This document shows, one piece after another, positions 1 to 64,000 of a stretch of 64,000 bases of DNA; the first letter of the stretch is position 1, and every line of letters begins with the position of its first letter. The notes under the pieces are model-generated. The model did no database searches. It was not told where the DNA came from and worked only from the letters and a program-made list of their open reading frames with translations. The stretch spans positions 10,814,161 to 10,878,160 of the forward strand of contig CAVNZM010000001.1 of NCBI GenBank assembly GCA_963693365.1, in the 5' to 3' direction. Made by a program: the position numbers and the translations under genes. Source of the stretch: Amoebidium appalachense. Lineage: Eukaryota > Protista > Ichthyosporea.

Positions 1-356
1 CCCCTTACCCCCCCCCCCCCCCCCCCCCCCCCCCCCATAATTAATATACATATACATGTGTGTGTGTATTTTAAAATAAATTAAAACCCACACCAACCCA
101 AGGAAAGAAAACATCCAACAAAACAAATGCGGTTCGTACATTCTTGCAATAGCACAGCTGCCATGAAGTAGAAGGAAGGATAAATCATTATAATGAAGAA
201 GCAAGTGCGAAACGTGTCGTTTTGCAGAGTCATGCATGCTACGCACGAGATTTTGGGTGAAGGAAAAACACGGGTGTGTGGGAAGGGGGGATGAAGAACG
301 GTATAGGTTAATGTGAAAAGTGGCAGTGATGGTGCGTGTGCCTGTCTTCGGGCGCG

Positions 357-389
<33 letters not shown>

Positions 390-726
390 GGTTGATGAGG
401 AGGGGAAGAGGACGGGGGGGAGGGAGAAGGGGTTCGTCGAAAGACATTCTACAGGGTAAGGGTGGAAGAGAACAGCGTGACTCCCCCCCCCCCCAAACAC
501 ACACACCCACTTCCTATTACAATAGACCCCCCCCACCCCCACACACTCTTTCACCGAATATCCCAACCCAGCCCCACTTAACCAAACAAGACACCCATTC
601 TGCCACCTCCTCTTGCATTCCCTTTCCTCCCATACCTACATGGTGGTGTAGAAACACACATACTATTTCACACATTAGCTTCCAAACCAACATTCATGCC
701 TCCCCACCAGATTGCATCACCCCAGG

Positions 727-779
<53 letters not shown>

Positions 780-782
780 AGT

Positions 783-817
<35 letters not shown>

Positions 818-1040
818 GTACATGGTAAACGTTGGGTGACCCAACAGCCCCTGCATACGAAAATGGCATAGGCAAGGGGGACCCCGGGGGAAGGGAGGGG
901 GGGGAGGGGGGGGGTTACACACAATGAAACATCGGAGAACTAAGACATAATCAAAACAACAGTGGGGAGAGGAGAGGGAAGAGGGTGGGGAGGGGGAGGG
1001 ATGGACGAACAGTATGCAGATAAGCAAACCTGTGGGCCGG

Positions 1041-1075
<35 letters not shown>

Positions 1076-1171
1076 CTCTCTCCCCCCTTTATGCCGGAAA
1101 AGGCTAGCGATCCACACCAAATGCCAAGTACGTAAAACAGAGAACCAACAAGCTTAAGGGCTGGGGCTGCC

Positions 1172-1774
1172 GGGGGGGTTTGAATGCGTCAAAAAGTACG
1201 AAGTACACAAGAACAAACGGATAACACGATGCAGAATGCAAGCCATACATAAAGAGTATGCATAATAAGCAGAGCCCATCCTCAGGGGGGGCCCACGTCA
1301 TCCACAGTACCCGAGTTTCGACCTATTCACCTCGTTAACGGAACCCAACTCAGATACTGTTTCACTTGAACATGGGTAGGTCACCCGTCTTGATCAGAGA
1401 CGAGCAGGGTTGCTTATGCAGACAAGGGCAGTGGGAAAGGCCGGGGGTTAAAGTTGCAGCAGCACGCAGAAGCAAGAAAAATATAGATAGGAACTCAGAA
1501 GACGGGGCTTCTAGGAAGCTCCCCCGTCGCTACCTAAGTCGATACTTCCCTGGCCAACATACTGGCTAACATACTACACCAGCTGAAAAGAATTAAGTCC
1601 CGAAGGCCGCAGATTTCGCAATCAGAGGGGATTTGACCCACGCCGCAGGGTAGTAACACTCTTACTAGGGCGGAACTTTGACGTCTTCGAACGGAAAGCT
1701 ATGCCCCCGGATGTCAGCCGGAAATGTGGTATCACCCATTGCTTGAAGAAAGCCAAATCGATAGTCCGAGTTAT
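1172..1774 (-). mobile_element. Longest copy (~600 bp) of a dispersed non-coding repeat, retroposon-like ('family A')
   Basis: Near-identical, with a few substitutions and small indels, to 62401-63008; both copies end at the same points (GGGGTTTGAATGCG...GATAGTCCGAGTTAT). Shorter diverged copies elsewhere share only the G-run end, which is taken as the element's 3' end on the minus strand. Confidence 0.8.
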
Positions 1775-2169
1775 GTTACGCCGGCGGGTAACATGCCGCA
1801 TGGGTTCCAAGGGAGCTGTCGCCAACAGAGCGGTGTGTGCATGCGTGCGCGTAACGCAATGGGTGAAGTGTGTCTTTAGCTATGAGAGGGGGTATGCAGA
1901 AGTGGACAGATGAAGTGTGTGGAGAGAAAAACAGCAGGAAGAAAAGTAGACACCGGTGTGTGCAACCCCGCACAACATACATACACACACACACACACAC
2001 ACATAAATAAGCGAGAGGGGAAGGGGGCCTTTAATCTAGAGTAAAAGCATGCACGGGCGCTGAAGGTAAAAGCAAAAGCCCGGTCCTCATTATGCAACGA
2101 AGTGTATGTCTTTGAGCATGCTCTATGTCTGTGTGTGTGTTGAGGGGGAGGGTGAAGAGGGTTGGGGGG

Positions 2170-2389
2170 GGGGGGTTTATGCGGAACACGGTACGAAGTA
2201 CGCATACATGAAGGACACATGCAAAGGCAAACATTCAAGTATGCAACATCAGCCATGCGCACAGTACGCGTCATAAGCAGAGCCCATCCTCAGGGAGGGC
2301 CCAAGTCATCAATTGCGTCTGAGGTTCGACCCCTTAGCCAGCGTATATACGACTCTCCAACTCAGACAGCAGCATCAACTGAACTTGAA
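2170..2389 (-). mobile_element. Diverged, 5'-truncated family A copy
   Basis: Shares GTACGAAGTAC, ATAAGCAGAGCCCATCCTCAGGG.GGGCCCA.GTCATC, TTCGACC and CCAACTCAGA with 1172-1774 in the same order; begins at a poly-G tract. Confidence 0.7.
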
Positions 2390-2952
2390 GGAATGTGGGG
2401 GGGGGTCCATAAGGAGCATGTATTATCCCCCAAACCGGAGGTAACAGGACATTTCGAGTGAAAAGAAAGGGCACAATACAAAGTACAACATCAAAACAGA
2501 AAAAAACACAATGGAATGCAAAGGTGGTGTTGGTGGTAGATGTGCGTGTTTGGGGCCCCGGGGGCCGGGCGCGGGGGAAAGGGTCTATGGAGTCAAAACA
2601 GCAGCTACGAACACCCAAATCCGGGGGGAATAGCAGAGATTCACATTGGCATAGAGCCGATAGGAAACGAAATCAGCCCAGTTTCTGCACAGGGTAGAAA
2701 GGATGATAGGCTGAATGGGAAAGGAAGGGGTATGTGATTCTCTGGGTGAAGGAGGGCGGCCATGGGGAGGGTATTGGTGTAGGGGAGGGGAGAGGGGGGA
2801 GGGAGTGGAAGGGGTTGTAGGGTGAGAGGGAGGGTGGAGAGAGGTGAGAAGTTTGGTGAAGAGGAGGGGGGTGGAGAGGGGAGTTAGTAGGGTGAGAAAG
2901 GGTGAGCGAGGATGAAGAGCGATAGGTTTGGTGGAGGAGGGAAGGGGGGGAG

Positions 2953-2983
<31 letters not shown>

Positions 2984-3429
2984 AGGGGGGCCCTCGGAGA
3001 GTTCGAAGGCTGGAGCTTGGTGTAAGCACATGGGGAGAGATAAGAAGTCGAGGAAATGTCAGAACTTAGAAGCTAATGTTGATACATACACAGGACATCT
3101 TGAATATGGCTAGTATTCGCTTGTTCTAGTGCTATTAGATCTCACCCCCTCCCCTACCCCTCCCCCCCTACCACCACCACACACACTAAAACACATCCCT
3201 CTCCCCCAACGTAGCCGATTAGATGTGTGACCGTTGCTATCGGTGCAAGTAATCCAGGTTGACGGGGGTAGAAGCGGTTGGGAAGGGGGGGGGGGGACAA
3301 GGAATCCAGGGAGCAGTCGGGGAACAAAAAGACCAATTCGAGTGATAAGGAATAGATTGTGGTACACAGTATGAAGTGCAAGCTTATTACAACCAGAATA
3401 TGTACACACACCACCCTGAAAGTACTCAC

Positions 3430-3993
3430 CATGAGCAGAGGGAATGTGAATAATTGTTGTGTGTGTGTGTGTGTGTGTGTTGCGGGGGAGGGGGAGGCTT
3501 ATCACCCACCTTAGGCTTAGAAGGCAAGTGTTGTTGGAAGCATACAGAAGCGCCATGGGTATGATTGGACGTAGGAACGCTTGGGAGTAGGTGTGAATAG
3601 AAATAGGTGTGAATGGAAGTAGGTGTGACTGGAAGTAGGTATGTTTGCATGAAGATGTGGTTGGTAGTAGGTATGTTTGAAAGTAGGTATGATTTAAGTT
3701 TTGAAAGTTGATATGATTTTAAGTTTACATATTCATTAAAGTAGGAATGATTGAAAGTAGGCACAGTCTCCAAATGCAACGCACGAAGAGTGAAGCCCCC
3801 AAAGAAACGTTTTGCATCACCACCGTTAACTCCCCAGTTGCGGCTGATAATCCACAGGCCGCTGCCCCCACCAGCAATTTCCCAATTAGTCACCCACTAC
3901 AAACTTGGAATCACATCGTTGAGAAGCAACCCGCCCTCCTCCCCCTCCCCCCCCCCCCCCCCCTCCCCCCCTTTCATCCCTCCCCCCTCTAAC

Positions 3994-4032
<39 letters not shown>

Positions 4033-4150
4033 ACACACACACACAAGTGCCAACAAGTGAAGTCAATCTGGAAACTCACCGTTAGGCTGGGTTTCAAGGG
4101 AGTAGAGTTGAACCATCACGGCCGTTGGCAGACCACATGTCCAACCCTTA
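3430..4150 (-). other. Candidate exons of an unidentified spliced minus-strand transcript, possibly a membrane protein, probably continuing toward position 1
   Basis: Minus-strand segments 3896-3785 (TAG|...|GTGCGT) and 3579-3510 (AAG|...|GTGGGT) join in frame: WVTNWEIAGGGSGLWIISRNWGVNGGDAKRFFGGFTL-PFLRPIIPMALLYASNNTCLLSL. Further GTGAGT donors at ~4079 and ~3429. No consistent full reading frame could be built. Confidence 0.25.
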
Positions 4151-5147
4151 TACAGCCCACCTTCCTGCCCCACACCCACAGAACTCTACTATAAACTCCA
4201 AGAAACTCAAGCAAAGACTGCTCCATTATTTCTCTTGGCCACCCCACTATTCCTCTCAATTTTGTAGTATACTAATCTCCACACAGTCTTTGAAACTGAC
4301 ACTCTCCTCCCCCCTCGATTTGAATAGGCCTGCGTCTTCAAGTTGGTGCCATGCATGTTGACGTTATTGTAGCTGCCTTTTTTGGTTATCACGTTTCGGT
4401 ATTGAGCGCTGATTGGTCGTGATCCGAAACTGCTCTTAATTGGTGGATCACAATTGAACTATTAAATCACCCCGTAATGTCAGTGATTATGTCACAAACA
4501 TGGAGAATAGGCTCAGAACACAATGTATCATATAAAATCAATAAATAATGGCGACTTCTTGTTTTTTCATATCGATAGGTTTTTCTTTGCTTTGGTTGTA
4601 TAAACTGGCATTATTCAAGTCTTATTTGCTGTTGATTGAAAATAGCCAAGGTTGAACGATTCTGACTGGCAGATAGATGTTAGAGAGGAGGGCAAAAAGG
4701 CTTTGTCCTACTCCTGGGCCAAATCTTCGCCAAGTTGCTGGACGCTTCCACAATGAGCGAGACAAAGTAAACAAACAAAAAGAATCCAATAGCCGGTTTA
4801 AGCCTCGTGCCCTGCTCCGTTATTATTCGAATTTACTTGCAGTTATCGGCTGAATATACGTTACAGTATGTAGGTGTTACGTCAATCCCAACACAGTTAC
4901 ATGCATATGTACATATATACATGAATATGTGTTTGCAAATTTATGTGCACTTCTTTAGCATTCACCTGCGCAGTAGCTAACGAAGGGTTTGTTCCATTCA
5001 AGTAGTTAATTATCGGTATTTGTGTGTGGGTCATATGTTGGCTGAATAGTGTATCAGATTTAAGCGCTTTTCATCGAGTTATATTTGAAGAAAATGTAAC
5101 CCTGACTTGAAAGCTTGCTTCGCTCTGCATGCGGTTACTAGGAACGT

Positions 5148-5330
5148 CCAATCAACCCTTGGAGCGACCCAGCAGAAGCGCTTTTACTTTGAGTTCGAAT
5201 TCCGCAGTTTTCACCAATTAGAGCAACAACATAATCTTTTAAAATAGTTTAATGTCCCGTATCCAGGGTTATCAGCTCTATATCATGCCTCTCAATATTC
5301 CAAGCGTGGCACCATGGCTGCTATATAAAG
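5148..5330 (+). promoter_or_regulatory. Phosphate carrier core promoter (CCAAT boxes, TATA)
   Basis: CCAAT at ~5148 and ~5214; TATATAAA at 5322-5329; followed by a probable 5'UTR intron 5390(GTACGT)-5634(TCAG) with CTAAT branch-like motif at ~5612. Confidence 0.55.
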
Positions 5331-5661
5331 GGCCTGTTTGTTTCCGCTTCTTTTAGTCAGACTCTCATTCCTGTTCACCGTTCGTATCGGTACGTTACCT
5401 CGCTATTTCACGTTTTTTTTTGCAGCCCTCTCCCTCGCTCCAAAATGATATGCATTTCTTACAACCATGAGAAGTGAGTGTACTCCTTAGCTTCTCCACT
5501 GCAGTACAAGACATTCGACTGCAGTACAAGACATTTAGACATTTTGAGTTAGTTTTTTCAAGGATTGGTCGGTAGGTTGCTTTAGGCACGAAAGGACAAA
5601 GAATCCCTCTTCTAATATACTTATTTCTCCTCAGGTTAACCGGCGTCGGTTCAACGCAAAA

Positions 5662-8602
5662 ATGGCGACACAGAAATGGGATGCCCGCTACTCGCACCCC
5701 GTACCCCACAACAACACTTACTATGCTAAGTGCATGTTGGGTGGTGTGCTCAGCTGCGGTCTGACACACTTTGCCATCACCCCCATGGATGTTGTCAAGT
5801 GCAACATGCAGGCACGTCCCCCTGACCCCTTCACTTCTCCCTCTGTCCTTCTCCGTCTCGTTTCTCTCTTTCTCCCCTCCCCCCTTCTTCCCCAATCCTC
5901 TGTTCTTTCTTCAGCTTCCACTCCCGTTTCCCTTGTACTTCTTGGACCTTTCTCATCACCCTTTGCCCTTTCTGTTACCTTCATGATGTGAAGCCGTGAA
6001 GTCTTGTTCTTGGTTGTATACACCTGTATAGGGTTGTCACTGGCCTTTCCTTTCAGACTTAACCCTGTTCGAGGACCACTCATATCTGTACATACGAGCG
6101 CATAATGTTGGTTTATTCCATTAATGTGAAGTTGTTAACTGCTTAGTGCAAGGCAAGTTTTCACTGGTCACGGTTTCAGCCCTCCCAGATTTCTGGTGAA
6201 GTCAAGGTTCTGGACAGGTCAATCATATTGTCTCCAGGGGCTTGCTTGCCCTTGCTCATGTTACACATCGGTGCTATACATGGCTATCCGAAGTCACTCT
6301 CCCTTCTCGGGCTGTCTACCAACCAAACAAAGTCTCCCGGATTCACAGTAAATGTGTTACCACTCTTTGCCAGGGCACTAACCCTTGTCGGTACCTCTGC
6401 AGGTCAACCCCAGCAAGTTCAAGGGCCTTGTGCCGGGCTTGAAGCTCGTTGCTGCCGAGGAGGGCACTGCTGCTCTGTTCAAGGGCTGGGCCCCCACTCT
6501 GATCGGCTACTCTGCTCAGGTGTGTACTTACTAGCCCTTTGTGAATGAGCAGTTTTTACACCCTGCCATGTAGTTTGGGTGAAGCGGGGGTGTGAAGTAG
6601 CTCTGCTTTGGGAGCAGTTGGGTAAACTAGAAAGGGACCCAACCCACCGATGTGTAGCATAGCCCTGTCCTGGTGTGGGAGTTTGTGGTTGTGGGCACGG
6701 TGGTTTGTGGGGAATCATAGGTGTAGAGGTAACATGCAGGGTAGTAAATGTACAAACTAGCAATGGCGGCCACGGGGAATGCTTGTGTTGACATGCACTA
6801 GGTAAAGGGTGCGTAGGGCTCAGTGTTTTATTGGCCGTTCGTTCTGACATCAAGGTTTGCCACAGGGTCTGTGCAAGTTCGGTTTCTACGAGTACTTCAA
6901 GGATCTCTACAGCACCATGGCCGGTGAGGAGAACTCCTACAAGTACCGTGGTATGATCTACCTTGCCGGCTCGGCCTCTGCCGAGTTCTTTGCCGACATT
7001 GCCCTGTGCCCATGGGAGATGGTTAAGGTTAAGGTGCAGACCTCCCCCGCCGGCACCTTCCCCACTGGTCTTGGTGCCGCATGGGCCGCCATGTCCGCCA
7101 ACAAGCTTGAGACACGCTTCCCCTTCGGCTCCCTCGTTCCCCTCTGGTCCCGCCAGATCCCCTACACCATGGCCAAGTTCTTCTTCTTCGAGAAGACCGT
7201 CGAGGCCTTCTACACGTACGTGTTCACGCAGCCCCGCAGCACCTACAGCAAGGGCACCCAGCTCGGCGTCACCTTCGGTTCTGGTTACATTGCCGGTGTC
7301 ATCTGCGCCATCGTCTCCCACCCTGCCGGTGTGTAGTCCCTCCCATCCCTCCCTGTGCTATATAGTGTTACCCCCCCACCCCTCCCTCCCTTGCCTTGTG
7401 TTGCAAACTTTGTGTGCAAACTTTGTGTATGTATGGATTCTAAACCAGTACTTGATGCTGCATACCAGGTTTACCTTCAACCTGCCCGCCCCCCCCCCCC
7501 CCCCCCCCCCCCCCTCTTCCCCTCTTAACTGTGGTTTCATCTTCGTCCTTGAACACCTTTCTATGGCCCCTGGTCATCATCTTGTTGGTTCCTTGCTGTG
7601 CCTACCTCAATCAAACCCCTCCAACCCAGCACACAGACATACAGAGTTTCCTTGTGCCCGTTTCCTTGTGCCCGCACGGCAAACTGCTCTACACCTGCAA
7701 TAATCAATTCAATCGAAATGCACCGTCTTGTCTCCTACCTCCCTACCTACTTCCCTCCCCTCCCTCCCTACTCAAGCAACAATTCATCTAACATGATCCC
7801 CCGTGCAGACTCTATTGTGTCGCAGATGGGCAAGGCTAGCAACAAGGGTAAGGGCTTCGGTCAGATTGCCAGCGAGGTGGGCATCTACAAGCTGTGCACT
7901 GCTGGTCTTGGCACTCGTATTCTGATGATCGGTACCCTCACCGGTCTTCAGGTAAACAACTCCCTCCCCTCCCCCCCCCCCCCCCCCCCCCCCCCCTCCC
8001 CCCCTCTCACCCCCTTACGTAGTCTTACAGCCGCCCCAAGTCCTTGCACGTTACACCATGCACATACCCCCCTACGTGTGTCCTCACCCTCTCCCTTACC
8101 GCTATCTTCCCACTTACCCGTTTCTCGCTTCTCACTGAAGTGAAACACGTATAGTATATAGATTGGTGGGGACAAGAGGACATGGCACACGTCGTTTGTT
8201 GGGCACGTGTCTGACGCCCCCTCTCCCAACAGTGGTGGATCTATGATGCATACAAAGCATACACTCATGTAGCCGCAGAGAGAGCCATGCATAGGGATAT
8301 TGTGCAGTCACGTTATGCTTAGCTCTATGCTTTCACCCTATCTGGGCTGTGGGCACGGTTTTTCTTTACCTTTTTATAGCGCACGTAGCTGAATGGAGAA
8401 TACAATTGCCATCGCACAACTGAAAATTAGGCATATTTTGATTGACCCAAATACGTCGATTTTCATATACGTATGTAGGTATTATGTATGTATGAGCAGG
8501 TATTGAAACCTTTCCCCCTTCCCTCTTCAGTGGTGGATCTACGACACTTTCAAGACCGTTATGGGCATGGGTACTTCCGGCGGTGTGCAGAAGAAGCACT
8601 AA
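5662..8602 (+). CDS. SLC25A3: Mitochondrial phosphate carrier (SLC25A3/MIR1/PiC family)
   Basis: Exons 5662-5811, 6403-6519, 6866-7328, 7809-7951, 8531-8602 join in phase. Carrier motifs PMDVVK, PWEMVKVK, HPAD; family-typical GYSAQGLCKFGFYEYFK, LWSRQIPYTMAKFFFFE, MIGTLTGLQWWIYD. The first coding intron is GC-AG. Confidence 0.95.
8233..8322 (+). CDS. Alternative (duplicated) terminal exon of the phosphate carrier
   Basis: CTGAC branch-like motif plus CCCCCTCTCCCAACAG acceptor, then in-phase WWIYDAYKAYTHVAAERAMHRDIVQSRYA*, paralogous to WWIYDTFK... of exon 8531-8602. Confidence 0.7.
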   Translation, partial: WWIYDAYKAYTHVAAERAMHRDIVQSRYA

Positions 8603-10569
8603 ATGCTTATTTGCCACATGTCACGGGTGCCGGTTGCCGGGCTCGTTTTGATTGGTTGACGGCGGCTGGCCGCCTAGTAACGCCAAATCAAAAAGGGAAT
8701 CAGGGCCTGGGGTTCACCACGGCCGAATTTTTTTGTAGGAATGAAGATGACGCTAACATAGAAACCGCGGTCAGTCCGAGGGACTTTCAGGGTTATATAT
8801 CCGTCGATGGCACACCCACACGAATGCAGAGCCCAGGCCTGTGGTCTGGCACTTGCTTTCAAATATATTGTTTCCTTCACTGCAAACCCTTATGACTCCC
8901 AGTGTTGGTCTTTCTACTCTATACTCGTGTGACCGGAACCCCCCACCGCGCTCCCCCTCCCCCTCCCCCCGGGGGGCCAACACACACTGCGGATAACTTG
9001 GGCCAAAGCGGCCCTACCGCATATTCTCTGTGTGTGCTTTGCTTTGTTTTCTCCGCCGTGACTTGAATGTGGTTACTTTATATTCTGTAGCACATTCGTA
9101 CTTCTGACCTAACCCCTCCCCGTTTGCCTTCGAATTCAGGGCAAGAAGCTCCAGCATGGGGCGTAGAGAGGGGAGACCCCAGCCCCATCGGGGGGGTTGC
9201 CTAAAAGAGTAAATAAGAATATCAATATTAGGTCAACGAATCATTCCTACTTCTTTATTTGTTTCTAAAAACCATTTTGTACGGTTTGGGATTGTGGCGG
9301 CTACTTGACAATGTATGGACGTACAGCTTCATTTTAACGACTCACCTGCCAGACGAATTTGCAAGACATATATGGTCAATGTCGGGATTGGTCCGTTATA
9401 CAGTCTGAGCGCGGGCCCGCGCGCGGGGATTTCAAATTTTAGCGCCGTGAGCCACGAGCACGTGGACTGTCGGCTTGGTCTCCCATACCCCAAAACTCCC
9501 TAAACTCTTTGGGGGCCGCGAATAACTCATAAGGAATTTGATCAATGGGACATGAAATTTCAATTTCTGAACGCTTAGTCCTTAATGAGGGTGCCGTTCC
9601 TGTCATGCATATCGTTACTTTTATAAAAGGAAGGGGGGGGGGGGGGAGTGTAAAAGGCCTCAAATTTGGGGTGGGATGGAAATATGACCCCGGGGAAGAT
9701 TACAGACTGAGTGTGTGTACATGCGGTGTGCACGTGTGTGGGGGGGGGGGGGGGGGGGAGGAAGGGGGGTGCTGTGCATTGGAAGGTTGGAGTTCCGGCG
9801 GTGGAGAAATTTCACCCTGAATGAAAACGCGTTTCAGAATCGAATTCAAAAGCCAGAATCAGATCCGGGCCGGGGCTCGCGGGAGCTCGCGATCAGTGGT
9901 GGGGGGCGGGTAGTGTAGGGGCTTGGGGGTAGTGGCGATGCGGAGATCTCTAGATCTCTAGAGGCTGGGGGGGGGGGGGAGGCGGGATGGGGTCGATAAC
10001 TTATACTAGGCTCCCCGGGCAGTTAAATCCTGAAGAGCTCTGTGTACGTTGAGTCAGTGATTGTTTTTAAGTTATTATATAATCCATACGTATACATTTT
10101 TAAACAATTCAACGGGAGACGGGGAGGGCTGGTAATGCATATGCTGCGATGTGTGTGTGTACATGTGTGTTTGTGTGGCTGTGCGTGTGCGTGTGTCACA
10201 CATGTACACACACATACCCTGCACGTGTACACAACATTGCAACAGGGGGGGGGGGGGAGACACAAACGTGCACACACATGCAACAGGGGGGGGGGGGGGA
10301 GGGGAGGTGGCAGGGGGGGGGGGGGGGGGGGGAAGGGGAGGAGGGGGGGGGGGGGGGGAGGGGGGGGAGGAACTGGGAGGAGTTGTATTGTGAAATGACG
10401 TGCTAATTTACACCTAACAGGGACACAATATAATAGCTTACTAAGCAGGATAAATAAATTATTCGGCAAGCCATTTATCATTACGGTACCGGTACATCAA
10501 TGCAAATCTGGTGGAGTGCATCGAATGACTGGTCAAAACGAACGTGCAAAATGCATTCCCCCCTCCGGA

Positions 10570-10612
<43 letters not shown>

Positions 10613-10647
10613 GCCCCCCCCCCCCCCCTCCCCCCCCGCCCCCCCCC

Positions 10648-10685
<38 letters not shown>

Positions 10686-11744
10686 TGCCCCTCTCATTTC
10701 CCCCCCCTCCCCCACTCCCAGCGCGCGCACACAAACTTTGAAAAGCGTTGCCAAAATACAGCACAGGAAACATGCTTCCAAAAGGTGGCAATCTAGACTT
10801 CCGAACATATCCATAGTATCCATGTAAACAATAGACACAGTTTAAGAGATCTAGAAGGTGCACAGACCAAAGCACATGCACTGAATTCGAGACATGCACA
10901 TGAATCGTCAATAAAGTTATCTGGATGAAATTTCACCACACAGTGTATCCACACGAAGTGTAGTTGGCAGACTGAGTGGTAAATACTTGTTGGGTTATGG
11001 TTTATCTGTAATTTTATCGCAGGGCCTCTCGCTTGTAAGCCAACAATGGTCAACCACTTTATAAAAATATGCTATACTATTTCTGCCAACATTTCTGTAA
11101 GTGTGTGTATGAACATGCTGTATACTTAATAAAAAAACCATATATAACAAGGTTTATCTAACGATGGGGTGTAATATGTAACATGCTTGCTTCCGTCTGC
11201 AAACGATGTAAGGTGGATAGTTATAAATTACACGAACACTACACAGCCTACTATTTCCAAGCTCCGGTACATCTATCAACAAATTGATATGAACACTGGG
11301 ACATACAATCTCGCCAATACAGCACATCTTCAGGCTATCCCTGTATTTAAAGGACGAGATACACTTGAGGTTGTTATCTAATCAATACACTTTGACTCTA
11401 GTGATTTGTTATCTGCATGCATCTGCGTGTCGCTAACGCTCTCTCTCTTTCTGTATGCCTGCGTCTGTGTGTGCTTTGTCGCATTTGTTGGAGAATGCGC
11501 GTGTTTCTGTCCACATTCTGTTAAGTGGGTGTTGGCAGCACGAGTTATTGTCTCTACATGATAGTCACCAGAATCATTACGGTAGTTGTATGTGGAGCCT
11601 CTTTACTGAGGCATCCGGGGAAAGGGTTCTACAAGAGTAAGCGAGCAGACTCATAGAAAGAAGCAGGGAGGAAGGGATGGAATTTGCGAACAACTAGGGA
11701 TATCGATGAACTCAGCGTTTTGGGGGGGGGGGGGGGGGGGGGGG

Positions 11745-11827
<83 letters not shown>

Positions 11828-11867
11828 TGTGTGCGTGTGTATTGGGGGGGGGGGGGGGGGGGGGGGG

Positions 11868-13499
11868 TTAAACGGTCATTCCCACCCACTTCCCCGGCTC
11901 GGACATGCGTGCATCCCTCTCCGTCACCACACATAGCCTCTCCCCGTCCATCCACTCCTGGCCCGACCCATCCTTCTTCACTTTAACGTAACGGTACCCA
12001 ACCATAGTGCTCGATGGTAGCTTGATCGTTAAAGTATACCGCGCACCCCCGGAAGAACTGAGTTTGGGCGCATGCTCCACCTTCCAGTTGCCTAATTCGG
12101 CCGCGTCACCAACTACCGCCAAGTACTCGTCTGTTTTAACGTGGTCGCATAGAATAAAAAACGTGACACTTACACTTGTAGGGCTCCCGGGTGTTAAAGA
12201 CAGACCCAAATCTGAAATTTTGCTTCCCGACCGGTTGGGGGACCTCCTTCCTCCTTTAACGTTCCGCTTTTTGCGCAAACGAACGACCAATCCGGCAACG
12301 ATTATAACTATTAAAGCGGCACAGGCAACACTGATCAGTACGGTGGCCGCAGTGCTAAGTGCCGGACGGGAATCGATCGGCTCGCCAACTTTAACGTCAT
12401 TATCCGATGGGGTTGCAGGTGTTTGAGGGGTAATTACAGGCCGTTGACTTACAAAAGCCTCCGCCGTAATCGGTAATACCTGGGGTGTTGGCTGTGAGGG
12501 TTCCGGCGTTTCTTTAACGATGGTGGGTGCCGGCTCGTTGTTGGCCGTGTTGATTGCTGTAGACGGGACCGACGCGTTAAAGAACCTCGCAACAACCTCC
12601 GAAATATCAACCTGCCTTTTACCCTTACTGCTACCGGGTTTCGACGACGCAGAACCATCGCACGGGTTTGCGGCACTGCAAATCTCCGTGTCTTTGCCCT
12701 CACATCCCTTCCCTCCATATGCCTGGCCAATGCACTTTCGCTGTTTTATCCCCTGCCCACAAGTTTCACTACAAACAGTCCAGTCGGTCCATTCCCCATC
12801 TTGTGCCGGGCATAGCGTGTCCGCACACCCCCCAATCTCCGAAGAAGGCTTCAGTGCGGGATTACAGTAGCCGTTCACCCACCCGCTAGGAGGTTGCCCG
12901 TTTACGTTTTGGCACGCAAATTCGATCTTCTGCACACCCCACCCACACGTCGCACTGCATGGTGACCGGCCCATTTCAACCCAGATGCCTCCGCCTAAGG
13001 GGAGATCAGCGAACCTTACAGGCGTGAGCTGGGCGTTTTGGGGTGAATTCGCTGCCGTGCTGCACCAATCAGCAACTGACGGACGAAACGAGCACACGTC
13101 TCCCTTGTAGTTTTCGCACACACCAGGACAGGTCCCTTGCTTGGGATTCACGAGAGATCTAGCGTAGAATGTCTGTGATTTTTTCCCGTTTCCACATACG
13201 CCTGTGGTGGATGGTATCCCAGCTTTTCCGGATACTTCGAGGCATTCGCTAGTGAAAATATTTTTCCAGTTACCGGATGGGTATTGTGTCCAAAGCTGGG
13301 TGCTATTGCCGTTGCATGTCTCGAGAGAAACCTGGCCCCGTTTTGTTGAAGTGATGCATCGATCTAATTTGGTGGCCGTCAGCAAAAACATATCAGTTGT
13401 AACAGACACCACACCGCTGCCTGCATCTTGCGCGTTGGTGAACACAAAGTGAAGGGAGAGAATGGCGAATGCCAAGGAGAGTGACAAATGCATGTTCAT
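11868..13499 (-). CDS. Intronless type I membrane protein: signal peptide, ricin-B-like lectin, 2x TSP1, Pro/Thr stalk, TM, cytoplasmic CBM20
   Basis: 543-aa ORF. Hydrophobic N-terminus; ricin-like C..C..QLW..G...CLEV; TSP1 W....SPCSATCG.G and DGEWTDWTVCSETCGQG...RKC; TM VLISVACAALIVIIVAGLVV followed by RLRKKR; C-terminal V.VTF...VVG...ELGNW....A..L...YRYV...W matches the CBM20 consensus. Confidence 0.9.
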   Translation of the reverse strand: MNMHLSLSLAFAILSLHFVFTNAQDAGSGVVSVTTDMFLLTATKLDRCITSTKRGQVSLETCNGNSTQLWTQYPSGNWKNIFTSECLEVSGKAGIPSTTGVCGNGKKSQTFYARSLVNPKQGTCPGVCENYKGDVCSFRPSVADWCSTAANSPQNAQLTPVRFADLPLGGGIWVEMGRSPCSATCGWGVQKIEFACQNVNGQPPSGWVNGYCNPALKPSSEIGGCADTLCPAQDGEWTDWTVCSETCGQGIKQRKCIGQAYGGKGCEGKDTEICSAANPCDGSASSKPGSSKGKRQVDISEVVARFFNASVPSTAINTANNEPAPTIVKETPEPSQPTPQVLPITAEAFVSQRPVITPQTPATPSDNDVKVGEPIDSRPALSTAATVLISVACAALIVIIVAGLVVRLRKKRNVKGGRRSPNRSGSKISDLGLSLTPGSPTSVSVTFFILCDHVKTDEYLAVVGDAAELGNWKVEHAPKLSSSGGARYTLTIKLPSSTMVGYRYVKVKKDGSGQEWMDGERLCVVTERDARMSEPGKWVGMTV

Positions 13500-13699
13500 C
13501 GTTACGTTCGTATGGAAAACCCGACATGTCTATGTTTCCTCAACTCAGTACATTCGTGGTGTCACTGTGTGTGTCACTCTCAGACACTGAAAAACTGCAC
13601 CAAGGGCAATGCTAGTCACTTTGAGTGCTGTCTCCCTGCGGCCTATAACATACCCGGAGGCGACAGTCACTAGACAAAGTTTGATCGCGGGTAATCGGA

Positions 13700-14270
13700 T
13701 CTGGCTTTACGAGCGGCGATTGGTTCAAAATGACGTAAGCCTACCAAAGTAGTAAAAAGAAGACATGATCCGGCTGCCCAAACTTTTTAAAACAATGAGA
13801 TTAAATGTTCTCTTTAAAACATTTGAGCATTCCTATTGGTCATTATTTATTGAGCAATCTGATTGGTCATCTCAGCCACAAGGACCCCTCCGGATCACAA
13901 AGCCTTGGAGACTAGTGCAATGCATGTGTACTTGTTTTGGATTCCAGAGCGATATGATTGGCTCATTTTAAGTCGCAGTTCTATGATCGCTAAAATGAAC
14001 CAATAGGAGCCATGGGAGAGTGCGTGAGTATCCGATAGGAACAACCCTTGGTGATGACGATTGACGGTTGCTAGAGTTCTAGTGAGAAAATAGTGTGTTT
14101 GGTCTCTAAATACACGCATTTTTTTTGTGCCCTTTTATTTTACTCCTTTAACTGCAGGAAACTGTTTTATTTGGGTCCACACGACACACCAAGGGGCTGA
14201 CGGCGACCTTCCGAAGATCCAAAGGTATGTGGTTTAGAGCCCTTAACCGATTCCTATTGGTTGTTATCCT
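13700..14270. promoter_or_regulatory. Probable bidirectional CCAAT-rich promoter between the CBM20 receptor and BAR-SH3 genes
   Basis: Repeat-free divergent intergenic region with about six ATTGG/CCAAT motifs (~13720, 13835, 13862, 13957, 14000, 14256) and a TGACGT half-CRE at 13731. Confidence 0.45.
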
Positions 14271-14584
14271 GGCAATCTTGTGAGCCACAGAGTCCGGCTA
14301 AGGAGATTTTTTTTTTTCTTTTTTTTTTCCCCTCCTCGATGCGTTGACCGACGTCGACTCGGGACCGAGAGTTGAAATCTTTCGGACGTCTGACTCAACT
14401 GAAACAAAGAGTTATATAATCACTAAATAGTATATGTAGCTCCCACGAATAGAGAGGTATAGGACGTAACCCCCGAAGTAATACACCTGTTCTGGTCGCA
14501 TCGTGGTTGTGCCAATGACCTCCATTGAAAGCTTCATTTCCTTGCCATCATTTTTTTCATTAGTTCACGTATTACACACCAAAA

Positions 14585-15180
14585 ATGTTTCATGCACTCA
14601 AGAAGGCAGTGGGCGCATACAAGACCCAGAACCCTGTCAAGGATCCAGAATGTGAGGAATTGGAAATTCGCTACAGAGACATTGCCACACATGCACAGAA
14701 CATCTCTGGGGCACTGAAAACGGTAAGAGAGAGATACACAGGTCTGCGCCAAAACATAAAGCAGGTTACAGATGCAGCCCTTGCTGCCTTTCCAGAAACT
14801 GGAAAACCAAACCAAATTGCTGCGGACATGGTGAGATATTGTGATGCGTGGGATAACAAGGCGAAGGAACTGAGAGACGGATTCGACTGTCGTATTTTAG
14901 AGGCGGAGAAGTCGTTGAATGAATATATCAACCTGCTTGTGCAGACAAAGACGGCACTAAAGAAGAGAGCGGATGTGGTTGGGGAGGTGGATTACTACCG
15001 CGGAAAGGTGTGTTTGCTAATTCCTGTTCCTGTGATGAGCCCTGTTTTTGTTGTTTTTTGGGGGTTTCCACACGCACGCACGCACACACACACGCACACA
15101 CGCATGCACTTGCACCCACACACGCACACACAAACACACACGGACACACAAACACACACACACACACACACAAACACGCA

Positions 15181-15243
<63 letters not shown>

Positions 15244-15458
15244 GTGTTACAACCACAACTACCGACCCCACCAGCTTACTGAGCTCCACCTGTGTTTTTA
15301 CAAGAATTTTCCCTGCGTGCCCTCCAGTCTTTGACCACCTCCGGTCTCATGTCACACGTTAGACTCATCCTTCTCTATCACACTCAAGCTGCCATATCCT
15401 CCCCCCCCCCCCCCTCCCCCCCCCCCCCCTCCCCTTCCCTCACCCCCCCCCCCCCCCC

Positions 15459-15492
<34 letters not shown>

Positions 15493-15580
15493 CCCCAGCC
15501 TTTTGCATCCCCACCAGGCCATTTAGGAACGGCACCCCCTCTCATCCGATATATTTTGTTCCCTTATTTCCTGTCCTGCG

Positions 15581-15627
<47 letters not shown>

Positions 15628-16002
15628 ACACACACACATCCAACCTCCTCCCCCCTCCCCCCCTTTTTACCCTCTGCCGTGTCCCCCCTGTCCCCCCTTT
15701 CCCGGGCTATCCGTGTAAAAGAATGGTTTCAGGGATTCCGGTGAGGAAAGATATTGTGTGCTGGTCTTCCCCCCTTCCCCCCCACTCCCCCCGGATAGAC
15801 AAAGGGGGCTCCTATATGTATTAACTACGGAATTTGCAGGTGGAAGAACTCACTGAAGCCGTGGCTAAGAAGGTAAGTTGAACTATAATCCTCCCCACAC
15901 ACACACACACACCTACCTCGCCTTCAGCTTATGATGTATACTCTTGTGTGCTTTGCAATCTGCATTGTGTTGTCCGTCATGAATGTGACTTCGTTAAACA
16001 CA

Positions 16003-16051
<49 letters not shown>

Positions 16052-16439
16052 AAACACACCCCTCTCTCTCTTCCCCTTTATGCTGACAATGCCTAATCTT
16101 TAGTGTGCTTTGCAACATGTGTTGCTTTTTTCGTCGTGAATGTGTACGTCCGTAGGCAATGTCTAAACCCCTCTCACCCCCTCACCCCCCCCCCCCCCCT
16201 CCCCCCCCCCCCCTTCTCGGGGAGACTGGGGGAGCCTGGGATCTTCTCATGTTGCCTGCTCTGTGTGTATATGTTGATCTACAACCTGCTGCCTTGTAAA
16301 CCCGTCCCCCCCTCCCTCCCTCTCTCATCGCCCCCTTCCCCCCGGGTTTCATCAATGTGGGCCCAGTTCGATTTATACCCACATGTGCACACATACTTGC
16401 TGCACGGTATGTGCACACCCCTGCACTCTCCTTATACAG

Positions 16440-16479
<40 letters not shown>

Positions 16480-16792
16480 ACCACCACCCACCCACCCCCT
16501 ACCCCCCCCCCCCCCTCCCTCCCTCCTCCGCCTTCCCTTCATCCCCCCCCTCCCCCCCTTCTCCCAATTATTTCCTCCCCAAACATATAGACAAGCCCAT
16601 CCCTCTTTGCATTTTACCACCCTCTGTGTTCACAAGTGTCCATTGCTACGCCACCCTACCCGTCCAACTGCACATATACACACACATCCCCTTGCCGCCC
16701 TCACATCCGCCCAGCCATCCACCCACCCCTATCTCCCCCCAACTCCACTCACCCGCTCCCATGCCCTCCCCCCCCCCCTCCCCCCCCTCCCC

Positions 16793-16823
<31 letters not shown>

Positions 16824-16929
16824 CCTCCCTCCCCCCCCCACACACACATGCACACATCCACACAACACGCCCAACCCCCCCCCCACACACACACAACAGT
16901 CTTGCTCTATCATCCCCTCACCCCCCTCT

Positions 16930-17003
<74 letters not shown>

Positions 17004-17047
17004 ACCCTTGCCTTATCACCCCCTGAACCCCCTCTCCCCTCGTTGCC

Positions 17048-17092
<45 letters not shown>

Positions 17093-17911
17093 ACACCCCC
17101 TAACAAAAAAAAAAAAAAACACCCACACACCCACACACACAGCCCAAAGAAGAAGACCGCCTCCGCTCTACCGAAGTCCACCTCAAAGCCAAAGAAGAGG
17201 AATATGCACTAGCCAACACAGAGGCAAGATCCCTTCTCACCCGCTGCTTGGAGCTGAAGGAGTCTGTGTTTGTCAGTGCGCTTGCTGCCTATGTCGAGTT
17301 TATGCATAAGGTGATGGTGGCTGAGCCCTTTGGAACTATTGTAAACACTCATCCTGGTGAGTGGTTATCTTCTCCCCTCCCCCTTCCCCCCTTCCCCCCC
17401 CTCTCCCCTCCCCTTCTCCCCTCCCCTGTTCCCTCTCCGCCCTCCCTCCCCCACCCGCCCCCCGCCTCCTTTCTCGGCTCTTTCATAGGCGCACGCACAC
17501 ACACACACACACACTACACATACAGACGACCACACCAATGCACACTCTTCTCATTCTCCTGTTCATACGCACAGATGCACTCGCACTCATACGCACATGT
17601 ACACGTCCTTATGCAAGTGCACGCACACACAGCCTTGCTGCCTAAAACAAGCTCATGTATGCACTCATACACGTGGGCACACGCAAACAGGCTCACACAT
17701 ACCACACACACACATGCACACACACATGCACATTATTGCCCTTTGATTGCCACCGTGTTGCTGATTTCTCTTGCTCACACCTCTCCCTCTGCCTCAGCTC
17801 AAAACTCCATCCCCCCCCCCCCCCCCCCCCCCTCCCGCCCTCTCTCTGTGGTTCCCCTGTTGCTTTCCACTCGCATCGGCTATTCTTCCCCTATTCTCCT
17901 AGGCACTCCCT

Positions 17912-17945
<34 letters not shown>

Positions 17946-18575
17946 ACCACCCCACCCCCCCTTACCCTCCCCTGCCATGTTTTTTCCATCGTGAATCTGC
18001 ACCTCATTCCCAATACCACAAACCAACTAACCCCCCTCCCCCTCCCCCCCCCCCCTTCGCCCCTTCCCCCCATCCACCCATCCACCCGCCCAACCACCCA
18101 CCCCCTTTTTATCGTCATATTAGCTTCTATCTCTCTCTATTTCTCTCTCTCTCTCTCTCTCTCCCCCCCCCCCCCCCCCCCCCCCCCCCCCGCCGCCACC
18201 CACCCACCCCCTCCGCCACTCCCTCCCCCCTCCCCCCCCTCCCCCCCACCTTCACAGACGTGTTCCAAATCGCCCCGCCAACCATCGGAGGTCTAAATGC
18301 ACCCCCGTCCCTCGAACCCGTCTATGGAAATGTCGGGTCTCTCAAACCCGGGGTGGGTCCTATGGCTCCAGTCGGGAGCATTCAAACTAGAGACAGGTCG
18401 GGAAGTTCAAATTCGGGGGGGTCCCCCTGCGTATATTGAGTCACAAAATCGCCCATCGATCCCCTCCGGCTCTGAAATTTCGAACGTGCCCTACGCCGGA
18501 ATGCCGCCCACCGCAGTGAAATATGAGCCTCAACCCCCACCGGTTCTTCCTCCGGGCCCACATTTTGTATGCATT

Positions 18576-18618
<43 letters not shown>

Positions 18619-18810
18619 ACCACAACCACCATCACCAAACACACACACACAGCAACACACACACACACACACCTCCCCACCCATTATTCCATCCTGTCGT
18701 CTGTCATGGCTATCCCTAAGTCTAATACCAACATGTTCCTTGAATGTATGTTGCATGTTTCGTGGCTTTGGCCTGTGATTAGTTTTTGCCAATACCCCCC
18801 TTCCCACCCC

Positions 18811-18851
<41 letters not shown>

Positions 18852-19283
18852 TGCTGCAACTTTTCACTCCCGGCCTTCCTCACTCCTTTTGCATGGGACG
18901 TCTGCTTGTGTAACCTGCTTGCATGTGACCAGGAAGGATGGCCCACCCATGTTCTAGTGAAGCAGTATCTGAGTTGGATTTCACATGCGGGGTAAATGGG
19001 TCAAAACTCTTCAACTGTGGATAACATGCCCCCCCCTCTGAGGTTGTGCCCCGCGCATATGTGTGTGTTACATATCCGTTGTGAATTTGCATGTTGTTCT
19101 TTGTACCGTATTCTAACCCACACTTTCTTTTGCGAAACACATAATGCACCCATTGAACAGCACACAACCGTTAATGCACATGCATGTGCTCGCACGCACA
19201 TGTGTGCTTGCACATACACACATACACACACACACATGCGCGCGCGCACACACACACACAGGCACACACCACATACATACACG

Positions 19284-19370
<87 letters not shown>

Positions 19371-19513
19371 GCGCGCGCGCGTACAGGTGATTGCGCTGTT
19401 TGATTTTGTGCCGGAGCAGCCACAGGAGCTTGCGTTGAAGAAAGGGGACAGGATCACTCTGTTGGAGATCCTGGATGACTATTGGATGGCGGGAGAGCTT
19501 AATGGGCAGGTGT

Positions 19514-19545
<32 letters not shown>

Positions 19546-19640
19546 GGGGGAGGGGGGGGAGGGGGGAGGGTACGGTGGGTGCGTGTTTGTGTGTGAGAGG
19601 GGGGGGGGGGGGGGGAAGGGGGGGGAAGGGGGGAGGGGGG

Positions 19641-19707
<67 letters not shown>

Positions 19708-19831
19708 CGTGCATGCGTGTGTGTGTGTGTGTGCGCGCGCGTGCCAAAGTTTATGGATGGGTTTGCATGGGTTTTTTTGTGTGTTGGTGTGTGCCTGCCA
19801 GCCTGAATCCTTACCCATTTCCCCTGTACAT

Positions 19832-19872
<41 letters not shown>

Positions 19873-20289
19873 AATTTGTGTGTGAATGTGTGTGTGTGTA
19901 TTGAGGGGGGTGGGGGGAGTAGCCCTAAATGGAGCATACGTAAGCAGACGAACAATACGACAATTGTGGATTTGATTGGGTTTCGGTTGGTGGGGTATGA
20001 TATGATTGGTCGGTTCACCCGGGGGTGGCATTAGCGGTTAGTTAACGTGTGCAGAGGGGGGAAGGGGGGGGGGGGGGGGGGGGGGGAGGGGGGTAATAAT
20101 TGTGTGTGTGTGTGTGGTGTTGAGTTAATGGGCTAACTCACAGGTGGGGGTGAAGGCAGCGGCGGCAGGGGGAGGGGGGGGGGGGGGGGGGGGGGGGATG
20201 GTGGGAGAAGGGGGAGGGCTGTGAAGCTAGAGTTTTCTTCCGGAAAATATACTGAAGACGACGAAAACTGGTGGTGGGTGGGTGGGTGT

Positions 20290-20330
<41 letters not shown>

Positions 20331-20342
20331 GGGAGGGAGGGG

Positions 20343-20380
<38 letters not shown>

Positions 20381-20554
20381 TCACGTAGATGTTTGCTGTA
20401 ATGTACACAACATGACTTTATGGATGCCACATGTCATGATGTAACTGTTTACTGCATGGTATGAATGTGTAGGACATATATGCATACCACACAAACAGTC
20501 ATGGTTGAATGTAAACACATGTACATAGTCAAATATACTTACATACATTGACAT

Positions 20555-20601
<47 letters not shown>

Positions 20602-20656
20602 ACACGTACACACACACGTAGACGTACACACACACATGCATACACGCACGCACGGA

Positions 20657-20729
<73 letters not shown>

Positions 20730-20856
20730 ACACACCCACACATACACCCACCCACCCACCCACCCACCCACACACCCACCCACACACCTGCACAAGCAGA
20801 AGGGGATATTTCCGTGCTCCTATGTCCAACGAGAGGATGCAACACCAACAGCATAA
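14585..20856 (+). CDS. BAR domain - Pro-rich linker - SH3 protein (amphiphysin/endophilin/Rvs167-like)
   Basis: Exons 14585-15007, 15840-15872, 17143-17356, 18258-18566, 19387-19509, 20800-20856. Helical BAR-like N-terminus (KDPECEELE...LKKR....VDYYR.K); SH3 VIALFDF...[12 protein letters not shown]...W..G...KGIFPCSYV. Exon 4 is continuous only if one G is removed from the G7 run at 18415-18421. Confidence 0.85.
15924..16006 (+). mobile_element. Short 3' fragment of family A
   Basis: Reverse complement matches ACGGA.AACAC.ATGCAGA.TGCAA...CA.AAGAGTAT.CAT.ATAAGC of 1172-1270; ends in poly-C. A more degraded fragment may follow at ~16095-16172. Confidence 0.55.
18851..19119 (+). mobile_element. 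5'-truncated family A copy, inverted relative to 1172-1774
   Basis: Reverse complement aligns collinearly with 1176-1461 (CCTCAG.GGGGG, ATCCACAGT, CCAACTCAGATACTG.TTCACT.GAACATGGGT.GG, AAGGCCGGG, AAAGTTGCAGCAG); starts directly after a poly-C tract and ends TTCTAACCC. Confidence 0.8.
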
Positions 20857-21145
20857 CGACCAATTCGTTTTTTCGGTTTGTTGATCAGAAATCAGAACTT
20901 ACCTTTGACCTGTGCGATTCTATTATAATACGGGGTGGGAGATTGACTAATTTTGGAGGTCATTTTTTCGTGAAAGTGCTATGTGTGGCTGGATGGAACC
21001 GTGAGTTGCAACTCAAATTTAGAAATTTGTATTTGCTGTTCGGAAGGTATACCCCGAGACTCATGTAATTCAGGGTGAGTTAGTGCTATCTATCTCAAAC
21101 AAATAATAGTGCACATCACAGGCACGGCACACATAGTTACACACG

Positions 21146-21218
<73 letters not shown>

Positions 21219-21219
21219 G

Positions 21220-21254
<35 letters not shown>

Positions 21255-21643
21255 GGGTTGCGCACATCACTTTCTAAACACAGTGGTTGTTGATAGTACG
21301 TGATATGTAGGGTGTTACAAATTTCTAATTGGTAAAAAACGATTCTTCAGAAAGGCCGTGAGCACTCCATGTGTAAGTCAGCTGATCAAAAATGGGTATG
21401 TTTCCCTGTTTTGTTACATCTGTTATGATTTAAAGTGCAGGTGGGTTTTTTTTTTTTTTTTTTTTTGTTAAGTGAAATAGTAGTTGAGGCGGATAATGTA
21501 GTGTATATAAATAAGTGTGCCTTTAGTCTTTTCAATCGACGCCCTAAAATGGCTTTGAGAAATGTGTGATGGTATCAATACAAATCATGGCTGTGTATGA
21601 ATCATGACTGTTCATCATGGTTCACTGACAAATGTAAGGATTA

Positions 21644-21680
<37 letters not shown>

Positions 21681-22019
21681 CCCACGCACATTGATCCACA
21701 CACACACACGAACACAAGCATGTGCACACGAATGCGTGCATGCGCAAGCACACGCACACACACACCGTGACACACACACGCACACACACACACACGTACA
21801 CCACCACACAAAGAGAGTGTGTTAGACGATGGTGATACGATGACGTTACCTTACATATGAGCATATATTCATGGCCGGGTCGTTCATTCATTCAGTATAT
21901 AAACTATAGTATATACGAATAAGATAATAGTTCCTTTTTTTTTTAAACGGCTAGCTAGGGGTTACGTATGTAGAGGCTGGGGTAAAAAGAGGTATGATAC
22001 GTCCCAGGGGGAATCTGAA

Positions 22020-22057
<38 letters not shown>

Positions 22058-22233
22058 TGGGGGGGATCAACGTTTCACTCATAGGAGCACAAATTGACCA
22101 TTGCAGCTGATTCTGCGAAATTCTTCTACGGAACCTCTAAACATTTTTATTCTGCACATGGAAAATTTATTTTGGGCCGCGCAGAAGTCTTATGCTTCTG
22201 CTGATGTGGTTTACTTAGGCCCTCCGGGCGGAG

Positions 22234-22267
<34 letters not shown>

Positions 22268-22498
22268 TTTCCGTGTACTTGTGCTGAACATGTGCAATTT
22301 TTGAACTATAGGCTGTACAGTAACTGATATGGATGGCATTCGCTTAGTAGCTTCTCTATCACGGTGAAAAGTTCGAGAGAGTCTCGGAGAAAAAGAAAGA
22401 GGAGGGAAGGAGGGAGGGAGGGAGGGAGGGAGGGGGAGAGACAGAGAGAGAGAGAGAGAGAGAGGAGAGGGAGGGAGGGAGGGGGGGGGGGGCGGGGG

Positions 22499-22553
<55 letters not shown>

Positions 22554-22602
22554 AGAGAGTGACTAAGCTGTGAGAGTGTGAGAACGAGAGCGAGCGAGCG
22601 AT

Positions 22603-22636
<34 letters not shown>

Positions 22637-23759
22637 AGGGAGAGATAGAGAGAGAGCCTCGGGGAGAGAGAGAGAGAGAGGGGGGGGGGGGGGGGGGAGA
22701 GAAAGAGAGGGAGGGAGGGAGGGGGGAGGGAGAGGGGGGGGGGAGGGAGAGAGAGCGAGAGAGATTGGAAAAAAAGAGAGAGAGTGAAAGAAAAGGAGAG
22801 GACACACACACACGTTGTCAAGCACACACACTGCTCTCATCTCCAGCTTCAAAAAGGAACCACCCACCCTCCCCCGCCACCCTCACCCTCTTTACCCCCC
22901 CCCCCCCCCCCCCCCCCTCCCCCCTCCCCCCCCCCCCCCCCCCCCCCCCTCCCCTCCCCAGTCCCCCCATTCACCCACCCACCCTGTGGCGAAGTACCAG
23001 CTTCCTCGCTCAGCTGCCCTCAGGCTGTGCATGTATGCGAGCCGTGCAGTAACCACCTTCACCCGATATATATGCATTCGATCTGATTTACTAAAATCAA
23101 TTCAATGTTCAACATCCAAGTGATGCCGACACCAAAACAAGAGCATAGCAAGTTGTTGTGAAAACTCATTTTGACAGTGCCGAGTAAAACGTCGCTGCCA
23201 AACTTAAGTTGCTAAAGCGGTTTGTTTCTGCCAGTAGCTCATGACAGAAGAAACTGAAATAAACTTTGGCCGCCTTAGCAGTGTGCACTCAGCACTCATG
23301 CATGGCGCACGCTCACGGGGGATCCCCATGTTTTCAATCTGGGGGTGTTTTACACCCAAATCCCGGACCCTGAAAACCACCTTGAGGCTTCAAGCAGAAT
23401 TTTCTTAACTTTAGTTTGCAAGTCAGTTTGTGTATAAAAATTTTCTTATTAGACCCTTTGATGTTTTCCCTTGATAATGTACGTTTTTAATTCTGGCAGC
23501 CTGGTGTTTATGCCTATGTTTTTCTCTGCATACTTTCCTCCTTTCTCGTCTTTTTTGGTGATTCATCTAGGAGTCCTAGTGAGCCCAACCCAAAGCCAAT
23601 CAAAAATTATGCGTCACCGCACAAAATTCTCCAAACAAACCAATTTGGGGCATGCGGCACAACTTGAAAAGGCGCAACGGCCTCCCCGGCTACACAAAAC
23701 AGACTCTCACAAAACTAACTTCTTTTTCCGCTGTAACATTACAAAAACACTCCGCAAAC

Positions 23760-24330
23760 ATGCTGGCCGGAACAGCCCGTAAAAGTGTGGTCATTGTAGG
23801 TGGAGGGCTTGCCGGTGCTTCCATCGCCACCAAACTCGCCAAGGCAGGGGGAGTAAACGTTTTGCTGCGAGATGCAAAGTCCTTTTTCGAAGTTCCGTTT
23901 GCTACCCCACGGTGCATGGTTGACCCACGCGTAGCGGACAAGGCGGTGTTTGGTTACTCCCAGTTCCTTCCAGCCTCTGTGCAGTTTAAGCAGGGTGCCG
24001 TTGTGGAGGTTGGGAAGGATGCCGTGAGGTATACGTAAGGAGCGCACGTGGCATTCGTGTGTGTAAGGTGTTAAATGTGTCATGGGGATGTTAGCATGGT
24101 GTTGTGTGTGTGTATGTGTATGTGTATTTATGTGTTGCTTCACGCATTTTTGCTGTTGATCAACTATGTATTGCCCTTGCTCTTAGTAGCTGTACCATTC
24201 ACTTGGCATTGGGAGGTGGCGGTACTGCTGATCTGGTTGTCAATGCGCTTTAGTGACGACTTTTGTCTTAGTCACAGCAGCATGGTCTTACAATTTACTG
24301 GAAAGATGTTTACACATACACACTCGCATA

Positions 24331-24423
<93 letters not shown>

Positions 24424-25824
24424 AGATCGCGAAAGAGAAAAGATAGTGAGAGCAAGAGTAGGGGGGAGAAGAGAAGGGGGGGGGGGGGAGAGAGAGAGAT
24501 ATATATATATATAGAGAGAGAGATAGAGAGTGCGAGATAAACAAGTATACACACCAACACACGGGCTAACACGCGTATGCACAGAGAGAACTGCCACAAG
24601 AACCTAGAGCAATTTCCCATGATATTGGTATGGGCAGACTGGGAAGGGTTAGAGGGGAGGGGAGGAGGAGGAGAAGGCCAATGGAGGGCAGAGGTGAAAG
24701 GGAGTTAGTCAATCACTGAGTCACTGAAAGTGAAAGAGCCTGACAGAGAAAAAGGTGAGCGAGGGAGGGGCTTGAGATAAAGACAGAGAGATGTGGAGGG
24801 ATAGAGAGGGATTCGTGTGTTCGTGTGTGTGTGTGTGTGTGTACGTGTGTGTGTGGGTGGGTGTGTGTGTGTGCTATGTATGTACAACCGGTGGTGGGCC
24901 TACCCCCCGTTCTATTACGGCATCCGTTTTCCCTTTTGGCCCACCTTTCTGACACCGTTCCCTCCCACTCTTGTTTTTTCCAGATCTGTCGACGGCACCG
25001 AGGACCCTTTCGACTACCTCATCCTATGCACGGGGTCCAGCTATCCCATGTTCAAGGGGAATGTTTACGGCGGGGCACAGCAGCCACTTGACGCAGCCGG
25101 GCGGCGGAAGGAATTTGCGCAGTTGAGCGAGAAGATCCGCGCCGCAAACAGCTATCTCGTCGTGGGTGGGGGTGCGGTTGGTGTGGAATTGGCCGGGGAA
25201 CTATCCACCTACTATCCCGAAAAGAAATTGACGTTGGTGCACAACCACGAGCGGCTGTTGCAGACGCTTAAGGCACCCCCTGGCGACAACGTGAAGAGGT
25301 GGCTCGAGAAGAGGGGGGCATCTGTGCTCCTTAACCAGAGGGTCGACCTTAACGCACCTGCCGAATCTGGGCATTACGTGACCAACACAGGAAACAACGT
25401 TCAGGCTGACATGGTCTTTAACTGCACCGGAATTAAAGTCGACACCGGGTACATGCGCAAGAACTTTTCCGAATCGCTCGACAGCATGGGCCAGATTATG
25501 GTCGGATCCGATTTGAAGGTTGCTGGGACGGAAAACATACACGCGGTGGGGGATTGCAACAACACGCCCAACGCAAAAATGGGTGCCCTGGCGTATTTTC
25601 AGGGCCAGGTTGCGGCCGACAACATTTTGAACGAGGCGGCCGGGGGCAAGGGTGGCCTAAAAAAATACAAACCGCCAGCACCGATGATGGTGGTGGCCGT
25701 GGGGAAGAATTACGCCGTTGGTCAGACCCCGCTTGGTTGCATGCAAGGGTTTCCTCTGACTTTTGCCAAGAGCAGGGGACTGTTTGTTGATACTATTCGT
25801 AGTGGCCTTGGGGTGATGGAGTAA
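23760..25824 (+). CDS. AIFM2: FAD-dependent pyridine nucleotide oxidoreductase, AIFM2/FSP1 (AMID)-like
   Basis: Exons 23760-~24034 (donor GTAAGG; an alternative GT donor lies 6 nt upstream in the same phase) and 24984-25824. Motifs VVIVGGGLAG, FDYLILCTGS, VVGGGAVGVELAGE, TLVH, NIHAVGDC. Confidence 0.9.
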
Positions 25825-26271
25825 CCCGGCCTGTTTGTGTGTTTCCCTGTGGGGCGTGGCACGTTTTGAAGTTCCGCTTTTAGTTCGTGCTGATTGAGTG
25901 CAAATATTGCTATATTTAGTTTAGTTGCTTGATCTGTTAGTGCTTCGTAGGTTTTCTGATTCACTTCCCTTAACAACTAATACTTTTGGCACTCTGTGGG
26001 AAAGGTTAATTGCGAATAAGTTGGTTGGGCGTGGTTTGATAATAATTTCTGAATTAGCTGTAATTCAGCACCTAAGTAACTTGGGAGTATGTAACCGAGG
26101 AAGCAGATCGTATGTAAATAAGAGGTATGGTGTATGTGATAGAAAGAGTAACGTATTTAACTGAAATGTGTCTAAGTATGAAAAGTCGGAATGTCTCAGG
26201 ATCATCCGCGAGAACGGGATCAAACCTCTGTGCCTGGGGCCGTGTACAGCTGCACAAATGTCTTTTGGTTT

Positions 26272-26311
<40 letters not shown>

Positions 26312-26450
26312 ACCTCTTTATAAACGTTGTAAAAAGAGGTATATGGTTCCCCCCCCCCTTCCGCTCCCCCCCATCCACATGCCACCACCCAAGGGCCTCC
26401 TCTTCCTCTCTCTCTCACTCTCCCCCCCCCCCCCCCCCCCCCCACCCCCC

Positions 26451-26559
26451 CAATCCCCCCACCCCGACTCTCCCCCCTCCCTCATCCCCCCCCCCCAAAA
26501 AAGAAAGACATGAAATAGGCCGCGGTATACACATCCCTCTCTCTCTCTCTCTCTCTCTC

Positions 26560-26603
<44 letters not shown>

Positions 26604-26684
26604 CCCCCCACCCCGACTCTCCCCCCTCCCTCCCCCCCCCCCCAAAAAAAAGAAAGACATGAAATAGGCCGCGGTATACACATC

Positions 26685-26748
<64 letters not shown>
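26451..26748. repeat. Local tandem duplication (~149-bp unit) with poly-C and (CT)n
   Basis: CAATCCCCCCACCCCGACTCTCCCCCCTCCCTC...AAGAAAGACATGAAATAGGCCGCGGTATACACATCC occurs twice, at 26451 and 26600. Confidence 0.85.
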
Positions 26749-26753
<5 letters not shown>

Positions 26754-26895
26754 CCCCCCCCCCCTCCCCCCAAACTCTCTCTCCCTCCCTCCCCCCCCCC
26801 CCCCCCCCCCGGTTCTTCCCCTCCACCCCCCCCCCCCCCCAAAAAAAAAAAAAAAAAAAAAAAAAAAAACAGCACCCAAGCAAGTGTTTTTTTTG

Positions 26896-27040
26896 GTGCA
26901 CGGACGACTCAGCCATACCTGAGAATGGGCTCTGCTTATAAGAGAATTTTCGTGTATTCGTTGCAGGCTCTGTTTTGTGTTGCCTGCCGTCATTTCTTCA
27001 TGTTATTACGGGGCATCGTGCTCTATAAGGCCTTCTACCC
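26896..27040 (+). mobile_element. Diverged 3' fragment of family A
   Basis: GGACGAC...CCTGAGAATGGGCTCTGCTTAT core; ends CCTTCTACCC into poly-C. Confidence 0.6.
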
Positions 27041-27107
27041 CCCCCCCCCCCCCCCCCCCCCCCAGGCACCAGTGTATTTCCCTTCCCCTCCTATTCTGCC
27101 CCTTCCC

Positions 27108-27157
<50 letters not shown>

Positions 27158-27386
27158 CCCCACCATCCCCACCACCACCACCACCACCCACCCACCCACT
27201 CACACACACACATTTCTTTTGTGACACGGAGATCCGGTGTACAAGAAATGTCAAATTATCGAGTGTCTGATTGGGTGCACACACAGGACACGCACGCGCG
27301 CACACACACAACCAAGCGCGCGCGCGCGCGTCCACATGTACACACACACGCACATACGTACAGACACACACTGTGGCACCGGCCGT

Positions 27387-27458
<72 letters not shown>

Positions 27459-28919
27459 CACACACAGGCACACACACGTATTTTTGGATGTATTCAACGC
27501 CCATTGCAACTACGGTGCAATATATTTACTATGCACATGCACGCCTGCATGTGCACGTCAGTATACGCTGTGTTTTTCAGTAGTTTCCGCATGTAAAAAA
27601 ATACGCGTGCACACACCACCGGTACCATATAAATTTATTGGTAGTGCCAAGCAAAAAACGGCTTTTTATCAGCATTGGGCAGACCTAGGGCGTCCTGGCC
27701 CCGTGGCCACCTGACTGCTAGCATGCCGTTTGATGTATGCAAATAGGTCTAAGGTCAACATGTGCCCAGGCAACCCCGTGCCCGCACCCGCTAAAGCGCT
27801 TTCGCCCACCGCCTTCAACTCCTCCCCGGCGCCCTCATCCCCGCGGCCCCCCCCCCCCCCCTTCCCACCACCACCACCTCCTCCTCCCCGCACTTCCCCC
27901 CGGGCCCTCCCTCCTTCTCCGGCTCGCCTCATCTGCAGCTTGACATTGACACGTGTGCCAAAGGGCCCGTGTATGTGGTTGGGCGGTCCGGAGTTATGAA
28001 GTCCCGTTTTGGTTTATCTGGCTGGTGGTGATTGGCTGTTAAATAATCTGTTCAGATCGAGCCTCTGCTGATTGGCTCCATAAAATAGATCGGGTAGATG
28101 GTAGCTGTAGGATGGTTAGCTCGCCCTGTTTCCACGACTCCACAAAAGAATCCACACATCTATGCATCCCGAAGTTCAAGGAAAGAGTGACTATAGTGTT
28201 CGACAAGAAAGCCTAAGATTAGTCAGAAAGACACAAGAGCATATCGGATAGCTTTGTTATATTTGTTTACCCTCAATGTGTCAACTCGTGTATCTCAAGT
28301 TCCACTCGAACAAACATTCCCGGAATGTGCAGCAAGTGCCACGGGATGACGTGATGTCACTTTGCGAAGGTGTAGCTTTTGGCGTCATTCGACGTCAGTT
28401 AAAAGTATAAAGCCTTTTATAAGTCTTTACCTTCCGCTTTTTTGTGGGGGAAAAAAAACGGTGCTTGTTAATTAGCCAACGGGGCTTGGCATTGCTCGTT
28501 CGAATCGTCACGTGAGTGCTGGCTCGATGCTAGCGAAACCGTTACAACGGAAAGCTTGAGGAAGCAATTGCATCACTATTAAAATCTAAATGTGGGACCT
28601 TGTGCAATGCTGTCCGGATCCATGCCTGAGTATGCCGGAGCACGTGACAGACTCTCCGGACCTGTGCCCCTGGCTCACTCATGATCAACGGGTGTCCAGT
28701 GCTCACCAAGTCACGCAAACGTTCATTGGTAGGATTGTATGAGGCGGGGTTGGATTTTTGGTGGTTCCTACAGATTCCATATATAAAAACCTTTCTTTTC
28801 TGTTTTTTTATATTGTAGTTTGCTTGTGCATCTGATTGCACACTTCACACACCTGCCCGTTGCGGAGGCAGATATGATGATCATCTTGGAAGATAGATGT
28901 GGGCACAGCTATTGGGTAA

Positions 28920-29045
28920 TTGGCGGGCTAACGGAGCCAATCATTTCGTAGCACAGCACCTAAGCCAATCAAACCGAGCCTTGATATCCGGAGTAACAAG
29001 AGCTGATTGGTTGGAATCTCAATGTCCCAACAAGTATATAAAGCC
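28920..29045 (+). promoter_or_regulatory. GFAT core promoter
   Basis: Clustered CCAAT/ATTGG motifs (~28920, 28938, 28966, 29006) and TATATAAAG at 29035-29043, about 130 bp before the ATG. Confidence 0.55.
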
Positions 29046-29166
29046 ACCACTCCCCCCGGTCCCTCAGTTCGACCGGTCGATTTCGCACTGCGTTCTTTGC
29101 AACAAACGCGTTAAGTACACAGCAGGCTTTTATCACTTTCGTTTTTATCCATCGCAAAGCGCGAAA

Positions 29167-33668
<4,502 letters not shown>

Positions 33669-35139
33669 GGAGTTGCGCATGGGATGGTTGGTGTAGCCTA
33701 AATTCCTTACTGGTGCTGCAGAAGAAAGGTGTGCGTGGCCGTTAAGGGGCTTTTTCCCCCACTGTGGGGAATGGATTGAAAGGATCGGTTATATCGTTAA
33801 CGACTTAAGTATATCGGCAGAGATGTTGGTCGAAATAAGAACATGAGTACATGGATTTGAAAATGAATTCGAAGTAGTATTAATATTGTGATTATAGGCC
33901 CATGATATTCAATAATAGCCGCTATAGGCTTGTAGTAGCAAAAAGATACATATCCGAAGAAATATTAGTAAGTTGTATCTCAGTCACGAAGACCTACCGT
34001 ATGTTACGGAGGCACGAACGTAAATCTCCCCTTCGGAGATAATAATAATAGGGGCTTAGCCCCACACATATGCACCCACACTAATTTTCGCGGCGGAGAC
34101 CGTGTGTGCGATTGATGATTGTGAGGGATGCTTCATCCCACACAATCAAGAGACAAATTACGGTGGTGTTTATGATGGTGTGTGCACCTGTTTATGCGCG
34201 CGTGCGCGCATGTGTGTGTGTGTGTGTGTTCGCGCGCATGTGCGTGTGTATTGGGGGGTGGGGGGGGAATACGTAAAGGGGCACGAATTCTTGATACAAA
34301 GGTGTGGTGGTGGTGGCGGTGGAACACGTGTACACATGCGTATACACACAACACACACAAACTACACGCATACGCACACGCACACACACACACCGGGAGG
34401 GGGGAGGGGGAGGGGGAACACGTAAAGGAGGCCCAAATTACTATAAAATTGATGGGATAGATATAAAATTGTGGTGGTGGTGGTGCCGGCACACATATAC
34501 ACGTATATATACGCACACATGCACATACTCGCGTGTACACGCACGCGCACACACGTACACGTATTCGCACATACACACATGCATATGGTACACACACACA
34601 CAACACACACACACACACACACACGGCATTCACATACATACACAGACACGCAACACATCTTCCTGTCGCCCTAAATCCATATTCCTACTTTTTTTATTGT
34701 TTTATTGTTCCTACTTTTTTATTATTATTTTATCTATGATCATGAATGTATCCGAGTACAAGCCCGGGTGCGCACCAGAATATGATGCACCTTTATCCAA
34801 TGAAAATCTTGTTAAGATGCACTAAAAACGAATCAGTAAATAAAAAAAAGACAGACGCAAGTGCCAAGTAGCTGCCAACTGCTGAGGGTTTGTGACCGTT
34901 GTGCCGGTACGTACCGTAACCGTTGAAAGTTGGAAGCCGGAAGTGGATGATGATAGAGTGAAAACGTTAGTGTAACGGGTGGTTATAATTATGAAAGCTT
35001 CGCTGTTGGTGCCATATAGGCCGAACTTCCCTAATTCCTGATCCCCAGCCTTGAGAATTGCACCCAACAACTACATCCATGGCATACGCAACTTCCCAAA
35101 GACCTTGAAGAGACGTGTTTTAGTACCCTCAGGTCAAGC

Positions 35140-35841
35140 ATGAGTTTTGCATCAGACCCACACGGGTCGTTTCTTCGCGAAACACGGCGCATTCTCGCCG
35201 CGAGCAAGAGATCGCCTGATGAGTGGTCACCGGCGCAGTTACGCAAACAGCTGCAAAAATTTTTCGCTGTTGACCTTGCCCCGTATACGTCGCAGATAAA
35301 CCAAGTGTTTATCCAGGTGGTTCAAGAACTAACGGACCTCACTGCCTCAGCGAGATCAGTAGCATCATCCCAGCAAGCTATAGTACAAGCACCACATGTT
35401 TCTTCTGGTCATGCAGCTGTATCAACGGTACCCTTTCAATCATTTCCTGTTGGAGGAAGTAATGTTTCGGCTGCTTCGGCTACTGGTTTTCCCAACTTCA
35501 ATCAGCATCAGGCAGGATGGGATATACCACCGTTACATCAATCAGGTGGGTGGGTTTGCACAAATCATCTTGTTTTCCTGTGTTATGATTTCTGGTTTTT
35601 GAACATGCCGTGGCTTGTCGTGGGTGTCACTTGCCAGTTTCGTTTTGTGCTGCACGTATGACTTAAGAGCACAGTTAGCTGGTCGCTCATGGGGGGGATA
35701 AGTATTTGTTAGAGACCAGAGGGAAATATGGACATGATCATGCACACATGTAAGTTTAGCTTCGTGCACACAGACAATAAGACACACACACGTTCGCCTG
35801 TGCCACACGCTGCTTGTGTGTGTGTGTGTGTGTGTGTGTGT

Positions 35842-35881
<40 letters not shown>

Positions 35882-35915
35882 ACGTTCGCCTGTGCACACA
35901 CACACCACGCGCTGC

Positions 35916-35958
<43 letters not shown>

Positions 35959-36083
35959 GCGCACACACTTGCAGACACACACACACGCGCGCGCACACAC
36001 ACACGCACACACATGTGCACACGTTCACGCATGCACAAACAGATACACCCACGCCCCATGTGGGCATTCATACGGACACACAT

Positions 36084-36153
<70 letters not shown>

Positions 36154-37505
36154 ACATGGCAATACCTAAACATCCTTTCACCATGTCCCAAGTTCCTTTT
36201 TCTCAGCGAAGAAATGCTAAACACGTCGTATGCAAAGCGTTACAATCTGAACGCTGCCCAACCCCTTCCTTATCTTTAGTAGTCTCTACCCTCCCCCCCC
36301 CCCCCCCCCCTTGCCCTTTGGTTGGTCTTGGAGGTGAGAGGGGAAAGGACTGGGGCTTCTCCTCCCCCCACGGGGGGGGGGGGGGGGGGGGGGGTTGCTG
36401 ACCGAGACTGTGTACCTGTATCAACGCACATCGGTAGCAAGTATAGTGGGCCTCCACAGTAAAGTGAGAATAGAGCTTGAATATTGAAAAGAAGAGCACG
36501 TGATAGTTGAAGTGAATGCAGATGAGTTGGCTAATACAGAAGTGCTGATTGATAAAAAGGGCATTGATGAAATCGGGGCCTGATGAAAAGTATGAGGGGT
36601 CTACGAAATGGGGGTATTTGTAAATAAGAAGTGTCGATGAGACAGGTGTTGATTAAAGATGATTTGATAAGGAATAGAAACTGGGTAATAGAATTGGGAT
36701 AATGGCAAAACAGTGGCAAGAGGTATCTTTGAAACAGGATTCTGTATTGAACAGAAGTGCACATAAGACAGAGAACTCGATAGCGCATGTGTGCAGTTAC
36801 AACGAAGGTATCGACAAAATTAACGTGTATACAAAACATAGGTGCAATGTAAAGCAGAATTACAAAGCAGCGTTAGAATAGGGCGAAGTATCTCCCTCTC
36901 CCCTCCCCCCCCCCCCCCTCCTCCCCTTTTCCTCCCCTTCCTAGACACCAACCTGTCCCCTTTTCACTCTGCAGGGATTTCACAATTACAAGCCCGGGGC
37001 CCAGCACCCACCCAAGGAACCCAACACAGACCCACCATCGCCGCCCCTTCAGCGACCCCCCAAGCCCACCACGAAAGCGATGAAAGTGATGAAAATGATG
37101 AACCCCCCTCACCCCCACCTGCGCCACAAGGCAAAAAGGGGGGCTGTGGAAAGGGACATAAACCCGCGGCGGTATATACGGCGGACATTACTTGTCCCCG
37201 GGAGGAAAATGACATTAGCGACAGTGACCGTCGGCCAATAACAAAGGGGCCTGATGGTTTGTTTCATTGCCCTGATCCGGGGTGCACAAAGACTTTCAAG
37301 TCGTTTGTTGGGGCGTGGTACCATCGGAAGGTGGGTGTTGTGTGTGTGTGTGGGGGGGGGGGGGGGGGGGGGGGGGGAGGGCGGATGGATAGAGGTGGGT
37401 GGGTGGGTGGGGATGGGAGTGGTGTAGGTGTGTGTGTGGGTGGGGGGGTGGGGCGATGGGTATGGGTTGGTGTGGGTTGGTGGTTGGGTACTGGTGGGTG
37501 CGGGT

Positions 37506-37600
<95 letters not shown>

Positions 37601-38026
37601 GCATTAATCCCTATTCGTTCAACCCCTCTTCGCCTTCACTCTTTCTTGTCAGGGTTGCGTCGCCCAGCATTGGTTTGATACTGAATGATGTTTGTTCTAG
37701 CGCTTTCACATATGGTTGGTTGTATCCCGGGCACATGAGAGAATAGCATGTCTCTGCTTAAAATATGAAAACAAATCCTGCTACCGCTCTGTGCTTGCAT
37801 ACTCTCCGATGTTTTGTTGTTGTCCTCTGGTGTCTCCTCCATATTTCCAACCCGCTAACACATACATCACCCCCCCCCCCCCCCCCCCCCCAGGCCCGCC
37901 CTCCCCTACACACACCCCCCTATACTTTCTACACCTCCCTTCCCTTCCTCTCCCTTTTGGGCCTCCAAGTTCCTCTAATTCTACCCCCCTGCTACGAATA
38001 TGCTGTTTGGATCCCTGCCGCCTCCC

Positions 38027-38070
<44 letters not shown>

Positions 38071-38670
38071 CCGCCCTCCAGCCCCACCACCTTTTTATCC
38101 CCTTATCCGCTTGGCACTAAACATGATATTCTCCAATTCATTTTACACACACACACACACACACACACTTGCTCTCTTGCATTCTCACACACTCATTCAC
38201 CCACACACACGCACACATGCACTCGCTCACACCTCCATCCCCTCCCCCCTCCCCCCCCCCCCCCCCCCTCTCCCCTCCCCCCACTGGCCTCAAACCCACC
38301 TACCCTCCTCCTCCCACCCACCCCCAACTCACACACACACTCACACACATCCCACACAAACATATTTCAGCGGGTAGCCAACAAGCGCGAATACAAGTGC
38401 AACGTGGAGGGCTGCAACAAGGCCTACAACACACCAAACAAGATGCGAGACCACTACTTTCGCAAACACAAAACGGACGTTATCTGCCCGCAGTGTAATA
38501 TGGGTTTTGGGGCAGAGTATATGCTCAAAATGCATATTGCCGATACGCATGGTAGGTGTGTTCTGCTCGTTCCTCTGTCTTGTTTTCCCTTGGCTGTCTC
38601 GGTCGTTCTCTCTTTCTCTCCTCTCTCTCGCTCCTCCCTCCATCTGTCTCTGTCTGTCACACACGCATAT

Positions 38671-38704
<34 letters not shown>

Positions 38705-38953
38705 TCTCACACACTCTCTCTTCTCCCCCCCTCCCCCCCCCCCCCCCCTCCGTCTCTCCCTCCCTTTCTTCCCCTCTCTCTCTGCCTCCCCCTCAACCTC
38801 TCTCTCTTTTCCGCCATTAAATCAACCCTCCCCAACAAAAAATGGAGGGGAAGGGGGGGGAAGAGAAAAAAAAGGGAGGGAAATCCCCTTCACATTTCAC
38901 GTCTCTTGGTTTGTGTTTCATCTACTACCAAAGAAGAAAGAATGATCCCGAGA

Positions 38954-39014
<61 letters not shown>

Positions 39015-39734
39015 CAGAGAGAGAGAGTCGCGAGGTCCACAAAACCTTCCTCCCTACACCAGCCGGGGAAGCCTATGTTTTGAGGAAGTGACTAATGGGC
39101 AACCCAAACTCAACTTATCAAAGGATTATCGTTGGCTATCCATGCCAATATTTATGTTTCAGTAATTTCACATACGTTATATTCACTAGGTATCTCCCCT
39201 GCACAAATGCACTTGCCCTGCGTATCTTCTACACGAGACATTGCGGTAGACCATTCATAACCATCCAAACCGACATCTTGATCCAATTTTCACGTTTAGA
39301 TCCACTAGTATCTCTTTTGGATACACACGCTAACTTTGCATATCTCCTTCCCTGCATATCACAGTCGACCAGAAGCTCGTGTGTGGGATCGATGGCTGCA
39401 CCAAAACTTTACCAAATTCTCTGAAGAGGAAAGCCCACATCAGAAGCTATCACAGTACGAACCCCCCCCCCCCCCCCCTCCCCTCCCCCCCCCCTCCCCT
39501 CCCCCCCCCCCCCCTCCAAAAAAAAAAAACCTCCCAACCCCCACCCCCTCCCCCTCCCTCCCCCTGAAACCCTCCTCCCCGCAACTTTGGCCCTAGCACA
39601 CACGTGCACAAATATTCACAAACACGTACCACCTGAAAGATGCGCACCGTGCACTCATGCACAGGCACGGTCGCCTTTTTCCCTTTTATTTTTTCGTTTT
39701 TGTTTGAGTGATGGAGCATTGCATGAGTTTTTTC

Positions 39735-39773
<39 letters not shown>

Positions 39774-40640
39774 TTCCCTTTTCTTTTTTCATTTTTGGTT
39801 GAGTGATGGAGCATTGCATACTTTTGAGTTTTTTCAGTTTTTTTTAACTTCAAGAATATCCCCCCCTTCCCCCCCCCCCCCTTCCCCTTTCTCCCCCTCC
39901 ATCCCTCCATCCCTCCCTCCCTCCATCCATCCATCCCTCCCTCCCTCCCTCCCTCTGGTATAGACTGTAGCTGGTGTGTGATTCCCCTACGTTTGAGCTT
40001 CGAGCTATGTATGTGGATCCAGACCCATTCAATAATCAACTACCAAGTAACCTAATTCTTGTTGAACGTCTTTACTTGGTTGACTCTCTCACAGAAACCC
40101 CCGGTTTACCCAGCCTCCCCCCCCCCCCCCCCCCCCCCCCCCCTTCTGCATACTCTGCCCGTTCCTGATGTTGCATATGGAATGTTTGCCGTGACATGTG
40201 TCCTGCACCGTGTTGCTCTTTTTGTCCATGTACTTCGTACCGTGTTCCGCATTCTAACCCCCCCCCCCCCCCCTCCCCCCCTTCCCTTTCCACCATACAT
40301 GCACACACACACACACACACTCACTCACTCACCCACACACACACGTACACACACACACACTCACAGTCACGCGCGCGCGCACACATACACACACACACAA
40401 CACACACACACACAGGAAACACCTATCCCGTGTTTGCATGCCGCGTTGTCGGGTGCGACGAAACATTTCCGACGCAAAAACTTGAACGGCGGCACTTTCT
40501 AGAAGCACACGAGGGGGCGGAGTGTGAGCCTGTGCTCCCCAACGAGACGAGGTACACGTGCCCAATCAGGGGGTGTCCGGCCCAATTCATATCCGTCGCT
40601 AATTGTAACTCACACGTGCTCGGGTATTTTATCCCCCCCC

Positions 40641-40671
<31 letters not shown>

Positions 40672-41081
40672 ACACACACACCCTCCCCACAACACCCGCC
40701 TACCCAGCCGTCCATGTCTTCTGCCGGCACTCCCCCCCCCCCCCTCCCCCCCCCCCAACCACAACCACCACCACCCACCCACCCACCCACTCCACCTCCC
40801 CCTTCTCCCTCTTCCCTTGCTGGTGGCCGCTCGGCGTAGAAGCACACGGAGAGAACTGTACAGTCACAAAGATGAAGACAGTCATGCAAAGGCACACACA
40901 CACACACACACACACGCACACACACGGGCATGTATGATTTAGGCTCATGGGTGTGTCCATGCTTGCAATCACGCACACGTATAGCCAGTGCTATACGCTT
41001 ACACCACGGGTGTCTGCTAGACATCCAAACACCAACCTTCCCCCTCCCCCCCTCCCCCCCCCCCCCCCTCCCCCAAACCAT

Positions 41082-41151
<70 letters not shown>

Positions 41152-41549
41152 GGCACACAGATACACACACGAACACACACACACACACATACAGGCACAC
41201 AGACACACACACGAACACATAAAGACAGACACCCTCCACCCCATCCCGCTGCTGATTCCACACCACCCGACACAGCCCATAAATGGTATCTGCATAGTTT
41301 TATATCTTGGTGCTTCTTTTTTTTTATCCTGTGTAATCCCAAATTTTACACTGGGAATCGTAGAATCTTATATCTTCAGCCAGGAGCTAGTAAGCATTTA
41401 ATCGATTAACACTGTTCCCATCTATGTCATGCATCCCCCCCCCCCCTCCCCCCCCCCCCCCACCCACACCCACCCACCCCCCCCCCTTCCCCCAATTCAC
41501 GCTGCAAAATAGCATGAATGCCTCGTGCCCGAGCTCACACACAAACACA

Positions 41550-41614
<65 letters not shown>

Positions 41615-42065
41615 CCGCCACGGTATCCGAGGCTACAAACACAAGCCTGCACCGTTTGATTTCATCCCCAAGGGATACCAAGCCGGCGAAACCCCCCGCT
41701 GCGATACTGGAAGTTTTCGAGCTCGAAGCGAAAATTCTTGAAAATGGGGGGGAACCAACAGGATTGGACGGGCAGAAGTGGGTGCTGAACATTGCGACTG
41801 GACAATGGACCCGCGTTCCGAAAAATATCCGAAAAGTCCCCTACGAGCCCCCGTTCAGGTGCCCGGTTACTGCATGCGCAGAGCCGATGGAGGATGAAGC
41901 TGAGTTGGATAAACACATGGACAAGTGAGTTTTGTTGAACCCCCCTCTCCCGCAGCCCCCTCCCCCGCCCCTCTCCGGCAGCCAGTTCCTCCCCCAACAC
42001 ATACACACATGCACATGCACACACGCATGCACGCACGCACGCACACCCGCGCTCGCGCGTGCACG

Positions 42066-42126
<61 letters not shown>

Positions 42127-42534
42127 GTGCAAAATGATGAGCTACACAGACCATCCAACCCGCGTGCACACGCACATGCACACACCTGAGCAAGCACACA
42201 AACATCCATATATTCAGGTATATGCGCATGTGTGCGCGCACACGCACACACAAACACACACACACACACACACACACACAGCCATAGCTAAGTGGAGAGG
42301 AGCGGTTTGAAACGGAAGAAAGAACCGGGAGGGGGAGGGGGGGGGGGATCGTAGTGTTAGGAATAAGAGAGAACGGGTAGCGGAGGCATCGGAATGAGTG
42401 TGGGATGGAGAAGGGGGAGAGAGGGGGGGGGGGGGGGGAAGGTTTGGGTGTTTGTGTGTGTATGTGTGTGTGGTGGGGGGGGGGGGGGGGGGGGGGGGGG
42501 TGATAGAGGAAAAAAAGGGATTGGGAAGTTCACT

Positions 42535-42577
<43 letters not shown>

Positions 42578-43111
42578 TTCCCAACGACATGCACACACTG
42601 ACACCTTCCACTGTGTGCACGGTGCAGGCAGCACGGGATTCTCGAATATTCCAAACTGACACCTGGCCGCGCATTCCTGGCGGCGCTTCAAGAAGACAGA
42701 CTCCTCCAAATGAGACGAACGAAACCCACGGGGAAACAGGGTTTGTTGTGGGTGTACCATCGTGGAAGAGCGGAGTTTAGATTGGACGTGAGGGTGGAAG
42801 GAATGAGCAAAGGGGAGATAAAAGCGGCTAGAAAACGACTTTATAGGGTTACAAAGAGGTTGAGGGAGGAAAGGAGGGAGAGGGATGGAGGGGAGGGGGT
42901 GAGTGGGGACATGGATAGGGATGACACACCCATGTTGGAATTGTTGAGGAAGGATGGGGAGAGGGATGAGGAGATCGAGGCTAATCGGATTACGATTAAG
43001 ATGGAGGATGGAGATTTGCGGGAGGACGAAGGAAATTATGTTGAGCAGGAGTGGGATTTGAGGATGGAGCTGCATAAGCAGTTTTTGCTGAATGGAACCA
43101 TGGATGAATGA
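35140..43111 (+). CDS. Multi-C2H2 zinc-finger protein with N-terminal DEK-C-like domain
   Basis: Exons 35140-35545, 36975-37330, 38371-38551, 39365-39454, 40416-40623, 41615-41924, 42628-43111. Six complete C2H2 fingers (two completed across splice junctions: HVLG|RH, HMDK|QH) plus one degenerate finger. N-terminus LRETRRIL...[17 protein letters not shown]...IN resembles DEK_C. Needs one C removed from the run at 41692-41697. Confidence 0.8.
37739..37872 (+). mobile_element. Short repeat, probable family A subfamily; inverted copy at 58800-58868
   Basis: TGTCTCCTCCATATTTCCAACCC.CTAAC.CATACATCACCCC is the reverse complement of 58800-58840; carries CTCTGCTTA like family A; ends in poly-C. Confidence 0.55.
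40165..40262 (+). mobile_element. 3' fragment of family A, closest to the 2170-2389 copy
   Basis: CTGATGTTGCATA..GAATGTTTGCC...CATGTGTCCT...GTACTTCGTACCGTGTTCCGCATTCTAACCCC; lies between two poly-C tracts. Confidence 0.7.
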
Positions 43112-44011
43112 CGAGAAAGACACACCTTACAGGAGGTTTCGTTAGGCCAAATTTATAAATCCTTTCGGGTCAAGCAGGTGCGCATCACGCCAATCATATT
43201 TTTTTTAACCATTCGGGTCTAACCCAGCCCGGAAACCTAAAAGCCAAGGATAGACTTTGATGGTATTTCGGGCTAGTTTGGCATTGCTCGTAATACTCTG
43301 TACTAGCAGACATGTTTTACCCTTTGGGGTGCATGGGGCGTTGGTCTACAATAACTGTAGCATGTTGTGCACGTGGCCGGTGCAGGAGAAGGGATATAGC
43401 CATGCATGCCCAATAGATGCTTAGCTCCCCTACTGAAGTTTTTAATTATGGACCGTGTAAAGCCTTATGTTTTATTTGTATGACCAGTATATATATTTCT
43501 ATGGATGTCTACTTATGAACACGCACTTTTTACATGTTGTTTGTTTATTTATGGGGGGGGCGGGGGGGGGCACTTTTGTAGATCAGATGTAAACTTTGAA
43601 GGCGAGTGATAGTTATCTCGGACTTTTTTATGAATGAGTCATTCACAGTTATGCCTGTATCTTGTACATATATCATCCTGTGCTAATGATAACACAAAAC
43701 TTGGACGTGCACTGGTGCCAGTGTTGCTAGTCACCTACAGTAGAGCTATTCCATGGGCATTGCACAATTTAACCATTCACGACGGGTTGCCCAATTGTAA
43801 CTTCAAGATGCACTGATTAAATGTGGGACACTCACCAAAAACAAACAGGGGCCATCGGATCGTTGGGAGGAGAGCTCGAGCATATGCATGCGCAGAGACA
43901 TGCAAAGAGAGACTTGGGGGGGGGGGGGGGGGGGGGCGCGGCAGGATTCAATCGATGACAGACTCTGAGATTCGAGGGAGGGAGAGATAGAGCTCGAGAA
44001 GAGAGCCCCAT

Positions 44012-44043
<32 letters not shown>

Positions 44044-44563
44044 CCCCCCTCCCTCCCCCTATAAATCCCATCCTCGTCCCTTTCAAATTTCTCTGAGATG
44101 TACTAGTATATTTAGAATGCGCAACAACACACACGTAAACAGACACAGCATGTGCATTTGACGATGGCATTATGTATACGTGCCAGTTGTGCAGGTACAT
44201 GTATTAATTGCAAGCACACTCACGGACAACCTATGCAAACACAAAACTACAGTTTAATTTAACAGAAATTGTTGCATGCACATCCATGTAGTATGCGCAT
44301 ACGCACACAGAAAGAGAGAGGGGGTTTACGCTGTTTACTCGAGGCAAAGAGAGACCAGTCTCAGGTATGGGGGGTTTTGCTCGGAATATGCCCTCAGCGG
44401 TATGTCATGATCAAGTACATAGATGTCGGGTGTTGATATATATCAGGGTTTTCTTACTCTACGAAGCACCATAAAGACTAAGAAAATCAAATAGTTGGGT
44501 TCCCCGTTTTTTTTTCGTTTTTTTTTTTTTCGGGCTCCCCTGGGACACTCGGTATCAGTTGGT

Positions 44564-44604
<41 letters not shown>

Positions 44605-45924
44605 TGTGTGTGCTGGAAATTTGTAATGATGTGTTTCTCAAGCCAATCAATACATCTTATAAACAGGTCATAGTTACGTGTGTTTAGTATAAAATCACGG
44701 ATGTTGTAATTTTCAGGTAGGCTATCTTTCTAGGTGTCTGTTGTGAATGTGTCGTGTGTGTGCTGCGGTGTTATGTGGTCTATCAAACTACATTTGGCAA
44801 TACATGACCGTTTAAATTGGTGTGTGTGTGTGTGTTGTTTGGGCATGCAAACGATGCCACCTTATTATACTTATTAAATCTCCACTGTATAGCACCTAGA
44901 CAGACACAGTTATCTATAAGCTCCGTGATACACTCCGACCCGCGGTGCACACGGTTACAGCACCGAGCATTCCGCTATACATGAATCATTTCAAAATCGT
45001 CTTGGTTAACGTTGGAGCGAAGATATTCACAGAAGAATTGGGCCAGTGGCTATAGTGGTTCTAGGGAGCGCTAGCAGCAAAAAGGGGTGTCAGGGGACCC
45101 CTGAAGCTTTATTAGGGGTGATGGGGAGGCCGGAGAGAGAGGTACACTGTGAGGGGAAGGGGGATAATCATTGGGCAGAGGACTGGTAGGCCAATTGGGG
45201 GTGGGGGGTGGGGGGGGGGGGGTGGGGGGGGCATCATCAGTGATATTCTGTGAATGCTAGATCCGAAGGGGGTTGGAGGGCGGTGGCGGTGGTGGTGGCC
45301 GGGGGGAGGGGGGGGGGAGGGGGGGGGGGGGGGGGGGGAGGGAGGGAGAGCGGGGGAGGGATGAGGAAAGGGGGAAAAGCAAACTCCTCCCGGCTCCCTG
45401 CTGATTTTGCCCCTGGATTTCGAAGGAGACAAGCCTGGCACGAGTTTAGCAATCCATTCGCCGTGTTTCACATTAGTACTGCCCCTTTGTCTACACCCAT
45501 ACACACCGTGTACACACCGTTCTAATTAAAATAAACTACGCCGTGGCACGTATATACTCACATACATACCACCACCACATTTTCCCTTTCAAATTAAAGT
45601 AACCCCGGCCCTATATTTGCCACATGAATTTTCAACTGTATTCGTCACCGAGAGACTGAAAATATCGACGACACGAGTACCAACTCACCGGTTGAAGGCT
45701 ATTTTGGCACAGTTACTACTGTAGATATTTCTGTTGAGAAATGCCGGTCTCGCAAAGCATGGAAGCGGTTAAACGTGAGGGATTGAGTGGGGCAGTGACA
45801 AAATTTATGGATATGCCAATCATCTAGCAAAACTTGCCTCACGCCAGTTAGGCACATTGAGTTTCGAGTGAAGAGTGAATGTAAGACAAAGAAAGAGAGC
45901 CACCGTGGTGTGTTTTTGTGTTGA

Positions 45925-48372
<2,448 letters not shown>

Positions 48373-48756
48373 CGCCTGTGTAACACTTGCGTGTGGCCGT
48401 GGGTGTTGTAATGTATGTGGGTGCAGTAGCTATAGAAAGTGTTTGTGGCCATGGTTGGGTGATTGTCCCGGCTTTTGCAAATTTGCATGCGTACACACGT
48501 GGTTAGAACACCAAGTATGTGGTTGCCTCTGTTGCATTTGACATCAGAGTCATCAGTACATATATGCTCATCTCTCTCCTTAGATGTGTGTGTAAACACA
48601 CAAGCACAAGTGCACGTGTCCACCAGTTGTACAATATCTGTATTGATAATATTACAAACGGTATCGGAGTCATCACACATACTTGTTTTTTTACCTGTAT
48701 CATTCCTACCAAATATCATAGTAGTATTGCATTTTACAACGAACACCAAGCCGGAC

Positions 48757-48981
48757 CAGGGTGTGAAATTTGTTTTTGGCTGTGCCATTTTGTCAGCTTT
48801 CCACCAGCCTGGATGGCCCTAATAAAGCCAACAGCCGTTTTTTGGTGCCATTTTTCTGGTATAATTGGCTCTGTTAGGGCCAATCTTTCAGAAATTGATG
48901 GACCTAACCGAAAAGTTAGGGACAATTTTCGGACTTTCAGGGACAATTTTCTGGCCCTAAACCCCCTAATTTCACAGCCTG
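48757..48981. mobile_element. 225-bp hAT-type MITE
   Basis: TIRs CAGGGTGTGAAATT / AATTTCACAGCCTG (13 of 14 match); perfect 8-bp target-site duplication AGCCGGAC at 48749-48756 and 48982-48989; internal repeat AGGGACAATTTTC twice. Confidence 0.9.
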
Positions 48982-49084
48982 AGCCGGACCAAGGAACACC
49001 GCGTACACACCTGTGCGCGTAGGCGTGGTTAAGTGCTTGTGGCCCCATATATGGTAACGGCGAGGTTGCATGACTATGCATATA

Positions 49085-49405
49085 AGACATCACGTGTATA
49101 AGGGCGTGGGAGTTTTTTTCAAGTGCCAATCGGCACTGCAACCACCACCACGTGACCCACGTGTTTGCACAGTTTGTTGGTGGCGACCAGTGCTTGTTAT
49201 CAATGGCATATTTACCATTGGGCGAGGAATGTACTACGGGATCACCAACCAATCACACAACTTCTTGGCACATTCCTAAAAGTATTTTTATCTTGATTTC
49301 AGAATGATAGCCAATCACAGATGGCCTGGTACTGGTGAACAGAGTCAGAGGAATCTGGAAGAGCGTAGATCCTTCCGTTCGATTCGATATCTGGGAAGCC
49401 AATCC
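49085..49405 (+). promoter_or_regulatory. Probable promoter of the Mlx-like gene: E-boxes and CCAAT boxes
   Basis: CACGTG at 49091, 49149, 49158; CCAAT/ATTGG at ~49126, 49217, 49249, 49311, 49399; possible 5'UTR intron from AAG|GTACGA (~49420) to CTAG (~50309). Confidence 0.5.
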
Positions 49406-50363
49406 ACTGAATCCAGAAGGTACGATACAACGATGTACTTTTTAGTGGTCGTTATCGGCAGTACCCACTTATATTTTCCTCACAAAGAGCTCTATGCGTA
49501 TTGATAACTTTAAAATAAATGCCAAATGTATATCCAAAAAAGGCGATCCTTGTCTCTCCTTTGAGCTCTGGCAGCTGCAGACATTTGCTCTGAGCAAAAT
49601 TTGGGAAGATGTCGGCATACAATGGCATTCAATTTAGCATACCGGCGAAAATTCCGAAGCGTGCGGGTTGACGGAAATCAAGATCATCAAGTAGTATTAC
49701 TTGTCTAATACTGCTAGTGATTCGAGAAGGTTACAAATAGAAAAGACTTGAAAGATCTTATAGCAGATCAAAACCCGCTAAGAGTACTTCAACTTAAAAA
49801 AGATATATCTGTTGTAATAACCCTCAAGGTCAAGACATATATCCCGTTGCGCATTGAGTCATCGTGAGAAAAGCAGTTGATTCGAGAATCCGCCAAAACT
49901 AAGGTTTATCAAACAAGCTGAAGACTTTGGTTCATTGGCTTTTCAATTGATAATGATATTTTAAAAATCAAAATACAGCATTGTAAGTTTAAAAGAGTTA
50001 AAATCAGGATACAATAAGGCTGGCGGCTCAAGATTACATCACAGGAATTCCAGTATAGTCCAAGCGGCCAAGTCACTTTGCCCTCAAACCTACTCGCAGA
50101 CCTTGTGCATAAGTGTTTAAGAACAACAACAAAAGGAAAAGCCAGTAATAAGAATCTTTTACAATTAGCAGAAGAACTCAACCAGTAAAACGCATAACCA
50201 TATTTATTGGCATACAAAGCATACCCACCCGCATGGTAAAGGAATCTTTAACAGTAAGAAGCTAGTGTTTTGAACAGCTACAAACATTGACTTTGGAACC
50301 TGCATCTAGAACTCGTACGACCACAAACTGAAAGTAGCCTTTCTACACACAAAACTAACACGC

Positions 50364-51875
50364 ATGGCGACTGACATGCTCACGAATTTCAGCTCGGCTG
50401 GCAACTTACCACCGCCACCCGCGCACCCACGCCTCATCCCCATCCCCCCCCGTAGGGGCAGCACACCCATAACCACCACACACACACGAACGCTCATTCC
50501 ACAACAGAGACACAGCATATCCACCTCAGCACCCATCCCTATACCCACACAACACAATGTTACTGCCAACACCACCACGATGCCTTGCACCTTCCCCCCA
50601 ACCACCACCATCACTGACGCAGACAGCAGTCTTACGACGTCCCCTACCGGCTCATTCATTGACACATCCCCGCTTCTACCACCGATGGACTCATTGTGGC
50701 TACCCAATTCCCTCGCAGCACAAATCCAATTACTGAACGTAACATCACCAAATATATGTGCTCCGCCACTCGACAGCGTAAACCAACCGCTAATGCCGCC
50801 AGGAATGTACTCCAATGCGGGAATGGGCTCCCTGCCTCTTAGCATGGGACCAGGGATGACCGGTGGCATGGGAATGGATGGGTTGGGAGGGTATGGGCAG
50901 ATGGGTGTTTCCCCCTCACAGGTGTATATGCCCCCCATGCCCTTTCCCATGTATGTGGACGCGGAACAAATGAACGCCCCCTCAACCGTCATGTCACTAT
51001 TACAGCCACCAATTATGAACAATCAGCCTGGTTCGGTTTCTAAAGGGTCGAGTTTCGGGTTGCTCATCAAACAAGAACCCGGCTCGCAAAGGTTGGTGCC
51101 CCACACACCGGAAATAAAACGGGAGAGGGTGTTGGGCACAGTACAGGAGAGTGTGCAAAAACGAAAGGCGCATTTGGCAGCGGAGAAAAGGCGAAGGGGT
51201 AACCTCGGGCGTGCGTTTGAGGACTTACGTAAGGTGGTGCCAGCGTGCAGAATCGCGCCGCATTTCAAAAATAGTAAGGAGACGATGGTGAGGAAAGCCA
51301 TCGAATATATCAACTACTTGAATTCTCAAAGGGGGGATATGGCCGAGGAAATTCGCCTTTTGCGGCAGGCTCTCGACAAAAACGGGTTAAAACCCCCCTC
51401 GGAAATTGGACACGCACGCAAGTCAAGCCACTCTTCGGTGTGCACAGAGGGAACCTGCACCACCCTCGAAGATAGCGACAGTGAAATGGAAGAGGTCGAG
51501 GTGAAAGCACGTGACAACAACGAGAAGCCGGAGAGCATACCACAGGAGACTCGCATGCTCCTCCTCTTGTCACTACTCGATAGTTTCTTTGACGAGTATG
51601 TGACACGAGTGAATATCGAGAGCCCGGAGGCCCTATCTGTGTCCCTCCTTACTTTCCTACAACAGCACATGACACCAGAGAAACTGAGCGCTTCCCTAAT
51701 GGCTGCGATTGAAAATCTATCCAAGAATTTCAACCCGCAAACCGACGGGTCGAATTTGCGCATTCGGAAATGGGCTGACGGGTTGAACGAGTGTTGCCCG
51801 GCGACGTATCCAGAGGCACCGGCAACAAGGGTGAGGCAGATTTTGCTAAATGTGGCGAATTTTCTGGAATATTGA
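50364..51875 (+). CDS. MLX: Mlx/Mondo-family bHLH-ZIP transcription factor, single coding exon
   Basis: Basic region KRKAHLAAEKRRR (H-E-R E-box residues), HLH AFEDLRKVVP...SK..MVRKAIEYI..L, zipper, and C-terminal LLDSFFDEY...V..ES...LS..LL.FLQQH..PE.L resembling the Mlx/Mondo DCD. Exact paralog (Mlx vs Mondo) is uncertain. Confidence 0.8.
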   Translation: MATDMLTNFSSAGNLPPPPAHPRLIPIPPRRGSTPITTTHTRTLIPQQRHSISTSAPIPIPTQHNVTANTTTMPCTFPPTTTITDADSSLTTSPTGSFIDTSPLLPPMDSLWLPNSLAAQIQLLNVTSPNICAPPLDSVNQPLMPPGMYSNAGMGSLPLSMGPGMTGGMGMDGLGGYGQMGVSPSQVYMPPMPFPMYVDAEQMNAPSTVMSLLQPPIMNNQPGSVSKGSSFGLLIKQEPGSQRLVPHTPEIKRERVLGTVQESVQKRKAHLAAEKRRRGNLGRAFEDLRKVVPACRIAPHFKNSKETMVRKAIEYINYLNSQRGDMAEEIRLLRQALDKNGLKPPSEIGHARKSSHSSVCTEGTCTTLEDSDSEMEEVEVKARDNNEKPESIPQETRMLLLLSLLDSFFDEYVTRVNIESPEALSVSLLTFLQQHMTPEKLSASLMAAIENLSKNFNPQTDGSNLRIRKWADGLNECCPATYPEAPATRVRQILLNVANFLEY

Positions 51876-53193
51876 TAGGATGAGGGGTTTTTCTATTGGT
51901 GTGGAGGAAGTACGTGCAGACACACGAGAGAAGTATTCTTCGATCTTATCGATCTTTCGTTTCCTCATGGGCACACGCACACACACACACACACACACAC
52001 ATACTTTCTGTCTTTCGGTTTCCTGCCCACTATACCCGACAATTTAAGCAATATCTAGATGGGGCTTTTAATGCATGCTGGCGAACCAGAAGGAGAGGGA
52101 TATTCGGTTTACAGATACGGTCTTATAATCAATTCTTCTATCCCTGGAATAATGCAAGTTATTGTTTTGGATGTGCCGTTCCGGTATGGCAGTGTGTGTG
52201 TATATGAATTTATGCTAAAGGGTTTCTTTGCGATTGGTAGATACCCCCCTTTTTTTTGGCCTTATCGAATGTGCGCCTGCGGCTTAAGTTTCGTGGTGGG
52301 TGAAATTTGTTGTGGACTTTTTTTTTTATGTCTGGGAGAGGGAGGGGGGGGGGGGGGGGGGGGGGGGGTCATTGTTTGTTGGCTGAGACGAATTCGAATC
52401 TCTTTCATTAATAAGGTATGTTTGAATAGGTGTAGATAGACCAAATTTAGTATTTAGCTTTGGGCTGATTTGTAATTTTTCACCATAAAAAAAGAAAGTG
52501 GACTTTGATGATTTGCCTGTTGATGCACTTTGTGGACCACATTGTGATATTACTTTTAAATAGTTAGATAACTGTTGAATATCTACAGTGTCTTCTTGTG
52601 GTGCGGCACGCATATTTGGGTGTTTGATCGGGCTATTTATTAATTTTTTGTGCATATTGCGTGAATGGTGATTTCTAACTTCCATTAATAATGTTTTAAT
52701 TGGCCTGGCCTGCCAATATGTGAAAAAAAGTGTGCGGCACCCAGACAGGCGCTGGGTGTTGCCTAAAAACATAAAACTCTAAGTTCTATATTTGCAAAAC
52801 GAGCGCGATTGGTTTACAAGTATGGGAGCAAGCTATGGAAGCAAGCATAAACATTAAATTTGAGATATACGTTTTACACATCTGATGACTTCTTCTGTTT
52901 GCAGTATTTTAAAAAAGATGTTCGATTTATGATTCTGTGAAGATCGGGGTTCATGATAGAGATTTTTGGGGTTTTAGGTTTTTAAGTCAAGTTTGGTCCA
53001 ACGTATCGGTTCTGCACGACCATGTTTGCATTTCTCTAGGAATTCTTCAAAAGGGGCCGTATAGTTTGAAAAGAGATAACCACTCCTTCCATAGGCAAAG
53101 CGAATAGTATAGTTTCGAATTCCGAATCGGAATCCACAATTGATATCAGCACATTGCGCTGTTACAGTAATCTATCTCCCCCCCCCCCCCCCC

Positions 53194-53234
<41 letters not shown>

Positions 53235-53331
53235 ACACACACACACCTCACACCACCCCTTCCTTCACACTAATTTGTCCCATATACATTGAAACGCACA
53301 CCACACACACACACACCTCCCTCACACACAC

Positions 53332-53382
<51 letters not shown>

Positions 53383-54249
53383 CATACTATGACTAGTATC
53401 CATGCGCGTGCGCGCGCACACACACACGCACACACATACACACACACACACACACGCACACACATACACACACAAACACCCATGTACGCACCTGTACACA
53501 TTCATGCACACGCATGCATATATGCAGACATGTGCATAAACCATCTACCGCAACACGTACACATACACAGGCACACCCCCCCCCCCCTACACGGTGTCCC
53601 ACCACAGTCACACATGCACCACACACAGGGGAACACACGATCATTCGAACATGCACACCCCTGCACCCACCCACACTCGGTGAGAGGGCCACACACGCAG
53701 CACGCACATACAAAACAATATTATGCTTTTTCGTTTTCAGCCCTATCATGCAGAACATATTTGTACAAGCCGAGACATACATACCGTTGACTGTTTTTAT
53801 TTTATTTTATTGCAATGGTTACATATGTGCAGGGAACCACGATACAGAGATGGCTTCCACGGCTACTCTTGTGAAGTGAATACGTACGTACAACGCAAAT
53901 AGCACAGAGGAGATGGGCACGCACAAAACTAAGTGTAATCATGCCCAGTTCTCTTTTCTCAAAGGGAAATGCTATGATAAAAAAAAACAATTTGAAATAC
54001 ACGAAACGCCCAATCTACTTCAAAATATATCTCAGATTATTATCCAACTTCATTGTCACATTGCAAATTAAACTTCAAACTTCAAGCAGTTTCCGCATAA
54101 CTGCAAAAAAAAAAAAAAAAAAAAAAAAAAAGCAGGACAGGAAATTACACTGTTTTCGGAAGTAAATATACCGTTAATTTTCAGAAAGTACCAGTAAAGC
54201 CTGGGACTTAGTTCCACTTGAGTTGGAGGTTTGGGAAGTAAATTAAAAG

Positions 54250-54307
<58 letters not shown>

Positions 54308-55366
54308 AAAAAAAGCCGGAACTCTCGGTTTTTCTTGGGAAAACACTAGAACTTGCAATCACTCAAAAAGGTATATCTCAATACCGCATTATATTTCATG
54401 GCCAGTCCATATCCGGACATGTTGCAAGGCATATGGAAAATGCGGGTTGTGTTATCCACTCAATATCAAATTCTTATTCCTATATTATGATGTCTACTTG
54501 ATACGTTATATCTCCACTTACGTTTGTATGATGTAAGTGTTATAACACCGATTTTATTACATGAATATCTTTTTGGGTGGAAGTACTGTTGGCCGTGGTG
54601 CCGACAACTAATCACAGCTCACCTACATGTTAATAAACAGCACATCCCCCCCCCCCCCCCCCCATTTTGTTTGCTTTCTGGGCTTGTTGTATTTCGTATT
54701 GCATTCAATCTACAAATTTTCAGAGATACATAGTTCAAAAGTTGGTGAGGCTCGAAAGGAGCAGCCAACATAGTAAATTGCCCTCAAACATAAGGCACAC
54801 ATAAATTTTGGATAGACTTTGACAGAACGTTTTATATTATAGTAATATAAACGCAAGATTATGATATTGCCAATGAATCATACGGGGTCCCCGGCACCGG
54901 ATAGGTATACACATATCGGATAGATGTACGGAAGTAAAAAAGAAGTAAATATCTCCGGACTAAAATTGTCGGCGATCCGCCAGGTGCCAAATAAAGTAAT
55001 CCTATAATGTAATTTCTAGCCCTGAAAAAAGGGAAAATCTCACACGAAATTCACGATTGGGGCCATTCACCAAGAACCCACAGGCACCATGAAAATTTCA
55101 GCACGGTATATCACAGCATGTATCCAATACATATCTCATTCTCATATCCCTGTCATGTAGATGTATCTACGTATCGTGTATTTGACACATGTTCAATGTG
55201 GCGTTACATCAACGTGATCTCCACATATTCAAACCCCCCCCCCCCCCCTCCCCCCCCCCCTCCCCACCCCACCCACCCACCCCCCGCTCTCTCTGATTTA
55301 CATAGATATTCAGGCCCGTCTACATATTTGCAGTGAAACACATAGTCTATCTCACACATATATATC

Positions 55367-64000
<8,634 letters not shown>

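What the first reader, a model, noticed from the sequence alone, without database searches (positions are those of the whole stretch)
11868..13499. Predicted surface receptor coupling extracellular lectin/thrombospondin modules to a cytoplasmic glycogen-binding CBM20
Seen: signal peptide, ricin-B-like region, two TSP1 repeats, a KGKR dibasic site, a Pro/Thr stalk, one TM helix (~12345-12283) followed by RLRKKR, then a C-terminal CBM20 (~12180-11870) retaining LGNW, Y(K>R)Y and the second site-1 Trp. Known: CBM20 binds starch or glycogen and occurs on amylolytic enzymes, laforin and STBD1 (a membrane-anchored glycophagy receptor with no large ectodomain); TSP1 and ricin-B domains mediate adhesion and glycan binding. 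The positive-inside rule puts the CBM20 in the cytosol. Inference: a non-catalytic protein binding carbohydrate on both sides of a membrane, for example tethering glycogen at adhesion or wall-synthesis sites, or routing it to vesicles. I know of no described protein with this architecture.
Basis: partly seen in the sequence, partly recalled or inferred. Interest (0 to 1): 0.8.

Follow-up and report, generated by a model that had tools for sequence, protein, structure and literature searches.

The report
Surface protein with inward glycogen-binding domain
This is an intact, transcribed gene, likely from a single-celled relative of animals, for a predicted cell-surface protein with an adhesion-type head outside and a starch/glycogen-binding-type domain inside the cell; that pairing is unusual, but the domain's worn sugar site would likely hold glycogen only weakly.

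Summary
The architecture is real. ORF 11868-13499 (-) encodes 543 aa: a signal-like N-terminus, a full beta-trefoil, two TSP1 repeats, KGKR, a Ser/Thr/Pro stalk, one TM helix with a basic inner flank, and a C-terminal CBM20 (Pfam E 2e-14). Contigs from spliced RNA runs of two studies span ectodomain to CBM20 without a joint. One other protein (P0004, 38% identical) has the same layout, and the two CBM20s group together (98/86). The ectodomain belongs to a family whose named members are all ichthyosporean; 2 of its 7 TM-bearing members carry CBM20. The trefoil lacks the ricin-type Asp/Trp/Asn residues. The CBM20 keeps both site-1 tryptophans but has Lys>Arg and Asn>Glu and no second site; P0004 is further eroded. 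Best reading (0.45): a sheddable surface/wall adhesin whose cytosolic CBM20 binds glycogen weakly, by avidity. Main rival (0.30): a docking scaffold that no longer binds glycogen. I found no description of this architecture in the papers searched. Verdict: new variant of a known kind, interest 0.5.

The parts
11868..13499 (-). Single-exon ORF, 543 aa (P0001)
   Evidence: RNA contigs without joints over 11878-13558
13431..13499 (-). Predicted signal peptide, aa 1-23 (cleavage point inferred)
   Evidence: hydrophobic window 3-21; coordinates
13011..13397 (-). Complete ricin-type beta-trefoil, aa ~35-163, without the Asp/Trp/Asn sugar residues
   Evidence: Pfam; AF2 model pLDDT 89.9; VIA Z 13.8 (rmsd 2.2, 116 aligned); alignments
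12810..12992 (-). TSP1 repeat 1 (divergent, no WxxW), aa ~170-230
12660..12797 (-). TSP1 repeat 2 (WTDW), aa 235-280
   Evidence: Pfam; PDB
12615..12626 (-). KGKR dibasic site followed by QV; predicted kexin-type cleavage
   Evidence: P0004 has RIRR-QV
12342..12614 (-). Cys-free Ser/Thr/Pro-rich stalk, aa 296-386
   Evidence: S+T+P 0.36; 0 Cys
12279..12347 (-). Predicted transmembrane helix, aa ~385-407
   Evidence: KD 3.1; helix 383-411 at pLDDT 60-76 in the single-sequence model
12240..12278 (-). Basic inner flank (positive-inside)
   Evidence: 7 K/R and 0 D/E in 15 residues
11880..12179 (-). CBM20, aa ~441-540; site 1 = W472, R503 (for K), W516, E520 (for N); site 2 absent

Best explanation
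This transcribed gene encodes a predicted single-pass surface protein whose trefoil-TSP1 head likely sticks to the wall, a substrate or other cells and is likely clipped off at KGKR, while its CBM20, predicted to face the cytosol, would bind glycogen weakly and hold it near the membrane only when many copies act together. Shown: the domain order, the transcript, a second protein with the same layout, and common descent of the two CBM20s. Inferred: topology, cleavage, adhesion, the ichthyosporean origin, and any glycogen binding.
For: Domains and topology. Transcript. P0004 shares trefoil-like module, TSP1, stalk, TM and CBM20, and its CBM20 groups with ours at 98/86 among 37 domains, so one fusion was kept through divergence to about 38% identity. 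Both keep an aromatic pair at site 1 (W/W and W/F); F at that place occurs in 6 of 35 comparison domains. CBM20s short of one residue still help binding: an enzyme fusion with potato DPE2 SBDSt2 (no Trp590) had 5-fold higher affinity than the bare enzyme, and AtGWD3 CBM20, presumed to use site 1 only, binds cyclodextrins at Kd 0.22-0.84 mM (PMC9920598; PMC6243121; passages). [KR]R occurs after the last ectodomain Cys in 11 of 14 family proteins vs 4.1 expected from shuffles, and both CBM20-bearing proteins have R-Q-V there.
Against: Loss of both Lys and Asn is seen in only 1 of 35 comparison domains, one that has also lost both Trp. In STBD1, N339A had the largest effect and R333A/N339A abolished glycogen binding (PMC11406230); our domain has Glu at both equivalent places. 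The DPE2 domain lacking the Lys raised capacity 3-fold but not affinity. P0004 keeps only 1 of 4 site-1 residues. 5 of 7 TM-bearing relatives have no CBM20. For P0001 alone the dibasic site is not beyond chance (shuffle p 0.28), and the 14 rows are related. I found no paper showing glycogen in ichthyosporeans; I assume it from general opisthokont biology (recalled). Adhesion rests on domain type only.
Confidence: 0.45

Rival explanations
1. The CBM20 is a pseudo-lectin: a folded cytosolic beta-sandwich that docks proteins (for example glycogen-metabolising enzymes or trafficking adaptors) and no longer binds glycogen itself.
For: Core residues are kept in both proteins (G464, L469, G470, W472, P495, R521) while the sugar-contacting polar ones are changed in both. 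In STBD1 the W472-equivalent W293 is needed to bind glycogen synthase, debranching enzyme and laforin, apparently without glycogen as a bridge (PMC4076837, abstract).
Against: The second site-1 position, which stacks on sugar in STBD1, stays aromatic in both proteins. No partner is known.
Confidence: 0.3
2. The CBM20 is a decaying passenger from an old domain fusion; the protein works only as a shed or anchored adhesin like its CBM20-less relatives.
For: 5 of 7 TM-bearing relatives lack it; P0004's CBM20 has a long branch (1.89).
Against: It is intact and full length in two proteins only 30% identical in this domain; P0004's ectodomain branch is equally long (1.76).
Confidence: 0.12
3. It is a STBD1-like glycophagy or vesicle receptor that routes glycogen to the vacuole.
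For: It is a membrane-anchored, non-catalytic, C-terminal CBM20, as in STBD1 (PDB 8x8k hit E 0.0097).
Against: No [WFY]xx[LIV] motif in residues 406-445. STBD1 site-2 residues H271/Y272/R333 align to L450/C451/E515. The large Cys-rich ectodomain suits the cell surface.
Confidence: 0.08
4. The topology is wrong and the CBM20 lies outside or in the lumen.
For: No dedicated topology predictor was available; the N-terminal hydrophobic window is modest (KD 1.69).
Against: One strong internal TM, a 7/0 basic inner flank, 20 Cys in the N-terminal part vs 2 after the TM; the same TM position in 7 of 14 family proteins.
Confidence: 0.05

Closest known systems
STBD1 (genethonin-1), glycophagy receptor
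   Same: Non-catalytic, membrane-anchored, C-terminal cytosolic CBM20; site-1 Trp pair kept.
   Different: STBD1 has an N-terminal hydrophobic anchor, Atg8-interacting motifs and two sugar sites. This protein has a ~360-aa ectodomain, no such motif in its linker, K>R, N>E and no site 2.
Ichthyosporean trefoil-TSP1-stalk proteins (e.g. SARC_09408, SARC_11485, CFRG1786T1, CFRG8032T1)
   Same: Homologous ectodomain module, S/T/P stalk, frequent dibasic site, TM in 7 of 14.
   Different: Only P0001 and P0004 carry a CBM20; the other TM members have 19-77-aa tails without a Pfam hit. I found no functional study of the family.
Apicomplexan TRAP-family adhesins
   Same: TSP1 repeats, stalk, one TM and a cytosolic tail; TSP1 sequence hits to TRAP chains are weak (E 0.07-0.1). 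It may work like them as a sheddable adhesin with a cytosolic coupling end (analogy, recalled).
   Different: No vWA domain; the tail is a CBM20, not the short acidic tail with subterminal Trp (features recalled).
Mannose receptor family (CysR beta-trefoil at the tip of a type I receptor)
   Same: N-terminal ricin-type trefoil on a single-pass protein; VIA Z 12.8-12.9, rmsd 2.3, 118 aligned.
   Different: No FN2 or C-type lectin domains; shared fold only, tied with many other trefoils.

Membership tests
CBM20 | Pfam PF00686 above the curated cutoff | tested here: met
   53.6 bits vs 23.3; P0004 33.2
CBM20 | Site-1 Trp543 and Trp590 | tested here: met
   W472 and W516 align to them; P0004 has W and F
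CBM20 | Site-1 Lys578 and Asn (STBD1 K322, N339) | tested here: not met
   R503 and E520; K in 33 of 35 and N in 23 of 35 comparison domains
CBM20 | Glucoamylase-type site 2 (Tyr527, Tyr556, Trp563); variable within the family | tested here: not met
   T456, a gap and Y488 in the 1ac0 alignment; residues named
CBM20 | Ig-like beta-sandwich fold | tested here: inconclusive
   The only model covering it was single-sequence, pLDDT under 50 there; sequence matches to solved CBM20s at E 2e-5
CBM20 | Binds alpha-glucan | not testable with these tools
   needs a binding assay
STBD1 | N-terminal membrane anchor without a large ectodomain | tested here: not met
   internal TM after a ~360-aa ectodomain; STBD1 layout
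STBD1 | Atg8-interacting motif between anchor and CBM20 | tested here: not met
   none in 406-445; one unshared match in P0004
STBD1 | Site 2 H271/Y272/R333/W355 | tested here: not met
   L450/C451/E515; W538 is the likely W355 equivalent but lies outside the printed alignment
STBD1 | CBM20 falls in the STBD1 clade | not tested
   no STBD1 sequence was in the tree
R-type (ricin B) lectin | Three-lobed beta-trefoil fold | tested here: met
   model pLDDT 89.9; Z 13.2-13.8 over 112-117 residues; Foldseek E 4e-5 to actinohivin
R-type (ricin B) lectin | Sugar-site Asp, aromatic and Asn in at least one subdomain | tested here: not met
   subdomain 1 T50/E60/T67 and subdomain 2 E88/G100/S108 against aligned lectins (residues named in PMC12355970); subdomain 3 read by eye, divergent
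R-type (ricin B) lectin | Binds glycan | not testable with these tools
   a non-canonical site is not excluded
TRAP-family adhesin | TSP1 + single TM, type I (recalled definition) | tested here: met
TRAP-family adhesin | vWA domain and short acidic tail with subterminal Trp (recalled definition) | tested here: not met
   no vWA among 7 Pfam hits at E up to 10; the tail is a CBM20
Ichthyosporean trefoil-TSP1-stalk family (defined here) | Homologous trefoil + first TSP1 module with shared Cys pattern | tested here: met
   22-43% identity and 8 invariant columns over 12 rows; 11 of the 13 relatives counted carry a name or id, all ichthyosporean

The most novel reading that the evidence does not exclude
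A surface adhesin that physically links the outside of the cell to its glycogen store: the cytosolic CBM20 moors glycogen particles (and their enzymes) at attachment or wall-building sites, or lets glycogen levels govern retention and shedding of the adhesin. That would be a new kind of receptor coupling, with a storage polysaccharide as the intracellular ligand.
Probability: 0.3. Interest if true: 0.75.

Novelty: new variant of a known kind. Interest (0 to 1): 0.5.

Why it matters
Cytosolic tails of adhesion receptors normally bind proteins. A tail built to bind glycogen would be a direct way to place fuel or wall precursor at a point of attachment, in a lineage studied for the origin of animal adhesion. 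Even if it does not bind, the pair P0001/P0004 is a natural case of a carbohydrate-binding module being repurposed after fusion, and a ~100-aa soluble domain makes the question cheap to test. The work also outlines an unstudied ichthyosporean family of trefoil-TSP1 surface and secreted proteins.

Tried and rejected
No whole genome is held, so paralogs and glycogen genes of this organism could not be searched, and I cannot tell whether P0004 is an ortholog or a paralog. No RNA holder is on record; RNA status was shown instead by spliced contigs. X9, X11 and X7 have no cover over 13818-14200 or around 13587-13603; contig holes prove nothing. X11 and X7 (two studies) stop at 13557-13558 where DNA run X12 goes on, a weak hint of the 5' end. 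The word-based homolog search of the whole protein gave 1 TSP-rich hit among 7995 candidates; TM+CBM20 gave 0 of 1869; the module profile gave 5 of 4843, none with CBM20. All three missed P0004, so the census is incomplete. The single-sequence AF2 model was unusable (pLDDT 37). ESM Atlas: no usable hit for P0001 or P0004, and only generic CBM20 clusters at 0.83 for the tail. Five Creolimax relatives were not found in that species' secretome table; that the Cfra and CFRG numbers match is unverified, so this says nothing on shedding. No earlier scan findings. Rfam: 0 hits in the window. I first read the upstream repeat as a 5' UTR intron or spliced leader and dropped that in favour of a transposon end. 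A recent transposon-driven fusion was rejected: the fusion is shared with a 38%-identical protein. The CBM20 donor is unresolved: the nearest row, P0128, joins at 93/89 on long branches. No complex prediction was run, as no protein partner is claimed.

Full report
Observation. The minus-strand ORF 11868-13499 translates to 543 aa without stops. Pfam finds Ricin_B_lectin (44-133), TSP_1 (two stretches) and CBM_20 (443-521, E 2e-14), each above its curated cutoff. Hydropathy gives a signal-like window at 3-21 and one strong helix at 387-405. The 15 residues after the helix hold 7 K/R and no D/E, against 2 and 2 before it; 20 Cys lie in residues 24-282 and 2 after the helix. This fits a type I protein with the CBM20 in the cytosol (inference; no SignalP or DeepTMHMM was available).

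Transcript. The window is eukaryotic, with repeat-rich introns, but this ORF is a single exon. Runs X11, X7 and X6 are spliced RNA: their contigs join across two introns of a neighbouring gene (one joint reads GT..AG, the other is ambiguous by 6 letters), while DNA run X3 covers that stretch in one piece. X11 (study P4) and X7 (study P3) each have one contig identical to the window over 11926-13557 and 11878-13558, with no joint inside the ORF. So head, TM and CBM20 lie on one transcript. The last 10 bases of the ORF are not bridged. Contig depth says nothing on expression level.

Relatives. A phmmer search of 1.84 billion representatives gave 473 hits at E up to 0.001; 150 were listed, mostly TSP1-rich proteins. 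P0004 (811 aa, 38% identical, unnamed Logan record) matches the ectodomain (39% over 251 columns) and the stalk-TM-CBM20 part (26% over 230 columns) and has its own Pfam CBM_20 hit (38 proteins scanned). Its called start aligns to our M37, so it is probably truncated at the front. Of all 169 proteins held, 21 have a CBM20-like domain by my own profile, and only P0001 and P0004 combine it with a TM and TSP1 motifs. In a tree of 37 CBM20 domains the two group at 98/86, which points to one fusion event. The ectodomain module defines a wider family. I counted 14 full-length, non-redundant proteins, leaving out near-duplicates P0153, P0154, P0155, P0159 and fragments P0023, P0046, P0047. Seven have a TM and 2 of those 7 a CBM20. 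Eleven of the 13 relatives carry names or ids, all from Sphaeroforma, Creolimax or Amoebidium, so the window is likely ichthyosporean (inference from this family only).

Ectodomain. AlphaFold2 on aa 29-282 with an 18-row alignment gave pLDDT 89.9. The first ~130 residues form a full beta-trefoil (Z 13.8, rmsd 2.2, 116 aligned to ThreeFoil; 13.2 to actinohivin; 12.8-12.9 to the mannose-receptor CysR domain), followed by TSP1 repeats (Foldseek E 1e-5). The sugar site of ricin-type lectins uses Asp22, Gln35, Trp37 and Asn46 among others (PMC12355970, passages). Aligned to such lectins, subdomain 1 has T50, E60 and T67 at the Asp, aromatic and Asn places, subdomain 2 has E88, G100 and S108, and subdomain 3 is divergent (read by eye). 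'Lectin' is therefore a fold label only. A [KR]R pair follows the last ectodomain Cys in 11 of 14 family proteins against 4.1 expected from shuffles (P 2e-6, but the rows are related; p 0.28 for P0001 alone), and both CBM20-bearing proteins read R-Q-V there. Kexin-type cleavage after KR is recalled knowledge; shedding of the head is inferred.

CBM20 site. Site 1 is Trp543/Lys578/Trp590 in glucoamylase numbering (PMC9920598, passages) and W293/K322/W334/N339 in STBD1 (PMC11406230, passages). Alignments to 1ac0 and 8x8k give W472, R503, W516 and E520 here (a one-residue shift would put R521 at the Asn place; neither is Asn). P0004 has W, Q, F, E. Among 35 comparison domains from 9 other hits (chosen by likeness to the query, binding untested), K is kept in 33 and N in 23; both are lost in 1, which has also lost both Trp. 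Glucoamylase site 2 reads T456, gap, Y488; STBD1 site 2 reads L450, C451, E515. Against binding: STBD1 N339A had the largest effect and R333A/N339A abolished binding. For residual binding: both proteins keep an aromatic pair; a DPE2 CBM20 without Trp590 still gave 5-fold better affinity in a fusion, though the one without Lys did not improve affinity; and AtGWD3 CBM20, presumed to use site 1 alone, binds at 0.22-0.84 mM (PMC6243121, passages). STBD1 W293 also mediates protein contacts (PMC4076837, abstract), which feeds the scaffold rival. No [WFY]xx[LIV] motif lies in our linker.

Mechanism. Most likely (0.45): the protein is made into the secretory path and displayed at the surface or wall, its head is clipped at KGKR or stays as an adhesive tip, and the cytosolic CBM20 binds glycogen with low affinity, useful only through many clustered copies. 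Shown: sequence, transcript, conserved layout, residue states. Inferred: topology, cleavage, adhesion, binding. Rivals: protein-docking pseudo-CBM (0.30), passenger (0.12), glycophagy receptor (0.08), wrong topology (0.05).

Comparison with what is known. It is a CBM20 by profile but fails the Lys, Asn and site-2 tests. It is not STBD1, not a TRAP and not a demonstrated lectin; it works at most like STBD1 (membrane-tethered CBM20) grafted on an adhesin-like head. Searches for the architecture in print: CBM20+transmembrane+thrombospondin gave 1 paper, whose passages are unrelated. Ichthyospore+glycogen+thrombospondin gave 3 papers (2 listed; listing only). Creolimax/Sphaeroforma/TSP1/ricin/secretome gave 14 (listing). 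A five-term search gave 111, of which 25 were listed and 1 of the 25 mentioned CBM20 (listing only). A survey of 74 metazoans reports seven CBM20 architectures in three clades, GPCPD1, laforin and STBD1 (PMC12913940, passages; its figures and supplements not seen). PMC4739763 (passages; supplement 3 searched, part 12 of 25 read) and PMC6855841 (term look-up, 0 hits) do not mention such proteins. PMC11286789 (passages) and PMC8061703 (passages) gave background only. The library lacks most subscription papers, and InterPro/CDART could not be queried, so absence from print is not established. Supplementary alignments of PMC9920598 and PMC11406230 were not seen and could refine the residue mapping.

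Verdict. A real, expressed, conserved but rare domain fusion, apparently undescribed; the glycogen-tether function is plausible but undercut by an eroded binding site. Novelty: new variant of a known kind. Interest 0.5; 0.75 if glycogen tethering is shown (probability 0.3).

Noticed in passing
window ~13612-13775 (-), about 110 bases upstream of the start codon: End of a multi-copy element: many contigs in all four laid runs match 13613-13644 and 13654-13741 with unrelated flanks. The window copy folds as a long stem (DNA, z -2.8, 3 of 200 shuffles as good) and ends in CTAG. Looks like a Helitron-type 3' end (hallmark recalled, not tested).
   Followed up: partly
window 13553 and 13527 (-): Two upstream ATGs within the span covered by RNA contigs: a 2-codon ORF and a 44-codon out-of-frame ORF that overlaps the main start; they might damp translation.
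   Followed up: no
P0010, P0014, P0021, P0023, P0046: A subfamily lacks about 55-75 residues of the trefoil, keeping roughly one lobe; it may complete the fold by oligomerising. Several also have an N-terminal RR-Q pro-segment.
   Followed up: no
window 1172-1774 and 62401-63008: A ~600-base repeat at 92.6% identity, with a ~200-base inverted partial copy at 18851-19049; no Rfam hit; likely another mobile element.
   Followed up: no
window ~5630-8140 (+): Spliced gene that reads as a mitochondrial phosphate carrier (name from reading the translation; joints). Used as the RNA control.
   Followed up: partly
window 14585-19600 (+), 23583-25821 (+), ~28900-33500 (+), 50310-51872 (+), ~60000-61800 (-): Neighbours that read as a BAR/SH3-like protein, a pyridine-nucleotide oxidoreductase, a glucosamine-6-phosphate synthase, a single-exon bHLH factor and a dynein intermediate chain (names from reading, not tested). 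None suggests a glycogen gene cluster.
   Followed up: no
P0059 (Lineus longissimus, 5420 aa): Eight CBM20 repeats, five with Phe in place of the second site-1 Trp while Lys and Asn are kept.
   Followed up: no
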